From Candidatus Latescibacterota bacterium (lineage in GTDB: Bacteria > Latescibacterota > UBA2968 > UBA8231): a DNA stretch of 64,000 nucleotides. The DNA is taken from positions 3,936,001-4,000,000 of the forward strand of contig OZ244561.1 in NCBI GenBank assembly GCA_965217585.1, read 5' to 3'. The number at the start of each line of letters is the position of its first letter. The first letter of the stretch is position 1. The notes beneath the pieces are model-generated. The model searched no databases, was not told the origin of the DNA, and saw only the letters and a program-made list of their open reading frames with translations. Both the position numbers and the translations under genes were made by a program. Of the stretch, positions 1-64,000 are shown piece by piece.

Positions 1-2
1 TG

Positions 3-1415
3 CCGACGACCGGCGAGAGAGCCCGGACCCGCTTCGGATCCATCAACTACCTGTGGTACAAAATGTCGGGATCGGACGGCTCGCTGGCACCGGACGGCTC
101 GCTGCGCTGGATCTCGCTGGGGGAACTGCCCGAATCGCCGCGCAACCGGCGCGATATCGTCCACTTCGAGGAGCGCTTTCCCCCGACTAAGTTGCGCTAC
201 ATCCGGCTCCTCTTTGGCATGACCTCTGGTGCGCTCTCGGGCACGACCGCGGAGTTCCAAGTCTTTGGCGAAGGGTTTCCCGCCGCCTTGACGGCACTCT
301 CGCCGATTTTCGACTTGGGCGGGGAAAAGACGGTCTCAGTGCTCGATTGGCAAGCCCAAGTGCCGCCCGATACTCGCCTGGAGATTCGCAGTCGCACCGG
401 CAATTTGCTCGACGAAGAGTACTTTTTCTTCGACAAGAACGGCAAAGAAGTCTCCGCAAGGAAATACGACAAGCTCATTCCCTCTTTTCGCGGACGGATC
501 GACACCGTGCGCACAATAGGCTCGGACTGGAGCAACTGGAGTCCGGTTTACGAGGTTTCCGGCCAGGGTTTTTTGTCGCCGGGACCGCGGCAGTTCGCCC
601 AAATCGAGGTGCAGCTTTTGAGCGAATATCCGTTTAGCGCCCCGGCACTGGAAACGCTGAGCTTGCACTTCCACCCGCCGCTGGTGCAACAGACGCAGGC
701 GGAAATCTACCCGGCCGAGGTCGAGCCGGGCGCGCCCCAAAATTTCACCTATTTCCTCCGCTCAACCGCGACTGCGGCCAACCGAGGATTCGACCAAATC
801 CTGCTGAGTTCGTCGGTCGCAGTGCGCTTCAGAACCTTGCGGATCGACGGGGAAGAAGCCACAGTCCAAGTTGAGAAGCGAGAAGACGGGACCCTGCTCG
901 TCCTCGATCGCGCCGTGCGGCGCTCGGGGCTTTTGGAGATCGACTTCGAGAGTACGCTCTACGTCAACCAGACTCGTTTCGACGCTTTGCTCTTCAACAG
1001 CAATCTGGAGGGTCAGGTGCAACAGGTTGACGCCGGGGATGCCAGCGAAGCTGTGGCGAGCGAGACAGTGTCCGTAGCCCTGCCCACGGACCCCAGTCTG
1101 CTTGATGACCTGACAATCTCGACCCAAGTGCTAACTCCCAACGGCGACGGCGTTGGCGACCGGCTCGCGCTCGAATTTAATCTGCTCAAAGTGCTGGACC
1201 CGCGCACAGTGCGCGTAGCCATTTTCGACCTGACCGGGCGGCAGGTGCATCTTTTGAGCGAAGAGGAGCAAGTGGCCGGACGAGTGGCCTTGGAATGGGA
1301 TGGGCGCGACCATGTCGGCAGTCTGGTGGCACCGGGGAACTACATCCTGCGCGTCGAAGTCAGCGGAGACGCGCGCACCGAACGGGTCAGCCGGATCGTT
1401 TCCGTGGCCTACTGA
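3..1415 (+). CDS. FlgD Ig-like C-terminal domain protein, 5'-partial (frame open back to window start)
   Basis: Frame is open upstream of ATG 63 (PTTGERARTRFGSINYLWYKM). C-terminus TPNGDGVGD...IFDLTGRQV...WDGRD...G.LVAPGNYILRV is a typical FlgD-Ig tail. Confidence 0.8.
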   Translation, partial: PTTGERARTRFGSINYLWYKMSGSDGSLAPDGSLRWISLGELPESPRNRRDIVHFEERFPPTKLRYIRLLFGMTSGALSGTTAEFQVFGEGFPAALTALSPIFDLGGEKTVSVLDWQAQVPPDTRLEIRSRTGNLLDEEYFFFDKNGKEVSARKYDKLIPSFRGRIDTVRTIGSDWSNWSPVYEVSGQGFLSPGPRQFAQIEVQLLSEYPFSAPALETLSLHFHPPLVQQTQAEIYPAEVEPGAPQNFTYFLRSTATAANRGFDQILLSSSVAVRFRTLRIDGEEATVQVEKREDGTLLVLDRAVRRSGLLEIDFESTLYVNQTRFDALLFNSNLEGQVQQVDAGDASEAVASETVSVALPTDPSLLDDLTISTQVLTPNGDGVGDRLALEFNLLKVLDPRTVRVAIFDLTGRQVHLLSEEEQVAGRVALEWDGRDHVGSLVAPGNYILRVEVSGDARTERVSRIVSVAY

Positions 1416-1466
1416 AACCATCCACACCTGATTGGAGCCAGTCTCAAACCCGCCGTGATCAATCTA

Positions 1467-1566
1467 GTCATGCTGAGCGGAGCACAGCGGAGTCGAAGCA
1501 TCTTGTATCTTGGAGGCCAGTTAGGTAGAAGATGCTTCGTCCGCCTATCGGCTCCCTCAGCATGAC
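1467..1566. repeat. REP-like nested palindromic element between convergent genes
   Basis: GTCATGCTGAG (1467-1477) pairs with CTCAGCATGAC (1556-1566). Inner CGAAGCATCTT (1494-1504) pairs with AAGATGCTTCG (1529-1539). Confidence 0.75.
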
Positions 1567-1614
1567 AGGTCCGAGTCAGTCTCAACGGATGCCAGCCGTA
1601 TGCACATCCCCGTC

Positions 1615-4098
1615 CTAGATGTGCAGCCAATAGTTGAACTTCACCAAGAAGATATTGGTCCCCTCGTCCACAAAGCTGCGCCGCAGGTTGTACCCGGGGC
1701 GAAACGCGCCTAGGTCGGAGTCGTCGTGGCGGAACTGCGACCAGACGACGAAAAGGGTGCTGCCCGGCTTGTACTCCCAGCGCAGGACGGCATTGCCTTG
1801 CAGCGAGCGGTTGCGGAAATCAGGGCTTTCCTCCGGGCCGGGATGCACGACAAACGAGTAGGAGCGCGGCCGCGCCAGCTCCTTGAAGTTGGCGTACTGG
1901 CCCGCACTAATAAAAGGCTGGACATAGAGCTCCAAGCTCAAGTCGCGGCTGAAGAGAATGTTGACCCGCGTCGTCAGATCGAGGGTTTGGCTGTCTAGCT
2001 CCCCGTACACGAATTGATCGTCTTCGCCGTCGGCATTCACATCGAAGTTTTCGACCCATTGGGCATCGCTGAAACCCCAGCTATAGCGCGGCCGCAGACT
2101 GATCTCGAACCGCGAGGTAGGCCGGATGCGGATGCTGCCGGAGACCTCGCGGTGGGTGCTGCCGGCCGAGTTGCCCTCCCACTCGTACTCGACCCAGCCA
2201 CTGACCATGAAGCGGTCGTCGCTTTCCAGCTCAATCTCAAAGCCGTCGCTTGCCGGCCTCGCGATTAGGGGACCGCCGCGCGTGTCGAGGTCGTCGAAGG
2301 ACCGCCACATGTGGTAGTAGTCGATGTGGATCCACCAGTAGTTTTTGAGCTGGTGGTGGGTATTGAAGTCAAAGCCGTTTTGCAGGTTGGTGCGGTCGAC
2401 GTTCCAAGTGCCCCAGCGATTGAAGTTGTAGAAATTGCGGCGGAAGATGGCCCAGTCTTCTTCCTTGCGCAGCTGGATCCAGAGCCAAGGATTGTAGAAG
2501 TCGCTGCGCCATTGGAAGCCAAGGTCGTCGATCTCAAAATGCCGCGAATAGGCCTCCCACCAAAGCTCGCCGCGCAACCAGCCGCTGTTTTTGCTCAAGA
2601 CCGCCATATTGCCCAAACCGCCGCGGCGCTGGTCATCCACCGTGGCGCGGCTGCCGGCGAGCTGGCCCCAAAAGGTGTATCCGTTGTCGCGCCACTTGAG
2701 GGTCCAATCCACGCCGCCGGTATAGGCGTCTCGCGCTCGGTCGCGTTGCACAGCCGTCCCCAAGAGGCCGATGTGCGAGTTGCCGGTAAAGAGATCCTGC
2801 TTGACGCGACCGACGAGGAAGTGAGTGCGCGGCTCGACGAGAAAGTCGCGGCGCTCTTGGTACTCCTCATCGGACACCTCGCGCACCATGGTCGTTGCAC
2901 CGCCTGAAGGCGGCGAGAAAGTCGTTGCAATGCGCGCGTACTCCTTGGCGGTAAGCGCCGTCAGCAGGCCAAAGGTGGTTTTGGACGCGGTCTTGCCCGT
3001 CAGCTTGGCCGCGCCCAGAATGGTGGTGGACTCGCTCTCGTTGAGGGCCTCGTGGCCGTCGGGCAACGAGTGAAAGCCGGGCTGGCGGCCAATGCGCCGC
3101 GAGTAGAACAGGTCAATTGGGGTGTCGAAGGTCTCGCCGTCCTCCACGAAGAAGGGACGACGCTCTTCTTGGAACGTCTCAAAGACCGAGAGGTTGAGTT
3201 CGGCCGGGTCGGCCTCCACTTGGCCGAAATCTGGGTTGATCGTGGCGTTGAGCGAGATGTTCGACGACAGCCCGTAGCGCAAGTCCGCGCCGGCATTGCC
3301 GAATAATTCACGCGCATCCGCATAGGTGGAACGACCCACCGAATAGGGCAAAAGCTCCAGCGCGCGCGTAGATCTGACATCCGCTAAGCCCTCTAAGTGG
3401 GCAAAGCGCGAGACCGAGCCGCTTTCCTTGCGCGGGACCATGACCCAGAAGGCCTGTTCCTTCTTGCGGCTGATGTAGCGGGCGACATTGATGCCCCAGT
3501 CCTCGCCGCTGCTAAAGCGGAGGTTGTGGAACGGGATCGCAAACTCCACGCTCCATCCCTCTGCGCCAATGGCATGCGCGGATTCCCACACGCCGTTCCA
3601 AGTGTCGTTGTCCCAACCGTAGTCCTTGATTACAGCGTCGTAGATCGACCCGCCGGCATACACCGCAAAGGCGTAGCCCGTCTGGTGGTCGTGATGCGTG
3701 TCTAAGCTGACTTGGATCCAATCGGCTTCGGTCCACTGGTCGCGGCGCACCAAGCGCGAGACGATCTGCTCGGGTGCCGAATCGTAGGCCATGATCCCCA
3801 CGTAGAGCGCCTCGTCGTCGTACGCCAACTGCACGGTGGTCTTTTCGCTTGCGGGCTGCCCCTCCTCGGGCTCGCGCTGGACGAAGCCCGTAAAGACCGG
3901 GGCCTGCTGCCACACCGGGTCGTCGAGCACGCCGTCGATCTGCGGACGGATGCCTTCTAGACGCACGGCGTCGAGCGCGCGGCCGGGCGCTTGGTGGGCG
4001 TGCAGAACGCGGGGGCCGAGGACCGCACAGGCCACCGATGCCAAGCAATACAGCCAGTTGATCAGCCGAGAGCATACTTCTGTCTTGCGGTTTTGCAT
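1615..4098 (-). CDS. CBM9-like / DUF5916 domain outer-membrane-associated protein
   Basis: N-terminal IDGVLDDPVW...YDDEALYV (CBM9-like), NPDFGQVEADPAELNLSVFETFQEERRPFF motif, terminal FLVKFNYW. Start placed at MQNRK ahead of a signal peptide. Confidence 0.8.
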   Translation of the reverse strand: MQNRKTEVCSRLINWLYCLASVACAVLGPRVLHAHQAPGRALDAVRLEGIRPQIDGVLDDPVWQQAPVFTGFVQREPEEGQPASEKTTVQLAYDDEALYVGIMAYDSAPEQIVSRLVRRDQWTEADWIQVSLDTHHDHQTGYAFAVYAGGSIYDAVIKDYGWDNDTWNGVWESAHAIGAEGWSVEFAIPFHNLRFSSGEDWGINVARYISRKKEQAFWVMVPRKESGSVSRFAHLEGLADVRSTRALELLPYSVGRSTYADARELFGNAGADLRYGLSSNISLNATINPDFGQVEADPAELNLSVFETFQEERRPFFVEDGETFDTPIDLFYSRRIGRQPGFHSLPDGHEALNESESTTILGAAKLTGKTASKTTFGLLTALTAKEYARIATTFSPPSGGATTMVREVSDEEYQERRDFLVEPRTHFLVGRVKQDLFTGNSHIGLLGTAVQRDRARDAYTGGVDWTLKWRDNGYTFWGQLAGSRATVDDQRRGGLGNMAVLSKNSGWLRGELWWEAYSRHFEIDDLGFQWRSDFYNPWLWIQLRKEEDWAIFRRNFYNFNRWGTWNVDRTNLQNGFDFNTHHQLKNYWWIHIDYYHMWRSFDDLDTRGGPLIARPASDGFEIELESDDRFMVSGWVEYEWEGNSAGSTHREVSGSIRIRPTSRFEISLRPRYSWGFSDAQWVENFDVNADGEDDQFVYGELDSQTLDLTTRVNILFSRDLSLELYVQPFISAGQYANFKELARPRSYSFVVHPGPEESPDFRNRSLQGNAVLRWEYKPGSTLFVVWSQFRHDDSDLGAFRPGYNLRRSFVDEGTNIFLVKFNYWLHI

Positions 4099-4138
4099 GT
4101 TTTTTCTGTGTCCTAAGGTCGAAGGGGTTGATATCCCT

Positions 4139-4164
4139 GGGGCAGCGGTTGCCGCCGCTGCCCC
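4139..4164. terminator. GC-rich hairpin downstream of small peptide ORF
   Basis: GGGGCAGCGG-ttgccg-CCGCTGCCCC perfect 10-bp stem. No strong U-tract. Confidence 0.4.
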
Positions 4165-4202
4165 AAGCCGGTTTCGCAATGCCGCTGCGCGTCAAAGAGC
4201 CA

Positions 4203-4295
4203 TTAGCTGAGGAAGCGCAGGAGCGGTATCATCGCGAATACAAAGAGGCTGATGATTGCGTACATCAGTCCTTGGTTGATGATCTCGCGTCGCAT
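4203..4295 (-). CDS. 30-aa single-TM small protein (MRREIINQGLMYAIISLFVFAMIPLLRFLS)
   Basis: AAGGAG Shine-Dalgarno about 9 nt upstream of ATG. One hydrophobic helix. Confidence 0.55.
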   Translation of the reverse strand: MRREIINQGLMYAIISLFVFAMIPLLRFLS

Positions 4296-4385
4296 CGTGT
4301 GGTTGCTCCTTGCGATGAGGTCCTTGGGTGGCTTGGTGAATGTCGCGCAGACCCGCTGCCGTCCGCCCGGGGTGGGCGACTTCAC

Positions 4386-4432
4386 AAAAAAAGAGGCCGC
4401 AGCGCGTTGTCATTTTCGCGCCACGGCCTCTT
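4386..4432 (-). terminator. Rho-independent terminator (minus strand)
   Basis: AAGAGGCCG (4391-4399) and CGGCCTCTT (4424-4432) form a stem ending in a T7 run on the minus strand. Confidence 0.6.
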
Positions 4433-4626
4433 GCCACGTTAAGCTCTTGCAAAGAAGAGCTTCAGTCGGGGACAGAGCCCCGTCCCCTCGGCGCGAATTG
4501 GGTCTTTTCGAGTTGCACATCGGCAGCTAGACAGGCGCACCCACCATATAAATTTCCTCCGGCGGCTATGCGCGGCGTCCCGCGCATGTCGAAGCGATGT
4601 ACACCTATCATTTTCATCCTCCTGTG

Positions 4627-4657
4627 GTTTCAATCCACGCCCCCACACGGGGGCGAC
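4627..4657 (-). CRISPR. Solitary type I-C-like CRISPR repeat (no array, no cas genes in window)
   Basis: Minus strand GTCGCCCCCGTGTGGGGGCGTGGATTGAAAC: 5' GTCGC, palindromic CCCCC/GGGGG stem, 3' GTGGATTGAAAC. AT-rich leader-like region at 4660-4770. Confidence 0.75.
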
Positions 4658-4794
4658 GCAGCCGCGAGAGTTTAGAGTTTATTGTTGCCCTATAAATCTA
4701 GTTACGAGGGGGCGTAAAACAGTGTCAAGGGACGCGTAAAAAATTTTCAGAAAAAGTGCAGTGGGGTTAAATCAGGCGCTGGGAGATCTCGCAA

Positions 4795-5697
4795 TTAGGG
4801 GCCGATCCAATAGAGCAGAATCGACAGCCCGAGTGGACTCCACAAGGTCGAACCAATGAGAATGCCGCCGAGCAGATCGGGGCGCGCGTCAAAGCGCACG
4901 GTCAGGATGAGGGCGTTGATAGCCGTAGGCAGGCAGGAGCACAGCAGCAGCACGTCGCGCACCGCTCCCTGCGCGCCGATGAGCAGCGTCAGGCCGATGC
5001 CAATCGCCGGCCCCAACAAGACCTTAGCGCCAATGCCGCCGTACAGAGCGGCCGAGCTGCGGCCGCGGAGGGGGATGCACGAGACTTGGACCCCGAGCAG
5101 GATGATGGCGATGATCGGGCCGGCCCTACCGATCAGATCGGCCGCGTCGAGGACGGAGGCCGGGATCGGTACAGCGAGGGCATTGACGGCCAAAGCCAGG
5201 GCCGCGGTGTAAATCAGCGGTAGTCTGAAAATGCTCTTGAACGCTTGCAGCGGGCTTTGCCGCCCTCCAGCGGCGATGTAGGTGCCTAGCGACGCGGCCA
5301 TAACATTGCCGTACACAAAGAGCAGCATGACGATCGCTAGTGCCTCGTCGCCAAAGGCGAAGAGCACGACGGGGACGCCATACGAGGCGATGTTGACCGT
5401 CGGGAGGGAGAGGGTGACCGCGCTGCGGGTGGGTTTGTCCCAGCCGGCCAGATGAGCCACGAGCGCAATGACGGGCATACTGACCAGGTACATCCCAACC
5501 TGCCAAGCGAAGGCTTGGGCGGCCGCCACGCCGGTAACCGGGTGGCGCACCAGCGCCGAAAACATCAAAAAGGGCAGGCAGATGTATATGGCCACATCGG
5601 CCAAGGGGGCGGGGTCAATGGAGCGCCGCCGCCCCAACAGATAGCCGCAGCCGATGAGGACGAAGAGCGGGGCAATGACGTCGAGCAGAAAGGCCAT
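4795..5697 (-). CDS. AEC (auxin efflux carrier) family transporter
   Basis: About 10 TM helices, N.ASYGVPVVLFAFG and LPTAINA motifs. Confidence 0.85.
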   Translation of the reverse strand: MAFLLDVIAPLFVLIGCGYLLGRRRSIDPAPLADVAIYICLPFLMFSALVRHPVTGVAAAQAFAWQVGMYLVSMPVIALVAHLAGWDKPTRSAVTLSLPTVNIASYGVPVVLFAFGDEALAIVMLLFVYGNVMAASLGTYIAAGGRQSPLQAFKSIFRLPLIYTAALALAVNALAVPIPASVLDAADLIGRAGPIIAIILLGVQVSCIPLRGRSSAALYGGIGAKVLLGPAIGIGLTLLIGAQGAVRDVLLLCSCLPTAINALILTVRFDARPDLLGGILIGSTLWSPLGLSILLYWIGP

Positions 5698-5733
5698 TAC
5701 CGCAAAAGGCGGCAGGCGTGGGCAGGGCCGATG

Positions 5734-6807
5734 TTACACCTGCTCTTCCCGGCCCGAAGCGGCCGAGCGGTACGCTGCGTCGAGCATTTCCACCCCGCGC
5801 ATGGCCGCTTCGCCCGGGGTCCAGTTGACGTCGGTTTTGCCCAAGATCAGGTCGGCAAAGTTGTTGGGCGGACCATCGCACTCGTAGGCCCCCGCGTCCT
5901 CGGCGACCTCCTCGACGACGTGTTGGCCATCGTGGCGGCGCAGGTGCATGCGAGCGCGCTCGCAATCGATGAGCAGCATGCCCTCCGAGCCGAAGAGGCG
6001 CAAATCGACCTGAAAGGTCTGGTCTGTCGGCACGGTGCCAGCGCCGCTGACTGTACCCACGGCTCCCGAAGTAAAGCGCACCGTCAGCGCGTCGTACAGG
6101 TCAACTTCGGCCCCGGGCGCGCTCATGGCGGCAAAGACGCGCTCGGCGCGCAGCCCGGACAGCCAGAACAGCAGCCCCGAGGAGTGCGATATTTGCGCGT
6201 GGGCATAGCCGCCGTCGGCAATGGCCGGGTCGGCCCACGTAGAGGGCGTGGGACCGAAGAGGCTGGCACTGTCCTGCCCGGAAATGTCGGACACATCGAC
6301 CTCTTCCCCCGAAAGCAGGGCGCGGATCGGCGAAGCCATGTGGCAGAGCGCGAATTCGAGCTCGCCGATGGCTTGGTCGTCCATCAGCGCCTTGGCCCGC
6401 TGGATAAAAGGCTTGTGGTGCCAGCCATAGGGCACGAGCAAGTGGCGGTCTCGCTCGGCAGCGAGGCGCACCAATTCGCGCGCGTCGGCAGCGCGGGTGG
6501 TCAGGGGTTTTTCGCACATCACGTGCAGGCCCGCCTCCAAGGCGGCGCGCGCGTGTTCGTGGTGCAGGGTATGCGGCGAGGCTACGACGACCCCGTCGAG
6601 TTCGCATTGGGCCAATAGCTCTCGGTAGTCTTGGGTGGCAAACGCGAATCCGAAGTGGTCCCGCACCTGCTCTAGCTCGGCTTGGCCCAAGCGGCACACG
6701 GCCGTCAGTTCGACATCGTCGCGGGCGGCAAAAACGGGCATGTGGTTGCTGGTGGCCCACCAGCCAGCGCCGATAAACCCGAGGCGCACTTTGTCTTGGG
6801 TACTCAT
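5734..6807 (-). CDS. Gfo/Idh/MocA family oxidoreductase
   Basis: GFIGAGWWA Rossmann motif and HVMCEKP motif. Start MSTQDK with AAGGAG RBS. Confidence 0.9.
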   Translation of the reverse strand: MSTQDKVRLGFIGAGWWATSNHMPVFAARDDVELTAVCRLGQAELEQVRDHFGFAFATQDYRELLAQCELDGVVVASPHTLHHEHARAALEAGLHVMCEKPLTTRAADARELVRLAAERDRHLLVPYGWHHKPFIQRAKALMDDQAIGELEFALCHMASPIRALLSGEEVDVSDISGQDSASLFGPTPSTWADPAIADGGYAHAQISHSSGLLFWLSGLRAERVFAAMSAPGAEVDLYDALTVRFTSGAVGTVSGAGTVPTDQTFQVDLRLFGSEGMLLIDCERARMHLRRHDGQHVVEEVAEDAGAYECDGPPNNFADLILGKTDVNWTPGEAAMRGVEMLDAAYRSAASGREEQV

Positions 6808-7038
6808 GGGCGATTGCTCCTTGGTTGGAGCGGCTAATGTAGGAGCGAGGGATCGGCGTAGCAAGTGCGGTGTCATTACAAATTAATTTGCCTACCGGCT
6901 TATTTTTTTCCTTTAATTATCTGACTTACGCACGAGTCCCTTATCGACGATCGACGCCTGACCATTCGCACGCCTGCCTTAGCTATCGCTTTAAATTTCA
7001 TATCCCTATTATATCTCTCACCCACAAGGAAGGAAGAA

Positions 7039-7797
7039 ATGGCTGCCCCCATAGCGCTTCAGCTCTACACGGTCCGCGAGGCTCTCGCTCGCAACTTCAA
7101 GTCCGTGGTCACCCGGATTGCCGAGATAGGGTACGTCGGAGTCGAAACGGCCGGATTCCCCGGCATCGGAGCAGATGAAGCCAGCGACCTATTTGCCGAT
7201 CTGGGGTTAGACGTATGCAGCGTGCATACGCAACTGCCCTTGGGCAAACAAAAAAACCAAGTCATCGAACTGGCCCTCGAGCTGGAAGCCACCCGCATAG
7301 TGTCTTCCACGCCGCGCGATGCCTTCGCCAGCGCGGATGCGCTCAAGGCGCTTTGCGACCGCTGGAACCAAGCCGCCGAGATCGCCGCCGAGAACGGGTT
7401 GGAGTTGGGCCTGCACAATCACTGGTGGGAATTCCAAGAAGTGGACGGGCGTCCGGGCTTTGATCAGCTAGTCGACGCACTCGACGAGTCCATCTTCTTC
7501 CAGGTCGATACCTATTGGGTCAATACCGGCGGCGGCGACTCGGTGCAGGTGGTCGAGGAGTTGGGCGAGCGAGCGCCGCTTTTGCACATCAAAGACGGCC
7601 CGTGCGCCGACCCCGCGCAGGACATGCTCGCCGTCGGCGAGGGAGCCATGGATTTCCCGCCCATTATCGAGGCCAGCTACGGGACCTGCGACTGGCTGAT
7701 CGTCGAGTTGGACCGCTGCGCGACCGACATGATGGAAGCCGTAGAAAAAAGCTATCAATACCTCGTTGGCAACGAGTTGGCGCGCGGTGCCAGATAA
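7039..7797 (+). CDS. Sugar phosphate isomerase/epimerase (xylose isomerase-like TIM barrel)
   Basis: IALQLYTVR, LHNHWWEF, QVDTYW, LHIKD and IVELD metal-binding motifs. Confidence 0.9.
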   Translation: MAAPIALQLYTVREALARNFKSVVTRIAEIGYVGVETAGFPGIGADEASDLFADLGLDVCSVHTQLPLGKQKNQVIELALELEATRIVSSTPRDAFASADALKALCDRWNQAAEIAAENGLELGLHNHWWEFQEVDGRPGFDQLVDALDESIFFQVDTYWVNTGGGDSVQVVEELGERAPLLHIKDGPCADPAQDMLAVGEGAMDFPPIIEASYGTCDWLIVELDRCATDMMEAVEKSYQYLVGNELARGAR

Positions 7798-7812
7798 CGC
7801 AAAAGGAGCGTC

Positions 7813-8463
7813 ATGGCAAAGAAAGCAATCATGGTTTGGGGTGGCTGGGAGGGGCACGAGCCCAAGCAGTGCGTCGATATTTTCGCACCCATCTTAGAGG
7901 AAGAAGGGTTCGCGGTAACCATTTCGGACACCCTCGACACGTACAAAGACCGCGACCTAATGGCCGAGCAGGATCTGGTGGTGCCGGCGTGGACGATGGG
8001 TCAGATCGAAGGAGAGCAAGAACAAGGGCTGCTCGCGGCCGTTGATCGCGGTGCCGGCGTGGCGGGCTGGCACGGCTGCATGGCCGATTCGTTCCGCAAC
8101 AATACCACCTATCAGTTCATGGTCGGCGGCCAGTTTGTGGCCCACCCAGACGGGATCATCGACTACACGGTCAACATCGCGGCCCCAGACGACCCAATCG
8201 TCGCCGGCCTAGACGACTTTCAAATGCACTCCGAGCAGTACTACATGCACACCGACCCAGGCAATCAGGTGCTGGCCACGACGACCCTAGAGGGCCGCCA
8301 GAGTGCGTCTTGGGTCAACGGGACGGTCATGCCGGTGGTGTGGAAGCGCGCGTGGGGAGCGGGTCGGGTGTTCTACTCGTCGCTGGGCCACGTAGCGCGG
8401 GACTTCGACGTGTCCGAAGCGCGCGAAATCCAGCGGCGCGGCATGCTCTGGGCCAGCCGCTGA
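7813..8463 (+). CDS. ThuA (trehalose utilization)-like domain protein
   Basis: [14 protein letters not shown] and [10 protein letters not shown] motifs. Confidence 0.9.
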
Positions 8464-8478
8464 GGAGGAAGTCGCGCG

Positions 8479-8607
8479 ATGAAGCTCCGCAAAAACGGCC
8501 TCGACCTTCCCTCGCAGGCGTGCCTCTTTTGGGGCCTTGGGCTGGCGGCGGGTCTCCTCTTGGTCGTCCTGACGTGGTGGCTTATACAACGGCTGTCTGA
8601 GGAATGA
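8479..8607 (+). CDS. 42-aa single-TM small protein (MKLRKNGLDLPSQACLFWGLGLAAGLLLVVLTWWLIQRLSEE)
   Basis: GAGGAGG RBS upstream. Stop overlaps next start (ATGA at 8604). Fills the operon gap exactly. Confidence 0.65.
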   Translation: MKLRKNGLDLPSQACLFWGLGLAAGLLLVVLTWWLIQRLSEE

Positions 8608-9329
8608 TGGGCCGCAAGAAAGTGCTAATTACGGGTGCGGCCGGCCGCATCGGCGAGGTGTTGCGCCGAGGGCTAAGGGAGTGCTACGACCTGCGGCTTT
8701 TGTATCACCGCACGGTGCGGGAGGCCGCCGCGGGCGAAGAGGTTGCCTTGGGCAGCGTCGCCGATCTGGCCGCTATGGCCGCCGCGGTCACCGGCGTCGA
8801 TGCTGTAGTCCACCTCGCCGGCGATCCAGAGGTTAGTGCCACCTGGGAGTCGGTCCTCGAAAAGAACATCCAAGGCGTGTACTGCACGTATGAGGCCTGC
8901 AAAAACGCGGGCGTCAAGCGAGTCGTCTTCGCCAGCACCAATCACGTGACCGGCTTTTACGAGCAAGAAGGGATGTACACCACGCCGGAGATGCCCGTGC
9001 GGCCCGATAGCCTGTACGGGGCTAGTAAGGCATTTGGGGAAAGTCTGGGACGCTACTATGTGGATCGCTACGGGTTGGAGGTCGTATGCCTGCGCATCGG
9101 CTCGTTCCAGCCGGATTCGGCAGTCGTCGAGCGCCAAGGCGACCGAATTCTCTCTACTTGGCTGAGCCACCGCGACTGCGTCCAGCTCGTGCAGCGCTCC
9201 ATTGAGGCCGACGTGCGCTACGGAATCTACTACGGAATCTCGGGCAATACCCGCGCCTACTGGGATCTCCAAAACGCCCGCCAAGAACTAGGCTACGCCC
9301 CCCAAGACAACGCCGAGCACTTGGTCTAA
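8604..9329 (+). CDS. NAD-dependent epimerase/dehydratase, uronate dehydrogenase-like
   Basis: TGAAGRIG, FASTNH, YGASK, LRIGS and LSTWLSHRD motifs. Confidence 0.85.
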   Translation: MMGRKKVLITGAAGRIGEVLRRGLRECYDLRLLYHRTVREAAAGEEVALGSVADLAAMAAAVTGVDAVVHLAGDPEVSATWESVLEKNIQGVYCTYEACKNAGVKRVVFASTNHVTGFYEQEGMYTTPEMPVRPDSLYGASKAFGESLGRYYVDRYGLEVVCLRIGSFQPDSAVVERQGDRILSTWLSHRDCVQLVQRSIEADVRYGIYYGISGNTRAYWDLQNARQELGYAPQDNAEHLV

Positions 9330-9358
9330 GTGGATAGTGGATAGCATCTAACCGCTCA

Positions 9359-9526
9359 TCACTCATCACCCTTCTTCCTCAATCCCCGCCAAAAAGACCC
9401 CAGCAGCCGCAAACATATACGGCATACGTCCCGCAGGATATACAGCCCCAAGCAGACGCTAAAGAAGGCGGCGACTCGGTGATCGGCGGCTAGTTCGACA
9501 ATGCGGTCGAGCAGGGCGGGAATCAC
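9359..9526 (-). CDS. 55-aa small hydrophobic protein (MIPALLDRIVELAADHRVAAFFSVCLGLYILRDVCRICLRLLGSFWRGLRKKGDE)
   Basis: GTG start overlaps upstream TGA (GTGA coupling). Hydrophobic core and basic tail. Confidence 0.5.
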   Translation of the reverse strand: MIPALLDRIVELAADHRVAAFFSVCLGLYILRDVCRICLRLLGSFWRGLRKKGDE

Positions 9527-9705
9527 GTTGTATCCGCCTGCTCATAGCAGGGACAGGCGCGCACCGGTAGGCGGGGATACTTGTCCAAGCGCGGGTCGGT
9601 GGCAGCGCGGCGACACAGGTAGAACACCGAGCCGCGCCCAGACTCGACTGAGCGCACGTGGCGGCAGCGGGCGCACAATCCGATCTCAGGCGGCAATTCT
9701 ACCAA
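9523..9705 (-). CDS. Small Cys-rich putative metal-binding protein
   Basis: GLCARCRH...S.RGSVFYLC...DPRLDKYPRLPVRAC. Overlaps the purM end. Confidence 0.65.
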   Translation of the reverse strand: MVELPPEIGLCARCRHVRSVESGRGSVFYLCRRAATDPRLDKYPRLPVRACPCYEQADTT

Positions 9706-10736
9706 GCGAGCGCCCCCTGCAATGCAACCTCTTGCTCACCAGAGACGATTTCCCCGAGCCGATAGGCTCGGCAATCTTGGGCCGCTGAGTGGGCCAGCAC
9801 CTGTTCCACTGCCTCGGGCGCAACCACCAGCGCCATGCCCACACCCATATTAAACGTGCGCAGCATGTCCGCGTCCTCTAGGTCTCCGGCTGCGCGCAAG
9901 GTGCGGAAGACCGGCGGGATCTGTAGGGCTGCCAAGTCGAGCTGGGCGTTGAGGCCCGGCGGCAAGATGCGGCTGAGGTTGTCGCGGAGGCCGCCGCCGG
10001 TGATGTGGGCCATGCCGTGGAGGCCAGAGTCGGCGAAAAGACCGCGGACGGCATGCAAGTAGCAGGTATGGGGCTTGAGCACCGCTTCGAGGAAGGATTC
10101 GCCGACCACGTCTGCGGCGAGCAGATCGGGTTGCCGGTCTAGGAGGGCGCGGACCAAGGTGTAGCCATTGGTGTGCAGACCGTTGGAAGCGAGCGCCACA
10201 ACCTGATCGCCGGCCTCGATCGCCCGGCCGTCGATGATGCTGTCCTTATCGACGACGCCGATGACGCTGGCGGTCAGCACGTAGAGGCCGTCGGGAACCA
10301 CGCCGGGCTGCACCGAGGTCTCGCCGCCAGTCAAGGTGCAGCCCTGTTGGCGACAGGCGTCGGCCAAGGCGTCCACGAGGTCGTTGACGATGGCTCCCTC
10401 CATAGTGCCGCACACGATGACGTCTTGGATCGAAATCGGCTCGGCACCCATGACGATAATATCGTCGATGAGATGGTTGACCATGTCGTAGCAGACCCCG
10501 CGATGGCGGCCGTGGGCAAAGGCCAACTTCTGCTTGGACCCAGGCTCCTCGCTCTTGTGGACCAGCACCGGGTGTGCGTATCCAGGGAAGCGGGCGTCGA
10601 GCAGGGTGGCAAACGCGCCAATCCGGTTGAGCACGCGCGGATCCGCGGTTTCCATGCTCGCGGCCATGGCGCGCTTGGCCGCATCAGTCTGATCTATATC
10701 GACGCCCGCGCTGGCATAGGAGAGGCGTTGGCTCAT
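9699..10736 (-). CDS. purM: Phosphoribosylformylglycinamidine cyclo-ligase (AIR synthase)
   Basis: YASAGVDID, GGET, SNGLHTNGYTL, AHITGGGL and RTFNMGVG motifs. Confidence 0.93.
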   Translation of the reverse strand: MSQRLSYASAGVDIDQTDAAKRAMAASMETADPRVLNRIGAFATLLDARFPGYAHPVLVHKSEEPGSKQKLAFAHGRHRGVCYDMVNHLIDDIIVMGAEPISIQDVIVCGTMEGAIVNDLVDALADACRQQGCTLTGGETSVQPGVVPDGLYVLTASVIGVVDKDSIIDGRAIEAGDQVVALASNGLHTNGYTLVRALLDRQPDLLAADVVGESFLEAVLKPHTCYLHAVRGLFADSGLHGMAHITGGGLRDNLSRILPPGLNAQLDLAALQIPPVFRTLRAAGDLEDADMLRTFNMGVGMALVVAPEAVEQVLAHSAAQDCRAYRLGEIVSGEQEVALQGALAW

Positions 10737-11905
10737 GAAGTTCCTTTCTGTTCCATCAGCTCGGGGATCAACTCGACGCCCAACCCCGGCCCAGGCGGAG
10801 CGTGCAGACAACCCTGATGATAGGCCAAGCGCGGTGTGACAACATCGCTCGCCAACAAGCCCGGGCCGACCAAATCCGATGGCGCGCAAACGGCTTTAGT
10901 GGCCACGCCGAGATGCACGGCCGCGGCCGTGCCAATGCCGAGTTCGACCGTGCTGCCGAGCAGGACGGGTACGCCAGCGGCCGCGGCGAGCTGGCTCAGC
11001 CGTTGGGCGCGGTGCAGGCTGCCGGCCTGAACAGGCGCGACGTTGAAGGCATCCACCGCCCGGTGGTGCAAGAGGGCGAAAGCAAACGAGTCGTCAAAGT
11101 CGGCGACATGTTCGATGAGGGCCGCGGGCACGGCCGCGCGCACCCTCGCCAAGGCCAAGGCCGCGGCGTCCGGGTCGGCATTGACCTGTTCGGGGTGGTC
11201 CTTGGCCACTTTGCGCGCAACGCATTGGATCGGCGTCTCAACCGCATCTACGCCCAGCGCGGCCAGTTCGCGGATCCGCTCAATGGCCTCTTCTTCTTCC
11301 CACGCGCCCGAAGCATCGGCCTTGAGGTACGCATCCGGACCGACAATCCGGCGGCAGACGCGGACGCGCTCGCAGTCGAGGTCAAAGTCGGCCCCCACCT
11401 TGAGCTTGAAGGCCCTAAAGCCCGCGGCGACTTTTTCCTGAATTTCTTCTGCCATCTCATCTGCACTGCGGATGTACGCGACCCAGGAGATGGGTAGCGC
11501 GTCCCGGTACTGGCCGCCTAAAAGCGCGTGGGCCGGGGCGTTGTAATACTTGCCCGCGAGGTCGATCAGGGCCATTTCCACGGCTGCACAGACGAGCCGG
11601 CGGAATTCCGGGTGGTCGCTAGCGGGCAGCGCCTCGGCGACGCGCTCCCAAGCGACGAGGCGTTTGCGCGGATCAGCACCGACCAGTAAGGGCGTCAGGG
11701 TGTCGCACAGGGCCGCCGGCGACGGCGCTTGCCACGTATCCTCTAGGTCCGAGATTTCGCCGAGCCCGCGTAGGCCGGTATTGGTCTCGATTTCCAGCAC
11801 GTAGTAGCGCGAGGCATTCTTGCTGTGGCCGCCCGTGGGGGCTACGTGGGTGTGGTACACGCGGGCTACGGCGACCGAGTAAACGCGGATGTGGCAGATG
11901 TGCAT
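10733..11905 (-). CDS. Mandelate racemase / muconate cycloisomerase family enolase-superfamily enzyme
   Basis: GLGEIS, AVEMALIDLAGK, LLGG, FKLKVG and GPGLGVE motifs. Confidence 0.85.
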   Translation of the reverse strand: MHICHIRVYSVAVARVYHTHVAPTGGHSKNASRYYVLEIETNTGLRGLGEISDLEDTWQAPSPAALCDTLTPLLVGADPRKRLVAWERVAEALPASDHPEFRRLVCAAVEMALIDLAGKYYNAPAHALLGGQYRDALPISWVAYIRSADEMAEEIQEKVAAGFRAFKLKVGADFDLDCERVRVCRRIVGPDAYLKADASGAWEEEEAIERIRELAALGVDAVETPIQCVARKVAKDHPEQVNADPDAAALALARVRAAVPAALIEHVADFDDSFAFALLHHRAVDAFNVAPVQAGSLHRAQRLSQLAAAAGVPVLLGSTVELGIGTAAAVHLGVATKAVCAPSDLVGPGLLASDVVTPRLAYHQGCLHAPPGPGLGVELIPELMEQKGTS

Positions 11906-11998
11906 AAGGCGACTCGGGAAAGGTGAATGGCCGGATTGTACGGCTGGCCCTCGGCGGAGTCAACCGTATATTATTGACCATTTTAACAGGAGTGCCGG

Positions 11999-12721
11999 AT
12001 GACGGCCACCGAAGAAATCCTCGTGCTGAGCGCGACGGCCTTTGAGCAGCTTGCCCTCAGGGAGGCCGTGGCCGAGCGCGTGCAGCGCAAAGTCGCCGAG
12101 CGCGAATGGGTGAGCGGGAAAATTGGCACTCAGCCGGTGACCTTGGTAGCAACCGGGATCGGCGCGGTGAACACAGCGCATGCGCTCACCTGCTACTTGC
12201 AGGGGCAGCGGCCGCGGCGGGTCGTCCAGATCGGCGTGGGCGGGGCGTATCCACAGAGCGGCGCAAGCGTCGGGGACTTGGCCTTGGCCAGCGCGGAATA
12301 CTATGGGGATCTGGGGGTGCGGACGCCGGATGGCTGGCAGGGGGGAGAGCTGATTGGCATTCCGGTGCTGGAGAAAGAACGCTCTTATTACAATTGCTTT
12401 CCCATCGACGAGCAGTGGGTGCAGCGGGCGGCAGCGGTTTTGCCGGAAGCCTATATCGGCCCCTTCGTCACCGTGCAGGAATGCACGGGCACCGACGAAT
12501 TGGGGGTGGAAAGAGGGCGGCGCTTTGGGGCCTTGTGCGAGAACATGGAAGGGGCGGCCGCCGCACACATATGTGCCCTGTACGGGGTGCCTTTTGCCGA
12601 ACTGCGCGCCATGAGCAACATCGTCGAGCAGCGGGCGCGGGAGCAATGGGATTTGCCGCGAGCTGCCGCTAGGGCGCAAGCTGCGGCTCAGAAGCTCTTG
12701 GAGGAGGGACTATGCGCGTGA
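11999..12721 (+). CDS. mqnB: Futalosine hydrolase
   Basis: PNP/UDP phosphorylase fold (TGIGAVN, ENMEGAA, ELRAMSN.V). Coupled to mqnD. Confidence 0.85.
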   Translation: MTATEEILVLSATAFEQLALREAVAERVQRKVAEREWVSGKIGTQPVTLVATGIGAVNTAHALTCYLQGQRPRRVVQIGVGGAYPQSGASVGDLALASAEYYGDLGVRTPDGWQGGELIGIPVLEKERSYYNCFPIDEQWVQRAAAVLPEAYIGPFVTVQECTGTDELGVERGRRFGALCENMEGAAAAHICALYGVPFAELRAMSNIVEQRAREQWDLPRAAARAQAAAQKLLEEGLCA

Positions 12722-13539
12722 CCTTGGGCTATTCGCCCTGTCCCAACGATACGTTTGTCTTTTGCGGCTTGGTCCATGGGCATATCGCCGGCGCACCGGT
12801 ATGCGAGGAGGTGCTAGCGGACATTGAGACGCTCAATGAGATGGCGCTACGGGGGCAACTCGACGCGACCAAAATATCCTTCCACGCGCTGGCGCACTTG
12901 CGGGAGCAGTACTGCCTTCTGCACTCGGGTGGTGCCTTGGGGAGGGGGTGCGGGCCGCTGTTGGTAGCGCGGGAGCGGCTGACGCGGGAAGACCTCAAGC
13001 ACAAGCGGATCGCCATCCCCGGGCGACTGACCACCGCAGCCCTGCTGCTGAGGCTCTTTGACCCCAGCATTGAGCAGCTAGCGGTCATGCCGTTCGACCA
13101 GATCGTGGACGCGACCGCGCAAGGTGTAGTCGATGCGGGCGTCATCATCCACGAGAGCCGCTTCACCTATGCCCAACACGGGCTAGCAGCAATCATCGAC
13201 CTTGGCCAGTGGTGGGAGGAAAGCACCGGGCATCCGATTCCCCTCGGCGGCATCCTCGCGCGGCGCAGCCTCGGGGCCGAACTCATTGGCCGACTCGATC
13301 GCGCGCTCGTGCAGAGTGTGGAGTACGCCTATGCCCATCCGGACGCGGTGCGGGGCTACATCCGCCAGCACGCCCAAGAGATGGACGACAGCGTCATGCA
13401 GGCGCACATCGACCTGTACGTCAATCAGCACACGCTCGACTACGGAGCCGACGGCGAGGCCGCCATATTCGACCTGATCGAGCGGGCCGAGCGGGCCGGC
13501 ATCGCGCCCAAGTCCGAGGCCCCGCTCTTTATCTCTTAA
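12712..13539 (+). CDS. mqnD: 1,4-dihydroxy-6-naphthoate synthase
   Basis: GYSPCPNDTF, GGALGRGCGPLL, IIHESRFTY and HIDLYVN motifs. Confidence 0.95.
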   Translation: MRVTLGYSPCPNDTFVFCGLVHGHIAGAPVCEEVLADIETLNEMALRGQLDATKISFHALAHLREQYCLLHSGGALGRGCGPLLVARERLTREDLKHKRIAIPGRLTTAALLLRLFDPSIEQLAVMPFDQIVDATAQGVVDAGVIIHESRFTYAQHGLAAIIDLGQWWEESTGHPIPLGGILARRSLGAELIGRLDRALVQSVEYAYAHPDAVRGYIRQHAQEMDDSVMQAHIDLYVNQHTLDYGADGEAAIFDLIERAERAGIAPKSEAPLFIS

Positions 13540-13561
13540 CAATCATCAGGGAGTAATACGT

Positions 13562-14584
13562 GTGAAACTAGTGCAATTCATCGAGCCGGGCGACGGCATG
13601 CGCTTGGGCCTCGTCGCCGGTGACGAGGTCTTAGACCTGACGAGCGCAGAACAGGGACCGCGCACCGTGCATCAACTCTACTACGACGGCGGTGGCGACG
13701 AGATCGGGCTGGTGGCTGCCGCTCAGAACCTGCAAAAACAGGCTACGCGCCGCTTGCCGTTAGACGCGCTGTTGGCCAACCGCAGCACCCGCGACCCGTA
13801 CCTCACCAAGCCAGTCAGCGGCCCGCCCGGCCATCCCCACGCCCTGCGCGTGTGGCTAGCCGGAGTCACTCACCAAGTCAGCGCCAAATTGCGCGAAATT
13901 GAGGCCCAGCAGGCCACTGGCGAGGCGGTCAACGTGTACGACCAGAAATACCGCGAAGTGTCTGGCGGCGGCCGACCCGAGCTGTTCGCCAAGGGCGAGC
14001 CGGACGCCGTCGTCGGGCACGGCCAGCCCATCACCCGACCCGGCGATACCCAGCGCTTGGTACCCGAGACCGAGCTGGTGTCGGTCTATGGCTTGACGCG
14101 CCAGGGCCGCTTAGAGAGACTGGGCTACACCGGCGGCAACGACGCCACCGACAATGGCATTGAGGCCGCCAATCCCCTCAACTTGCCCCAAGCCAAAAAC
14201 TGGGCCGGTGGGTGTGCTTCCCTAGGGCCGGTGTTAGTCACGGCCGACGAGTACGACGACGCCGAGGTCGAGGTCTCGTGCCGCATCCTGCGCGATGGAC
14301 AATCCATAGCCTACAAAAAGGGCTCGACCGGCCAGAACAACCTGAACATGCCCGGGCAGCTCCTGCACTTAGAGCGCCACCTTTTCAGGCGGCTGCCCCT
14401 AGCCCCGCGCACTTTAATGGCGTTTTATTGGGGGACGCCCATCGTCTTTGCCGAGGCGGACTTGGCGACGGGGCTTTTGGATGGGGACGTGATGCAGTTG
14501 GAGTTTTCCGGCGGGATCGGGGTTTTGGAAAATCCAGTGGTGCCGCTCGAAGAGACAACGCAACTACAGGGGTTAGGAGGATAG
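13562..14584 (+). CDS. Fumarylacetoacetate hydrolase family protein (2-keto-3-deoxy sugar-acid dehydratase-like)
   Basis: VWLAGVT, RPELFAK, VPETEL, GYTGGND and EAANPLNLPQAK motifs. Confidence 0.75.
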   Translation: MKLVQFIEPGDGMRLGLVAGDEVLDLTSAEQGPRTVHQLYYDGGGDEIGLVAAAQNLQKQATRRLPLDALLANRSTRDPYLTKPVSGPPGHPHALRVWLAGVTHQVSAKLREIEAQQATGEAVNVYDQKYREVSGGGRPELFAKGEPDAVVGHGQPITRPGDTQRLVPETELVSVYGLTRQGRLERLGYTGGNDATDNGIEAANPLNLPQAKNWAGGCASLGPVLVTADEYDDAEVEVSCRILRDGQSIAYKKGSTGQNNLNMPGQLLHLERHLFRRLPLAPRTLMAFYWGTPIVFAEADLATGLLDGDVMQLEFSGGIGVLENPVVPLEETTQLQGLGG

Positions 14585-14586
14585 CG

Positions 14587-15183
14587 TTAGTTCTCCACTC
14601 TTTCGAACAGATCCAAGTGCTCGCCTATGCCAACGAGTTTTCCATGTAGATGCCGAACGTCAACGACCGCCCCAAAGCGAATGAATATCTTTTTAAAGTG
14701 CTCGTACTGCGGGCCCCAATAGACCATCGCGCAGGACATTGGAGCACCCTTGCCACCGTCCCTCCCATTTACGAGGAAGCGCAGCCGAGTGTCGTAGAGA
14801 AACGCGACCGCAGTGGCAGCGCCGAACACGTATTGTTTCCAGTGGCGAGTATTCGTAGCGACAGGCACAAGGGCGAGCACCTCAACACCATGTTGTACGT
14901 GAGCCTCGGTGCATTTTCGGAGCCAATCTCGAATCGTGGTGCCTCTCTCGCGGTCTCTGCCGTATGGAGGATTGACGAAGATGGTGGGATAATTCCACGA
15001 TGCCGATAATCCGTCAATCTCAGGCAGAGAGTACTCTACAGTCGCCCCCACGATAGAATGGCGATTGGAGCATGGGTCCAGCGCGACTGATTCGGCGAAA
15101 AACTCTCGTATTGCGTTAACGTACTTTAGCGGAGTGCACCAATGTTGGCTTAGCACCTCGGCATTGTTACGTCCTGCAGTCAT
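14587..15183 (-). CDS. Orphan DNA N6-adenine methyltransferase (phage Dam-like family)
   Basis: W.TP, LDPCS, DGL..SW and FVNPPYG motifs. AGGAGG RBS. Lower GC than flanks. Confidence 0.8.
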   Translation of the reverse strand: MTAGRNNAEVLSQHWCTPLKYVNAIREFFAESVALDPCSNRHSIVGATVEYSLPEIDGLSASWNYPTIFVNPPYGRDRERGTTIRDWLRKCTEAHVQHGVEVLALVPVATNTRHWKQYVFGAATAVAFLYDTRLRFLVNGRDGGKGAPMSCAMVYWGPQYEHFKKIFIRFGAVVDVRHLHGKLVGIGEHLDLFERVEN

Positions 15184-15320
15184 GCCTAGTCTTCCTCCTA
15201 CCAGCTTTTTGCAGCGAGTTTCCGCAGATCAGTCTGTAGATTCTCAATCGTACCGTCACGGGGAGATATGATTTAAGCCACGGCTTGTCCTCGTCGTCTG
15301 CCCAGGCGCAACGTGCTCAC

Positions 15321-16805
15321 CTAACGGCGATACTGGTCGAGCGCCCCTCGCCTCGGATCGAAGGTCGTAGCGTGGTTCCACGAGGCGTCGTGCTTGTACA
15401 TCACATCCCGGATTAGGCGGCGGCGGTAGAGGCTGTCGAGGTTGTCGGCGGCCATTTTATCGGGGTCGAAGCGGTCGAGGATCAGCTCGCGCAAGCGCGT
15501 TTCAGTTGCGGCGTGCTCGGCTGTACCGGCGAGGTTGTTCCACTCGCCGGGATCGCTCTCCAAGTCAAAAAGCTGCGGCTGGTGGCCGTGGATGTAATTG
15601 TATTTGAATCGGCCTTGGCGAGCCATGATACAGGGCGCGCCCACCGCCTCGTGGGCTTGGGCGAAGATGTGGCGGTCGGCGCTGCGGCCCTCAATAATCG
15701 GCAGGAGGCTGGTGCCATCGTGGGGCAAGCTCGCCTCTGTACCGGCTAGCTCGCAAAAAGTCGGCAGCAGGTCGAGAAGCGATGTCGGCGTCTCGACGGT
15801 GGTGCCTGCCTGCCACTGGTCGGGGAAGCGGACGATGAGGGGGACGCGACAAGACCACTCGTAAAAACAGCGCTTCTGCACCATCTCCTTTTCGCACAGC
15901 ATGTCGCCGTGGTCGGAGGTAAAGACCACAACCGTATTGTCGAGCAGACCCGTTCCCTCCAGCGTCTCCAGTAAGCCGCCAACCTTGTCGTCGAGGTACG
16001 TCACCAAGCCATAGTACGCGCGGCGCAAGCGGCGCAGGCTCTCGGGATCGCGCAAGTTGAAGCGGCGGGTGCCGTGGTAGGCGTTGAGCCAGCGATCCAT
16101 CGCCGAGTAGGTCTCATCGAGGTGGTCAGGAAATTCGGGGATGGCAATTTCGGCGGCTGCGTAGCGGTCCCAGTACGCCTGCGGCGGGTGAAACGGCTCG
16201 TGCGGGTGGTGGAAGGAGGCACAGAGCAAGAAGGGGGTATCGCCGCGTTGGGCGCGCAGGTATTCAACGGCGCGGAATTGCGTCTCTTCGTCGTAGCTGA
16301 GGGCGTTGTGCCAGAAGTTGACCCGTACGGCTTGGCCGGTGTAGCCACCGGCGTTGTATGTGGGTCGGTCGCTCATGACCTCTTCGTAATGGTCCCCCTT
16401 GGTCTCCTTGATGCGGATCCACTCTTCCTTTACCCAAGAAAAGTCGGGCGGATAGATATCGGTCGTCAGCCGGCGGTGGAAGCCGTGTACCTGGTCGGGG
16501 CCGACGAAGTGCATCTTGCCCGAAAGCACGGTGTCGTAGCCAGCGTTGCTGAGGTAGTGGGCGTATGATGGCACATCCGCGGGCAAGAGCGCGCCGTTGT
16601 CCCAGGCACCGATCTCGGATGCGTGACGTCCACTGGTGATGCAGGCGCGGCCCGGAGCGCACATATAGGCCGAGTCAAAGCGGACGCCTTCGGCAGCGAG
16701 GCGATTCAAGTGCGGCGTTTGGACGACTGGATGGCCGTAGGCACCGGTCAGGGCGGCAATGAGCTGATCGGAGATGACGAAGAGGATATTGGGGCGGTCG
16801 GACAT
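15321..16805 (-). CDS. Sulfatase (choline-sulfatase-like)
   Basis: RPNILFVISDQ, CAPGR formylglycine motif, SGKMHFVGPDQ.HGF and FTSDHGDM. Confidence 0.88.
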   Translation of the reverse strand: MSDRPNILFVISDQLIAALTGAYGHPVVQTPHLNRLAAEGVRFDSAYMCAPGRACITSGRHASEIGAWDNGALLPADVPSYAHYLSNAGYDTVLSGKMHFVGPDQVHGFHRRLTTDIYPPDFSWVKEEWIRIKETKGDHYEEVMSDRPTYNAGGYTGQAVRVNFWHNALSYDEETQFRAVEYLRAQRGDTPFLLCASFHHPHEPFHPPQAYWDRYAAAEIAIPEFPDHLDETYSAMDRWLNAYHGTRRFNLRDPESLRRLRRAYYGLVTYLDDKVGGLLETLEGTGLLDNTVVVFTSDHGDMLCEKEMVQKRCFYEWSCRVPLIVRFPDQWQAGTTVETPTSLLDLLPTFCELAGTEASLPHDGTSLLPIIEGRSADRHIFAQAHEAVGAPCIMARQGRFKYNYIHGHQPQLFDLESDPGEWNNLAGTAEHAATETRLRELILDRFDPDKMAADNLDSLYRRRLIRDVMYKHDASWNHATTFDPRRGALDQYRR

Positions 16806-16947
16806 GGTTTAGCTCCAGCTAAAATGGGAAAGGACTTTCCTTTGCGAAGGTGCAGAGGCCCTATACTTACGTTCTAAACAAGACCGAGTTTCCGGCGAAG
16901 CTCCTCTGTACGGCTAGGGCTCGCACGCTCCGGTTTATTCCTGCACT

Positions 16948-17073
16948 CTACAGGGTCTTTGGGACGGGGAGAGGCTTCAGACGGTGGGCTAAGCCGAAGA
17001 CATGGCCGTCGATGCGGACGGTGTAGTATCCTTCCATGTGCTCATTGGGAACGACAGCGAGGCGCTTGGTCAT
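16948..17073 (-). CDS. 41-aa small protein coupled to HNH gene (MTKRLAVVPNEHMEGYYTVRIDGHVFGLAHRLKPLPVPKTL)
   Basis: GGAGGA RBS. ATGA overlap with the HNH stop codon. Confidence 0.45.
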   Translation of the reverse strand: MTKRLAVVPNEHMEGYYTVRIDGHVFGLAHRLKPLPVPKTL

Positions 17074-17723
17074 CTCTTCCTCCATAGGTTTGCCCATTGC
17101 GCTTTGCGTCGGGACATGCTTTGGGTATGGGGCGATGAGGAAGGCGCGGGCGTCTGGAACTTTTCCGGGTCTATGGGCGGTTGGGCCGGCGTCCTCTCCC
17201 GCTGCGGTAAGTAGGAGGCGTATTTTTTTCTAAACTCAATGTCGGTCATCGTGCCTTTGGCTTGGTTGCAATGGCAGCAGGCTAACTGGCAGTTTCGGAT
17301 GTGGTCCGAGCCACCTAGGGCCTTCGGAATCATATGCTCGATTTGGAGTTCGTCGTACTGGTACACGTTACCGCAATAAACACACTTGCCTTGCTGCTTG
17401 TCGAACAACAGGCGTTTGTCCTCGGCCTTCGGGTCATCTTCCAGTAAAGCGGCGCGTTCGTCGAAGGTGTCGGCCCTGACCGGGTCGTACCTGCGGGTCT
17501 TCTGCTTGTCTTCCGCCGATTTCGGCTTTTTCTTGCACGCCGCGTTGGCTTTCTTGTTGCACTCGATGCAGAAAGGATACTTTGTGTCTTTGTACACGCC
17601 GCATTGTGGGCATTCGTTAATAGCGCCTTTCCGTTTTCTCCACCAGTGTTCACGGCACAAGTAATGGCCTTCCTGTACTTCCTCGTTGCAGGATTGCTCT
17701 TTGCAGATGTTCGGTCTCGTCAT
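17070..17723 (-). CDS. HNH endonuclease with N-terminal Cys-rich zinc-finger region
   Basis: CVYCG...IEHMIPKALGG...NCQLACCHCNQAKG. N-terminal C..C/C..H clusters. Confidence 0.85.
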   Translation of the reverse strand: MTRPNICKEQSCNEEVQEGHYLCREHWWRKRKGAINECPQCGVYKDTKYPFCIECNKKANAACKKKPKSAEDKQKTRRYDPVRADTFDERAALLEDDPKAEDKRLLFDKQQGKCVYCGNVYQYDELQIEHMIPKALGGSDHIRNCQLACCHCNQAKGTMTDIEFRKKYASYLPQRERTPAQPPIDPEKFQTPAPSSSPHTQSMSRRKAQWANLWRKR

Positions 17724-17802
17724 GGGGATTTTGTCTTTTTTATGATTTAACAGATAGGCTTCCCGCCAGCGTCACGGACGCGAGTTTCGTTATAGGAGAA
17801 TC

Positions 17803-18294
17803 TCATCCCCTCCAGCCAGTCGTGAAGTTTAGCTGCCGGGTGAAGGCGAACGCGTCACAGCAATGTACATTAAGGTTGCCGCACACATCGGGAATATGTC
17901 GGTTTGCCCGTTGCATACTCGGTTTGGACACTTCGGTTGTGACGATGCACCGTCGTTTTGTGTCGGCGAGGGCATACGCAATGAGAAACGGGTCGCTGCC
18001 GAGTTTCATGATCTCTGCGTCGTCCAGATCTGGCGCGTAGCCTTTGTTGACCACACGCCTTACGAGTTCTGCCTGAACGGATTCGTCGAGCACCAAGGTG
18101 TCCTTGTTGGCTTTCGACCACTCCGTAAGTCCGTCATTGCCTTTGGCGACCTCCTCATATATCTCCTGCGGAACCTTGGCCTGTTGGCTCCTACAGACAT
18201 GGAGGAGCCAATCCCAGAACTCTGGAACTCGCTCAATAGGATAGTAATCGCGGTTCGCATCAATAAGGACATTAGCGTCGAGCAAATAGAGCAT
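17803..18294 (-). CDS. DUF4411 family PIN-like protein
   Basis: YLLDANVLI, FWDWL, DPFLIAYA, IVTTE and IPDVC motifs. Confidence 0.85.
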   Translation of the reverse strand: MLYLLDANVLIDANRDYYPIERVPEFWDWLLHVCRSQQAKVPQEIYEEVAKGNDGLTEWSKANKDTLVLDESVQAELVRRVVNKGYAPDLDDAEIMKLGSDPFLIAYALADTKRRCIVTTEVSKPSMQRANRHIPDVCGNLNVHCCDAFAFTRQLNFTTGWRG

Positions 18295-18304
18295 GCGCCG
18301 ACAC

Positions 18305-19552
18305 CTAAGACGAGCCGCCGAGGCGGAGCAGCGCAGCGACGTTCCCAGGCTTAACGCCCAAAATTAGGGCCGCTTTGGTCGTCGTTAGTGCACCGGAGGC
18401 GGTCATGCGCTGGGCAAAGCCGATCAGGGGCTTTCCGAGGCGGTGTCGGCGGACAACGTAATACGATGGCCCACCCGGCGATGTACTCACTCGTTGCTGT
18501 CGCCGGGTATGTGCCTGCTGCCACTCTCGACTGAACGCCGAGTACAGACGATTGAAGGTTTCCTGAGCAATGCGCCTGGCGCGCAGGAGCCTGTAGGCCA
18601 CCATGGTACGGCTCAGATTACGTGCTGCGGCGAACTCGCCAATTCGCTCCTGCTGGGTGGCGAGATCCGACTCGTGGCCGAGATCGAGCCGGTCGAGTTC
18701 ATGTGCGGGTAATAGCCATGCTCCGGCGACGTCATTGCAGAATCGCTCAATCTCGTTCCCAACGCTAGCACCGCTGATGCCGGTTTGGCCTAGCAGCAAA
18801 TGGACCAGTTCGTGCAGCAGGGTGAACGACCACGCGGACGGGGCGTCCCGGTCGTTGATGACGACGAACGGCGCTACGTCGGCCGCGATGGCGAAACCGC
18901 GGAAGACCTCCGTGTCAATGGCCGAGTGGTGGCTTCCCAAGTCGCCTTGGAGCAGAACGAACACGCCCGAGTGCTCGGCCCGCGACCGCAGCCACTCGAA
19001 CGCACTCTGTGCGTCGCGTTGTGCGTAATAGTGCGTGTGGTCCAGCTCTCGTCCGAGCAGGTGCCGCAGCGCGTCGAGTGCGGATGCCTCTCCTGCGGCT
19101 ATCGTCAGGGAGCCAACGAACGGCACCGGCGTAGCTTCGGCTTCGGCTTTTAGAACTGCCTGGACCATGCCTTGCCGCGCCCGTATGGCCCGGATCAGGG
19201 CATCGAGCAATCCGTCCGCCGCTCCGATGTGCTGGCCGGTCCGCGTGCGGAAATCGGCACCGCGATCACCGGATGGCGGAGGTGCCGCCAGATAGAACGC
19301 GATTAGGGGCCGGTGGTAGCATCGCGCCATTCTGACGAGGAGAGGCCGCGTCGGCTCCTGCTCGCCTCGTTCGAGCGCAAGTAGGCGGTCGACACCTGCC
19401 ACGCCACGGGCGTCCTTGAGGGGGAGTTTCCTGGCGGCCGCCTCGGGCGTCAGGCCAGCGGTCCGGCGAGCCCAGACCAGAATCTCAGGATTGACCGCAC
19501 TCGCCACATCGGCTTTACCCGGAGTCTGCTTACTACTATCGCTCAGTTCCAT
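18305..19552 (-). CDS. XRE-HTH + ImmA/IrrE family metallopeptidase
   Basis: VNPEILVWARR HTH, DFR, FRGFAI and FTLLHELVH (HExxH) motifs. Confidence 0.88.
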   Translation of the reverse strand: MELSDSSKQTPGKADVASAVNPEILVWARRTAGLTPEAAARKLPLKDARGVAGVDRLLALERGEQEPTRPLLVRMARCYHRPLIAFYLAAPPPSGDRGADFRTRTGQHIGAADGLLDALIRAIRARQGMVQAVLKAEAEATPVPFVGSLTIAAGEASALDALRHLLGRELDHTHYYAQRDAQSAFEWLRSRAEHSGVFVLLQGDLGSHHSAIDTEVFRGFAIAADVAPFVVINDRDAPSAWSFTLLHELVHLLLGQTGISGASVGNEIERFCNDVAGAWLLPAHELDRLDLGHESDLATQQERIGEFAAARNLSRTMVAYRLLRARRIAQETFNRLYSAFSREWQQAHTRRQQRVSTSPGGPSYYVVRRHRLGKPLIGFAQRMTASGALTTTKAALILGVKPGNVAALLRLGGSS

Positions 19553-19629
19553 AATCTTCTATTGTCCCTAAAACGATAAGGGCCTCTGTGCTTTCCTTAT
19601 TCGGCTTATGGGTTTCGCGTTCGTTCCCA

Positions 19630-20601
19630 TCACAGGAATTTCTTTATAAAGGCGGCCGAGCGTTCAAACTGCTCCAGTTCATAAGCAACCCGCACATCCG
19701 CACTATCCCCGCGCTCGTGCGGCGTCTGCCAGTCGTCTGGATCTCCAGCCGTCTGATGCAGGGTGCGGATAGCATTTATCGCCTCGTGGAGAGGTCGCTC
19801 GGGAAAGGTCGCCCACCACTCCTCTTCCAAAAGGCGAATGTGCCGGGCGACGCTCGCGCCGAGTTCAATGCAGCCTTGAACCTGCGGTACCTCGCGGTCG
19901 AATAGCGCAATCATCTCCGGCCAATCGACGACCCCGTCGCCGATGGCACAGCGCTTGAGGCGATAGCCCGAGGGCGTGGGGTGGACCGTATAGTCCTTGA
20001 TGTGGACGTGTTTGAGGATCGGCAAGATGCGCTCGGCAAACGCTAGGGGATGCTCGCCGACGGCAAAGGCATTGCCTACGTCCATAGTGACGCCGAGCTG
20101 AGGGCTGCCGACCTTTTCGCACAGCGACAGCAATTCCCAAGAACACAGATCTTGGTGGTTTTCAATGCCCACTGGGATGCCGTATTCTTCGGCGAGCGGC
20201 ATGACTTCTTTGAAGGGCTGTACCAAGGCTTCGATGTAGTCTCGCATCCCCTCGGCACCGTACTCGGTGCGGTTGCCTTCGACGAGACGGCTGACGGTCG
20301 TGCGCACGGCGCGGGCACCGGTTTGGTGTGCCGTCTCAATGGCTTGGCGCAGCGGCGCAATGTCTTCGGCGTAGTTGTCGCCGCCCGTGTCCAAGAATAG
20401 GTCGAGATCGGCGCGAGTCTCGGCAAAGGCTGCCCGCTCCTCGGGCGAGCAGTCGCCCAGCCATTGAGATGCGAATTCGACACTGTGGAGGCCGTTGTCG
20501 CGGGCCAAGCGCGTCAGGCCCTCGGGGGTGTGGGGGTCAATGGTGCGGCCGGCTTCTTTGTGAGCGCCGGTAAAGCTCCAAGCGCAGAGTCCGATGTTCA
20601 C
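19630..20601 (-). CDS. Sugar phosphate isomerase/epimerase TIM-barrel protein
   Basis: IENHQD, MDVGN and HVHIKDY motifs. Confidence 0.85.
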   Translation of the reverse strand: MNIGLCAWSFTGAHKEAGRTIDPHTPEGLTRLARDNGLHSVEFASQWLGDCSPEERAAFAETRADLDLFLDTGGDNYAEDIAPLRQAIETAHQTGARAVRTTVSRLVEGNRTEYGAEGMRDYIEALVQPFKEVMPLAEEYGIPVGIENHQDLCSWELLSLCEKVGSPQLGVTMDVGNAFAVGEHPLAFAERILPILKHVHIKDYTVHPTPSGYRLKRCAIGDGVVDWPEMIALFDREVPQVQGCIELGASVARHIRLLEEEWWATFPERPLHEAINAIRTLHQTAGDPDDWQTPHERGDSADVRVAYELEQFERSAAFIKKFL

Positions 20602-20638
20602 AGCATTCCTCTTTTGATTGTGTGCAAGTAGCGGGGTC

Positions 20639-21985
20639 TTACAGCTTCGCCTGCAAGTAGGTCACCAAGTCGCCGTCTTTCACGTCAGCACTCGATCCAT
20701 CGCGCATGTCCTTCACCTGCCAGACGCCTTTCTTCAATTCGTCCGGGCCGCCAATTAGGGCCAGCGGGAAGCCCTTGCGGTCGGCGTATTTGAGCTGCCG
20801 GCCCATGCCCTTGGACTCTGGATACAGTTCGATGCGGAGGCCAGCTTGCCGCAGACGGCGCGCAAGGGCTATGTAGGTTTTTAAGTATTCGGCGGAAAAC
20901 TGGACGATGAAGACGTCGGCGGATGTAGCGGCGTCCTGCAAAAGCCCCAGCGCCTCCATCGCAGCCATCAGCCGATCTAAACCCAGCGAGGCACCGACGC
21001 CGGGCAGGTGCTGCTTAGTGTAGAGGCCGGCCAAATCGTCGTAGCGCCCGCCGCTACAGACCGAGCCGATTGCCGGCAGATCGCCGAGCAAGGTCTCATA
21101 GACGGTTCCAGTGTAGTAATCGAGCCCACGGGCGATGGACAGGTCAATCACCAAGCGATCTTGGGGAAAACCAGCACCCTCAAAGGCGTCCACGAGCTGG
21201 CGTAGGTTGGCGATCCCCCCCTCGGCGACGTGGTCGTGACCTCCGAAGGCTTCCTTGAGCCGATCGAGCGTCTTGACATTCGTCGGCTCCTTAATCTGCA
21301 CCATCGAGAGGATGTACTTAGCTGTATCGCTGGGAACTGAAGCCGTCGCAGCCATCTCAGCGATGACCTTTTCATCGCCGATTTTTTGCCGCTTGTCGAG
21401 GGCACGGAGGACGACTGGCGACGCCTCGGCTAAGCCGAGCGGTTCGAGCGCGCTTTCGAGCAGGCCATTGAGGATCAGGCGGTTGTTGACGTGGATGGCA
21501 AAGCGCTCAAAGCCCAAGGCCGCGAGCAGGTCGTGGATGACGAGCACTGTTTCAATATCCGCGGCGTTGGCGTCGGTGCCGATGGTGTCGAAGTCGCACT
21601 GGTAGAACTCGCGGTAGCGCCCGTGCTGGGTGTTCTCGCCGCGCCAGACCGGGCCGATGTGGTAGCGCTTGAAGGGGGTGCCGAGCTGGCCGATGTGCTG
21701 GGCGGCAAAGCGGGCAAAGGGCACGGTCAAATCAAAGCGCAGAGCCACGTCGCGGCCCCCGTGATCCGCGAAGCGATACATCTGCTTGTCGCTCTCGTCG
21801 CCACCTTTGCCTGTGAGTATCTCGCTGTATTCAAGGGCGGGCGTGTCGATGGGGGCAAAGCCGTAGGAGCGAAAGACCGCGCGGGCCTTGTCGATCAGTT
21901 CCTCGCGCGGCATGGCCAAGGCGGGGGGGAAGTCGCGGAAGCCCTTAAGGGTCCGCGGCGGGATCAGGTCTTTTTTGTTGGACAT
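20639..21985 (-). CDS. hisS: Histidine--tRNA ligase
   Basis: LKGFRDF, LRFDLTVPFAR, GRYREFYQCDFD, ARGLDYYTG and GGRYD motifs. Confidence 0.97.
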   Translation of the reverse strand: MSNKKDLIPPRTLKGFRDFPPALAMPREELIDKARAVFRSYGFAPIDTPALEYSEILTGKGGDESDKQMYRFADHGGRDVALRFDLTVPFARFAAQHIGQLGTPFKRYHIGPVWRGENTQHGRYREFYQCDFDTIGTDANAADIETVLVIHDLLAALGFERFAIHVNNRLILNGLLESALEPLGLAEASPVVLRALDKRQKIGDEKVIAEMAATASVPSDTAKYILSMVQIKEPTNVKTLDRLKEAFGGHDHVAEGGIANLRQLVDAFEGAGFPQDRLVIDLSIARGLDYYTGTVYETLLGDLPAIGSVCSGGRYDDLAGLYTKQHLPGVGASLGLDRLMAAMEALGLLQDAATSADVFIVQFSAEYLKTYIALARRLRQAGLRIELYPESKGMGRQLKYADRKGFPLALIGGPDELKKGVWQVKDMRDGSSADVKDGDLVTYLQAKL

Positions 21986-21989
21986 AGGT

Positions 21990-23123
21990 TTACCAGTTGG
22001 TGAACGAGCCGTCTTCGCGGCGCAGAATCGGGCCGCCGAGCCATTTGAATTCGTAGTGCCCGGCAGCTTCTTCGTTGAATTCTATCCCCAAGCCCGGACG
22101 CTCCGGCGGCAACAGGCAACCCGCCTCGTAGGGCAGTTGCACTGGAAAGAGATCTTCCATCACGGTGTGGCCGACGAGGCCGCCCTCTTGCACGGCGAAA
22201 TTGTCGCAGGCGATGTCGAGGTGGGCGCAGGCTGCGGCCGAAACCGGGCCGAGGGGATTGTGCGGGACGATCTTGATGTAGTGGGTCTCGCACCAGTTGG
22301 CCACTTTGCGCGCCTCGGTCAGCCCGCCGACGATGCACAAGTCAATCCGCGCATAGTCCATCAATTCCTCTTCGATCATCTGCCGGAACTCCCACTTGGT
22401 CGCATAGTGCTCGCCGACGGCCAGCGGACAGCTAACGTGCTGGCGCACCTGGCGATAGGTCTGGGGGTTTTCGCAGCGCAGCGGATCCTCGATGAAGAAA
22501 GGATCGTATTCCTCAAGCTGGCGGCCGAGGCGGATGGTGTCGGGCGGGTCGAGGCGAGTGTGGACGTCAATGCAGATTTCGATTTCCGGCCCGACGGCCT
22601 CGCGCACGGCGGCGAAGTGGGCGATTGAATCGCGAACGGCGGTGCGCGGTTCGAGGATTCCGTCGCGGTCAAAGACCGACATCCGCAGGTACTTCCAGCC
22701 CTCGGCGACCCGTTCCTGGGCCGCGCGGGCAGTGTCTGCGGGCGTCTTGCCGCCGATACCAGTGTAGCAGAAGACGCGCTCGCGCATCTTGCCGCCCAGG
22801 AGCATGTACACGGGTTGCCCGAGGGCCTTGCCTTTGATGTCCCACAGCGCGATGTCAATGGCCGACATGGCAGCCGCGTTGATCCGACCGCCGGGGAAGA
22901 AATCGACGCGGAACAGCAGTTGCCAGATGTACTCGGTATTGAGCGGATCCAGGCCGATGATGTGGCGCTTCATGTGTTCGATGGCGCCAATGCCGGCCTG
23001 CTCCTTCCAAGTAATGCCAAACTCGCCGACGCCGTACAAGCCAGCGTCGGTCTCGACTTTGACGAAGAGGTAATTGCGCGATCCGTGGCAGATGGGAAAG
23101 GTTTTGACGTCAGTAATTTTCAT
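21990..23123 (-). CDS. dgoD: Galactonate dehydratase-like enolase-superfamily enzyme
   Basis: MKITDVK, SAIDIALWDIKGK, PHNPLGPV and terminal REDGSFTNW. Exact substrate uncertain. Confidence 0.7.
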   Translation of the reverse strand: MKITDVKTFPICHGSRNYLFVKVETDAGLYGVGEFGITWKEQAGIGAIEHMKRHIIGLDPLNTEYIWQLLFRVDFFPGGRINAAAMSAIDIALWDIKGKALGQPVYMLLGGKMRERVFCYTGIGGKTPADTARAAQERVAEGWKYLRMSVFDRDGILEPRTAVRDSIAHFAAVREAVGPEIEICIDVHTRLDPPDTIRLGRQLEEYDPFFIEDPLRCENPQTYRQVRQHVSCPLAVGEHYATKWEFRQMIEEELMDYARIDLCIVGGLTEARKVANWCETHYIKIVPHNPLGPVSAAACAHLDIACDNFAVQEGGLVGHTVMEDLFPVQLPYEAGCLLPPERPGLGIEFNEEAAGHYEFKWLGGPILRREDGSFTNW

Positions 23124-23162
23124 GCTCGGCTCCTTTGGTGGCTTCATAATATCAGGCCGCGA

Positions 23163-24035
23163 CTAACCCAAAGCAAAGACGGCCTCGCCGACGACGATGG
23201 CCACCAGCCCCAAGAACATGCCGACTTTGAGCAAGCGGCCGAGGCGGTCGTCGGCCAGCACTGCGCGTTGGCGATACAATTGCCAGAGGACGTAGCCGAC
23301 CAAGGCATGGACCGGCAGCAATGCGAGCGCGTAGAGCGCGCCGTAGAAGCCCATGAAAAACGGCATCCAAGTAAACCCTACCAAGAGCAAATAAACGAGA
23401 GCCGCCAGCACCGCAGCTTGGGCGCGTCCCCAAGCAAGGGGCAGGGTGCGGTCGCCGCGGATCTGATCGCCGGCGACGTCCTCGATGTCCTTGACGATTT
23501 CTCGTCCCAAGTGAAAGAGGAAAGCAAAGAGCGCCGGAATCCACGAGCGCCCGATATCGCCGGCGGCCAAGGCACCGTAGGGAAAGGCGATAGCCCCGAC
23601 AAAGGCGACGAGTACATTGCCCCACAGAAGGCTGTTTTTTAAGGCGATACTATAGACGGCGAGCAGGACGACAACGGCTAGAGCGATCAGCCCATGCCAA
23701 GGGCTGAGCCAGAACGCAAGTGCGCTGCCGGCTAGGGCGAGAAGCAAACTTTGCATTCGGGCCGCGCTCGGGCTAAGGCGACCGGCAGGCAGCGGGCGCA
23801 GCGGGCGGTTGATGCGGTCAATGTCTATGTCCATCAAGTCGTTGAAGGCATTACCGGCACCGTTGATTAACGCGGCAGAAAGGGCGGCGAGCAGAAGGGC
23901 AGGCCAAGCGGGGGCTTGGTCTGCGGTCAAAGCGCCAATGCCGACCGAGAGGGCGGTAATCAGGCCGTTGAGCGGCCGAGGTAGGAGGAAAAAAGCGCTG
24001 AACTGCGACAAGGGTTTCCGTTTGTGGGTTAGCAA
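23163..24035 (-). CDS. UbiA prenyltransferase, DGGGP synthase-like
   Basis: RPLN, GNAFNDLMDIDIDRINRPLRPLPAG and REIVKDIEDVAGD motifs. Confidence 0.85.
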   Translation of the reverse strand: MLTHKRKPLSQFSAFFLLPRPLNGLITALSVGIGALTADQAPAWPALLLAALSAALINGAGNAFNDLMDIDIDRINRPLRPLPAGRLSPSAARMQSLLLALAGSALAFWLSPWHGLIALAVVVLLAVYSIALKNSLLWGNVLVAFVGAIAFPYGALAAGDIGRSWIPALFAFLFHLGREIVKDIEDVAGDQIRGDRTLPLAWGRAQAAVLAALVYLLLVGFTWMPFFMGFYGALYALALLPVHALVGYVLWQLYRQRAVLADDRLGRLLKVGMFLGLVAIVVGEAVFALG

Positions 24036-24178
24036 AAGTCCCTATATAAAAGCAACGCAAGAAGGTTGCCGCCAAGAGACTTTTTGCAGCCAAAGCGCGC
24101 GGGTAAATTTATTCTTGACAGCGCCTGACGCGCAAAGTAGGTTCCCTAACGTTTTGTTTCTCAACAAGTAAGCTAGCC

Positions 24179-26242
24179 ATGAACTCAGTTAAAGGGGCGT
24201 TGTGCGCCTCTCTTTTTTTTGTTGGCTCCGTCTTGGCCGAGCTATCCTTGGTCGGCGTGTCTTGGAAATCGCCAGCCGAGCTAACCGCAATCGCCGCGCT
24301 GAGCGAGCAGGTGCGCTACGTGGCGCGGGGCGTGGCTTTTGTCGAGGCCAGCGAAAGCGCGGTCGAAGAGTTCACAAAGCGGGGATTTGTCATCCTCTGC
24401 CTCGACAGGCCGCGAGCGGGCGACCGCTATTTTGTCGCCGATCACCTCAACCTTCCCCTCCCCCAAGGCGTTGAGCTGGTCTTTGCTGGGGGGGGCGAAT
24501 GGGTGCTCTTGCGGGTGGGGTCGACCGCCCGCTTGCACGAGGCTCCTCATTTCCTCTGGCCGCTGCCTAACAACTACAGCCTAGAAGGGTGGTTAGGTGC
24601 GCCGAGGCGCGCGCCCAAGGCCCTGCAAACGGCCTCGCCGGCTGTAGCCGCCCTCATCGAGGAAGTCGCAGCCGCGCGCTTGCAAGCCCACGTCGAAGCC
24701 CTCGCGCTGAAAGACCCGGCGTTGGGCAGCGTCCCCGGCAACATCCGCAGCCGTTTTGCCGTGCATCCAGAGATCCTCGAGTCAACCGAGTACATCCGCT
24801 CGCAATTGGCCGCGGCCCTCAGCGACGAAGCGGTCGCACTGCATTCCTTCCCCATTGACTCGCGGCGCGTCATCTCCCATACCTCGCGTCGAGGCAACCC
24901 AGTGCAAGCACCGAGCGACACCACTGCGTACAACGTCATCGGCACACTGGCGGGCACCAATCCGGATGCCGGGTACTACATCGTCTGCGCCCACTACGAC
25001 GCCACGGGTACGCGCTCGGCCGGGGGTTGGAACTGGCAACGCGACCCCGCGCCTGGGGCCGACGACAATGCCAGCGGCGTGGCCTTGGTCCTAGAGAGCG
25101 CAAAGCTGCTGGCCGGGCAGCGCTTCCCCTGGTCCGTCCTATTTATCGCTTGGTCGGGCGAGGAGTTGGGGCTGCTGGGTAGCCAAGCGTATGTCGCCTT
25201 AGCTGCTGACCGCGACGACCCGATCCTCGGCGTCCTCAACTTCGACATGATCGGCTTCAACGACTTGCAACAGCGGCTGGAGCTGGTGACGAATCCAGGC
25301 TCGCGCTGGCTGGGCGATCAAATGGCGTCCGTGGCCGAGCGCTATGAGATCGATCTCAAGGTCGACTTGCTCGAAGACGGAGGAGCGCGCCTCAGCGATC
25401 ACGCGCCGTTCTGGTCGCGGGGCTACGACGCCATCCTCGGCATTGAAAACTACCTGCCCACAGACTCGACGACGTACGGGGTCCGCGAGGGCCGCTATCG
25501 CATCAACTCGCAATACCACTCGGTCGTTGACCTGCCCGACAGCATCAACTGGGAGCTGGTGCGCCGTACCACCCAGCTAACCGTGGCGACGTTGGCCGAG
25601 TACGGATTGGGAGAAGGCACGCCGAACTTGGCGGTCTTCACCGGCGACCTACGCGGCGACCGCGACGACAATCTCCGCGTCCGCGTTAGCAACATCGGGC
25701 TAGGTGCGGTCGCCAACAGCTTCTCAGTGCAGGTCTCGCAATGCGCGCTGGATTCCAGCCGGTGCGAGGTCATCCACCGCGCACAGACTCCAGAGGGATT
25801 GGCTCCGGGCGCGAGCGCGGAATTGCGCATTCCCTGGCAGCGATTTGGCGAGCTGGTCTTTTTGATTGAGGTCGATGCAGAAGGGCAAATCGGTGAGGTC
25901 AGCGAGGCGGACAACCGCGTCTTCCAGCGCCTGCGCCTAGTGCCGCAATCGAAGATCGCGGTCTTTCCCAATCCCTTCCGCATCGGCGGCGGCGGCGTGC
26001 TCCACTTCAGTGGCGTGCCCCTCAAATCCGCAGTGCGGGTCTTTGGGCCAGCGGGCGATCTAGTGTGGGAAGCAATTGAAGACGACGACGCGCAACGGCG
26101 CTTGGGGGCCGTTGCCAATGAGGTGCTGTGGTATGGAGTCAACCGCGCTGATCTACCGGTCGGCAACGGCGTCTATATCTATACGATCCACTCCCCCGAA
26201 GGCACCCGACTGATGAGAGACAAGATCGCAGTCGTACGCTAA
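24179..26242 (+). CDS. Secreted M28 family metallopeptidase with CARDB and FlgD-like C-terminal domains
   Basis: Signal peptide. CAHYD, GADDNASG, SGEELGL, NFDMIG, SDH and YHS..D motifs. EVSEADN (CARDB). VFPNPF...GNGVYIY tail. Confidence 0.88.
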   Translation: MNSVKGALCASLFFVGSVLAELSLVGVSWKSPAELTAIAALSEQVRYVARGVAFVEASESAVEEFTKRGFVILCLDRPRAGDRYFVADHLNLPLPQGVELVFAGGGEWVLLRVGSTARLHEAPHFLWPLPNNYSLEGWLGAPRRAPKALQTASPAVAALIEEVAAARLQAHVEALALKDPALGSVPGNIRSRFAVHPEILESTEYIRSQLAAALSDEAVALHSFPIDSRRVISHTSRRGNPVQAPSDTTAYNVIGTLAGTNPDAGYYIVCAHYDATGTRSAGGWNWQRDPAPGADDNASGVALVLESAKLLAGQRFPWSVLFIAWSGEELGLLGSQAYVALAADRDDPILGVLNFDMIGFNDLQQRLELVTNPGSRWLGDQMASVAERYEIDLKVDLLEDGGARLSDHAPFWSRGYDAILGIENYLPTDSTTYGVREGRYRINSQYHSVVDLPDSINWELVRRTTQLTVATLAEYGLGEGTPNLAVFTGDLRGDRDDNLRVRVSNIGLGAVANSFSVQVSQCALDSSRCEVIHRAQTPEGLAPGASAELRIPWQRFGELVFLIEVDAEGQIGEVSEADNRVFQRLRLVPQSKIAVFPNPFRIGGGGVLHFSGVPLKSAVRVFGPAGDLVWEAIEDDDAQRRLGAVANEVLWYGVNRADLPVGNGVYIYTIHSPEGTRLMRDKIAVVR

Positions 26243-26342
26243 GAGATTCTAACAAAACCTGCTAGGCGATCCTCGGAACGCGGGCATCCCGCCCACCCAT
26301 GTCATTCCCGCAAAAGCGGGAATCCAGTTTTGTTAGGGCCTC
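26243..26342. mobile_element. 100-bp MITE with IS5/IS1031-like ends and TAA target duplication
   Basis: GAGATTCTAACAAAAC and GTTTTGTTAGGGCCTC form an imperfect 16-bp IR (13/16). TAA on both flanks. Internal REP-like ATTCCCGCAAAAGCGGGAAT hairpin. Confidence 0.65.
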
Positions 26343-26381
26343 TAAAAACATAACCTTTGGTGTTAAAATGAAAAGGAACTT

Positions 26382-27020
26382 GTGATTCACGCCATTTTGT
26401 GGGATAACGATGGCGTGCTGGTAGATACCGAGGGGCTGTACTTTCAGGCGGGGCGGGAGGTCATGGCAACACAAGGTATTGAGCTGACGCAGGAGGATTT
26501 TGTTGAACAGTCGTTGCAAAAGGGGCGAAGTGTATTTGACCTATTGCCCAACCAAGATGCTGAATTAATTGATCGGTTGCGCTTGCAGCGCAATGCGCGA
26601 TACAGTGCGTTGTTGCGGGAACGCGTGCGGATCTTGGATGGGGTAGTGGAGACGCTCAGGACATTACACGGGCGCGTACTTATGGGGGTAGTAACGGGGT
26701 CGCGCAAAGATCACTTTGACATTATTCACGCCCAGACGAATCTGCTCCAATTTTTCGAGTTTGTGGTCACAAAGGAAGATTACAAAGAAGCCAAGCCGCA
26801 TCCAGATGCGTACTTAACGGCCATGCGACTACATGGGTTAAAACCCGATTCATGTGTTGTCGTGGAGGATTCTGAGCGGGGATGCGCCGCGGCAGTAAAG
26901 GCTGGGTTGCGCGTGCTGGTCGTGCCGAATGAGTTGTCGCAACACGGGGATTTTTCGCCTGCGTACAAAGTGCTAGGATCAGTGCGCGAGGTGGTGGATG
27001 AAGTGGAGAAGTTGCACTGA
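26382..27020 (+). CDS. HAD family phosphatase
   Basis: WDNDGVLVDT, KPHPD and VVEDS motifs. Confidence 0.9.
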   Translation: MIHAILWDNDGVLVDTEGLYFQAGREVMATQGIELTQEDFVEQSLQKGRSVFDLLPNQDAELIDRLRLQRNARYSALLRERVRILDGVVETLRTLHGRVLMGVVTGSRKDHFDIIHAQTNLLQFFEFVVTKEDYKEAKPHPDAYLTAMRLHGLKPDSCVVVEDSERGCAAAVKAGLRVLVVPNELSQHGDFSPAYKVLGSVREVVDEVEKLH

Positions 27021-27029
27021 CTTCCCAAC

Positions 27030-27725
27030 TCAGCTTCCCAACGGACAATCCACACACCGCTCCTCCGTCCCGCAAGATTCCATTTCACACGTCAGCAGCG
27101 CGTCCACGTGCCGCTTCCAGTCGGCTGGATAGCGCAGCGTCCCTTCCAAGCAGAAGCCGCTGACCAAAGAGCGCAGCAGGGCAAAGCGCGTCTCGCGGTC
27201 GGCGACTTTGGCGCGCACCCGCTGGCGCGCCTCGGCCAAGCAGTCGAGGTACGCAGCAAATTCCCCGGCGAAAATTTCTTCGAGATCTTGCCGCAAGCGA
27301 CTGGATAGTGCAGGGCTGGCGTTGGAGGTGGAGATGCTTAGCCGCAAGTGGCCCGGATGCACCAAGGCCACCATGCCAAAGTTGGAATAGGCCGGGTTGT
27401 CGTAGGAGTTGATCAGGACCTTGCGCGCCAGGGCGAGTTCGTACACCCGCGCCGTCAGCGCGCTGTCGCGCACAGTGTTCAGCACCAAGAAGACGCCATC
27501 GAGGTCGCGCTCCGCAAAGCAGCGCGGGTGATGTGTGAGGCGGCCGGCCGCAGCCCATTCGACGAGCGCGGGCGTCGCACTTGGACTTACCACCGTCAAC
27601 CGCGCCCCGGCGGTTAGCAAGCGACCGGTCTTGTCTTCGGCCTCGCGTCCCCCGCCAATGACCAAGCAGGGCTGCTCCATCACGTCGAGCCCCACCTGAA
27701 AATAGGGATTGAGCAACTTGCTCAC
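27030..27725 (-). CDS. Precorrin-2 dehydrogenase / sirohydrochlorin ferrochelatase (SirC/CysG N-terminal-like)
   Basis: CLVIGGGREAEDK, IN.YDNP and ISTSNASPAL motifs. Confidence 0.85.
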   Translation of the reverse strand: MSKLLNPYFQVGLDVMEQPCLVIGGGREAEDKTGRLLTAGARLTVVSPSATPALVEWAAAGRLTHHPRCFAERDLDGVFLVLNTVRDSALTARVYELALARKVLINSYDNPAYSNFGMVALVHPGHLRLSISTSNASPALSSRLRQDLEEIFAGEFAAYLDCLAEARQRVRAKVADRETRFALLRSLVSGFCLEGTLRYPADWKRHVDALLTCEMESCGTEERCVDCPLGS

Positions 27726-28144
27726 GCGCCCGAATCGTCGCTCAGGGCCGCGTAGCCTTTGTCGTCGCTGGCGCCGAATTCGACCGGAAAGCCGAGGTCC
27801 AGCCAGCCGCGCTCGGTGCGCGACCCGCCAAAGCCGGCGGTGACGTTGGCCACATCCGTAAAGCCAGCGGCGACGAGGGCCTCACAAGCACGCATGGAGC
27901 GCGCACCCGACTGACAGCCGACGAGCAGCTTGACATCCGTGGCAAAATGGGCTTGGACGACCTGAACGAAATCGAGGTTGGGAACCATGCCCACGGCGTG
28001 GCGTTGCATGATCGGGATGTTGAACGCGCCAGCCGGATGGCCGCCCTCGTATTCGGGGATGGAGCGGACGTCGATATAGACCGCACCCGCATCGCCTTCG
28101 AGCCGTTCCTTCGCCTCACTGGGACTAACGTTTTGATAGCTCAC
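27722..28144 (-). CDS. Rhodanese-like domain protein
   Basis: IDVRS..EY..GHP.GA.NIP and CQSGARS motifs. Confidence 0.9.
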   Translation of the reverse strand: MSYQNVSPSEAKERLEGDAGAVYIDVRSIPEYEGGHPAGAFNIPIMQRHAVGMVPNLDFVQVVQAHFATDVKLLVGCQSGARSMRACEALVAAGFTDVANVTAGFGGSRTERGWLDLGFPVEFGASDDKGYAALSDDSGA

Positions 28145-28201
28145 GATACCTCATCTCCATTTGACAATGTCCACTTTGCAGGGTTGAATAACTGTTAAGT
28201 A

Positions 28202-29374
28202 ATGCACTACTTTCGCCACTTACAAGCCCACAAAACCCGGAGAAAGACGATTTTGAACGCATGGCACAGGACAAGCGTACTATTGTTGGCGGCAGCTTTG
28301 GGGGCTTGCAGTGTGCAAGTGGGCGGGCAAGACGAGGGCGACAGCTCAGATCCAGCCGCCCAAGCCGACAGCACGGCCGCCGATAGCCTATCCAAGCTCA
28401 TAGAAGCAGTGCCCGTCGAAGTCGTCCTCGCACACACGGGCGAAATTTCCGCGCATCTGCGCTTCAACTCAACCATCGAAACCGAGGCAGCCGTCGAGAT
28501 TTACCCCCAAATCAGCGGCCTCATCAAACAGCTTAGAGTCGAGGAGGGCGAGCGCGTCGAAATGGGCGACACCCTCCTCCGCATCGAGGACAAGCAGTTG
28601 CGCATCGCCGCGGAGGAAGCCCAAGCCAACTACCACTATCAGCAGACCGGCTTCAAGCGCACCGAGGCCATGTTTGAGCGCAACCTCATCAGCGACCAAG
28701 AATTCGAAACCACCAAATACAACTTTGAACAATCCCGCCTTCGGCTAGAGCGCGCTCGCCTAGAGTTGGAATACGCAGAAGTCATCGCGCCGTTTTCCGG
28801 CGTGATCACCGAGCGCTACGTGCAAGTCGGCGCTCGGGTGGGGCCGAGTAGCAAGCTCTACGACCTAATCAAGCTCGACGACCTGATCGCCCGCGTCTTT
28901 GCACCCGGCCAGTACCTCACCACCGTCGGCAACGGCCAGCAGGCCCTCATCACCTCGGATTTTTTGCCCGACAAGCAGTTCCACGGCTGGGTCAAGCGCA
29001 TCAGCCCCGTAGTCGATCCGAGGAGCGGCACCTTCAAGGTCACGGTGGGCTTGCGCGACCGCTGGCAGTACTTGCGGCCCGGCCTCTTCGTCAACGTGCG
29101 CATCGTCACTGCCACGCACACCGACGCCGTGTTAATACCCAAGCAGGCGATCGTGTACGACGGCGGCGACCGGTTCGTGTTCGCCGTCAAGGACACCACG
29201 GCCGCGCGGATCAAGTTGCAGCCTGGATTCGAGGACGCCGACTTTATCGAGGCACTCGCCGACATCGACTCCGGCACCCCGATCATCGTCGTCGGGCAAA
29301 ACGGCCTCAAGGACAGCACGCGGGTGCGCGTGATCAACTCAGCCGACGACACGGGTGACACGGGCCAAGGCTAG
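28202..29374 (+). CDS. RND efflux periplasmic adaptor (MFP) lipoprotein
   Basis: Lipobox LGAC, APFSGVI, ISPVVDPRSGTFKV and LRPGLFV. True start probably about 28253. Confidence 0.9.
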   Translation: MHYFRHLQAHKTRRKTILNAWHRTSVLLLAAALGACSVQVGGQDEGDSSDPAAQADSTAADSLSKLIEAVPVEVVLAHTGEISAHLRFNSTIETEAAVEIYPQISGLIKQLRVEEGERVEMGDTLLRIEDKQLRIAAEEAQANYHYQQTGFKRTEAMFERNLISDQEFETTKYNFEQSRLRLERARLELEYAEVIAPFSGVITERYVQVGARVGPSSKLYDLIKLDDLIARVFAPGQYLTTVGNGQQALITSDFLPDKQFHGWVKRISPVVDPRSGTFKVTVGLRDRWQYLRPGLFVNVRIVTATHTDAVLIPKQAIVYDGGDRFVFAVKDTTAARIKLQPGFEDADFIEALADIDSGTPIIVVGQNGLKDSTRVRVINSADDTGDTGQG

Positions 29375-32300
29375 GCCCGTGCAGCAGCCTATTAGCACAT
29401 CTCGCTTCGCTATTGCAACCCGGCGGCCAGTCGCCATTCTCATGGTGGTGCTGGCCGTCTGCGTTTTCGGCTGGGTCTCCTATCAGCGGCTCTCGCTGAA
29501 CCTGATGCCCGACATTTCCTACCCAACCCTGACGGTACGCACCGAATATCCGGGCACGGCACCGGAGGAAGTCGAGACCCTGCTCTCCCGCCCTTTGGAG
29601 CAGGAACTGGGCATTGTGCCTCATCTCGTCAACATCAGTTCAATCTCCAAGGCCGGGCAGTCGGACATCATCCTCGAATTTGAATGGGACACCGACATGA
29701 ACGCGATGTCCCAAGAGATCCGCGAGAAGGCCGACCGCGTCTGGTTGCCCCAAGACGCCGAGAAACCCCTCCTGCTGCGCTACGATCCTTCCCTAGACCC
29801 GATCATGCGCATCGGCCTGCACGGCCCGCAGGACCTCTACGCGCTGCGCTACCTCGCCGAACACGAAATCAAGCGCGAGCTAGAGGCGCTGGCCGGAGTG
29901 GCGGCGGTCAAGATCAAGGGTGGCTTGGAGGAGGAGATCCACGTCGCGCTCAACGAGCGCCAGATCTCGGTGATGGGCTTGGACATCAACCAGATAAACA
30001 ACCGCCTAGCCCAGAACAACGTCAATTTGCCCGGCGGCAACTTGCGCGAGGGCCAAGTCGAATATCTGATCCGCACGCTCAACGAGTTCGCCACAGTCGA
30101 TGAGATCGCCGAGTTGATCGTGGCGCGGCAGGGCGACGCCGATGTTTATCTGCGCGATATCGCCGAGGTCGTCCGCTCGCACAAGGACCGCGAGATCATC
30201 ACCCGGGTCAACGGCAAAGAGAGCGTCGAGATCGAGATCTACAAGGAAGGCGACGCCAATATCGTCGCCGTCGCCGAAAGGGTTCGCAATACGCTCTTCG
30301 GCTTGCCACAGCAGCGCGAGTACGTGGAGCGGAAGACCCGAGAAGCCCAAGAAATGGCGCAGCGTAGCGAGGCGCAAAAAAAGCAAGAGAGAGAAGAGGC
30401 GCGAAAAAAACAAGAGGCTGAAAAAGCCGCTGCAAAAAAGACCAAGGAGGAGCAACAAAAGGAGGAACTACAGGCGAAGAAGCAGGAGGCGGCCCGCAAG
30501 GCGATGGAGCATTTGCGGATGACCGACTTCATCAGCCACCGCCTGCCCCCGGGAGCCAAGCTGGAGCTGTTGTCCGACCAGTCGGGTTTTATCAAAAATT
30601 CGATCACCGAGGTCCAACTCAATGCGATCATCGGCGGAACGATGGCAGTGCTAGTGCTCTTTGTGTTCTTGCGCAACGTGGTCCACACGCTGATCGTCGG
30701 CCTGACGATTCCGGTGTCGATCATGGCGACCTTTGCGCCGATGTACATGTTCGACGTGTCGCTCAATATCATGTCGCTCGGCGGGTTGGCCCTCGGGATC
30801 GGGATGCTGGTCGATAACTCGATCGTGGTGCTGGAGAGTATCTTCCGCTGTCGAGAGGAAGGCGACGATCTGGTCCAGGCCACCGTCCGCGGCACTCGCG
30901 AGGTCGGCACCGCGGTGTTCGCCTCGACGCTGACGACGATCACGGTGTTTTTTCCCATCGTCTTCGTCGAGGGCGTGGCCGGGCAGATCTTCGGCGATAT
31001 GGCGCTGACGGTCGTATTCTCGCTGTTGGCCTCGTTGGGGGTGGCGCTGTTTTTCATTCCCATGCTAGCCTCGCGCCAAATCGACCGCCAAGGTGGGCTA
31101 GCCGAGCAGATCGATCGCAGCGACTTTCTGCGCCTACAGGCCCTAAGCCGGGCCCGCGCGATATTCGGCGAGTCGGGAAGCCGGTGGCACAAGGCGGCGC
31201 AGGTAGCCCTCTCGCTGCCCTACTTAATCGGCGAGGTGCTGTTGAAGGTGGGGCTGGCCGCGGCAACCCTTGTGGCAGCGGTGCTCAAAGGAGCCTTCCT
31301 CCTCGTCGCCGAGCTGTTATGGTGGCTGATCAAACCCATCGAGTACTTCTGGCTCAAGCGCGAGCGGACCTTTCAGGGCTGGGTTGGTGCTTGGGCCGCG
31401 GAAAGCCGCATTGGCAAGTGGACCTTCTTCGAGCGCGTCTGGCCGGGCATCCTCGGCTTTGAGTCGCCGCGCAGCCTCGGCGAGACCGTGCAGCGCTCCT
31501 GGCACTGGATGAACAGGTCCGAACACCTCGTGTGGAAGGCACTCAAATTCTTGTCGCTACCGCTGGCGCTGGTCTATCTGGCAGTAGTGCGCTTCGTCTT
31601 TGGCACGGTGCTCAGGCTGGTAGGCATCGTCCTCCATGTGGCTCTGATGCTCGTCGGGCTGGTGCTGGTGCTGGTGCTGGTGCTGCTAGGCATCCTGCTG
31701 ATGCCGGTCTTTTTGCCGTTGCTCTTTGTGTTTGAACGCGGCTTCGGGCTGGTGCAGCAGACCTATCCGGCCCTGTTGGGCTGGGCGCTCAGGCAGCGCT
31801 TGCTGATTATCGGCGGTGCCCTAGCCGCCCTGTTGGTCTGCTGGTACAAGCTCCTGCCCGAGCTGGGCACCGAGCTGATTCCCCAGGTCCACCAAGCTGA
31901 ATTCAACCTCGACCTCAGACTGCCGGTGGGTACGCCGCTGGAAGGGACCGCCGAGATCGTGCGCCAGATCGAAGAGATCACCGCCAAACAGCCCCAAGTC
32001 GAGCGAGTGGCGACGACGGTGGGCACCGATCGTTCGGCGAGTTCCTCGGCGGAAGAAGGCGAGCATACCGCCCAGGTAACAATCCGCATGCAGGAGGGGT
32101 CCAGCGCCGCGCAAGAGGCCGCGTTGATCCGGCGTCTGCGGGACGCGGTCGACGATATCCCCGAAATCGAGGTCGAAGTCTCACACCCGGCGCTGTTCAG
32201 CTTCAAGACGCCCATCGAGGTCGAGGTCCGCGGCTACAATCTGCGCCAGTTGCGCCAGTTGAGCTTGGAAGCCGAGTCGCGAATGGCCAGTTTGCCCGGG

Positions 32301-33266
32301 CTGGTCGACGTCAAATCGTCGCTGCAGGCGGGCAACCCCGAGCTACAGATCAGTTACAAACGAGACCAACTCGCGGCCTACGGCCTGTCGCTGCGCAATG
32401 TCGCCGAGCTGGTGCGCCACAAGGTGCAGGGCAAGGTTGCCACCGACTTCCGCCAAGACGAGCGCCAGATCGACGTGCTGGTGCGGCTGCGCGAGAAGGA
32501 TCGCCTAGGGCTCGACGAGTTGCGGAGACTAGTGATCAATCCCAATGCGCCTATTCCGATTCCGCTTTCCGCGGTGGCCGATATCCGGGTCAACGAGGGG
32601 CCGAGCGAGATCCGCCGCATTGACCAGCAGCGCGCCGCGGTGGTCACGGCCAACATCCAAGGCGTCGATCTGGGCACGGCCTCGGGCCTGATCCACGACG
32701 AACTAGGGAAGATGGACTTCCCGGTGGGTTTCGACTTTATGATCAGCGGCCAGAACGAGGAGATGGAGACCTCGTTGCAGAGCCTCTACTTTGCCTTAGT
32801 GCTGGCGATCTTCCTCGTCTATGTGGTGATGGCCAGCCAATTCGAGTCGCTGGTCCATCCCTTCATCATCATGTTCACAGTGCCCCTGGCGCTAATCGGC
32901 GTGGTGGTAGCGCTCTATCTGGCGCAGGTGTCTCTGAGCGTAGTGGTCTTTATCGGCCTGATCATGCTAGCCGGCATCGTCGTCAACAACGCCATCGTGC
33001 TCATTGACTATATCAACACCTTGCGCCGCGCCGGCATGGAGAAGACCGAGGCCATCATCCAGGCCGGTGCCGTGCGGCTGCGCCCGATCACCATGACCAC
33101 TGCAACGACGGTCTTGGGGCTGTTGCCAATGGCCTTGGGGCTGGGCGAGGGGGCCGAGATCCGCACGCCGATGGCCCTGACCGTGATCGCCGGCCTCGTC
33201 TCTTCCACCTTCCTCACCCTCGTGGTGATCCCGACCGTGTATTCGCTGGTCGATCGCCGGGCCTAG
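29355..33266 (+). CDS. RND efflux permease (AcrB/AcrD/AcrF family) with two large insertions
   Basis: GMLVDNSIVVLE, GIVVNNAIVLID and RLRPITMT motifs. Confidence 0.92.
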   Translation: MTRAKARPVQQPISTSRFAIATRRPVAILMVVLAVCVFGWVSYQRLSLNLMPDISYPTLTVRTEYPGTAPEEVETLLSRPLEQELGIVPHLVNISSISKAGQSDIILEFEWDTDMNAMSQEIREKADRVWLPQDAEKPLLLRYDPSLDPIMRIGLHGPQDLYALRYLAEHEIKRELEALAGVAAVKIKGGLEEEIHVALNERQISVMGLDINQINNRLAQNNVNLPGGNLREGQVEYLIRTLNEFATVDEIAELIVARQGDADVYLRDIAEVVRSHKDREIITRVNGKESVEIEIYKEGDANIVAVAERVRNTLFGLPQQREYVERKTREAQEMAQRSEAQKKQEREEARKKQEAEKAAAKKTKEEQQKEELQAKKQEAARKAMEHLRMTDFISHRLPPGAKLELLSDQSGFIKNSITEVQLNAIIGGTMAVLVLFVFLRNVVHTLIVGLTIPVSIMATFAPMYMFDVSLNIMSLGGLALGIGMLVDNSIVVLESIFRCREEGDDLVQATVRGTREVGTAVFASTLTTITVFFPIVFVEGVAGQIFGDMALTVVFSLLASLGVALFFIPMLASRQIDRQGGLAEQIDRSDFLRLQALSRARAIFGESGSRWHKAAQVALSLPYLIGEVLLKVGLAAATLVAAVLKGAFLLVAELLWWLIKPIEYFWLKRERTFQGWVGAWAAESRIGKWTFFERVWPGILGFESPRSLGETVQRSWHWMNRSEHLVWKALKFLSLPLALVYLAVVRFVFGTVLRLVGIVLHVALMLVGLVLVLVLVLLGILLMPVFLPLLFVFERGFGLVQQTYPALLGWALRQRLLIIGGALAALLVCWYKLLPELGTELIPQVHQAEFNLDLRLPVGTPLEGTAEIVRQIEEITAKQPQVERVATTVGTDRSASSSAEEGEHTAQVTIRMQEGSSAAQEAALIRRLRDAVDDIPEIEVEVSHPALFSFKTPIEVEVRGYNLRQLRQLSLEAESRMASLPGLVDVKSSLQAGNPELQISYKRDQLAAYGLSLRNVAELVRHKVQGKVATDFRQDERQIDVLVRLREKDRLGLDELRRLVINPNAPIPIPLSAVADIRVNEGPSEIRRIDQQRAAVVTANIQGVDLGTASGLIHDELGKMDFPVGFDFMISGQNEEMETSLQSLYFALVLAIFLVYVVMASQFESLVHPFIIMFTVPLALIGVVVALYLAQVSLSVVVFIGLIMLAGIVVNNAIVLIDYINTLRRAGMEKTEAIIQAGAVRLRPITMTTATTVLGLLPMALGLGEGAEIRTPMALTVIAGLVSSTFLTLVVIPTVYSLVDRRA

Positions 33267-33275
33267 GAGGAACCG

Positions 33276-36200
33276 ATGGAAAAGCCAAACCAGTACCCCC
33301 TGCCGCGCTTTTCGGTCAACCGGCCGGTGACCGTGGTGATGTCGCTGGTCGCGCTGCTGGTGGTGGGCTATATCGCCTACACGCGGATCCCGCTGACGCT
33401 TTTCCCCGGAGGCTTCGACTATCCCCGGCTCTTTGCCTGGGCCAACTATCCCAACGCCGGAGCGGTCGAAGTCGAACAGAAGGTGGTGCATCACCTCGAA
33501 GAGGCCGTCGCCCAAGTCAGCCAAGTCAAGCGGATTCGCTCCAACGCCTACAGTGGCGGCGGCAATGTCCAAGTCGAGTTCCAGAAGGGCACCGACCTGC
33601 AACTGGCCTTCGCCGAGATGAAAGACCGGCTCGACCGGGTGATGCCCGAGCTGCCGGACGAGATCGAGCAGCTATGGGTCCGGCGCTGGGATCAAAACGA
33701 CATTCCGATCATGGAGGGAGTCATCACCTTCGGAAGCCAATACGCCGATCCGCGCCAGCTCATCGACACCTACGTGGAGCCGGCGTTGCGCCGCGTTGAT
33801 GGGGTCGGCAACATCGAGCTTTGGGGCTCGCCCAGCAAACAGGTGATCGTCGAGTTGGACCAAGGCAAGGTGCGCAGCCACCGGATCAACGTTTTCGAGA
33901 CGCTCAACAGCCTGCGCGCCCAAAACCTCACCGTACCCGGGGGCTGGGTGATCGAGGGTGGCAAGAAGATCTACGTGCGTTCGGTGGGCCGCTTCGAGGA
34001 CATCGAGGAGATCGCCAACACCGTGGTCGATCCCGAGCACCAGCTACGACTGGACGACATCGCCGAGATTTCCTACAAGCAGCCACAGCAAGACTGGGTC
34101 AACCGCATTGACCGCAAGGAGGCGATGGCCTTCGGCGTCACCAAGGCATCGGGTGCCAATGTCGTCGGGGTCGCCGACGGCGTGAAGGAGGCGATGGAGA
34201 AGCTGAAGGATCACCCCCAGCTTGAAGGGCTGGATTTCAAGATGGTCTGGAACCAAGGCGACCAAGTGACCAACTCGGTTGACAATCTCAAAAACTCCGG
34301 CCTGTGGGGTGGGCTGTTCGCGGCCATAGTGCTCTTCTTCTTCTTACGTGCGGTGCGCATCACGCTGATCATCACCTTGGCGATCCCGCTATCGCTTCTG
34401 ACGACGATTATCGCCCTCTACTTCATCGGCTGGTCGTTGAATGTGGCGACGATGATGGGTCTGATGCTGAGCCTAGGACTGGTGGTTGACAACGCCATCG
34501 TCATCGTCGAAAACATCTACCGCAAGCGCCAGGAAGGTATCGCCCCGCGCACGGCTTCGGTTGAAGGGGCCGGCGAGGTGGGGCTGGCCGTGACCATGGC
34601 GACCCTAACGACGGTAGTAGTCTTCCTGCCCCTGATCCTGATGAGCGACGAGCAGATGTTTTCGTTCTGGATGCTCAGAATCGGCCTGCCGGTCATCGTG
34701 GGGCTAGTGGCCTCGCTGCTCATCGCCCTGATCTTTATCCCCCTCGCCGCGCTCAAGCTCTCGACGAAAAAAGAGAGGGGCGAGTCGAGGATGATCCTCT
34801 GGTCCCGCAAACACTACGTGCGCTCGCTGGGCTGGGTGCTGAACAACCGCCTCGACGCCTTCGTCATCGCCTTGGTCCTTTTCGCCAGCATCAAGATCCC
34901 GATGGGTGGCATGGAGCGCACCGACAATCAGGAGCGCAACGAGGTGCGGATGGACTTGGCCTTTGAGATGCCTTCGGGCCAGTCGCTGGACCAAGCCGAG
35001 AAGTTCATGACCGCCGTCGAGGACACGGTGATGGCTCGCAAGGCGGAGTATAACGTCGAGATGCTGCGCACCTATTTCCGCCGTGGCTGGGGCCGGGTGA
35101 CGCTGTTTTTCGCCGAAGAAGAGGACGTGGAGTGGTATGAGGTGGCCTGGGACAATTTGAGCGTCGCGCTGGGCCTGAAGGAACGGGAGTACCTCTCCTA
35201 CAAGGAGGTCGAAAAGGATCTCCGCGAGCGGCTCTACCTGCCGCCGGGCGTCAACTTGCGGGTCAACTGGGAAAACTCCGAGCAGGATCCCCGGGTCAAT
35301 GTCAGCCTGTATGGCGAGGACACCGAGGTGCTGGTCGAGCTGGCCGCCGAGGTCGAACGACGGATGGAGAGCATCCCCGGCTTGCTGTCGGTCAACACCG
35401 ACATGGACCGCGGCGGCACCGAACTACAAGTGCGCCTCGACCGCGACCAAGTGCAGCGTTTCGGCGTAGATCCCCAGATGATTTCGGGGGGCATCGCCTA
35501 CGCACTGCGCGGCACGGATATCAACAAGTTCCACACCGACGACGGCCGCGAGGTCAATATCCGCGTGCAGCTAGCCAGCTACGACAGCCAGAGCCTAGAC
35601 GATCTGCGCAATCAGAGCTTCCCCACCGCTGATGACCGCGAAGTGTCCCTCGAATCGCTGGCGGACATCTACGTCGAGCGCACCCTGGGCAATATCCGGC
35701 GCGAGAACCGGCAGACCATGCTCAATGTCCGCGTCCGCGCCTCCAAGGACCGGGCTCAACATCTTTTCGCCCAAGTCGATCAGGTAATGCAGGGGTTCGA
35801 GATGCCGCGCGGCTATCGTTGGGACAAGGGCACCCGCTTTGTGGAACTGGAGGAGCAGGACCAGTCGCAAAAATTCGCCCTTATCATGTCCGTGACCTTC
35901 GTCTTTTTGCTGATGGGGGTGCTCTTCGAGTCGTTCGTGCTGCCGCTGTCGGTGATCGTGTCGATCCCATTCTCCTTCCTCGGCGTTTACTGGGTTCTAT
36001 ATATAACGGACACGCCCTTTGAGATCATGTCGATGATCGGCTCGGTAATCCTGATCGGCGTGGTGGTCAACAACGCCATCGTGCTGATCGATTTGGCCAA
36101 CCGGCTGCGGGCCGAGGGCAAGTCGCGCTACGACGCGCTGCTGGAGGCCGGCCGCCACCGCTTCCGGCCGATCCTGATGACGACCTTCACCACTGCTTTC

Positions 36201-36419
36201 GGGCTGATCCCAATGGCCGCAGGCAATTCCAAGATGGTGGGTTTGGCCTACGCGCCGCTGGGCAGGACGATGATCGGGGGCCTGCTGGCTTCCATGGTGC
36301 TAACGCTGATGTTGGTGCCGCTGTTTTACACCTTCTTCGATGATTTTCGCACGGCGATGCAGCGGATTATGACGTCGGCGTTTGGGCGGAAAGCGGAGAC
36401 GAGTGAATCATCGTCCTAG
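33276..36419 (+). CDS. Second RND efflux permease (heteromeric pair)
   Basis: GLVVDNAIVIVE, GVVVNNAIVL and RFRPILMT motifs. Confidence 0.92.
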   Translation: MEKPNQYPLPRFSVNRPVTVVMSLVALLVVGYIAYTRIPLTLFPGGFDYPRLFAWANYPNAGAVEVEQKVVHHLEEAVAQVSQVKRIRSNAYSGGGNVQVEFQKGTDLQLAFAEMKDRLDRVMPELPDEIEQLWVRRWDQNDIPIMEGVITFGSQYADPRQLIDTYVEPALRRVDGVGNIELWGSPSKQVIVELDQGKVRSHRINVFETLNSLRAQNLTVPGGWVIEGGKKIYVRSVGRFEDIEEIANTVVDPEHQLRLDDIAEISYKQPQQDWVNRIDRKEAMAFGVTKASGANVVGVADGVKEAMEKLKDHPQLEGLDFKMVWNQGDQVTNSVDNLKNSGLWGGLFAAIVLFFFLRAVRITLIITLAIPLSLLTTIIALYFIGWSLNVATMMGLMLSLGLVVDNAIVIVENIYRKRQEGIAPRTASVEGAGEVGLAVTMATLTTVVVFLPLILMSDEQMFSFWMLRIGLPVIVGLVASLLIALIFIPLAALKLSTKKERGESRMILWSRKHYVRSLGWVLNNRLDAFVIALVLFASIKIPMGGMERTDNQERNEVRMDLAFEMPSGQSLDQAEKFMTAVEDTVMARKAEYNVEMLRTYFRRGWGRVTLFFAEEEDVEWYEVAWDNLSVALGLKEREYLSYKEVEKDLRERLYLPPGVNLRVNWENSEQDPRVNVSLYGEDTEVLVELAAEVERRMESIPGLLSVNTDMDRGGTELQVRLDRDQVQRFGVDPQMISGGIAYALRGTDINKFHTDDGREVNIRVQLASYDSQSLDDLRNQSFPTADDREVSLESLADIYVERTLGNIRRENRQTMLNVRVRASKDRAQHLFAQVDQVMQGFEMPRGYRWDKGTRFVELEEQDQSQKFALIMSVTFVFLLMGVLFESFVLPLSVIVSIPFSFLGVYWVLYITDTPFEIMSMIGSVILIGVVVNNAIVLIDLANRLRAEGKSRYDALLEAGRHRFRPILMTTFTTAFGLIPMAAGNSKMVGLAYAPLGRTMIGGLLASMVLTLMLVPLFYTFFDDFRTAMQRIMTSAFGRKAETSESSS

Positions 36420-37898
36420 ACGGAAAACCTGGTAGGACACTGGGGGACAGCCAGCACGGCGGCGATCTATTTCCGCGATCAATTCCCGCTGAGGATACGT
36501 AGCGCGTAGCGATTCGGGTACCTTTCCGCCCGTTCGCACGGCGAAGAGCACTGCTTCTGGATAGGGCGCCTTGCGCTGTCCGTAAAAATCCGTCAAATCC
36601 CGGAATCTCGGATCATCGACCGTGTAGTACTCCCGCTCGGCCCGTCCGTAATACGCCAGCGCAAACGGTATGCTGTACTGGGTGCTCAGTAGCGGCAGCG
36701 GTGGAAGAGCCTTCTCCACGTCGGCTGCGAAGCGACGCCAGCCGCTGTACTCGCAGAGCCGTTCGCTCCACGAGTAGGAAGGTTCGCGGACTCGGTCTTT
36801 CTGCGACACCAAACCAACATAGCTTTTGTCCAGCCCGCGGCGCGCGGCGAGATCGCTGTAGAGACCGGGGTATTTCAGTCCTAGGCCGATGGCGAGCGAT
36901 TGCAGCAGTCCAGTAGCGACGACAGCGACGAGCAGCCAGCGTCTGGGCTGTGCGGCGAATGCCACAGGCCACAGGCTCAGCAAGCCCGGCAAGAGCCAGT
37001 TGCCTTTGATCTGACCGCGGCCGAGCGCAAAAAACAAAAAAGCGCCGATGGTGCACAGCGCGGGGAGCAAGGCGAGGAGGTCGCGCTGTTTGACTGCCCG
37101 CACCAAGCCGGCATAGAGCAGGAACAGCAAAAACGGCGACACAAAAAAGAGCGGACTAACCGCAAAGAAGAGCAGGCGCGCGAGGGGATCGCCAAGGTCG
37201 TCGATGCGCGAAAGAGTGATCAGGGTCTGCGGTAGGTAAAAGCCGGTGCTGAGCTGGGCGTAGATGAGCGGTGCGGCGACTGCGAAGGCGGACAGCAGAA
37301 ACGCGGCGAGCAGGCACCAACGCTTCTTGCCGCGTTGGCCGAGCGCGATCCACAGGCCAAGCCCGCCCACGAGAAAGGCGCCCGAGTATTTGCAGAGGAC
37401 GGCCAAACCCGCTGCTATACCCATCCATATATAGGGTCGTAGCGCGTGGGTTGCTGCGGCTTGCCGCGCCATGCACAAGGCCAGCAGCCAACAGGAGACT
37501 AAGAAGCCATCGGGATGCAGGTAGGAGCTAGTGTGCCACGTCCAGTGGCTGAACGCGAAAGCGGCGGCAGCCCACAGCGCCAATCGTTCGGCGAGGCCCT
37601 GCATTCTGCAAAGCCAATAAACGAGTGCAGTAGAAAAAGCGCCCAACAAAGCGGAGGGCAGCCGCAGGAACCACTCTTGGTGCGGGTAGAGCGCATGGGT
37701 CAGCTTGAAAACAGTCAGAGGCAAGAACGCGTAGGAAGCGTCGAGGTTCTGGCCCCAATACCAGTAAACGGCCTCGTCCTTGCCCAGCTCCACATCGGCG
37801 ACCAGCCAGAGCTTGAGCAAGGTATAGGCACCCAGCAGGACGAGGCACCGCAGATTGACGCTGTTGGGGCCGCCGCGTATATTGTGAACCCTTAACAC
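36408..37898 (-). CDS. ArnT/PMT-like (GT83/GT39) integral membrane glycosyltransferase
   Basis: DEAVYWYW, LRLPS, HPD and LCKYSG motifs. Many TM helices. Start uncertain. Confidence 0.8.
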   Translation of the reverse strand: MLRVHNIRGGPNSVNLRCLVLLGAYTLLKLWLVADVELGKDEAVYWYWGQNLDASYAFLPLTVFKLTHALYPHQEWFLRLPSALLGAFSTALVYWLCRMQGLAERLALWAAAAFAFSHWTWHTSSYLHPDGFLVSCWLLALCMARQAAATHALRPYIWMGIAAGLAVLCKYSGAFLVGGLGLWIALGQRGKKRWCLLAAFLLSAFAVAAPLIYAQLSTGFYLPQTLITLSRIDDLGDPLARLLFFAVSPLFFVSPFLLFLLYAGLVRAVKQRDLLALLPALCTIGAFLFFALGRGQIKGNWLLPGLLSLWPVAFAAQPRRWLLVAVVATGLLQSLAIGLGLKYPGLYSDLAARRGLDKSYVGLVSQKDRVREPSYSWSERLCEYSGWRRFAADVEKALPPLPLLSTQYSIPFALAYYGRAEREYYTVDDPRFRDLTDFYGQRKAPYPEAVLFAVRTGGKVPESLRATYPQRELIAEIDRRRAGCPPVSYQVFRLGR

Positions 37899-37932
37899 GG
37901 TAAGAACAATTTAGAATTATGGAGATGTTTTA

Positions 37933-38541
37933 ATGGCCGAAAAAGACGAAAATTTACTCAAAACCCTGCAAGAAAAAGACCTAGAGCAAAGCCTATACAA
38001 AGTGCGCAAAATATTTCTTTGGTCCGACGTCAACGACGAGTCAGCCAAGGGCGTAGTTACTCGCTTGCTGTCGCTAGATACCGACGATCCAACCGCGGAA
38101 ATCGTCCTCTACATCAACAGTCCCGGCGGCTCGGTTCACGACGGCATGGCTATCTACGACGCCATGCTGGCGATTCAGGCGCCCGTTTCCACTGTGTGCA
38201 TGGGCATGGCCATGAGCATGGGCTCGTTCCTGCTCGCAGCCGGCGAGCCGGGGCGGCGCTTCGCCTGGCCGCACGCCCGGATTATGATCCATCAGCCGAG
38301 CCTCCTACACACCATCACCGGCACGGCGATCGACCTCGACATCCGCGCCAAGGAGACGATCCGCTTGCGCGAGGAACTCAACCAGCTCTACGCCAAGCAC
38401 ACCGGCCAAGATGTCGAGAAAATTACCAAGGACACGGACCGCGACTTTTTCATGTCGGCCAAGGAAGCCAAGGTATACGGCCTGCTCGACGACGTAATTA
38501 CCACTACGGCACCCTCGCCCAACGGGTACGTCAAAAAGTAG
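37933..38541 (+). CDS. clpP: ATP-dependent Clp protease proteolytic subunit
   Basis: LYINSPGGSV, AMSMGS (catalytic Ser), IMIHQP and DTDRDFFMSA motifs. Confidence 0.95.
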   Translation: MAEKDENLLKTLQEKDLEQSLYKVRKIFLWSDVNDESAKGVVTRLLSLDTDDPTAEIVLYINSPGGSVHDGMAIYDAMLAIQAPVSTVCMGMAMSMGSFLLAAGEPGRRFAWPHARIMIHQPSLLHTITGTAIDLDIRAKETIRLREELNQLYAKHTGQDVEKITKDTDRDFFMSAKEAKVYGLLDDVITTTAPSPNGYVKK

Positions 38542-38595
38542 CGCCGTCTCTTCGTCTCTCGCTGGTTGCGCCGGTCCCAAACGGGGCCGGCGTTT

Positions 38596-39402
38596 TTATT
38601 GGCAACTCGGGCAATAGAAGGTGTTGCGGCCTCCCAGGTAGAGGCTTTCGATGGGTGCGTCGCAGACGCGGCAGTCCTCGCCTTGGCGGCCGTACACGTG
38701 GAGCCGCTGCTGAAAGCGCCCGCCCGCACCCGATCCCCGATAGTCGCTGATGGTCGTGCCGCCTTGGTCAATGGCGACGCGCAGCACCTTTTTGATCTCC
38801 TTAGCGAGCAGGGCCAAGCGCAGCGGATCAATGGCCGCGGCCGGGGTCGCCGGATGGATGCGCGCCCGGAAGAGGGCCTCGCTGGCGTAGATATTGCCCA
38901 CGCCAACGACCGTGCGGTTGTCCATAATGAGGTTCTTGATCGGGCTTTTGCGCCGCTGGCACTGGGCTTGCAGATAGCGGGCGTTGAAGGCGCGGGAGAG
39001 CGGCTCGGGGCCGAGGTTTTGCAAGTAGCGGCACGTGTACTCCTCGCCTTCGTCGAGCACCAGCACTAGGCCAAAGCGCCGTGGGTCGTTGAACGCCACG
39101 GCACCCCCGTCGGCAAACTCAAATCCCACGTGGTCGTGCTTGGTGCCCCACGGTCGCAGGAGCAGGTTGCCGCTCATGCCGAGATGGACCAAGAGCGTCT
39201 GGCCCGATTGCAGGTCGAGGAGGAGGAACTTGGCGCGACGGCGAGCGGCCGCAAAGCAATCCCCGACCAAGGAGCGCAACGCGGCCCTCGGCAAAGGCTC
39301 GCGCAGGCGTTTTGTACTGACGCGGATGCGGGTGATCGGCCGGCCTAGCAGGTGGCACTCCATCGCGCTGCGGACGGTTTCTACCTCGGGTAACTCGGGC
39401 AT
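38596..39402 (-). CDS. mutM: Formamidopyrimidine-DNA glycosylase
   Basis: MPELPEVET, HLGMSG, DPRRFG, GVGNIYASE and C-terminal zinc finger. Confidence 0.96.
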   Translation of the reverse strand: MPELPEVETVRSAMECHLLGRPITRIRVSTKRLREPLPRAALRSLVGDCFAAARRRAKFLLLDLQSGQTLLVHLGMSGNLLLRPWGTKHDHVGFEFADGGAVAFNDPRRFGLVLVLDEGEEYTCRYLQNLGPEPLSRAFNARYLQAQCQRRKSPIKNLIMDNRTVVGVGNIYASEALFRARIHPATPAAAIDPLRLALLAKEIKKVLRVAIDQGGTTISDYRGSGAGGRFQQRLHVYGRQGEDCRVCDAPIESLYLGGRNTFYCPSCQ

Positions 39403-39503
39403 GGGCAGAGTATAGAAGCCGCCAATAGAGGCGTCAAACATTGCCGACCGGTCTGCGGTTGGTATATTGAAAACCTTCACCCCAAAACTTAGGAGCTATA
39501 CCC

Positions 39504-40805
39504 ATGGATTTAACGCGACAACCGCCCCGCCGACCCTCCAACGCCCACGTCGCCGGCATCGCCGGGCTGGCGCGCATGATCGACAAAGCGCGCGGCCACA
39601 ATGCGGAGACCATCGGCGAATTCAAGTACGGAGACGATTCCGGCCTCGACGTCGAAGTGCTCGAATTTATCAATATGAACGCCGCCGAATTCGCCGAGGC
39701 CGTCGACGAACTGGACGACGAGGTTCTGGGCGTATTGGCGCTGGAAAGAGCGCAGAAAAGCCAATCGGAGATCGACGCCTTCAACGAGGAACACCTCACC
39801 CGCGAGCCGCAAGACGAGCTACACGAGCGGCTGCTCGTCGAACGGATCGCCAAGTACGCCCCAGAGCGCACGGACATCAAGACGGTCTTCGCCTCCATTG
39901 AATTGGACGACTGGGGGGCCTTTCGGGATCTAGACCTGACCGCCCAGCCGCCACGCAGCCCGTACCTCCGCAGCGTCTTCGGCGTGGCCGGCGCGGCGCG
40001 CATGGCCGACAAGGCGCGGGCGGTGACCTGCGGCAAGTTAGGCGAGTACCGCTTCGGCGCCGACTCCAGCCAAGACGCTGCCATTTTGGATTTCTTGGGC
40101 ATTGAGGAGGACGCCTTTCGCCAAGCTGCGTACGAAAATCCCAACGACGATGAGCTGAGCGAGTGGATCGCCGAACGCTGCCAGAAATCGGCCGCGGACA
40201 AAAGCGTCTTCAATGCTTGGCGCGCCAACGTCGGCCGCTACGGCGAGATGCACGAGCGACTGAAGATGCGCCGGGCCGAGGTCGCGCCCGAGCGCGGGGA
40301 CATCGAGACCTTCTTCGACCTGCAAGACCTCGACGACGAGTTGAGCTTTGGGCTGACGGACTTGCGCCGGCATCCGCCGCGCAGCCCGTTTGATCTGAGC
40401 GTCGGCGGCCTCGCCTGCCTAGCGCGGATGATCGACAAATTCCGCGCGGCGCACTGCAATTGTCTGGGCGAGTACTGGTGCGGCGAAGATTCGGGTTTCG
40501 ACCGCGCAGTACTGGGATTTCTCGGCCTCGACGAGGAGGCCTTCGCCGAGGCGATTGCGGCCAACGAGACCGACGCGGCACTAGTGGCGTGGCTGGGCGA
40601 GCGGCTCTCCGGCAAGGGCGAGGAAGAGAAGGCGCAGTTTAACCAACGGCTCCTGACCGCCAGCCCGCGCAACGACCGGCAGCAGAGCTTTTTGCTCAAT
40701 GCCGTCGCCCGGCTCGACGCCTCGCGCACCGATATCGAGAGCTTTGCGGCCCTGACCCTGCTCGACGACAAGGTCTCCTTCGCAAGGCTCAAGGCTGGCG
40801 TCTGA
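39504..40805 (+). CDS. Protein with three tandem DUF5069-like domains
   Basis: Three units, each DL...PPR.P...G.A..ARM.DK.R...GE...G.DS..D...L.FL. Confidence 0.75.
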   Translation: MDLTRQPPRRPSNAHVAGIAGLARMIDKARGHNAETIGEFKYGDDSGLDVEVLEFINMNAAEFAEAVDELDDEVLGVLALERAQKSQSEIDAFNEEHLTREPQDELHERLLVERIAKYAPERTDIKTVFASIELDDWGAFRDLDLTAQPPRSPYLRSVFGVAGAARMADKARAVTCGKLGEYRFGADSSQDAAILDFLGIEEDAFRQAAYENPNDDELSEWIAERCQKSAADKSVFNAWRANVGRYGEMHERLKMRRAEVAPERGDIETFFDLQDLDDELSFGLTDLRRHPPRSPFDLSVGGLACLARMIDKFRAAHCNCLGEYWCGEDSGFDRAVLGFLGLDEEAFAEAIAANETDAALVAWLGERLSGKGEEEKAQFNQRLLTASPRNDRQQSFLLNAVARLDASRTDIESFAALTLLDDKVSFARLKAGV

Positions 40806-41497
40806 TGCTCCGCCCGCTCATCGGCATCACCAGCAGCCTAAACGCCGACGGCCAGCAAACCCTCGACCACCACTACGTGGATGCGGTGGTGCAGGCGGGC
40901 GGGGCTCCGCTCGTGCTGCCGATGACGACAGAGCGCGCTGCGCTGCAAGCGGTATTCGAGCGCATCGACGGTCTGTTGATCACCGGCGGCCCGGGCATTG
41001 AGCGCGGCCTGATCGGCACCCTGCCCAGCGATCTCCCGCCGGTGGCGGCTAGGCGCGACCAAGCCGACCGCTGGAGCTTTGCGGCCGCGCAAGAGCGCCA
41101 GTTGCCGGTTTTGGGCATCTGCTACGGAATGCAGTTTATCAGCGCCGAGCTGGGCGGCACAATCTGGGCGGACGTGGAGGCCCAGCTCGGCGTTGAGCCG
41201 CATTCGCCGCAGCGGGCCGAGGCCGAGCGCATCGAGCACGATCTCCAAGTAGAGCCGGGCACGATGCTGGCCGCGCTGGGCCATGCTGGCCCTTCGCGGG
41301 TCAACTCTTATCACCTGCAGGCCATTGACCGGCCCGGCGCGGGCTTGGGCGTTAGCGGGCGCAGTGGCGATGGCATCGTGGAGGCGATTGAGAGCGAGGA
41401 TGGCCGCTTAATCGGCGTGCAGTTTCACCCAGAGCGGATGCCTGGGACGATATGGGTGAAGCTATTTGAGCACTTAGTGAAGCGAGCGGCGGATTAG
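40805..41497 (+). CDS. Gamma-glutamyl-gamma-aminobutyrate hydrolase family (peptidase C26) amidotransferase
   Basis: RPLIGIT, LGICYGMQ, VNSYHLQA and GVQFHPE motifs. Confidence 0.88.
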   Translation: MLRPLIGITSSLNADGQQTLDHHYVDAVVQAGGAPLVLPMTTERAALQAVFERIDGLLITGGPGIERGLIGTLPSDLPPVAARRDQADRWSFAAAQERQLPVLGICYGMQFISAELGGTIWADVEAQLGVEPHSPQRAEAERIEHDLQVEPGTMLAALGHAGPSRVNSYHLQAIDRPGAGLGVSGRSGDGIVEAIESEDGRLIGVQFHPERMPGTIWVKLFEHLVKRAAD

Positions 41498-41660
41498 GGG
41501 ATTAGTATATCTACTGAGTCATGCTCGAACGGAGAATGTTGATAACGCCCTCAACGACTTGTCTGAAGGCGTCTTCTGTTAGGCTTCCGATCTCTTTCCG
41601 CATGAGATTGTGATTGGCAGTAAACAGTTTACTAGGGCGAACATAGCTTGTCTTATGTAA

Positions 41661-42768
41661 GTGATGTTACGCAGCCGCTAGGCTTTGGTTTATCTTTTCT
41701 GTCATGGATAAAAAACTGTTAGACCTCTATAGTGACTATCTGTTGAGTTCTTTTGGCGCGACGACCGCCACCGGCCTTTCGTCTTTGTTAGATGGCCAAA
41801 TCAGCCACGACCAAGTGACGCGGTTTTTGTCCCAAGCCGACTACACGTCGAAAGAGCTCTGGCATCAAGTCAAATCCGTGGTGCGCACCATCGAGCGTGA
41901 AGACGGGGTGCTCATTTTCGATGATACGATTCAGGAAAAGCCGCACACGGATGAAAATGAGTTGATCTGTTGGCACTTCGATCATAGTAAGAACCGCTCC
42001 GTCAAAGGCTTGAATCTGCTCAATTGTATCTATCAGGCCGGCGATGTCAGTGTGCCGGTGGCCTATGAGTTAGTGCGTAAACCGATCCTGTTTTGCGATC
42101 GGCAAACGCGGCGAGTCAAACGCAAAAGCGAGGTGACCAAAAATCAGTTGCTGCGGCAGATGCTACGCACCTGCCAACAGAATCGCTTGAGCTACCGCTA
42201 TGTCTTGGCCGATAGTTGGTTTGCGGCCAAGGAAAACCTGTTGTTTATCCGCCAAGACCTGAAGAAACACTTTATCGTCGCCCTCAAATCCAACCGGACG
42301 GTCGCCTTGAGCCCCCAAGACAAAGCCCACGGCCGCTTCGTGCGTATCGATACGCTAGACTGGTCAGACCCCACGCCGGTAACCGCCTGGATCAAAGGAC
42401 TCCCTTTTCCAGTCTTGCTGCATCGGCGAGTCTTTACAAACAAAGACGATTCCACCGGCCTTTTGTATCTGGCCTGTAGTGATCTCGACCAACACGGAGA
42501 CGCCCTTGAGATGATCTATCAAAAAAGATGGAAAGTCGAAGTCTTTCACAAAACGCTCAAGTCCCATGCCGCGTTGGCCAAGTCGCCGACCAAACGGGTC
42601 CGTACCCAAAGCAATCACGTCTTTATGGCCATCTATGCGGCCTTCTCGCTAGAGTGGCTGCGCATCAAGCATCGGATGAATCCGTTTGCCCTCCGATCAA
42701 AACTCTATCTCAAGGCCATTCGACACGCCTTTGACGAATTACAGCAGCTAAAGGCTGCGTAACATCAC
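41661..42768 (+). mobile_element. IS701-like insertion sequence with 16-bp perfect IRs and 8-bp DR
   Basis: IRL GTGATGTTACGCAGCC, IRR GGCTGCGTAACATCAC. TTATGTAA duplicated at 41653-41660 and 42769-42776. Confidence 0.92.
41704..42762 (+). CDS. IS701-like DDE transposase
   Basis: SHDQVTRFL, IFDDT..EKP, LADSWF and YQKRWKVEVFHK.LK motifs. Confidence 0.9.
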   Translation: MDKKLLDLYSDYLLSSFGATTATGLSSLLDGQISHDQVTRFLSQADYTSKELWHQVKSVVRTIEREDGVLIFDDTIQEKPHTDENELICWHFDHSKNRSVKGLNLLNCIYQAGDVSVPVAYELVRKPILFCDRQTRRVKRKSEVTKNQLLRQMLRTCQQNRLSYRYVLADSWFAAKENLLFIRQDLKKHFIVALKSNRTVALSPQDKAHGRFVRIDTLDWSDPTPVTAWIKGLPFPVLLHRRVFTNKDDSTGLLYLACSDLDQHGDALEMIYQKRWKVEVFHKTLKSHAALAKSPTKRVRTQSNHVFMAIYAAFSLEWLRIKHRMNPFALRSKLYLKAIRHAFDELQQLKAA

Positions 42769-42943
42769 TTATGTAAGGAGCCGGTAGCTAAGTGGGTGTT
42801 GGTCAACGCGATAGCTTGACTATCTCCATAGGGGTTACTCGTAATTTGGCAGAGGATACAATCTCCCCGATCTGCTTCGGCCAATACCAAGGCTGGTCTC
42901 AATTTCGTCTGTGACAGGTCGGAAAATGGAAATGGCACTAAGA

Positions 42944-43159
42944 CTATTGATCTTGCTGTAGGTGTGCCCATGCGGCATCCTCTTCTGGGCGATTCCAATC
43001 TTCAGCTAATGCGGCTTCACTAAGCAAGGCAGTTTCAGTCATATTCGACTCAGCGGAGAGAATCGTCACAAATGCACGTTGCGGTTTAGGCAATTGGACC
43101 GGCTCCAGTAAGCTAACATTGCCCTGCTCATCGATTACCGCTTCAATAATTTTGATCAT
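42944..43159 (-). CDS. Antitoxin of the MazF-type TA module
   Basis: IEAVIDEQG.V.LLEP N-terminus and SE.ALAEDWNRPEEDAAWAHL C-terminus. Overlaps toxin start. Confidence 0.8.
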   Translation of the reverse strand: MIKIIEAVIDEQGNVSLLEPVQLPKPQRAFVTILSAESNMTETALLSEAALAEDWNRPEEDAAWAHLQQDQ

Positions 43160-43195
43160 GTTCTACTCCTTTGGCCATCGGATTTGGGCATCCCG

Positions 43196-43212
43196 TATAA
43201 CTTTAGGTTATA
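43196..43212. promoter_or_regulatory. Palindromic operator upstream of the TA operon
   Basis: TATAAC-tttag-GTTATA in the AT-rich region between the divergent antitoxin and WYL genes. Confidence 0.5.
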
Positions 43213-43313
43213 AAAAAGGTTACAGTCTTAGAATGCCCTAGTCAAGCCATAATCATCGTCCCGAACTGTATGTAGTTCACGGGTTAGATTCGCATCTATG
43301 AAAGGCTGATTCG

Positions 43314-44285
43314 ATGAAGCAGATTGTGCGACAACTGGACATCCTGCGGACGCTTCAGGCACGGCGTTACGGAGCGAGCGTTCGCGAACTGGCAGACGAG
43401 TACAAAGTAGATAGGCGCACCATACAGCGCGATCTGGAAGACCTGCGCGAGGTAGGGTTTCTGATGGACGAACGGCGCACCGATCAGCGCATTTACTACC
43501 AACTACAAAAGGACACCAAGCTGCCACTGAACTTTCCGATCATGGAAGTCGCGGCGATGATCTTTGCCGAGCAAGCGGGCATGGGGCTGGTGGGGACGCC
43601 GTTCGGCGAGCACCTGCGGTCGGCGATTCGCCGGCTGACCCAAGCCATGCCCCCGGAGATGCGGCAATTCCTAGAGCGAGCCGCAGAGGCTTACGTGCCG
43701 CTGGCGCGCGGGCACAAGCCCTATGAAGACGCCCGAGAGATACTCGAAAACCTGCACGACGCCATACTGGAGCGCCGCGTGTGCTGGGTGAGCTATCGCT
43801 CGCCGGGGGCGGAGGCCCGGCAGTACAATATCGAACCGCTGCGCCTCCTGCCGCACCGAGGCGGTCTGTACGTGATTTCGCGGATGCCTTACTACGACCA
43901 GCTCATTACGCAGGCGGTGGATCGCTTTGAGGCGGTGGACGTGACCGAGGAGGAATTCGAGCCGCCGGATCACCTGTCGGTTGACGAACGATTGAGCAAT
44001 GCGTTCGGCATCTCATCCGAGGAGCCGATGGACGTGGTGGTTCGGTTCACCGAGGAGCAGGCACCCTATATACGGGAGCGGATCTGGCATCCGAGCCAGA
44101 CGCTGGAAGAAATGGACGACGGTCGGATAGTGCTGCGGCTGCGGGCCGGGGGGTTTTACGAGATCAAGAGTTGGGTGTTGAGCTTTGGAGCGGCGGCTGA
44201 GGTGCTGGAGCCGGATGAGTTGCGGGAGGCGGTGCGGGAAGAGATGCGGGCGGCGCTGGGATTGGATGACGAGGGTGCGACGTGA
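43314..44285 (+). CDS. wHTH-WYL-WCX transcriptional regulator (PafBC/DriD-like)
   Basis: VDRRTIQRDLEDL wHTH, IEPLRL...GLYV WYL region, IRERIWHPSQ and WVLSFGAAAEVLEP..LR WCX. Confidence 0.92.
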   Translation: MKQIVRQLDILRTLQARRYGASVRELADEYKVDRRTIQRDLEDLREVGFLMDERRTDQRIYYQLQKDTKLPLNFPIMEVAAMIFAEQAGMGLVGTPFGEHLRSAIRRLTQAMPPEMRQFLERAAEAYVPLARGHKPYEDAREILENLHDAILERRVCWVSYRSPGAEARQYNIEPLRLLPHRGGLYVISRMPYYDQLITQAVDRFEAVDVTEEEFEPPDHLSVDERLSNAFGISSEEPMDVVVRFTEEQAPYIRERIWHPSQTLEEMDDGRIVLRLRAGGFYEIKSWVLSFGAAAEVLEPDELREAVREEMRAALGLDDEGAT

Positions 44286-44309
44286 TCTGTCGCAGGAGTT
44301 CAGTAATAT
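44276..44309 (+). promoter_or_regulatory. Putative WYL-activator binding site and -10 element
   Basis: TGCGAC-N7-GTCGCA palindrome. TGTCGC-N10-TAATAT spacing. GAGGAG RBS and ATG at 44350 follow. Confidence 0.7.
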
Positions 44310-44349
44310 CTTCCAAGGAAGCCGTAAATTTTACACAGAGGAGATGAAG

Positions 44350-44458
44350 ATGAGGCACTTTAAGCTTGTGGCGTTAGCAGGAAATCCTAACTGGGCACTC
44401 AATGAATTTAAGGCTGGGAGGGCTCGTTATGGCTGGAGTTGGTTTCCCGGTGCAGATC
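44350..44458 (+). pseudogene. 5' fragment of first WYL-regulated gene, truncated by IS5
   Basis: MRHFKLVALAGNPNWALNEFKAGRARYGWSWFPGAD with good RBS, ending exactly at the IS end. Confidence 0.6.
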
Positions 44459-45636
44459 GGCTTTGTTGCATGAAACCAGGTCGGCTGTGTTGGCCTCTTG
44501 GTTTTTTGGTTTACGCTTTTTTTGTGATCGGATAGGACTCGGGTTTGGCCAACGCGAGCAGTCGGTTAAGTACCGCACAACCCAACCGTGTTTCGGTCTG
44601 TTGGTGGGGTAAGGTTCGGGCGCGTAAGGTATCGCCGAGTATCTGTTTATAGCGGCCTATCTGCGTTTCGGCGATCGAGCGGCGATGATAGCCGCTGTCG
44701 TTTTTCCAGGTTCGACGGCCCCGTTGGCGGATCGCTCGAATCGTCTCATCGCGGGGTAACGGCTCGGCGTGAGTGTTGCCATGTTGCTCGATTTTGGCGT
44801 CCTTGCGCGGCGGAATGATCGGGCGAATAGGCCGGCCTTGATCGGGCGCGGCCAACGCGTCGAAGACCTTGCGCTTATCATAGGCTCCATCGCCACCCAA
44901 CGCGACCACGGACGCTTCGACTTGCTGCAGCAACGGCTCCACCTGCGAGGCATCATCTCGGCGGTTGGTGGTCAAGGTCTGTGCGACGATTTCGCCGGTA
45001 GCCTCGTTGACCCCTAGGTGCAATTTGCGCCATGCGCGCCGCTTCGTCCAACCGTGCTGACGCACCTTCCACTCGCCTTCCCCATACACTTTCAGCCCCG
45101 TCGAGTCAACCACCAAGTGCAGGGGTTGGTCGGTACGCTGGGGCGGTAGATCCACCGCCAAATCCGCCTGACGGCGAGACCAGGTCGTGTGATCGGGCCC
45201 CTGTAGATCCAGTCCCATCAAGGCCAAGATGGAGCCGACAAAGCCCTCGGTTTGGCGCAGCGGCAAATGATAGAGCATCCGTAGCGTCAACGCCGTTTGG
45301 ATGGCTCCATCCGAAAAGGTGTATTGCGCTCCCCGCTGGGAGGGCCCTTGATAATACCAAGCTTGAACCGCTTGGGGGCTAAACCACACCGTCAGACTCC
45401 CCCGCTGTTTAAGGCCGGCCTCGTAGGCAGACCCATTACGCACCCGGTATACGACCTTCGGGCGACCGCGAGCAAACTTGACCGGGGAGGAAGAAGACGA
45501 TACCTTGGGCATGACAGGTTCCTTGGACGAGAAAGCATGGATTTTTTGCCAAAAAGGTCCTGCCCAAACTACTAAGGAACCTGTCTTTATTCAACCAATG
45601 AACACAAGAAAAACCGACGATTCATGCACCAAAGCC
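44459..45636 (-). mobile_element. IS5 family (IS903 subgroup) element, no flanking DR
   Basis: GGCTTTGTTGCATGAA and TTCATGCACCAAAGCC IRs (15/16). Flanks do not match each other. Confidence 0.9.
44511..45512 (-). CDS. IS5/IS903-type transposase
   Basis: RGSLTVW, LPLRQTEGF, VDSTGLKVYGEGEWK, WRKLHL, DGAYD and SGYHRRSIAET motifs. Confidence 0.93.
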   Translation of the reverse strand: MPKVSSSSSPVKFARGRPKVVYRVRNGSAYEAGLKQRGSLTVWFSPQAVQAWYYQGPSQRGAQYTFSDGAIQTALTLRMLYHLPLRQTEGFVGSILALMGLDLQGPDHTTWSRRQADLAVDLPPQRTDQPLHLVVDSTGLKVYGEGEWKVRQHGWTKRRAWRKLHLGVNEATGEIVAQTLTTNRRDDASQVEPLLQQVEASVVALGGDGAYDKRKVFDALAAPDQGRPIRPIIPPRKDAKIEQHGNTHAEPLPRDETIRAIRQRGRRTWKNDSGYHRRSIAETQIGRYKQILGDTLRARTLPHQQTETRLGCAVLNRLLALAKPESYPITKKA

Positions 45637-47663
45637 ACTTTCTGGCGCAACTGGAGGACTTTCAAAAGCAACTCTGGCTGAAGAAAAAGTTTGTACTCGA
45701 AACCAACTGGTGTGTTACTCTAAATCGCATCCCGAAGGCTTTGTATCCCGAGATCGCCACCAACGCGGCACAGTGCGAGGAATGGGTTGAGTTGTTCGCC
45801 GTTGACGAAATTCCGGGTGATCTGATAAACGGAGGTGCGACTTGGAGCAATCCGCCGAGTCTCGATTTCCTCAAGGCCAACCCCTACCTGGTGCTGGACA
45901 CGCGGCACTTTGACCGCGATTTCACCGACCGACTGCTGGCGGCACTCTCCGACTCTGGATCGCTTGATGAGCAGTTGGACGGTCTGCTGGTGCATGGCGA
46001 AAATTTTCAGGCGTTGAATCTGCTGCAAGCACGGTATCATGGGCAGGTGCAGTGTGTCTATATCGATCCTCCGTACAATACAGATGCGACACCGATACTG
46101 TACAAGAATGACTTAAAAAGTTCATCGTGGCTAGGTTTACTACATTCTCGATTGATACCAACCATGACTCTTCTAGAACGCAATGAACATGCCTTATGCG
46201 TTGCGATTGATGATACTGAGTTAGCAAATCTTTCAAAACTAGTCGAGATTGACTTCCCACACTATGAACTCCACCGTGTTATAGTAAATCACTATCCGGG
46301 ATCAGGAACGGGACGAAGCAACGTAACACGTACACACGAGTATGGTTTATTTTTAGTCCCTAAGGATGTTGACATCGTCAGAGGAAAAGCTAAATCGGAT
46401 GGAAAACGCGAAAGAAACTTTCGTAGGAGCGGGACCGGAGAAAATAATTATCGAACTGGTCGTCCAAATAGTTTTTACGCAGTTGTGGTCAATCCGAAGA
46501 CCTATAAGATCATTCGTGTCGAAGAACCACCAAGACTTGGCTCTAGCTATCCAAAAGAAACAACTGAAGAAGGATACATTCGTATTTATCCGATTGGAAA
46601 AGATGGATCTGAACGAGTATGGACTCTTAGCTACGAAAGAGCTAAGTTAGCTTTGAAGCAGGGGACACTTTTATGTACACAGAATCTTTCAATAAACAGA
46701 ATTTACGAAGACAAAAACTCCAGAAGTTTGTTAAAAAGTGTATGGCTAGATAAAAAGTATAATGCTGTAACAAACGGCACAAATCTCTTGAAAGATCTTT
46801 TTAGTGTCTCGAATTTATTTTCTTATCCAAAATCAATATTTACAGTTCAAACATCCATAGATGCGATCATATATGAAAATGATGAGGCTATTGTACTCGA
46901 CTACTTCGCTGGCTCCGGCACCACCGGCCACGCAGTTATCAACCTCAACCGCGAGGATGGTGGACAGCGCAAGTATATTTTAGTAGAAATGGGCCATCAC
47001 TTCGACACAGTTCTGTTGCCGCGAATAAAGAAAGTCATCTATTCACCAGATTGGAAGGATGGCAAGCCGGTTTCGCGCAATGGCGTCACGCAGTTGTTCA
47101 AGTACATCCGACTGGAATCGTATGAAGATACGATGGACAGTCTTGAAGTGACGCCACCTTCAGATGCACAGCAGGCTTTGCTGGCCGAGAATACCGCGCT
47201 GGCCGAGGATTATCGGCTGCGCTACGCACTCGGTGTGGAGACTGCTGGTAGTGCGTGTCTGCTGAGCAAGGCGTTCGCTGATCCCTTCACCTACACGCTC
47301 TCCGTCGTGCGCGATGGTGTGCGCCGAGAAGTTCAGGTTGATCTGCCCGAGACCTTCAACTACTTGATCGGTTTGTGCGTGGTATCCCGCCAGCGGATTG
47401 ACGGTGTGCTCGCTATCACAGGCATAGACCCCGAAGGGCGCAACTGTCTGATCCTCTGGCGCAATCTTGACGAAACGGACCACGCCTCGCTGGACACCTA
47501 TTTTGATCGTAATCGTGAACAATTCGGATCACTGGACATCATCTACGCCAACGGCGACCACACTCTGAACGCCATGCAGCAATACGGCGAGAATTGGACT
47601 GCAAAGACCATTGAGCCAATTTTTCGTGAATTGATGTTTGGGGGGGCCAACAATGAGCAATAA
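45624..47663 (+). CDS. mod: Type III R-M methyltransferase (Mod), 5'-truncated, ATG supplied by IS end
   Basis: YIDPPYN, YPKS and LDYFAGSGTTGHA motifs. Begins at the normally internal FLAQLEDFQKQLWLKKKFV segment. Confidence 0.85.
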   Translation: MHQSHFLAQLEDFQKQLWLKKKFVLETNWCVTLNRIPKALYPEIATNAAQCEEWVELFAVDEIPGDLINGGATWSNPPSLDFLKANPYLVLDTRHFDRDFTDRLLAALSDSGSLDEQLDGLLVHGENFQALNLLQARYHGQVQCVYIDPPYNTDATPILYKNDLKSSSWLGLLHSRLIPTMTLLERNEHALCVAIDDTELANLSKLVEIDFPHYELHRVIVNHYPGSGTGRSNVTRTHEYGLFLVPKDVDIVRGKAKSDGKRERNFRRSGTGENNYRTGRPNSFYAVVVNPKTYKIIRVEEPPRLGSSYPKETTEEGYIRIYPIGKDGSERVWTLSYERAKLALKQGTLLCTQNLSINRIYEDKNSRSLLKSVWLDKKYNAVTNGTNLLKDLFSVSNLFSYPKSIFTVQTSIDAIIYENDEAIVLDYFAGSGTTGHAVINLNREDGGQRKYILVEMGHHFDTVLLPRIKKVIYSPDWKDGKPVSRNGVTQLFKYIRLESYEDTMDSLEVTPPSDAQQALLAENTALAEDYRLRYALGVETAGSACLLSKAFADPFTYTLSVVRDGVRREVQVDLPETFNYLIGLCVVSRQRIDGVLAITGIDPEGRNCLILWRNLDETDHASLDTYFDRNREQFGSLDIIYANGDHTLNAMQQYGENWTAKTIEPIFRELMFGGANNEQ

Positions 47664-48546
47664 TCAATACCAATCCGAAGATCATCTTACATTCTCGCAG
47701 CGTTATGGTTACGCGCCCTTGCTGGATCCGATGCAATTGGAGGATCTTTCGGATGATCTAAGGCGAGAATTATGGAATGTAACTCGGAAATTACTTCTAT
47801 CGCTAAGAGGGATCAACTCATTATTGACTCCAAAATTTGAAGAAGGTACTCTGTTTATTGAACGTGTACTGGGCAAGTATTTGAAGAAGCCAGAAGATGA
47901 AATCAGTACTTCTTATGAATTTGCGAAGGATAATTTTAAAAACTTGATTCTGCAAGGCAGTTTCAATGAGGTTCTTGATTTTGTTGAAATTATGGTAAAC
48001 GAAAGAAGGTATGATAAGGAATTTATCAAACGTATCAGTGAATCATTTGAAAGATGTGCCGCTGCGTACTGGTTAGACAAATCTAACTATCCGTATCAAA
48101 TTTTCCCGCGCAGTAATAAGGCGCAGGGCGAGGCAACACAAGAAGCCATCAAAACGGTCCGCGATGGCGGTATGAAAGGTGCAGAGGCGCACTTGTGCCA
48201 AGCGGCAGAATATATTAACGCACAGCGATTTGCTGAGTCAATTAAAGATAGCATCCACACGGTTGAATCTGTTGCTCGCCAAATTGATCCAAAATCAAAA
48301 ACCCTTGGTCCTGCGCTAAACTCTCTCGAGAAAGCCGGTTTGATAAAGCATCCAGCACTCAAAGAAGCGTTCTCAAAGCTGTATGGCTATACCAGTGACG
48401 AACAAGGGATTCGGCACGCGTTACTCGATAAGAACTCTCCAGATGTTGACCTAGACGAAGCCATGTTCATGTTTGGAGCCTGCGCGTCCTTTGCCGCCTA
48501 TTTGGTAAGCAAACACCATAAGATGCAAGAAGAGGATGACAAATGA
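47653..48546 (+). CDS. AbiJ-NTD4-like domain protein with putative Abi/HEPN-like C-terminus
   Basis: FSQRYGY...Q.EDLS.DLR..LWN N-terminus and KLYGYTSDEQGIRHA C-terminus. Confidence 0.7.
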   Translation: MSNNQYQSEDHLTFSQRYGYAPLLDPMQLEDLSDDLRRELWNVTRKLLLSLRGINSLLTPKFEEGTLFIERVLGKYLKKPEDEISTSYEFAKDNFKNLILQGSFNEVLDFVEIMVNERRYDKEFIKRISESFERCAAAYWLDKSNYPYQIFPRSNKAQGEATQEAIKTVRDGGMKGAEAHLCQAAEYINAQRFAESIKDSIHTVESVARQIDPKSKTLGPALNSLEKAGLIKHPALKEAFSKLYGYTSDEQGIRHALLDKNSPDVDLDEAMFMFGACASFAAYLVSKHHKMQEEDDK

Positions 48547-51500
48547 CACGCCTACAGAGCCGCCTTGCCCTCCATCGCTTCGTTTGTCTGGAATTCGGCT
48601 ACGATGACATGGACGCGATGCTCGAACGGTTGCACTATGCCCAGGGCGAACTCATCTCAGAAGGCACGAGCGACTATGCCCAATCGCTACAGCCCTATCC
48701 TACACGAGCCCTCGTTACCCCCGACCAGTTTGCCGAATACGACGCCAACATCGCGGCGCACAGCCGCCAGCTTCGTATGACAGAGGAACACGGCCGGACC
48801 TGGAAACCCCATCAATACCTCGCCCTGTTATTCACCGAACACTATTTACAGCGCTATTTCGACGATCCCGAGACCCTATGCGCCGACCTGAATCATGAGA
48901 AGGCCAGCCATCAACCAACTGCGAGCATGCCGGACTACACGGTAGAAGACCTGCACACCCTCGCTTTCCAGAGCGCGACGGGTTCTGGCAAAACGCTCCT
49001 CATGCACGCCCATATTCTGCAATACCGGCATTATTTGGACCGTGCGGGAAAGCGGCTAAACAATATTGTGCTGGTGACGCCGAATGAGCAGATGTCCATG
49101 CAACACGAGCGCGAGATGCAGGAAAGCGGTCTGCGGGCACGGCTATTTTCCAGCGAAGCCGGTTCTGACTTGTTCACATCCGTCGAGATCATCGACCTGA
49201 ACAAACTGGCCGAAAAAAAGGGCGTAAAGCGCGTTGCGGTAACGGATTTCGGCGACGACAATCTGGTGCTGGTTGACGAAGGACACCTAGGCGCATCGGG
49301 CAATGTTTGGCGCGAACGCCGCCGAGAATTGGCGAGCGGAGGCTTTGCGTTTGAATACTCCGCGACCTTCAATCAAGTAGCGGGCAAAGACAACGACCTG
49401 CTAAACGCCTACGGCAAATGCCTGCTATTCGACTACACATACCGCCGATTCCATGCAGATGGCTACGGCGAGGATTACGCCATCCTGAACCTGCCGGGCG
49501 GGGTGCAGGACGAAAACAGCGACATGTACCTGCTGGGTTGCCTGCTGACCTTCTACCAGCAATACCGCATCTATCGAGACAAGGGCGCTTTGTGGAAAGC
49601 ATTCAATCCGGCAAAACCGCTGTGGGTATTCCTCGGCAAGACCGTGACGGGATCGAGCAAAGCAGACCAGGCGACCCGATCCGATGTCATCCGCATCCTG
49701 AATTTTCTCGGTTGGGTGCTGGCCCACGGCGAAGACGTGCGGGCCATGATCCAACGCCTATTAGCCGGGAAATCGGGATTGCTCAACAGTACCGGCAACG
49801 ATTGCTTTGCTGGCCGCTTTTCCCATTTGCCGAGCGGGGAAGACCTCTACGCCGATCTCTGCGAGACTCTGTTTCACGGAGCGGGACGGCTGCACATCGT
49901 CTATCTGACCGCAGGCGAGGGCGAATTGCACCTTCGCACCGCGGACAATGATCCTTTTGGCGTGGTCAATGTCGGGGACTCGACGAAGCTCTACAATCTG
50001 CTCACGGAAAGCCCTAACCCCGATTTCGCTGTTGATCGAGAGATGGGCTTTGTCGCCCGGCTGTTCGCCGATGTGGACCGCCCAGATTCAACCGTGAACA
50101 TTGTCATCGGCGCACGGCGTTTTATTGCAGGCTGGAACTCATGGCGGGTGAGCACGATGGGACTGATGCATGTCGGCGTGAACGAAGGTCCTGAAATCAT
50201 CCAGATGTTCGGACGCGGCGTGCGTCTGAGGGGCTATAATATGAGCCTGAAGCGGCACCGCGAAAGCGAAGTGGAACTGCCGGAGGACAGTGATGAACTG
50301 GCGGAATTGGAGAAGCTATACATTTTTGGGCTGCGAGCCAACTATATGCAGACTTTCCGGGATCTTCTGGAAAAAGAAGGAATGCGCGCCGAACAGGAGA
50401 CTTTCAGCTTTCCCATCACATGGAACTTTGCCAAGAAGACAGACCTGAAGCTGATCCGACTCAAGGATGACCGAAAATACAACCTCTCCGCTAAGCGTCC
50501 CGTCCTGCCGGGGCCGACTGATAGTAACCGCATAGTGACGCTGGATCTATATTCACGACTTCAATCCGTCGCATCCGATGGATCTGCGTTCAGTGAGGGA
50601 ACAGAACAAGATTCGGTCAGCCTCGCGTCACACGCCACCTTCTTCAACACAGCCCGTATTTACGAGCGGCTGTTATCGCGCAAGCAACAAAAAAGCTGGC
50701 ACAATCTGGTTATTGAACCGTGGACTGTGGAACAGCTATTGCAAAGCGATAACTGGTACGAACTCTATATGCCGCCAGATCGGTTGAACGCCACCGGATT
50801 CAAGCAGATGCGCGGATTGGAGAACATCGCCCTTGATCTGCTCACCGAATACGCCGATAACTTCTGGCGCAGGCAGCGCAGACGCTGGGAACACGACGAG
50901 ATTGAGGTCGTCGCGCTGGAAGAGGATGATCCAAACAATGCCGTAAGCTACGAGCTATCCGTGGATGTAACCAAAGGTCAGTTGGTCAAGGACGCGGGGG
51001 AACTGGCGTACAATATCCGCGAGGGCCAGTGCGACGAGTTAAAAGAATGGTATGAGCACTTGAAAATCGGCGTCATTTGGTCACAAGCTCATGCGTATCA
51101 GCCACTGCTACATACCCGGAAGGATCGCATCGTTACAGTTCAACCTGTACCCTTGGACGAAAACGAGAAGCGCGTTGTCGAGCAGCTGGAAGAGCTGACC
51201 CGGAAAGGTGATCCCTGCTTACAAGGCAAAGAGTTGTTTCTGATTCGCAATCTGACCCGCGGTCGGGGTGTGTCCTTTTTCGACGACTTCGGTTATTACC
51301 CGGATTTCATCGTCTGGTTGAAGGACGACGTACATCAGCACGTTCTCTTTCTCGATCCGAAGGGCTTGAGCCGGTTCGGCCAAAGAGAACGCAAAAAGGT
51401 GCAACTACACCACGAAATCGCGGAAATTGAGGAGCGAGTGCGCGAGAACGACGCGGACTTGTACCTGCATGCCTATATTTTGTCCGTCACGCCGGCTTCG

Positions 51501-51842
51501 GAGATTGATGATGGCAGTCGTTCTGTGAATGAGTGGAAAACGGATGGTGTTTATTTTTTAAATGAGGCTGATTGCATCCAACAGGTCATCCAACATGCGT
51601 TAGGACTCTCTGATGGGGAAACCACGATGCAACTAGATCCCGAGACCGAGCGACGGCTCGACCTGCTGGTGTCCGAGACCGGGCGCAGCAAGGCTTTTTA
51701 CCGGCGTGAGCTCACTAAACGCAGCCTTGAGGACATCGAGGACTACTACCTCGCCATGGCCGTGCTAGAACGCGTCCGCCAAGGAGAGGAAAAGGTCCAT
51801 TCCTCCTCCGAGGTGAGAAAAGCACTTGGCTTGGACGATTGA
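48543..51842 (+). CDS. res: Type III restriction endonuclease (Res) with C-terminal in-frame RHH antitoxin domain
   Basis: ATGSGKT, DEGH, SATF, QMFGRGVR and YYPDFIVW...LDPKG nuclease motifs. The last ~71 aa (from 51627) resemble RelB/CopG-type antitoxins. Confidence 0.88.
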   Translation: MTRLQSRLALHRFVCLEFGYDDMDAMLERLHYAQGELISEGTSDYAQSLQPYPTRALVTPDQFAEYDANIAAHSRQLRMTEEHGRTWKPHQYLALLFTEHYLQRYFDDPETLCADLNHEKASHQPTASMPDYTVEDLHTLAFQSATGSGKTLLMHAHILQYRHYLDRAGKRLNNIVLVTPNEQMSMQHEREMQESGLRARLFSSEAGSDLFTSVEIIDLNKLAEKKGVKRVAVTDFGDDNLVLVDEGHLGASGNVWRERRRELASGGFAFEYSATFNQVAGKDNDLLNAYGKCLLFDYTYRRFHADGYGEDYAILNLPGGVQDENSDMYLLGCLLTFYQQYRIYRDKGALWKAFNPAKPLWVFLGKTVTGSSKADQATRSDVIRILNFLGWVLAHGEDVRAMIQRLLAGKSGLLNSTGNDCFAGRFSHLPSGEDLYADLCETLFHGAGRLHIVYLTAGEGELHLRTADNDPFGVVNVGDSTKLYNLLTESPNPDFAVDREMGFVARLFADVDRPDSTVNIVIGARRFIAGWNSWRVSTMGLMHVGVNEGPEIIQMFGRGVRLRGYNMSLKRHRESEVELPEDSDELAELEKLYIFGLRANYMQTFRDLLEKEGMRAEQETFSFPITWNFAKKTDLKLIRLKDDRKYNLSAKRPVLPGPTDSNRIVTLDLYSRLQSVASDGSAFSEGTEQDSVSLASHATFFNTARIYERLLSRKQQKSWHNLVIEPWTVEQLLQSDNWYELYMPPDRLNATGFKQMRGLENIALDLLTEYADNFWRRQRRRWEHDEIEVVALEEDDPNNAVSYELSVDVTKGQLVKDAGELAYNIREGQCDELKEWYEHLKIGVIWSQAHAYQPLLHTRKDRIVTVQPVPLDENEKRVVEQLEELTRKGDPCLQGKELFLIRNLTRGRGVSFFDDFGYYPDFIVWLKDDVHQHVLFLDPKGLSRFGQRERKKVQLHHEIAEIEERVRENDADLYLHAYILSVTPASEIDDGSRSVNEWKTDGVYFLNEADCIQQVIQHALGLSDGETTMQLDPETERRLDLLVSETGRSKAFYRRELTKRSLEDIEDYYLAMAVLERVRQGEEKVHSSSEVRKALGLDD

Positions 51843-52083
51843 GTACACCGACACGGCCGAAAAACAGCTTGGCAAGCTCGATAGGCAGACAGCCCGACGC
51901 ATCGTCGATTATATGAATGAACGTGTTGCAGTGCTTGATGACCCACGGCACTTGGGCGAGGCACTGACCGGCCCATTGAGTGGGCTATGGCGTTATCGGG
52001 TGGGAGGTTATCGCGTGATTTGCGACATTCAGGATCGTGTCTTAGTGACGAGGGTCGGCAGTCGCGGTCAAGCGTACCGATAA
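51826..52083 (+). CDS. relE: RelE/ParE family toxin
   Basis: AWTIEYT.TA.KQL.KLD...DPR..G.AL.G...LWRYRVG.YR. Confidence 0.85.
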   Translation: MAWTIEYTDTAEKQLGKLDRQTARRIVDYMNERVAVLDDPRHLGEALTGPLSGLWRYRVGGYRVICDIQDRVLVTRVGSRGQAYR

Positions 52084-52228
52084 TTTGACCCCTCGCTATA
52101 GATCTCAATACTGGATTTCGAGTTTCGTCGCCAGAATCCGCCTCATATTCGGCGCTACGAGCTTGAGGGTCGCCGACTTGGAAACAAGCGCGATTACCGG
52201 CTGACCAAACTCTCACCGCATCTATTCA

Positions 52229-53029
52229 TTAATTATTTATTCCCGAAGTTCGAACGGACGCGCGAACTTGGCCCCCGTGTTCCGCCAGCCAAGAGCGGAA
52301 AAATTGCAACACGGCTGCGCCGTCTCCCTGCTGTCGTTGTTTCCGCTGAATGAGCCATAGCTCGATCTCGACGCCCCGCAGATCCGGGTTTAGCCCTCGG
52401 GCTTGGGGACTACCGTGGAAACGCTTGAAATTTGGCTGACTCTTGTAGAACGAAATCGCGTCGCTGTTTTGTAGGAGATCCGAAACGATGATGAGACGCC
52501 GCGGAACATCGCGCCGCTTGGTACTCTGAAAATGCTTTATGGCAACCGACTGCACCGATTCCATGATCGGCGACGATTTCGCCTCTTTATTGGTGAGCAG
52601 CTTTCTAAGCTCCTCTTCTAAAGGTGCGCGAAATTTCTGCTGCCAGTTACGCCGAATGATCGCTTCGGATTGAGTAAGGTGATCGACGTTTTCCGGGTCG
52701 CCGGGACTACAGACTCTGATAATCGGGTCGAGGCTCCCACCATGCGTAGGGTCCACCGCAAAAAGACTGATCTCGTGATTTTCCTCGATCTCATCGAGCA
52801 GGTTCCAGATCCTAGTCTCCAGATCGGACTTGGTAGTGGGCATGAACGAATCCGTGCGATCGAGCAGGATTGCCGTAATCGCCGAGGGACCCTCCGACCG
52901 GCAAAGGGTCTGCGGATCGCGCTCGACCGACGGCGGCTTTAGCACCACAAAAACGAGCAAGATAACGACGACCCCCACGATCATCGCACCGCCTGCTATC
53001 GTTTTATTCGATAGCTTACCTTTACTCAT
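52229..53029 (-). CDS. Membrane-anchored protein with vWA-like fold
   Basis: N-terminal TM anchor, ILLDRTDS (MIDAS-like), SPIMES and LIIVSDLLQNS motifs. Confidence 0.6.
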   Translation of the reverse strand: MSKGKLSNKTIAGGAMIVGVVVILLVFVVLKPPSVERDPQTLCRSEGPSAITAILLDRTDSFMPTTKSDLETRIWNLLDEIEENHEISLFAVDPTHGGSLDPIIRVCSPGDPENVDHLTQSEAIIRRNWQQKFRAPLEEELRKLLTNKEAKSSPIMESVQSVAIKHFQSTKRRDVPRRLIIVSDLLQNSDAISFYKSQPNFKRFHGSPQARGLNPDLRGVEIELWLIQRKQRQQGDGAAVLQFFRSWLAEHGGQVRASVRTSGINN

Positions 53030-54438
53030 TAACTCTCTTCCTGATCGCCCCTCGGGCTATCTGGCTGCCTTCGATGCGGGGCCAAAGGTCTCAATTCCTC
53101 GCTGCCCATATCGTACTGATAGTGCAGCTCCTTTACGCCGTTATCAATTTTTGTCTCCGCCGCGCTGGTGATCTTCAAGATTTCCTCGCGCGTCAGCATA
53201 GCCTTCGGCAAGGTGGTGTCTATTGGCGTTTTCACTATTCGCCAAGTCTTCTTGAATCGCTCTGGCGCTTCTCCGTCTCGCATCGCCCGGTTGGTATCCC
53301 GGTAGAGCTTGAGCAAGTGATTTCCCGCGTGCTCTAAGTGGTCTAGATGGTCGTCGAACGTTTTGATGAGGCGTCGATGGTCGTCGATGATAGAATCGTG
53401 TTGTCGTCCAGCGAGCAAAATGTTTTGCTTGATGTCCTCCAACGCTTGCACCGCCTCATCCGACGTTTTCTTTAATCCCTTTAGGCAGACCTGATAGAGC
53501 GCGTTGTATACTTCGTCGGCCTCCGCGAATACGCGGGCACACTCCGCGTAACCCGGATAGCGATCATCCCACAGGATTCCATCGATAAAGCTAATAATCG
53601 CAAAGAGGAATCCCATGAAGAACAGGATCCACGATTGGAAGTCCCCTAGACCCAATGGATTGTCGCCGAAAGCGGCGATGGCGAGTTTCCCCCCTTCGTC
53701 GAGCACCGTACCCGTTGTTTCCCGATAGTGCGCCACCATCAAGTTGAAAAACAACGCAAAGGCCATAAACACCACGGCACCGGTGATGCCCACGGACTTT
53801 CTGCTCCAGTGGATGTGGTTGAAATTGGTGACGAGGATGCCGAGCAAAAAGGCAATACCGAGATTGACAAACGAGATGACAACTGCCTCTGTGTACGCGC
53901 CGAACAGCCCAAACTCGTTGCCCTTTGCCAAAAAGGAGGCGTTGCCAAAGGTCTCAATGAGAAAGAGCACGGCGATGATGCCTATGTTAAATATCTTATC
54001 GTCCCAGCTACGGGGCTGTGGCTCGCGGCTAAGGCTATTTTGTTCCTTAAACTGCTGCAAGTCTTCTTTTTTTCGGCGCAGATCCTGTTGCTCTCTGCTC
54101 AACTCTACTATGGCCTTATCGACATTCTGATCGAACTCCGCTCGTTGCTTGGCCGTTTCAATCTCAATGGAACTTAGTTGCTCCCGGAAATCTAGCTCGA
54201 CGAGGCGCGCTCTGTATGCTTTTAGCTCGCTCTCGCATATATTCTGTGCCTGTGCTTGAGCGCTCTCAATTAGCCCGATAACCTTGCGTTCTGTGGGGTC
54301 GAGGTCGTCTTCCGCACTATCTAATGCGGGTCGCCCCCGCCTCGCGTTCCGTTGGCTATCTTCTACTATATGCAGATTTTCCGCGACCTTATTGGTGTCG
54401 ATCTTCTCAAACGGGTTGGTGTGAAGATCGTCTGTCAT
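53029..54438 (-). CDS. Coiled-coil protein with central 4-TM segment
   Basis: Long heptad-rich N- and C-terminal arms around four hydrophobic helices. AGGAGG RBS. TAATG coupling to downstream gene. Confidence 0.75.
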   Translation of the reverse strand: MTDDLHTNPFEKIDTNKVAENLHIVEDSQRNARRGRPALDSAEDDLDPTERKVIGLIESAQAQAQNICESELKAYRARLVELDFREQLSSIEIETAKQRAEFDQNVDKAIVELSREQQDLRRKKEDLQQFKEQNSLSREPQPRSWDDKIFNIGIIAVLFLIETFGNASFLAKGNEFGLFGAYTEAVVISFVNLGIAFLLGILVTNFNHIHWSRKSVGITGAVVFMAFALFFNLMVAHYRETTGTVLDEGGKLAIAAFGDNPLGLGDFQSWILFFMGFLFAIISFIDGILWDDRYPGYAECARVFAEADEVYNALYQVCLKGLKKTSDEAVQALEDIKQNILLAGRQHDSIIDDHRRLIKTFDDHLDHLEHAGNHLLKLYRDTNRAMRDGEAPERFKKTWRIVKTPIDTTLPKAMLTREEILKITSAAETKIDNGVKELHYQYDMGSEELRPLAPHRRQPDSPRGDQEES

Positions 54439-54563
54439 CGCGCACTCCTCCTCATTTACGGCGTCTTTGGGGCTGAAATTAAAAAACGGCAGGGGATTGA
54501 GGGGATTATATCAAAGATATGCATAACTGTGATTTTCGCCCCCTTATTCTTTGTTTTTATGCC

Positions 54564-55697
54564 TCAAATTACCACCCTAAACCCCTCTCGATCTTCCATT
54601 CCTTGCGCGAAGATGCGCGGATCGATGTCGAGGCCCGCGCCGGGCGTGTCGGGCACGTGGAGGATGGAGTCGGCGAGCTGCCAGCCATCGGTGATTAGCC
54701 CAGGCATGGCAGCCGGTGCGGCTTCGAGCAGGCAGAAGTTCGGGATGGAAGCGGCGAAATGGGCGTGGTGAAAGCGCTCGACGTAAGACCCCCAGCAATG
54801 GGGAGCGCAGAGCGCATTCCACTGCTCTAGACGCGCCGCAGTGCTCCGCCACCACGTCAGGCCCATGGCGCGAAAATCGTGCTGCACCACGTCGATAAAT
54901 CCCTGTTCTACCAAGTCAAAAAAGTACGGCGGCGGCGAAAATTCCCCGTCGGCAACAAGCGTGTCCCAGTCATTTTCGACGATGTGCTCCTTAAGCGCTT
55001 GGTTGAGCGGGGCGTCCTCGGCAAAAGGCTCCTCAAACCAATAGATGCCCACGTCCGCGCAGGCGTCCAACAGAGCTATGGCCGTGTTGAGCGTATTGCC
55101 CATGTTGGCGTCGATGAGCACCTTGGCCTGCGGGCCAGCGGCTTCGCGCACCGTGCGGATGACTAACTCGTCGCGCTTGAGACCCACGTCCGTGGGCATC
55201 CAGCGCGCGCCGCGGCCGACCTTGATCTTGAAGTGCAAATAGCCGTGCTCGTGGCCGGTGGCGACTTCGCCGCGGAAGATGTCTTTGACCTGTTCCTCAT
55301 CGGTGGCTTCCAAATCGTCGATATAGACCGAGCCGTCGTACACTTCGACCTCGCGTTTGCCGCGGGCACCGAGCAGGCGGTACAGCGGCAAATCCATCAT
55401 CCGCGCCACCAAATCCCACAGCGGCAGGTCGAGGTTGCGGCCCGCGGGCAGGCAGCCGTCGGGGAGTTGGAAGAGATCGCCGATCTCCTTGCCGAGCAGC
55501 GCGCGCGCTTCGGCCTCGCCAATGCGAGACCACCCCAAGCCCCACGCCCCGCCGTCCGTGCGCACCCTGACGACCGGGTCCGTGATCTGCGTGCCGTGGG
55601 CGGGAATGCGGGCATTGAAGCCGATGTAGCGCGGCCGGGTACCGCGCAGAACGCATTTTTCAATACAAGTAATCTTCCCTTTGGGGACTTCGTGCAT
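54564..55697 (-). CDS. Mandelate racemase/enolase-superfamily enzyme
   Basis: DLPLWDL, YDGS.Y.DDL, FKIKVGRG, IDAN, WFEEP and ADGE motifs. Confidence 0.85.
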   Translation of the reverse strand: MHEVPKGKITCIEKCVLRGTRPRYIGFNARIPAHGTQITDPVVRVRTDGGAWGLGWSRIGEAEARALLGKEIGDLFQLPDGCLPAGRNLDLPLWDLVARMMDLPLYRLLGARGKREVEVYDGSVYIDDLEATDEEQVKDIFRGEVATGHEHGYLHFKIKVGRGARWMPTDVGLKRDELVIRTVREAAGPQAKVLIDANMGNTLNTAIALLDACADVGIYWFEEPFAEDAPLNQALKEHIVENDWDTLVADGEFSPPPYFFDLVEQGFIDVVQHDFRAMGLTWWRSTAARLEQWNALCAPHCWGSYVERFHHAHFAASIPNFCLLEAAPAAMPGLITDGWQLADSILHVPDTPGAGLDIDPRIFAQGMEDREGFRVVI

Positions 55698-55711
55698 GGC
55701 CAAGCTCCTTA

Positions 55712-56812
55712 TCAGGGCGAGGGCAAGATGCCATCGCCGTTCCACAAACGGGTCTGCGGCCAGTAAGCCGACCATCCAAACCACATCGAATTATAGGCTG
55801 GGATTTGCTCTAACTGCGCGCCCTTGAGCGGCCCGGAAAGAGCCTCGCCGAGCATGTTCCACTCGCTGCCGGTCTCCACGTCGGCAAAGGCCAAAGGCAG
55901 GTCGCCGGCGCGGCTGAGTATGCGAAAGGTCAAAAGCTGATCGCCGACAACCCGGCTGTAGGGAATGGCGGTGGAAGTCTCTCTGTCGTAGAGCACGAGC
56001 ACGGCGCGGTCGCCAACGCGATCGTTGATGACGGCCTTATTGGGCATCCTGCTGAAAGGATAGGCCCTGCTCTCGCCAGCGGCTCGCAACCCCAAGATCA
56101 TTTCCTTGGCCGACAAGCGGTCGCTGGGCCGAGCGGTAGTAAGCGGAAAAATAATCATCCGTTGGTTGCTGCGATAGTTGCCATAAGGGTAGTGGCCGTA
56201 CACATCTAGTGGATATAGTGCGCGGATATAGTCCGGGTAGCGGTCTAGACCGGTCGCCGCTTGGGCGACCGTGGTATGCGGATACAGCGTGCGCCACAGG
56301 CCCCAAGTCGTCTCGACCACGGGCAAGAGCTGGAGGCGCCGCCCTCTGTACTCGCCACTAATACCAACGTAGATCATCTGCGGGTACAGGGTTTTCTCGT
56401 CGCGGCGGTCGTACAGCACCAAGTTGCTGTTGAGCACCATGCCGGAGACGCCGAATTCGATTTGTGCTGAGTCTGGGGCCGTCGCGTCAAAAACTAGCCC
56501 GGTGCTGGTCAGCGGGCAGAACGTAACGCAGATGTACTGGCCGCCGAGCTGGTCGTTGATGACTTCGTGCTTCCAGCCGAGGCGATGCGGATAGGCCCGC
56601 GCGGTGCCGTTTGCGACCACGCCGAGGACTAGGTCTGTATCCGCCAGATAATGCGCGTCTGCCGGTGCAACGCTCTGGGGGTTAGTCATGGCCGGGATGC
56701 CGTCGCGGGGCACTCCGCCCGAGCGCAGGTGGTGGGGCAGCTCGCCGAGGAGGTTGTAGATGTCGGCGTGGAGAGGAACGGCAATGAAGAGGGCAAGCAG
56801 GATGCGGGCCAT
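55712..56812 (-). CDS. DUF3179 domain secreted protein
   Basis: SGGVPRDGIPA, HEVIND, TFCPL, FGVSG.V.NSNLVLYDR and MWFGW.AY.P motifs. Confidence 0.88.
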   Translation of the reverse strand: MARILLALFIAVPLHADIYNLLGELPHHLRSGGVPRDGIPAMTNPQSVAPADAHYLADTDLVLGVVANGTARAYPHRLGWKHEVINDQLGGQYICVTFCPLTSTGLVFDATAPDSAQIEFGVSGMVLNSNLVLYDRRDEKTLYPQMIYVGISGEYRGRRLQLLPVVETTWGLWRTLYPHTTVAQAATGLDRYPDYIRALYPLDVYGHYPYGNYRSNQRMIIFPLTTARPSDRLSAKEMILGLRAAGESRAYPFSRMPNKAVINDRVGDRAVLVLYDRETSTAIPYSRVVGDQLLTFRILSRAGDLPLAFADVETGSEWNMLGEALSGPLKGAQLEQIPAYNSMWFGWSAYWPQTRLWNGDGILPSP

Positions 56813-56957
56813 GGCGTCGGACACTGGGAAAGCGATGCGGAGGCTCAATTATACAAGGGAACCATTGGATGTCAAACGGCTCCCCGGATCGCTAGCTTGC
56901 GGATGGCTGTGGACCGCAAGAAGTTACGTTATCCCCTAGCAGGAAGGAGCCTGCGAC

Positions 56958-57335
56958 GTGAACGCCCGCCAGACGGTCGAGGCCTACTTCGCCGCGTTGA
57001 CAACAGGCGATGCCCACCGGCTCATCGACCTCATCTCCCCAGCCGATCACTTTGTCAAGATCGGCACTGAACCGGGGGAATACATCGAGGGCGGTGGGCG
57101 CGCTGCCCAGTACTACTACCACCACGTCGCCAGTACCCGGGATTTCACCATTGATACAGAGCATCTCGACGTGCAAGAGCGCGATTCGGTGGCTTGGTTT
57201 TACACCCGACAGCAGTGGCGGCTCAAATGGCAAGGCCAGTACGAGGAACTAGCCCTGCGTTTGACGGGCGTATTGGAGCGAGAAGCGGGCGAATGGAAGT
57301 TCGCGCAGATCCACGCTTCCATAGGGGTGGCCTAG
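56958..57335 (+). CDS. SnoaL/NTF2-like protein
   Basis: IGT..GE...G, VAWF and RLTGVLERE.GEWK..QIH.S motifs. AAGGAG RBS. Confidence 0.85.
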   Translation: MNARQTVEAYFAALTTGDAHRLIDLISPADHFVKIGTEPGEYIEGGGRAAQYYYHHVASTRDFTIDTEHLDVQERDSVAWFYTRQQWRLKWQGQYEELALRLTGVLEREAGEWKFAQIHASIGVA

Positions 57336-57446
57336 CGCGAGGAACTTGTGCCGCGTCTATGTGGTGGAAAAACGCTCCATTACTTGTTAGGCTCTTTTTG
57401 CGCGGCCTCTATTGGATTATTGGCTTGGCTCAACCGGATACATCTC

Positions 57447-57689
57447 ATGCGCAACGCCATCCTCGCGAGTGCCCTACTGCTCGCCACGCCCCTCGCTGGC
57501 GACCAACTTCGCATCGCCACCTCGAACGACTGGCGCCAATGGCAACTGCCCGGCGACGCCCTCATCTACAACAAAAACGGCAAGCAAGTCACCCAGAAGC
57601 AATACAATAAGCTGATCCCCAGATGGACAAGCTCCTCTTTTTTGTTCCTCCCAACCGCCCTCCGCTTCTCAGGCTTGGTGAGGGGATGA
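57447..57689 (+). pseudogene. Internally deleted remnant of a paralog of the ORF at 3..1415
   Basis: Signal peptide + DWRQWQLPGDA joined to YNKNGKQVTQKQYNKLIP, matching FDKNGKEVSARKYDKLIP of the first ORF. Confidence 0.6.
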
Positions 57690-57699
57690 GGGGGCGATA

Positions 57700-58986
57700 G
57701 TGCGGCCTCTGTCCGAGTCCTTCGGATTTCTCCGTGGCAATGTCCTCGTGCTCACCGTGTCGGGAAGTCTGGGCATGTTCTGCCGGGCCATGGTATTCCC
57801 GTACGTCCCCCTCTACATCCTGGCCCTCGGCGGCGAGCCGGAGCAGATCGGGATCGTTTACGCCTTGGGACCGCTCGGCGGGCTGATCGCGTTTCCGATC
57901 GCCGGCTATCTCGCCGACCACATGAACCGGGCTTGGTTGATCGCGGCGGCTGGCTACTTCTCAGCTATAGCCGTGCTGGTGAACGCCGTAGCGCCGAGTT
58001 GGGAATGGGTGGCCGCGGCAATGCTGATGCGGGGCTTTGCCGTGTTCCACTTCCCGGCCTCATCGGCGCTCGTCGCCGACTCCCTGTCCGCTAGAAACCG
58101 GGGTCGCGGAATGGCGACGATGGCCGGCCTGACCGGGGGCTTGGCGCTGTTCGCTCCGTTTGTCGCCGGCCTAGCCATCGACGCCTGGGGAGTGGACGCG
58201 GGGATGCGGATCCTCTACGTGGTGATGGGCTCGGCCTACGCCGCGGGAGCTACGATCAACCTGATCTTCATCCGCGAGACCCGGAAGCCACCAGCGGAAG
58301 CGGTGAGTGCCGCCAACCTCGGACAGACGCTACACCGTTCCTACACTGGTATCCCGGCGCTGCTGCGGGGTTTCCCGCGCTCGCTGCGGGCCGTGTCCGT
58401 GGTGATCATTCTGTGTTTCATCGCCAACGGTGTGGCCGGCCCCTTTTGGGTGGTGTACGCGAAGACCCACCTTGGGCTAACGGCTTCGCAGTGGGGGCTG
58501 ATCTTGCTGGTAGAGTTCGGTTTGCGGAATCTGACGACGGTTCCCGCGGGGTTCCTCACCGACCGCTTTGGACGCACGCGGTTTCTCATCGCCGCTTTGC
58601 TGCTCTCCGCCGCGACTCCACTGTATCTGCTGGCTGGCTCCTTTGGGTTCGTGCTGGCGATCCGCTGTGTCATCGCCGTGGCCGCGGCCTTTTTCAGCCC
58701 CGCTATGGGTGCCCTGCTCGCCGACACCGTGCCCAGCGCAATCCGCGGCCGCGTGATGGCCGCCATTGGCCGAGGATCCGTGTCGATCGGCAGTGCCTCT
58801 GGAGGAACGGGCGGCCCTGGGACCGGATTTTTGACCACCCTGCCGCTGATGGCGGCGGCGCTCTGCGGCGGATTCCTCTACGCTTGGAGCCCGGCGACTC
58901 CGTTTCTGCTCGTCTTTGGACTGACCGTCGTCGCCTTACTGGTGTCGATCGCCTTCGTGCGGGATCCAAAAACGGCGCAGGAATAG
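57700..58986 (+). CDS. MFS transporter
   Basis: 12 TM helices, GYLADHMNR and GFLTDRFGR motif A. Confidence 0.9.
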   Translation: MRPLSESFGFLRGNVLVLTVSGSLGMFCRAMVFPYVPLYILALGGEPEQIGIVYALGPLGGLIAFPIAGYLADHMNRAWLIAAAGYFSAIAVLVNAVAPSWEWVAAAMLMRGFAVFHFPASSALVADSLSARNRGRGMATMAGLTGGLALFAPFVAGLAIDAWGVDAGMRILYVVMGSAYAAGATINLIFIRETRKPPAEAVSAANLGQTLHRSYTGIPALLRGFPRSLRAVSVVIILCFIANGVAGPFWVVYAKTHLGLTASQWGLILLVEFGLRNLTTVPAGFLTDRFGRTRFLIAALLLSAATPLYLLAGSFGFVLAIRCVIAVAAAFFSPAMGALLADTVPSAIRGRVMAAIGRGSVSIGSASGGTGGPGTGFLTTLPLMAAALCGGFLYAWSPATPFLLVFGLTVVALLVSIAFVRDPKTAQE

Positions 58987-59112
58987 CTGCCAAGTCGCGG
59001 TTGACCCCTTGCAGCAGCGGGCATATTATTCCCCGACCAACCCATATTCCGCCCGATCCGCACAAAACAGCTAGCAGGCGACTGAGCAATTATGTCGAGG
59101 AAGGGAAGCACT

Positions 59113-59634
59113 ATGTTCGAGCGGCCCGATTGGGACGAGTACTACATGCGGATCGCCATGGCCGTCCGGGCGCGCGCCAACTGCACGGGCAACCGCATTG
59201 GAGCCATCTTGGTGCAGAACGACCGGATCATTTCGACCGGCTACAACGGCACCCCGCACAACATGGTCAACTGCCTCGACGGGGGGTGCGACCGCTGCGA
59301 CCGCCGCGACCAGTACACTTCGGGCAAGGACTACGATTTGTGCATCTGCGTCCACGCCGAGCAAAACGCGCTTTTGTCGGCGGCCCGCTTTGGGATCGCC
59401 ACCGAAGGAGCGGTGCTGTATTCGACGATGCGGCCTTGTTTTGGCTGTGCCAAAGAAATCCTCCAAGCCAAGATACACGCGGTGTATTATTTGCACGATT
59501 GGATCTATCCCGACGCCGAGCGACAGGCCAGCTACGAGGAGCTGTTGTCCTTTGTACCCGGAGGCGTGCGGGCCGTGGCCATGGACGACTCACACGCGGC
59601 TTGGGCCGTTTCCTCCTTGCGCCAAGATGAGTGA
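59113..59634 (+). CDS. dCMP deaminase (ComEB-like)
   Basis: RPDWDEYYM, TGYNGTP, HAEQNA and PCFGC motifs. Confidence 0.92.
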   Translation: MFERPDWDEYYMRIAMAVRARANCTGNRIGAILVQNDRIISTGYNGTPHNMVNCLDGGCDRCDRRDQYTSGKDYDLCICVHAEQNALLSAARFGIATEGAVLYSTMRPCFGCAKEILQAKIHAVYYLHDWIYPDAERQASYEELLSFVPGGVRAVAMDDSHAAWAVSSLRQDE

Positions 59635-61097
59635 GGATGAGGCGCACTGCTTGGGCCGCGTGGGCGAGCCTGATGGCCGTGGGGGCCGTCGGTGCCGAGC
59701 CGGTCGCCGTGGTGCCGACAGCCTCCAAGCCAACGCTCGATGGCATCTTGGTCGAGTGGGGGGCACCCGAGCGCATCGGCCTAGTCCCCGGGGGAGAGCG
59801 AGTGGGTGTGCGCGGGGCCTTCACCGGCTCGTCAGATCACGAGGCCGACCTCTACCTGATGTGGGATGCCGACTACGTGTACGTGGCAGCCGCGGTAGTT
59901 GACGATACCGTAGATGCCCAACAGATTCCCCCTGACAAAAACGAATGGCGCGGCCCATCCGGGGAGCGCAAAGACGCGATGTTTTACTACGATCACCTAA
60001 AAATTTTCTTGCGCGGCCCAGAGCAGCCCTTGGGGCATACCATCTGGCTGAGTCCGGCCGACGGCGCACCCTATCTGTGGGGCGGCTTGCAACGCGAGAA
60101 GCCTACAGAGCGCTTGCCCGTAGAGGCCGGAGGGGCGCTGCGCGATCAGCTCTACACCTTTGAAGTGGGCATTCCCTGGAGTTGGTTGGGCCTCTATCCC
60201 CAGCCCGACATGGTGCTCGACGCGCTCTTTTTGCTGCCGGATTCCGACCGGCCCACCGAGGCACTGCGCAATAAGGTGCGGCAGAGCAACAAGTGGATCT
60301 GGTGGCAGGGCAAGGTGCAGCTCAAGGGGCAGCCACCGGGGTTGCGCCAACCGCCCAAGGCGCAGGTCATCGCGGAGATCGCGGCGAAGACTCGGGAGAT
60401 TACCGTGCCTAAAGTAGTGGCCCGAGAGGAAAAGGAGAAAGATCGGGAGGAACAGGACGGGCAGGATTCGGTTGTAGTTGAGCAAGCCCTGGACGAACGG
60501 GCGAGAATCCCAGCTGAGGCGGACAGCGGCGATGCTGGCACAGTAACGGCCGCAAGTAGGTCCCAAGAGGCCGTGCAAACTGCGTCGGCACCTGCGCTCA
60601 GGTCGCGGCTGAATCGGTCGTTATTGGCGAAGAGGCATCGGGCGCCGGATTGGGTGCGGGCGCTCAATGACGACGAGGGGGTGTCACAGGGCCAAGTCGA
60701 TTCTCTCTATTATAGATTGACTTATTCGCTGGCGCGCCTGACCGCGGACCGCATTAATGCCCGCACCGATGGGCTGGTCATGGACCTAGCTGAATACGCG
60801 GGTACTTGGCGGGCGCAGGCGCGGCATTTCTTGCAAAAACTGCTGGCCAAGACACTCGCCGACCTAGAGCAGGGGCGGCTGCATCCGCATATCGCGGCGG
60901 CGGCGGCAGAGGCCGGCGTGGATAGCGACAAGGCCACCCGCTTAGTGCAATTCCTCTGCCGCGAGGCCCTTAAAATATACGCCAAGGGCAAGGTCGCTAG
61001 TTCCGAAACCCTAATCGACAAAGCGCGACGGCGAGCCAAACTCTCCGAGGAGCAGGCGCAAGACCTGCTGGCAGTGCTGGCGGCGGCTATTCGATAA
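59631..61097 (+). CDS. Secreted hypothetical protein with N-terminal CBM9-like domain
   Basis: Signal peptide, PTLDGILVEW, YLMWDADYVYVAA.V.DD and YTFEVGIPW. Low-complexity linker and helical C-terminus. Confidence 0.65.
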   Translation: MRMRRTAWAAWASLMAVGAVGAEPVAVVPTASKPTLDGILVEWGAPERIGLVPGGERVGVRGAFTGSSDHEADLYLMWDADYVYVAAAVVDDTVDAQQIPPDKNEWRGPSGERKDAMFYYDHLKIFLRGPEQPLGHTIWLSPADGAPYLWGGLQREKPTERLPVEAGGALRDQLYTFEVGIPWSWLGLYPQPDMVLDALFLLPDSDRPTEALRNKVRQSNKWIWWQGKVQLKGQPPGLRQPPKAQVIAEIAAKTREITVPKVVAREEKEKDREEQDGQDSVVVEQALDERARIPAEADSGDAGTVTAASRSQEAVQTASAPALRSRLNRSLLAKRHRAPDWVRALNDDEGVSQGQVDSLYYRLTYSLARLTADRINARTDGLVMDLAEYAGTWRAQARHFLQKLLAKTLADLEQGRLHPHIAAAAAEAGVDSDKATRLVQFLCREALKIYAKGKVASSETLIDKARRRAKLSEEQAQDLLAVLAAAIR

Positions 61098-61101
61098 CTT
61101 T

Positions 61102-62151
61102 ATGCCCGTATTTTCTATCGAACACTTGCGCCAAGTCGGCGCAACCATCTTCGCGGCAGCCGGCGCACCGCCCGCCGCCGCCGATGTCGTCGCCAAGCTG
61201 CTGGCCGACGCCAATGCCGTGGGGCACGACTCGCACGGCGTCATCCGCATTCCCCAATACATAAGCACCATCGAAAAGGGGGAGATCGTTCCCCACGCCA
61301 AAGTCGAAGTCGTGCGCCAGACCGCGGCCGCGGTCGTGCTCGACGGGCACTGGGGATTTGGCCAAGTCGTGATGAACCAAGCGGTGGAGATGGGCTTGGA
61401 GCGCGCCGGCAACTGCGGGGTCGCCGCCATAACCGTCAAAAACTCCAACCACATCGGTCGCCTCGGCAGCTATGTGGAGCGCGTCGCCGAGGCGAATATG
61501 ATCGGCCTGCTCTGCGCCAACTCGCACGGCGGCGGCGCCAGCGTGGCCCCTTGGGGCGGCATAGCCGGGCGCTTGGGCACCAACCCGCTGGCGGGCGGCT
61601 GGCCCGACGGAGAGGGCGGAGCACTCGTGCTGGACATCACCACCAGCGTGGTGGCCGAGGGCAAGGTGCGAGTCAAACGCAACCGCGGCGAGCCGGTCCC
61701 CGAGGGGTGGATCATCGACGCAGCCGGCCGGCCATCGACCGATCCCGCGGACTTTTACGACGAGCCGCGCGGCAGCCTCTTGCCCTTTGGCGGCGTCATG
61801 GGCTACAAGGGCTACGGACTCGGGGTGGTGGTGGAGCTGTTGGGTGGGGCGCTGAGCGGGGCGGGTTGTGCGCGGGGCCGGAAGGTGCGGATCGGCAATG
61901 GCTGCTTTCTGCTAGTCATCGACATTGGGCGCTTTCAGCCGCTAGCCGAGTACGCGGCCCAAGTGCGGGCGTTCGCGGCCTATTTGCGAGCCTCGCCCAA
62001 GGCCGCAGGCGTCGATGCCATTCTGCTACCCGGAGAGTTGGAAAAGCGCGAGCGCCAGCGGCGACACGCCGGCGTGGCTATCGAGGAAGAAACTTGGCGG
62101 CAAATCATAGATTGCGCGCGGCGGGTTGGTGCCGCTCTACCAAGTGTTTAG
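61102..62151 (+). CDS. Ldh_2 family (malate/L-lactate/ureidoglycolate dehydrogenase) oxidoreductase
   Basis: GHDSHGV.RI, NHIGRLG, GTNPL, LDITTS and YKGYGL motifs. Confidence 0.9.
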   Translation: MPVFSIEHLRQVGATIFAAAGAPPAAADVVAKLLADANAVGHDSHGVIRIPQYISTIEKGEIVPHAKVEVVRQTAAAVVLDGHWGFGQVVMNQAVEMGLERAGNCGVAAITVKNSNHIGRLGSYVERVAEANMIGLLCANSHGGGASVAPWGGIAGRLGTNPLAGGWPDGEGGALVLDITTSVVAEGKVRVKRNRGEPVPEGWIIDAAGRPSTDPADFYDEPRGSLLPFGGVMGYKGYGLGVVVELLGGALSGAGCARGRKVRIGNGCFLLVIDIGRFQPLAEYAAQVRAFAAYLRASPKAAGVDAILLPGELEKRERQRRHAGVAIEEETWRQIIDCARRVGAALPSV

Positions 62152-62169
62152 CACAAGGAGAACTATTTA

Positions 62170-63804
62170 ATGAAAGCGTCCGATCTCTTCGTCCACGCCT
62201 TGGAGCACGAGGGTGTGGAATTCCTCTTCGGCATTCCGGGCGAGGAAAACCTCGACCTACTCGAATCGCTGCGCGGGTCCGAGCAGATCCAACTGATCCT
62301 CAACCGCCACGAGCAAGCCGCCGGCTTCATGGCCGCCACGTACGGCCGTCTCACCGGCAAGACCGGCGTTTGCCTATCCACCCTAGGACCGGGGGCGACC
62401 AACTTCGTCACCTCCGCCGCCTACGCCCAACTCGGCGCGATGCCCATGCTGATGATCACCGGCCAAAAGCCCATCAAGTCGAGCAAGCAAGGGCAGTTCC
62501 AGATCGTCGATATCGTCGAGATGATGCGGCCCCTAACCAAGTACACCCACCAGATCGTCAGCGGCGACAGCGTGCCCTCCCGCGTCCGCGAGGCGTTCCG
62601 CTTAGCCGAGGAGGAGCGGCCCGGAGCCGTGCATTTAGAGCTGCCCGAAGACATCGCCTGCGAAGACACCGCTACGCCGCTCTTCCCCAAGGACCGAGTG
62701 CGGCGGCCCATTCCGGAAGAAAAGGCCATCGCCCAAGCCGCCGACCTAATCGAAGCGGCGCAAAGCCCCCTCTTGCTCATCGGCGCCGGGGCCAACCGCA
62801 AGCGCACCTCCAAGATGCTGTTCAACTTCATCCGCGACACCGGCATCCCGTTCTTCACCACCCAGATGGGCAAGGGCGTCGTCGACGAGCGCGACCCGCT
62901 CTTTTTGGGCAATGCCGCGCTGTCGGCCCACGACCCGCTGCACTGCGCCATCGACCGCGCCGACCTCATCATCAACGTCGGCCACGACGTGGTTGAGAAG
63001 CCGCCGTTTTTCATGGAGGCCGACGGCCTACAGGTCATTCACGTCAACTTCTCTTCGGCCTCGGTCGATCCGGTCTATTTCCCCCAGCTAGAGGTCATCG
63101 GCGACATCGGCAACAGCATCTGGCAGTTGCTGCTGCGGATCAACCGGCAAAAGACCTGGGACTTCAGCTATTTCGCCAAGGTCAAGGAGTGGATTGACCA
63201 GATCCGCTCAGTCGGCAACGACGACCCTGGCTTCCCCATCGCGCCCCAACGGCTCGTCGCCGACGTGCGCCGCGTCATGCCCGATGACGGCATTATATGC
63301 CTCGACAACGGCGTCTATAAGATCTGGTTCGCCCTCAACTATCGCGCCCACGAGCCTAATACCGTGCTGTTGGACAACGCCTTGGCGACCATGGGGGCCG
63401 GGCTACCCTCGGCCATGGCAGCGCGGTTGGTGGAGCCAGACAAACAGGTCATGGCCATCTGCGGCGACGGCGGGTTTATGATGAATTCCCAAGAGTTGGA
63501 GACTGCGGTGCGCCTCGGGATGAACCTCGTGGTCCTCATTCTGCGCGACGACGGCTACGGCATGATCAAGTGGAAGCAGGCCGACATGGGCTTTGCCGAT
63601 TGGGGCCTCGATTACGGCAACCCGGATTTCGTTCAATACGCCGCCAGCTACGGAGCGCACGGCCACCGCATCGGCGCCACCGCCGAGTTGCTGCCGACGC
63701 TGCGCACCTGCCTCGACGCGCGGGGAGTGCATTTGATCGAGGTGCCGGTTGATTATTCGGGCAATCAGGACCTCCTCGAAAAGGAGTTGGTCTGTCCGGC
63801 ATGA
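62170..63804 (+). CDS. Acetolactate synthase large subunit (ThDP enzyme)
   Basis: FGIPGEENL, RHEQAAGFMA, TLGPGATN and GDGGFMMNSQE motifs. Confidence 0.92.
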   Translation: MKASDLFVHALEHEGVEFLFGIPGEENLDLLESLRGSEQIQLILNRHEQAAGFMAATYGRLTGKTGVCLSTLGPGATNFVTSAAYAQLGAMPMLMITGQKPIKSSKQGQFQIVDIVEMMRPLTKYTHQIVSGDSVPSRVREAFRLAEEERPGAVHLELPEDIACEDTATPLFPKDRVRRPIPEEKAIAQAADLIEAAQSPLLLIGAGANRKRTSKMLFNFIRDTGIPFFTTQMGKGVVDERDPLFLGNAALSAHDPLHCAIDRADLIINVGHDVVEKPPFFMEADGLQVIHVNFSSASVDPVYFPQLEVIGDIGNSIWQLLLRINRQKTWDFSYFAKVKEWIDQIRSVGNDDPGFPIAPQRLVADVRRVMPDDGIICLDNGVYKIWFALNYRAHEPNTVLLDNALATMGAGLPSAMAARLVEPDKQVMAICGDGGFMMNSQELETAVRLGMNLVVLILRDDGYGMIKWKQADMGFADWGLDYGNPDFVQYAASYGAHGHRIGATAELLPTLRTCLDARGVHLIEVPVDYSGNQDLLEKELVCPA

Positions 63805-63876
63805 GCGAGTAGCGCATGGGTTGTTTGACCTGACGGCCAACACTTCAGGCGCTAGGCAACCAAGGTCCGTAGAAGG

Positions 63877-64000
63877 ATGTTCAACTCCACGTCGCACAAG
63901 ATCCCGAGTCCGTTCACCTGGAAGGGACTGGTGGCCGGCATCTCGCTGTCGCTCTTGGTGGGGACCGGCGTGCCCTACGCCGTACTGCTCGTCGGTGGCG
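63877..64000 (+). CDS. Membrane protein, 3'-partial
   Basis: MFNSTSHKIPSPFTWKGLVAGISLSLLVGTGVPYAVLLVGG, open to window end. AGAAGG RBS. Confidence 0.55.
   Translation, partial: MFNSTSHKIPSPFTWKGLVAGISLSLLVGTGVPYAVLLVGG

Follow-up and report, generated by a model that had tools for sequence, protein, structure and literature searches.

The window (the whole stretch of 64,000 nt analysed) contains, on the minus strand at positions 4386-4731, a separately transcribed small gene consisting of a promoter block, a 5' untranslated region (UTR) of about 80 nt, a Shine-Dalgarno (SD) sequence, a short open reading frame (ORF) and a strong terminator. The promoter block (4699-4731, CCCTTGACACTGTTTTACGCCCCCTCGTAACTA) includes a perfect -35 element, TTGACA, at 4728-4723, and a -10 element that is ambiguous, being readable as TAACTA (4704-4699) or GTAACT. 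It is followed by a 17-nt flank (4658-4674, TAAACTCTCGCGGCTGC) that is found only in repeat-bearing alleles when orthologous loci are aligned, and then by a solitary 31-nt type I-C-like CRISPR repeat (4627-4657, GTCGCCCCCGTGTGGGGGCGTGGATTGAAAC), which thus lies between the perfect TTGACA and the strong terminator. The repeat consists of a stem, GCCCCC (4654-4649) paired with GGGGGC (4644-4639) around a GTGT loop, which forms a hairpin in the minimum-energy fold, and of an 11-nt 3' handle (4637-4627, TGGATTGAAAC). With a spacing of 6 nt, the SD sequence AGGAGG (4618-4623) precedes the ATG at 4611, which opens a 49-codon ORF (4462-4611, stop included) encoding MIGVHRFDM...FAPRGRGSVPD. The hairpin ATGCGCGG-GACG-CCGCGCAT (4568-4587), also present in repeat-less alleles, and the hairpin GGGGAC/GTCCCC both fall within this ORF. 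A further hairpin, AAGCTCTT/AAGAGCTT (4441-4462), recognized by reading and folding, belongs to the 3' UTR and overlaps the last base of the stop codon. The intrinsic terminator (4386-4432) has a 16-bp stem, a 10-nt loop and a run of seven T. All elements listed by the sequence-only reading, including a distinct unit of some 300 nt that has a promoter block and a terminator to itself, were found in place on the minus strand; the fact that both internal hairpins are part of a 49-codon ORF had been overlooked.

The unit is present in 19 of 24 genomes of the genus and in none of 16 genomes outside it; further genus genomes gave 5/5 and 1/5, and a metagenome scan for further loci added one. The chromosomal, non-phage setting presumed earlier is supported by a syntenic position shared by 25 genus genomes, most of them with flanking genes for a Mem_trans transporter, a GFO/IDH/MocA protein and a DUF5916 protein, and with no prophage or plasmid. 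The 25 complete loci comprise nine with the repeat cassette (R alleles), 13 with a small hairpin instead (N alleles) and three that are divergent and repeat-less. The R cassette of 48 nt, made of the 17-nt flank and one type I-C repeat, is carried by this genome and about one in three of its sister species; it replaces the native N hairpin of 19-21 nt, the sequence of which is unrelated to the cassette. Seven of the R loci are canonical, one contains an insertion (G043) and one is degenerate (G009). The idea that the N hairpin could be a CRISPR repeat of another type, or a dispersed element, was rejected, as the hairpin is single-copy in the 12 genomes where it matches at the locus. Two chance matches to the N-hairpin pattern, with three mismatches each, were seen in G017.

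The promoter block is the most conserved part of the unit, with a pairwise difference of 0.010 among the seven canonical R alleles and of 0.038 among seven N alleles, and its segment CTTGACACTGTTT occurs only once in the genome. A simple consensus scan called neither the promoter, with its ambiguous -10, nor the terminator of the unit, the 10-nt loop of which exceeds the limit of that tool. The 3' part of the unit, including the terminator, folds with a z-score of -6.19, none of 200 shuffled sequences being as stable. The terminator pairs are invariant or changed on one side only across 22 loci, and the pairwise difference is 0.033 among the seven R alleles.

The ORF is intact in all 25 complete orthologous loci of the genus. 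Indels within it measure 3, 12 and 3 nt, and those outside it 1-2 nt, while GGAG and the ATG are kept in R, N and divergent alleles. The attributes of a small gene, namely an SD sequence, a start codon, an open frame and indels in threes, are thus found across the 25 complete loci. Another in-frame ATG at 4617, upstream of 4611, is not conserved as a start. Gene calls for the ORF exist in 31 protein clusters, which come from close relatives and bear either no name or the label "hypothetical"; a member of these clusters is labelled by one source as a Gemmatimonadota MAG. The coding signature is weak, with a dN/dS of about 0.64, variable columns spread evenly over the codon positions (27, 24 and 26 of 56), a stop-avoidance P value of 0.08, and a third frame that is open in 12 of the 25 loci. 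The 49-residue product has no relative in Pfam, NCBIfam or the ESM Atlas, and its AlphaFold2 model is of low confidence, with no confident fold (pLDDT 51.7, pTM 0.13).

Such figures would suit a unit that is chiefly a structured small RNA, maybe with a dual function, in which the repeat would be one of the 5' stem-loops and the ORF would be fortuitous or translated only weakly. Several amino-acid-changing substitutions indeed preserve base pairs as GC-to-GU changes, and conservation is far higher in the promoter and the terminator than in the ORF. We nevertheless consider this unlikely. The SD sequence and the ATG are kept even in the divergent clade, where the leader is otherwise different, and the ORF indels are all multiples of three. 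Covariation contributes only -0.55 kcal/mol, 2 of 51 pairs being compensatory; the hairpin at 4568-4587 is kept by RNAalifold, mostly through one-sided GC-to-GU changes and with one compensatory cell. No Rfam family accounts for the unit in a search of positions 3800-5300 with E values up to 10, and conserved complementarity to the mRNA of the neighbouring gene amounts to one 8-mer, present in 13 of 23 loci.

Members of the type I-C repeat class measure about 32 nt, contain an internal stem-loop rich in GC, carry at the 3' end an 11-nt handle that terminates in ATTGAAAC, and are near-identical to those of arrays adjoining cas3-cas5d-cas8c-cas7. The repeat of the window belongs to this class, being 94-97% identical to the array repeats that lie beside Cas5d in four relatives (Cas5d matches of 149-158 bits), and it differs at two positions from the 32-nt consensus of the 46-repeat I-C array of G009. 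The Rfam model CRISPR-DR9 gave a sub-threshold score (24.7 bits for a gathering score of 45, E value of 0.009), which says little because DR9 describes a related class with a model of 37 nt. The repeat is solitary, as noticed earlier: one copy is found in the window with up to three mismatches, none of 100 shuffled sequences matched, and the repeat is single-copy in the whole genome of 7,323,734 bp. With one copy in window and genome, the locus is not a CRISPR array, which comprises at least two repeats with spacers.

The stretch following the repeat had been regarded as spacer-like. It contains AGGAGG (4623-4618) and the ATG at 4611, with which translation of the 49-codon ORF would begin. When its 36 nt were used as a query for partial matches next to TTC, the best off-locus matches in this genome were 14 nt long (E value of 0.5), and none was PAM-adjacent. 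In the four relatives with type I-C systems, the matches were the loci themselves and one site in G004, where the repeat is absent.

An assembly artefact, in which a longer array was collapsed to one repeat, is practically impossible. The genome is a single 7.32-Mb contig. A DNA contig of 133 nt (run X1, 4596-4728) contains one repeat with unique sequence on both sides, and a contig from an RNA library (X17, 4445-4682) joins the single repeat to the ORF. Of the 9-10 repeat-bearing loci of relatives, including eight others of the genus, a degenerate one and one metagenome locus, none has more than one repeat, and no array occupies the site in the 25 genus loci or the metagenome locus. Nothing was found in favour of a collapse. 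A second RNA contig (X18) ends at 4622, as X17 ends at 4682, contig ends not being equivalent to RNA ends. Downstream RNA is also made from N alleles without a repeat. One of the RNA runs holding the locus is labelled as a sponge metagenome.

As stated in the sequence-only reading, no cas gene lies near the repeat; the nearest are at 1.96-1.98 Mb and 7.13-7.15 Mb, the window being at 3.94 Mb. The type I-C operon to be looked for elsewhere in the genome was not found, with no match to Cas5d (PF09704) or Cas7 (PF05107). None of the type I-C proteins Cas5d, Cas8c, Cas7 and Cas3 is detectable in this genome, and a tblastn search with nine ORFs of the I-C operon of G022 matched only the Cas4, Cas1 and Cas2 proteins that belong to the type III and I-G/III loci present here. 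The resident systems are of type I-G and type III, with genes for Cas6, Cas10, RAMP and GSU0053/GSU0054/Cas3 proteins. It can be envisaged that the type III Cas6 or the I-G Cas5/6-like protein cuts the transcript because the handle (ATTGAAAC) matches, and that a crRNA-like product enters those complexes. The repeat of the type III array ends in GGGGATTGAAAC, the last 8 nt of which are shared with the solitary repeat, and the I-G-associated repeat has a similar stem-plus-handle layout, with a stem followed by CCTCATTGAAGC and ending in ATTGAAGC. Such cross-use is very unlikely, as only 8-10 nt of the handle are alike and neither the stems nor the upstream repeat sequences are related; moreover, the "spacer" has no off-locus target in this genome and the N alleles, which have no repeat, give the same downstream RNA.

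Four relatives possess full type I-C systems, located elsewhere in their genomes, with 46-120 near-identical repeats (46 in G009, 96 in G022 and 120 in G004). The I-C loci of relatives also carry a textbook crRNA-like unit, with a promoter, a degenerate repeat, a conserved "spacer" and a terminator, followed by a cas5d promoter that displays TTC and 12-14 matching bases out of 18. Vestiges of type I-C are common in the genus as well. Stubs of two repeats occur in G041 and G043, a lone repeat lies in G042 precisely where the 120-repeat array of G004 ends, and a degenerate terminal-type I-C repeat is found at 3.06 Mb in the present genome (C1:3060670). When the 17-nt R-specific flank was compared with the I-C arrays and remnants of relatives, only chance matches of 8-10 nt were obtained, which are not informative. 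The sequence preceding the solitary repeat bears no resemblance to the final 25 nt of the leaders of I-C arrays (…CACAATGTATTAGCTTGCAACA).

The R and N alleles are both found in the two major clades of an rpoB tree, and occur on several ORF haplotypes. The rpoB tree replaced one of the 1.1-kb downstream sequence, which was too unresolved, and in part non-homologous, for alleles to be mapped; based on a single gene and with some weakly supported nodes, the rpoB tree may differ from the species tree. On this tree of 22 taxa, the R/N state changes eight times, compared with a mean of 7.2 and a maximum of nine after shuffling. Two well-supported sister pairs carry opposite alleles, G000 (R) with G001 (N), with a support of 0.997, and G013 (R) with G002 (N), with a support of 1.0. 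The R/N state has no phylogenetic signal on the rpoB tree, and the cassette has therefore probably moved by recombination. The R cassettes all look homologous, with a common 5' flank and, in the canonical copies, the loop GTGT or close kin (CGTGT, and CGCGT in G013). The loops of the I-C array repeats, CGTGC or TCGCGT, are longer and distinct. The common flank and the related loops point to a single origin. We infer a single origin of the cassette, its spread by recombination and the lack of a Cas-linked function.

The repeat is thus probably a type I-C relic that a conserved small gene has captured in its 5' UTR. Most likely, the cassette would have arisen once from a fragment of I-C array DNA, and would then have passed from one lineage to another through homologous recombination across its strongly conserved flanks. 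The present genome would later have lost type I-C, of which the degenerate repeat at 3.06 Mb survives. The repeat has no cognate Cas partner here, and would therefore guide nothing and decoy nothing. Any role of the repeat may be that of a generic stem-loop in the 5' UTR, equivalent to that of the hairpin it replaced. The remnant of a collapsed array, offered as the alternative in the sequence-only reading, is thereby retained as an evolutionary origin from an array fragment, its other sense, a collapse in the assembly, being discarded. The regulatory or decoy RNA processed by Cas5d, which had been put forward first, is not supported in this genome, which is devoid of I-C effectors and where the "spacer" is the SD sequence and start of an ORF conserved to the same degree in 13 repeat-less loci.

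Conservation was compared among the seven canonical R alleles. The repeat, with a pairwise difference of 0.146, is no better conserved than the ORF (0.090). The 11-nt handle has a lower pairwise difference of 0.043, over 11 columns only and among related sequences, and this low variability is possibly a hint of constraint that would speak against a relic. The persistence of both R and N could be explained by balancing selection acting on a functional difference as well as by neutral recombination.

These observations bear on the possibility that the leader responds to Cas5d. In cells with type I-C, Cas5d would cleave the mRNA within the repeat, 11 nt from its end, Cascade subunits would load onto the handle together with the SD sequence and start codon, and expression of the small gene would depend on I-C; the module would be latent here because I-C was lost. 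This is unlikely, although it has some points to recommend it. The 5-7-bp GC stem of the repeat is kept in eight of nine R-type loci, the handle is intact in five of the seven canonical alleles, with one substitution in the other two, and the R/N polymorphism is old and recombining. G022 combines an R allele with a full 96-repeat I-C system. The succession of a repeat, about 36 nt and a hairpin is also that of the type I-C crRNA-like RNAs with a single repeat unit, as described previously (bioRxiv 10.1101/2024.12.27.630466). Against this, the allele is not associated with type I-C, the four I-C genomes having N, N, R and degenerate R alleles, and six of the seven canonical R alleles are in genomes without a matching I-C Cas5d. 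The most decayed cassette, with a handle changed to GGATTGCAAT, belongs to G009, the I-C system of which looks active, and the conservation of the repeat does not exceed that of the ORF.

An extension of this idea would be a "Cas sensor" arisen by exaptation, in which the R leader makes the mRNA a substrate of I-C Cas5d and Cascade. Binding over the SD sequence and start codon would make the output of the small protein depend on whether I-C is present or lost, and selection would keep R and N as mobile I-C islands come and go in symbiont populations. We regard it as a speculative and distinctly improbable proposal. If it were true, a CRISPR repeat would be acting in cis on a host mRNA, outside cas loci and mobile elements.

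Solitary CRISPR repeats are currently read in three ways, as phage decoys (RNA anti-CRISPRs, Racr), as regulators of cas loci (crRNA-like RNAs or crlRNA, CreR, CreA), or as debris. The Racr elements, such as RacrIC1, likewise have a solitary repeat unit, a promoter, an adjacent small ORF and no nearby cas genes, and they are encoded by phages or plasmids and usually match the cas subtype of the host (PMC10651486). By analogy, RNA from the solitary repeat could titrate I-C Cas proteins, as phage RNA anti-CRISPRs do; the repeat follows a promoter away from cas genes, as in viral solitary repeat units, and a type I-C example described in that report adjoins a small acr gene. A decoy of this kind is highly improbable here. 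The unit lies in no virus, prophage or plasmid, at a chromosomal site between the Mem_trans and DUF5916 genes that is syntenic genus-wide; the repeat is upstream of the ORF on one transcript, and is dispensable in 13 of 25 loci. The host has no I-C system and its cas genes are mismatched, whereas 82.9% of prophage solitary repeat units matched the host cas subtype in that report (PMC10651486).

The crlRNAs of type I-C, of the CreR/CreA type, likewise consist of a promoter, one repeat-like unit, about 36 nt and a hairpin (bioRxiv 10.1101/2024.12.27.630466, 10.1101/2023.03.03.530964). The unit of the window differs in being remote from any cas locus, in a genome without an I-C effector, so that no cas operon of matching subtype is nearby. 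Its "spacer" has no PAM-adjacent complementarity to a promoter, and corresponds to the point where translation would begin in an ORF that occurs without the repeat as well. Array remnants, being orphan or degenerate terminal repeats that outlast a CRISPR-cas locus, likewise consist of a repeat without cognate cas genes; within the genus, G042, the two-repeat stubs of G041 and G043, and C1:3060670 are clear cases. They differ from the present locus, where there is no former array site and where the repeat is co-transcribed in the 5' UTR of a conserved gene, as one of two recombining cassettes.

In CRISPR-guarded toxin modules of the CreTA type, a repeat-bearing RNA reportedly guides repression of a toxin promoter, and the system is said to sit inside a cas operon. 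The coupling of a repeat-like element to a small gene would resemble such Cas-dependent control of a small toxic product, but the repeat of the window acts, if at all, in cis, being part of the mRNA itself; no sign of toxicity was seen, and the gene is retained in genomes that have neither the repeat nor type I-C.

The locus thus represents a fourth situation. An ordinary small gene of the chromosome has captured a repeat in its leader and is co-transcribed with it; the repeat persists in genomes from which the matching Cas proteins have been lost, and alternates between species with a hairpin that is not a repeat, as a polymorphism. It also documents how frequently type I-C is gained and lost in this genus of symbionts. 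Repeat-like intergenic sequences are reported to be depleted outside CRISPR-cas loci (bioRxiv 10.1101/2023.03.03.530964), and the retention of a repeat here is therefore unusual. Searches of full-text literature, which were not designed to exclude such a case, returned no paper describing a chromosomal gene with a CRISPR repeat in its 5' UTR. If the repeat is neutral, it calls for caution, in that a layout of promoter, repeat, "spacer" and hairpin does not identify a regulatory crRNA-like RNA; the layout alone is insufficient because the "spacer" is here a ribosome-binding site and start codon. A repeat that is not neutral would, in contrast, be the first CRISPR repeat known to be used in cis on an mRNA of the host.

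The region beyond the terminator differs from that of relatives by a deletion of about 228 nt, found in this genome only, with its junction at 4380-4381. At this site, relatives have a second TTGACA promoter and a palindrome, CTGAAC-N4-GTTCAG; a gene encoding a tail-anchored protein of about 105-110 residues also begins there. That the palindrome is a LexA box is not supported, as GAAC-N4-GTTC is absent upstream of lexA and of either recA here. The motif is not enriched in this genome, with 73 sites for about 112 expected. Antisense control of the neighbouring gene by the small unit was rejected, the energies of full-length duplexes being within 1-2 standard deviations of those of shuffled sequences. 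One DNA contig of run X1 bridges the deletion junction, and others are undeleted. What is left of the gene, recognized by reading and by comparison with relatives, is a remnant on the minus strand (4203-4385) encoding the C-terminal part only, which includes MRREIINQGLMYAIISLFVFAMIPLLRFLS from an ATG at 4295. This remnant region is 94-100% identical across relatives.

The solitary repeat unit described by the sequence-only reading was confirmed. All the features listed there were found on the minus strand: TTGACA (4728-4723) and the 31-nt repeat GTCGCCCCCGTGTGGGGGCGTGGATTGAAAC (4657-4627), both read directly in the sequence, a stretch of about 36 nt 3' of the repeat that had been taken for a spacer, three hairpins (4587-4568, GGGGAC/GTCCCC and 4462-4441), and a 16-bp stem followed by T7 (4432-4386). 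Both the promoter and the 16-bp-stem terminator escaped a simple consensus scan. The fold of the 3' region has a z-score of -6.19, with none of 200 shuffles equally stable. The repeat is single-copy in the window with up to 3 mismatches allowed (0 of 100 shuffles matching) and also in the complete 7,323,734-bp genome, assembled as one contig. Its sole Rfam match, CRISPR-DR9, scores 24.7 bits and stays below the gathering score of 45. Contigs of four sequencing runs were compared with window 4100-4900. In the best DNA run, X1, a 133-nt contig over 4596-4728 crosses the lone repeat, and the solitary state is therefore not due to an array collapsed during assembly, an alternative raised earlier that is thus refuted.

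The presumed spacer proved to be something else. The alignment of loci shows that it consists of AGGAGG (4623-4618, minus strand) and the start of a 49-codon ORF (4611-4462, minus strand, ATG at 4611). This ORF is open in all 25 complete loci, where its indels measure 3, 12 and 3 nt, versus 1-2 nt in the UTRs. The GGAG and the ATG are retained, even in a divergent clade with another leader, and gene callers report the ORF in 31 protein clusters, none of them named. The coding signature is weak: dN/dS is about 0.64, variable columns number 27, 24 and 26 by codon position, a stop-avoidance test gave P = 0.08, and 12 of the 25 loci have a second open frame. Family and structure-atlas searches returned neither a family nor a look-alike for the product, and its AlphaFold2 model has no secondary structure (pLDDT 51.7). 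Covariation in RNAalifold is small (term of -0.55 kcal/mol, 2 compensatory pairs out of 51), and many base-pair changes in the alignment are one-sided, from GC to GU. The unit is read as a small, fast-evolving gene, possibly acting at the RNA level too, with a wholly non-coding RNA as the rival explanation. It was recovered with 75-91% identity in 19 of the 24 genus genomes first searched, then in 5/5 and 1/5 of two further sets, and was not found among 16 genomes outside the genus. The genus genomes without a match are G015, G016, G017 and G023, each searched twice, and G018, searched once and 58% complete.

The leader of this gene exists in several forms among the 25 complete loci, a count that leaves aside the G024 locus, cut off at a contig end. 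Nine loci have the R allele, a 17-nt flank plus the repeat; seven are canonical (G000, G011, G013, G022, G012, G003 and G006), the G043 copy bears an insertion, and the G009 copy is degenerate, its handle now reading GGATTGCAAT. Thirteen loci have the N allele, a hairpin of about 20 nt (CGACGCTTTTAAGAGCGCC and variants) that is single-copy in each genome. The other three (G019, G045 and G046) are divergent and repeat-less. One extra metagenome locus carries R with a duplicated 11-nt handle. Two repeats were found at none of the loci examined, nor does any of these relatives hold an ordinary array there. In some relatives (L021 of G004, ~1381-1500, and L019 of G002), the upstream neighbour is replaced, and short tandem CAGTGGTCAG-type repeats lie 5' of the promoter; synteny is thus broken at the unit's left edge.

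A full I-C system is present in 4 of 31 genus genomes (G004, G008, G009 and G022), with Cas5d matches of 149-158 bits beside arrays of 46-120 repeats with about 2 differences from the window's copy. In the window's genome, profile searches found neither Cas5d (PF09704) nor Csd2-type Cas7 (PF05107), and tblastn with the nine ORFs of a relative's I-C operon matched only Cas4, Cas1 and Cas2 of resident CRISPR loci. Given the close match to Cas5d-adjoining arrays and the lack of I-C genes here, the repeat is a true I-C repeat whose genome has lost the I-C system. Two Cas1 genes and two CRISPR loci are present in this genome, the loci both outside the window. The first (C1:1,960,000-1,976,600) is of type III, with Cas6, Cas10, RAMP proteins, Cas1, a CARF-sigma54-type regulator, a cold-shock-domain RAMP fusion and a 37-nt array repeat ending 3' in GGGGATTGAAAC. 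The second (C1:7,130,000-7,152,000) is a composite of type I-G (GSU0053/GSU0054/Cas3) and type III, in which Cas4 and Cas1 are fused and the array has about 90 repeats. Also outside the window, at C1:3060670 (minus strand), lies another solitary I-C repeat (…CTCCTCGTTTCGGCGGGGGAGCGGATTGAAAC), degenerate and similar to the degenerate repeat that terminates the G008 array; it is probably the last trace of the genome's own lost I-C array. Elsewhere in the genus, G041 and G043 (L041, L040) have two-repeat stubs at the same site, with 12-16 nt between repeats, and G042 (L042) has a lone repeat exactly at the end site of the 120-repeat array of G004.

A guide or decoy RNA processed by Cas5d, as first proposed, is unsupported for this genome, which has no Cas5d and no PAM-adjacent target. 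The best off-locus matches of the 36-nt stretch in its own genome are 14 nt long (E 0.5), none of them next to a PAM. In the I-C genomes, the PAM-plus-18-nt pattern returned no target; apart from the loci, it matched a single site, in the repeat-less G004. Allele and I-C are not associated, the four I-C genomes being N, N, R and degenerate R. Constraint on the repeat is not evident from the seven canonical R alleles, in which pairwise differences are 0.146 in the repeat, 0.043 in the 11-nt handle, 0.090 in the ORF, 0.010 in the promoter and 0.033 in the terminator. A cis-acting leader responsive to Cas5d/Cascade and held as a balanced polymorphism is considered quite improbable.

The I-C loci of three relatives (L030 of G022, ~1700-1850; L031 of G004, ~1950-2100; L032 of G009, in minus orientation) share a conserved unit resembling a crRNA, some 150 nt upstream of cas5d, that is absent from the G008 I-C locus. 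An AT-rich promoter, a degenerate repeat, a conserved 'spacer' (CACATGTATTACGTA...) and a terminator precede the cas5d promoter, where TTC and a stretch agreeing with the 'spacer' at 12-14 of 18 bases lie between -35 and -10. By its layout, this looks like CreR-type autorepression and provides an in-genus positive control, a model of a functional solitary repeat. The G009 cas5d promoter reads CCCTTGACACTGTTTAA and has 15 consecutive bases in common with the unit promoter (window 4716-4731), a string occurring once in the window's genome; the likeness may be accidental or may reflect recombination between the loci.

The order promoter-repeat-36 nt-hairpin is common to the window's element and the I-C crlRNA (bioRxiv 10.1101/2024.12.27.630466). 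Unlike that crlRNA, the element has no cas-locus location, no cognate effector in the genome and no PAM-adjacent promoter target. It also differs from Racr (PMC10651486), being neither set in a mobile element nor matched to the subtype of its host. An array-derived relic fits best, though its place and population pattern are unusual; a survey reports a depletion of repeat-like sequences from intergenic DNA away from cas loci (bioRxiv 10.1101/2023.03.03.530964). The I-C repeat would have been taken into the 5' UTR of the small gene, standing in for the native hairpin. That it is such a relic, captured by a conserved gene and doing no more than the earlier hairpin did, is the reading favoured with moderate confidence.

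An rpoB tree of 29 genomes, which is a single-gene tree with some weak nodes, shows R and N intermingled. Fitch parsimony requires 8 changes over 22 taxa; shuffled alleles require 7.2 on average and 9 at most, with 8 or fewer in 87% of shuffles. Sister genomes carry unlike alleles (G000 R and G001 N, support 0.997; G013 R and G002 N, 1.0), and G021 (N) groups with G006 and G012 (R; 0.997). R is borne by at least three ORF haplotypes. The 5' flank common to all R copies and the short GTGT-type loops of the canonical ones (GTGT, CGTGT or CGCGT), unlike array loops, point to one origin of the cassette, which would then have spread by recombination across the promoter and the start of the ORF, both almost invariant. 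Descent from I-C array DNA is likely, and it is in this evolutionary sense only that the collapsed array proposed earlier is upheld.

In two studies, three RNA libraries yielded contigs that cover the ORF; these contigs show neither ends, strand nor level of RNA and may include DNA carry-over. One from X17, labelled as a sponge metagenome, joins repeat and ORF (4445-4682); one from X19 has the repeat-less allele.

Directly after the terminator, at 4380-4381, about 228 nt present in all compared relatives (e.g. L005, L011, L012) are missing. In relatives, this piece comprises a second TTGACA promoter, the perfect palindrome CTGAAC-N4-GTTCAG, for which a LexA-box reading was unsupported, and the first part of a gene whose product is an arginine-rich, tail-anchored protein of about 105-110 residues; a remnant of the gene is left at 4203-4385 (minus strand). 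Of 26 loci, 23 have the whole gene, and those of G000, G008 and G014 have a truncated one; identity over its final ~180 nt is 94-100% throughout the genus. Deleted and undeleted forms are both present in run X1.

What the first reader, a model, noticed from the sequence alone, without database searches (positions are those of the whole stretch)
48543..52083. Type III restriction subunit fused in frame to an antitoxin, directly upstream of relE: candidate self-guarded restriction enzyme
Seen: Res (helicase + PD-(D/E)xK) has no stop after ...CIQQVIQHALG. It reads through LSDGETT into a complete RHH antitoxin (MQLDPETERRLDLLVSETGRSKAFY...LEDIEDYYLA...SSSEVRKALGLDD, 51627-51842), which overlaps a relE start. 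Established: accessory toxins can guard R-M enzymes (PrrC with EcoprrI), and TA modules can act as phage sensors. Inference: degradation or binding of Res by a phage anti-restriction factor, or host shut-off, could free RelE and cause abortive infection. I know no described Res-antitoxin fusion. Caveats: an internal ATG with weak GGGGA RBS could yield free antitoxin, and RelE looks slightly eroded (RVGGYR, short DIQDRVLV loop), so a chance deletion fusion in a decaying island is possible.
Basis: partly seen in the sequence, partly recalled or inferred. Interest (0 to 1): 0.8.

Follow-up and report, generated by a model that had tools for sequence, protein, structure and literature searches.

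The report
Restriction subunit read through into antitoxin
A Type III restriction enzyme gene really does run without a stop into a complete RelB antitoxin next to relE, but comparison with relatives suggests an inherited accidental junction in a gene-swapping hotspot, not a purpose-built self-guarding enzyme.

Summary
ORF 48543-51842 (1099 aa) is a Type III Res that continues through 7 codons into a full-length RelB-like antitoxin (ATG 51627). This overlaps a RelE/ParE-fold toxin gene (51826-52083). Independent assemblies and run contigs carry the same in-frame junction.

The fusion is confined to one Latescibacterota genus. It was absent from 79 of 80 related genome loci and from the 150 best of 2748 family representatives.

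In that genus the locus is a slot where R-M cassettes are exchanged and lost, and relB sits on its right border. Relatives show res with its 5' end missing, an internal mod'-'res deletion, relBE alone, and relB alone. All keep 10-20 nt of the res 3' end. relB remains under purifying selection without Res, so its own SD and ATG work. The genome uses SD sequences, and the leader has GGGG at -12 to -9.

Keeping the 7-codon linker open is uninformative: only 1 of 63 substitutions makes a stop. Res stayed under purifying selection after the fusion (omega 0.16).

Best reading (about 0.6): res lost its last codons, stop and terminator against the relB leader, and the tail is tolerated. A functional Res-tethered antitoxin is not excluded (about 0.2). 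No such fusion was found in three literature searches.

The parts
44309..45530 (-). IS5-type insertion sequence (DDE transposase ORF 44511-45512) lying about 94 nt upstream of the shortened mod
   Evidence: Pfam DDE_Tnp_1_5 (E 3.6e-39) and DDE_Tnp_1 (E 3.8e-23). Inverted repeat of 17 nt at 44309-44325 and 45514-45530, 82% complementary.
45624..47663 (+). Type III mod, 679 aa. It has the catalytic methylase domain but lacks about 385 N-terminal residues present in the family.
   Evidence: PADLOC MTase_III (E 1.6e-135), matching profile positions 369-1053 of 1057. Pfam N6_N4_Mtase. Full-length Mods of L001, L002, L006 and L013 align to the window only from their residues 386-424 onward. 114 of the 120 best homologues are 1000 aa or longer, and the nearest non-self full-length homologue is 74% identical. 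No SD-like run lies before the ATG.
47638..48546 (+). Accessory gene between mod and res (AbiJ_NTD4 / PDC-S32 family). Its stop overlaps the res start (ATGA).
   Evidence: Pfam AbiJ_NTD4 (E 1e-17). PADLOC PDC-S32 (E 1.5e-60). A homologue lies within 6 kb upstream of res in 30 of 80 related loci. Overlap seen.
48543..51605 (+). res proper: SF2 helicase plus nuclease, down to the family's C-terminal ...V-I-x-H-A-L-G. Its usual last 0-14 codons, stop and hairpin terminator are missing.
   Evidence: The window is 86-88% identical over residues 1-1020/1021 to non-fused L001-L003. DNA homology to L001, L002, L003 and L009 ends right after the HALG codons, where those loci go on to 5 more codons, a stop and a GC hairpin with a T-run. 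dN/dS 0.13-0.16.
51606..51626 (+). 21-nt linker (LSDGETT), which is the relB leader. GGGG lies at -12 to -9 before the relB ATG (SD-like).
   Evidence: The same leader precedes relB in Res-less relatives, with GGAG (L101) or GAGG (L102-L104) at the same place. The genome's 16S rRNA ends ...CACCUCCUUUCU, and GGAG/GAGG peak at -12 to -10 before long ORFs. Only 1 of 63 single substitutions creates a stop.
51627..51842 (+). relB: a complete RelB-like RHH antitoxin (71 codons), in frame with res and with its own ATG
   Evidence: NCBIfam NF048017, 88.2 bits, profile 1-70 of 70. 92-99% identical in 6 genomes of the genus, pairwise dN/dS 0.05-0.51.
51826..52083 (+). relE: RelE/ParE-fold toxin with a TTG start that overlaps the relB end by 17 nt
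   Evidence: Pfam ParE_toxin, TIGR02385, PDB 2khe_A E 1e-24. 87-89% identical in L004, L101 and L105, dN/dS 0.13-0.61. Deleted in L102-L104.
48543..51842 (+). The whole read-through ORF res::relB (1099 aa)

Best explanation
This is an inherited, accidental read-through junction between two ordinary modules.

A horizontally mobile Type III R-M cassette (mod, an AbiJ-like accessory gene, res) sits in a chromosomal slot where R-M cassettes are exchanged. The right border of that slot is a relBE toxin-antitoxin pair. At the junction res lost its last few codons, its stop and its terminator. It now runs through the 21-nt relB leader, by chance in frame, into relB.

The predicted products are inferred, not shown:
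- Res with a 78-residue C-terminal extension (linker plus RelB), made from the res start.
- Free RelB, made from its own SD-like site and ATG at 51627.
- RelE, made by translational coupling to the relB end.

On this reading RelBE behaves as a normal type II TA pair. It outlives, and perhaps stabilises, its neighbours. Res behaves as a normal Type III restriction subunit that tolerates the tail. relBE has no detectable promoter of its own and is probably transcribed with res.
For: Single origin and narrow spread:
- Of the 120 best of 436 Res relatives, 4 cover the tail fully and 1 partly. The other 115 stop at 76% or less of the queried region, which is the Res end.
- 79 of 80 genome loci lack the fusion, and RelB/RelE tblastn hit only L004.
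- None of the 150 best of 2748 family representatives matches beyond query residue 1030.
- Among proteins longer than 125 aa, RelB-like domains occur only in this clade or in spurious N-terminal extensions: 11 hits.

Junction anatomy:
- res homology to non-fused relatives ends right after HALG. Those relatives continue with 5 codons, a stop and a hairpin terminator.

The internal start works:
- G142 has relBE, and G123, G125 and G144 have relB only. All four have the same leader, only 10-20 nt of res 3' remnant, and no in-frame start upstream.
- G142 equals G129 minus 641 nt, so its Res-less state is secondary.
- relB dN/dS among the three relE-less, Res-less genomes is 0.17-0.22, at dS 0.085-0.33.
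- The genome uses SD sequences, and the leader has a G-run at the preferred distance.

Hotspot and decay:
- All 7 syntenic genomes share 52228-57563 downstream, but upstream each differs.
- G136: IS1595 and other DNA replace mod and the first 157 res codons.
- G129: mod' joined to 'res.
- G123, G125 and G144: a Type II R-M occupies the slot.
- G129's res remnant is a different allele. Identity to the window is 0.53-0.80 up to about 51570, then 0.87-0.98. This fits cassette exchange with a crossover in the res 3' end.

The open linker carries no signal:
- Only 1 of 63 substitutions creates a stop.

Other:
- No + strand promoter or terminator consensus lies between res and relB.
Against: - The fused form is old and was not purged. 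Res diverged under purifying selection after the fusion (window against L004: dS 0.27, omega 0.16, 863 codons).
- At least one fused lineage (P0002) lies on a contig with a full-length 1054-aa Mod (P0348), so the fusion coexists with what looks like an intact R-M.
- All 11 sequences that retain res codons keep the frame open (window, P0001-P0005, P0271-P0273, L004, L105). This includes an in-frame one-codon deletion in P0002 and an in-frame mod'-'res deletion in G129 and P0273.
- In the three fused genomes read as DNA (window, L004, L105) the SD-like site is GGGG. The Res-less genomes have canonical GGAG or GAGG, so internal initiation may be weaker where Res is present. The sample is too small to judge.
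- The last four linker codons (GETT) line up without gaps with the first four codons (MATS/MAST) of free-standing relatives. Only the fused protein would then carry the full-length N-terminal strand. Identity is 7-9 of 15 nt, which is weak.
- Neither free RelB nor the fusion protein has been observed. Only contigs, not raw RNA reads, were available.
Confidence: 0.6

Rival explanations
1. The fusion matters functionally: the antitoxin is tethered to Res. Some or most RelB is made as Res::RelB, so RelE neutralisation depends on translation and integrity of the restriction subunit. Possible consequences are loss or shut-off of the R-M operon freeing RelE (addiction to the R-M cassette, or abortive infection after host shut-off), or a phage factor that destabilises Res freeing RelE.
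For: - The fusion persisted with Res under purifying selection (omega 0.16 at dS 0.27).
- It is carried with a full-length Mod in the P0002 lineage.
- It was kept across at least two res alleles.
- relBE has no detectable promoter of its own, and the res terminator is gone.
- Contigs from RNA libraries of two studies bridge res, relB and relE (X16 record 9 and X19 record 12). This is a weak hint, because DNA carry-over is possible.
- The SD-like site in the fused genomes read as DNA is non-canonical GGGG.
- The linker may complete the ancestral RHH N-terminus.
Against: - No test of binding, stability or phage response was possible.
- relB works without Res in four genomes of the genus.
- The junction would be retained mechanically in any cassette exchange that crosses over inside res.
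- The open frame carries no selective signal.
- No second, independent Res-antitoxin fusion exists among 2748 family representatives or in the RelB 'longer' search.
- In the window itself Mod is shortened.
Confidence: 0.2
2. This is a dead remnant. The whole island in this genome is decaying, Res and/or RelE are inactive, and the fusion has no consequence at all.
For: - The window's Mod lacks about 385 N-terminal residues, has no SD, and lies next to an IS.
- Five of the six other syntenic genomes have lost all of res but 10-20 nt or a C-terminal remnant, and the sixth lacks its first 157 codons.
- relE was lost in three of them.
- The clade's RelE has a 3-residue deletion.
Against: - res, relB and relE are full-length and free of stops or frameshifts.
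- All three show dN/dS well below 1.
- The 3-residue gap lies in a hairpin turn.
- Helicase motifs (GSGKT, DEGH) and a PD...DPK nuclease motif are visible in the translation (read by eye).
Confidence: 0.14
3. Assembly or sequencing artefact: a missing stop or a frameshift at the junction.
For: None found.
Against: The same in-frame junction appears in two further genome assemblies, in eight protein clusters (P0001-P0005, P0271-P0273), and in contigs of four runs from four studies with no indel at 51500-51700.
Confidence: 0.01

Closest known systems
Type III restriction-modification systems (EcoP15I / EcoP1I type; named from memory)
   Same: A Mod methyltransferase (N6_N4_Mtase) is followed by a Res of about 1020 aa with an SF2 helicase and a C-terminal PD-(D/E)xK-like nuclease. 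PADLOC gives MTase_III E 1.6e-135 and REase_III E 1e-149.
   Different: Res carries a 78-residue C-terminal extension that is a whole antitoxin. An AbiJ-like gene sits between mod and res. Mod in this genome is N-terminally shortened.
relBE-type type II toxin-antitoxin modules
   Same: An RHH RelB-like antitoxin gene comes first and a RelE/ParE-fold toxin gene overlaps its end. Both are under purifying selection. RelB is an RHH repressor that counteracts RelE (abstract of PMC2812701 seen in the listing).
   Different: There is no stop, promoter or operator upstream of relB. The antitoxin frame is continuous with a 1028-codon enzyme gene. The N-terminus is 4 residues shorter than in free-standing relatives if the internal ATG is used.
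PrrC-EcoprrI (anticodon nuclease kept silent by a Type Ic R-M enzyme; recalled, not checked here)
   Same: A toxin gene is embedded in an R-M locus.
   Different: In that system the R-M enzyme itself masks the toxin and a phage peptide triggers it. Here a standard antitoxin domain is appended to Res, and no trigger or interaction has been shown.
[quoted passage not shown]
   Same: An antitoxin domain is covalently joined to another protein. That paper reports 195 genes with a BECR-fold toxin fused to an antitoxin domain.
   Different: In those cases the partner is the toxin itself. Here the partner is a restriction subunit and the toxin stays separate. The paper's Table S2 could not be seen because supplements are closed.

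Membership tests
Type III restriction enzyme, Res subunit | SF2 helicase (ResIII) domain | tested here: met
   Pfam PF04851, 27.7 bits (cut-off 22.5), residues 136-276. PADLOC REase_III E 1e-149. GSGKT and DEGH are visible in the translation.
Type III restriction enzyme, Res subunit | C-terminal PD-(D/E)xK nuclease motif | tested here: inconclusive
   YYPDFIVW...FLDPKG was read by eye in the translation. YYPDFIVW was conserved enough to serve as a search pattern. No profile or structure test of the nuclease fold was run.
Type III restriction enzyme, Res subunit | Adjacent Type III Mod gene in the same operon | tested here: met
   MTase_III E 1.6e-135 at 45624-47663, but it is shortened by about 385 N-terminal residues.
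RelB-like RHH antitoxin (NCBIfam NF048017) | Full-length match above the curated cut-off | tested here: met
   88.2 bits against a cut-off of 50, profile 1-70 of 70. Pfam gives only a sub-threshold TraY RHH hit. No solved structure with a significant sequence match (best E 0.56, unrelated protein).
RelE/ParE toxin | Family profile match above cut-off and full length | tested here: met
   PF05016 58.1 bits (cut-off 23). TIGR02385 30.6 bits (cut-off 27.9). 2khe_A E 1e-24 over residues 1-85.
RelE/ParE toxin | Catalytic residues intact and toxic activity present | not tested
   The only evidence is purifying selection (dN/dS 0.13-0.61) and a 3-residue gap in a turn.
Type II TA operon | Antitoxin gene upstream of and overlapping the toxin gene | tested here: met
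   17-nt overlap; relE TTG at 51826 and relB stop at 51840-51842.
Type II TA operon | Own autoregulated promoter and operator upstream of the antitoxin | tested here: inconclusive
   No + strand sigma-70-like hit in 45400-52054. The sequence upstream of the 21-40 nt leader is unrelated among relatives. Promoter types of this phylum are not covered by the scan.
R-M-guarding toxin systems (PrrC-like) | Toxin held inactive by the R-M enzyme and released by a phage anti-restriction factor | not testable with these tools
   No binding or infection data. Complex prediction was not run, because a RelB-RelE pass would rest on likeness to solved pairs.

The most novel reading that the evidence does not exclude
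The Res::RelB protein is the physiologically relevant antitoxin form wherever the R-M cassette is present. Because relBE has lost its own promoter and the antitoxin is translated as the tail of Res, RelE is kept silent only while the R-M operon is expressed and Res is intact. This would make the module an R-M-coupled addiction or abortive-infection device, that is, a restriction enzyme physically carrying the antidote to a neighbouring mRNA interferase. It would also explain why the junction survived an exchange of res alleles.
Probability: 0.15. Interest if true: 0.75.

Novelty: new variant of a known kind. Interest (0 to 1): 0.38.

Why it matters
If the tail is only baggage, the locus is still useful. 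It is a clean natural series showing how a TA pair at the border of an R-M exchange slot outlives successive cassettes, and how gene fusions arise and persist without selection for the fusion. It also cautions against reading conserved open junctions as designed architectures.

If the tethered antitoxin is functional, it would be the first case of a restriction subunit covalently carrying an antitoxin. That would link restriction, post-segregational killing and abortive infection in a single polypeptide.

Tried and rejected
- Sequencing or assembly error was rejected.
- Independent recurrence of the fusion elsewhere in the Res family was looked for and not found. L066 and L058 seemed to match beyond residue 1028, but their alignments run across a stop codon and they gave no RelB hit.
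- Conservation of the open linker was rejected as evidence of selection (1 of 63 substitutions gives a stop).
- The idea that Res-less relBE is the ancestral empty site into which R-M inserted was rejected. L101-L104 keep res-derived codons (IQHALG or part of it), and L101 is L105 minus 641 nt.
- An internal promoter for relB was not found by consensus scan, which is inconclusive for this phylum.
- RNA evidence consisted only of assembled contigs from RNA libraries, so no transcript ends or expression levels could be read.
- Complex prediction, structure prediction and fold search were not run. A RelB-RelE pass would rest on likeness to solved pairs, and a model of the tail would not separate the hypotheses.
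- Supplementary tables of PMC11980606 (Table S2, multidomain TA proteins) could not be seen and might list related architectures.

Full report
**1. What is in the sequence**

The + strand carries a tightly packed operon.
- mod, 45624-47663.
- An AbiJ_NTD4 / PDC-S32 gene, 47638-48546.
- res, starting at 48543. Its start overlaps the preceding stop as ATGA.
- res runs without any stop to 51842. The last 71 codons, from the ATG at 51627, are a complete RelB-like antitoxin (NCBIfam NF048017, 88.2 bits against a cut-off of 50, profile 1-70 of 70).
- A TTG-initiated RelE/ParE-fold gene (51826-52083) overlaps the end by 17 nt. It matches Pfam ParE_toxin at 58.1 bits, TIGR02385 at 30.6 bits, and PDB 2khe_A at E 1e-24 over its full length.

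res and mod are Type III by PADLOC (REase_III E 1e-149, MTase_III E 1.6e-135).

**2. The junction is real and inherited**

A search with residues 800-1099 found 436 relatives, of which the best 120 are listed.
- P0001 (99% identical), P0002 (91%), P0003 (89%) and P0004 (89%) cover the tail completely.
- P0005 covers it partly.
- The other 115 cover 76% or less of the queried region, so they end where Res normally ends.

Their linkers differ: LSDGETT, PSDGETT, FSDEGTK, LSDEGTK. P0002 has an in-frame one-codon deletion after the M.

Contigs of two DNA runs from two studies bridge the junction without indels. Contigs from RNA libraries of two further studies bridge res, relB and relE. The RNA contigs are only a weak hint of co-transcription, because DNA can be present in such libraries.

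**3. The fusion is confined to one clade**

- Of 80 related loci from species-representative genomes, only L004 reads into RelB.
- 76 others end within 14 residues of the conserved ...HAL, and one (L070) ends after 24.
- For two (L058, L066) the alignment ran across a stop.
- RelB and RelE tblastn hit only L004.
- An exhaustive HMMER scan gave 2748 family members. None of the best 150 representatives matched beyond query residue 1030.
- A search for long proteins carrying this RelB domain gave 11 hits: the same clade, its remnants, or spurious upstream extensions.

Within the phylum (168 genomes), the full junction occurs in the window's genome, in G136 (= L004) and in G129. All three belong to one genus. 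The record titles name these as Latescibacterota MAGs.

**4. Anatomy of the junction**

DNA homology between the window's res and the closest non-fused genes (L001, L002, L003, L009) runs to the HALG codons and then stops. Those genes continue with five codons, a stop and a GC-rich hairpin followed by a T-run.

In the window the next 21 nt (CTCTCTGATGGGGAAACCACG) lead into the relB ATG. So res lost its last codons, its stop and its terminator.

No sigma-70-like promoter or terminator consensus lies on the + strand between res and relB. This scan may not suit the phylum.

**5. What the relatives show**

Seven genomes of the genus share the downstream flank (window 52228-57563), but each differs upstream of relB.
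- **G136:** DNA carrying an IS1595 transposase gene and a Type I S-subunit fragment replaces mod, the accessory gene and the first 157 codons of res, including Walker A.
- **G129:** the first ~60 codons of a mod are joined in frame to res codon ~866 onward plus relB, giving a 303-codon open frame (282 aa from the first ATG). P0273 is a second example.
- **G142:** this genome equals G129 minus 641 nt. It keeps about 10 nt of the res end, the leader, relB and relE.
- **G123, G125, G144:** a Type II R-M (two methyltransferases and a PLD-family nuclease) fills the slot. About 20 nt of res-derived sequence (codons IQHALG/E) remain before the leader and relB, and relE is deleted.

The Res-less states are therefore secondary, and the site is an R-M exchange and decay hotspot with relB on its right edge.

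G129's res remnant is a different allele. Identity to the window is 0.53-0.80 up to about 51570 and 0.87-0.98 beyond it, and dS is about 2.8. The same junction has therefore survived a cassette exchange. That is expected if the right-hand crossover falls in the res 3' end.

**6. Selection**

- relB: pairwise dN/dS 0.05-0.51. Among the three genomes with neither Res nor relE it is 0.17-0.22, at dS 0.085-0.33.
- relE: 0.13-0.61.
- res, window against L004, both descended from the fused ancestor: dS 0.27, dN 0.043, omega 0.16 over 863 codons.

All three genes have thus been maintained, and Res tolerated the tail for a long time.

Retention of the open linker says nothing. Only 1 of 63 possible single substitutions in its seven codons gives a stop.

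**7. The internal start**

The genome's 16S rRNA ends ...GGATCACCTCCTTTCT. GGAG and GAGG are about ten-fold enriched at -12 to -10 before 3464 long ATG-started ORFs.

The relB leader has a purine run starting at -12 in every genome:
- GGGG in the window, L004 and L105;
- GGAG in L101;
- GAGG in L102-L104.

In L101-L104 there is no in-frame start upstream, so the ATG equivalent to 51627 must be used. I infer that free RelB is also made in the window.

It is worth noting that the canonical four-base words occur in the Res-less genomes. The sample is too small to build on.

**8. A nuance at the N-terminus**

Free-standing relBE relatives (L096-L098, 61-66% identical RelB) start MATSI or MASTI, with a GGAGG-type SD upstream.

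The window's linker end plus start (G-E-T-T-M) can be lined up without gaps against M-A-T-S-I. Identity is 7-9 of 15 nt, which is weak. If this alignment is right, the internal-start RelB is four residues shorter at the DNA-binding strand than its relatives, and only the fusion protein carries the full length. This keeps a functional role for the fusion open.

**9. State of the R-M in this genome**

The window's Mod (679 aa) aligns only to the C-terminal two thirds of family members, from their residues 386-424 onward. Of the 120 best homologues, 114 are 1000 aa or longer, and the nearest non-self full-length homologue is 74% identical.

The mod ATG has no SD. An IS5-type element lies about 94 nt upstream. 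The missing region has no Pfam family, so loss of function is likely but not shown.

The fused P0002 lies on the same 207,432-nt contig as a 1054-aa Mod (P0348). The fusion therefore also exists next to a full-length Mod.

**10. Verdict**

| Reading | Confidence |
|---|---|
| Accidental, inherited read-through junction between a mobile Type III R-M cassette and a resident relBE pair; the TA pair works on its own and the tail is tolerated | 0.6 |
| Functional Res-tethered antitoxin (addiction to the R-M operon, or a guard) | 0.2 |
| Dead remnant | 0.14 |
| Artefact | 0.01 |

The functional reading is not excluded, but it has no positive evidence.

I found no description of a Res-antitoxin fusion in three full-text searches or in the passages read from two TA surveys (PMC11980606; PMC2701414). 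Their supplements could not be seen. The architecture is a new variant of known kinds and is of moderate interest.

Noticed in passing
window 45624-47663: The Type III Mod lacks about 385 N-terminal residues that 114 of the 120 best homologues have. It has no SD before its ATG and lies about 94 nt from an IS5-type element (44309-45530). The R-M of this genome may be crippled.
   Followed up: partly
window 47638-48546: An AbiJ_NTD4 / PDC-S32 gene is wedged between mod and res with overlapping stops and starts. A homologue lies within 6 kb upstream of res in 30 of 80 related loci, usually between mod and res. It therefore looks like a recurrent third component of this Type III family.
   Followed up: partly
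P0150 and P0195 (Res family representatives, 36-39% identical): Two of the 150 best Res representatives carry a ~200-residue C-terminal extension ending in a Peptidase_S24 (LexA/UmuD-like) domain. This is another kind of regulatory-looking tail on Type III Res.
   Followed up: no
window 52229-53029 (-) and 53029-54438 (-): Two convergent genes (266 and 469 aa, the latter apparently with membrane segments) have no Pfam or PADLOC family. They are syntenic next to relB(E) in all 7 genomes of the genus that I examined.
   Followed up: no
L102, L103, L104 (G123, G125, G144): An orphan relB, with relE deleted and no Res, is still under purifying selection (dN/dS 0.17-0.22). This suggests a role of its own, for example as a regulator or as an antitoxin for a paralogous toxin. 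The slot there holds a Type II R-M with two methyltransferases and a PLD-family nuclease.
   Followed up: partly
L001-L003, L009 compared with the window: Res is 85-88% identical between two different families of the phylum, while the window's Mod has no non-self full-length homologue above 74%. This fits horizontal spread of the cassette together with exchange of Mod (specificity) alleles.
   Followed up: no
L105 13143-13991 (G129) and P0273: An in-frame deletion joins the first ~50-60 codons of mod to the last ~160 codons of res plus relB, giving one 282-aa ORF (303-codon open frame). relB could thus be translated from the mod start as well.
   Followed up: partly
window 43314-44285: An HTH-WYL-WCX regulator gene lies at the left of the low-GC island (GC falls from about 0.66 to 0.40-0.55 between about 41250 and 54500).
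   Followed up: no
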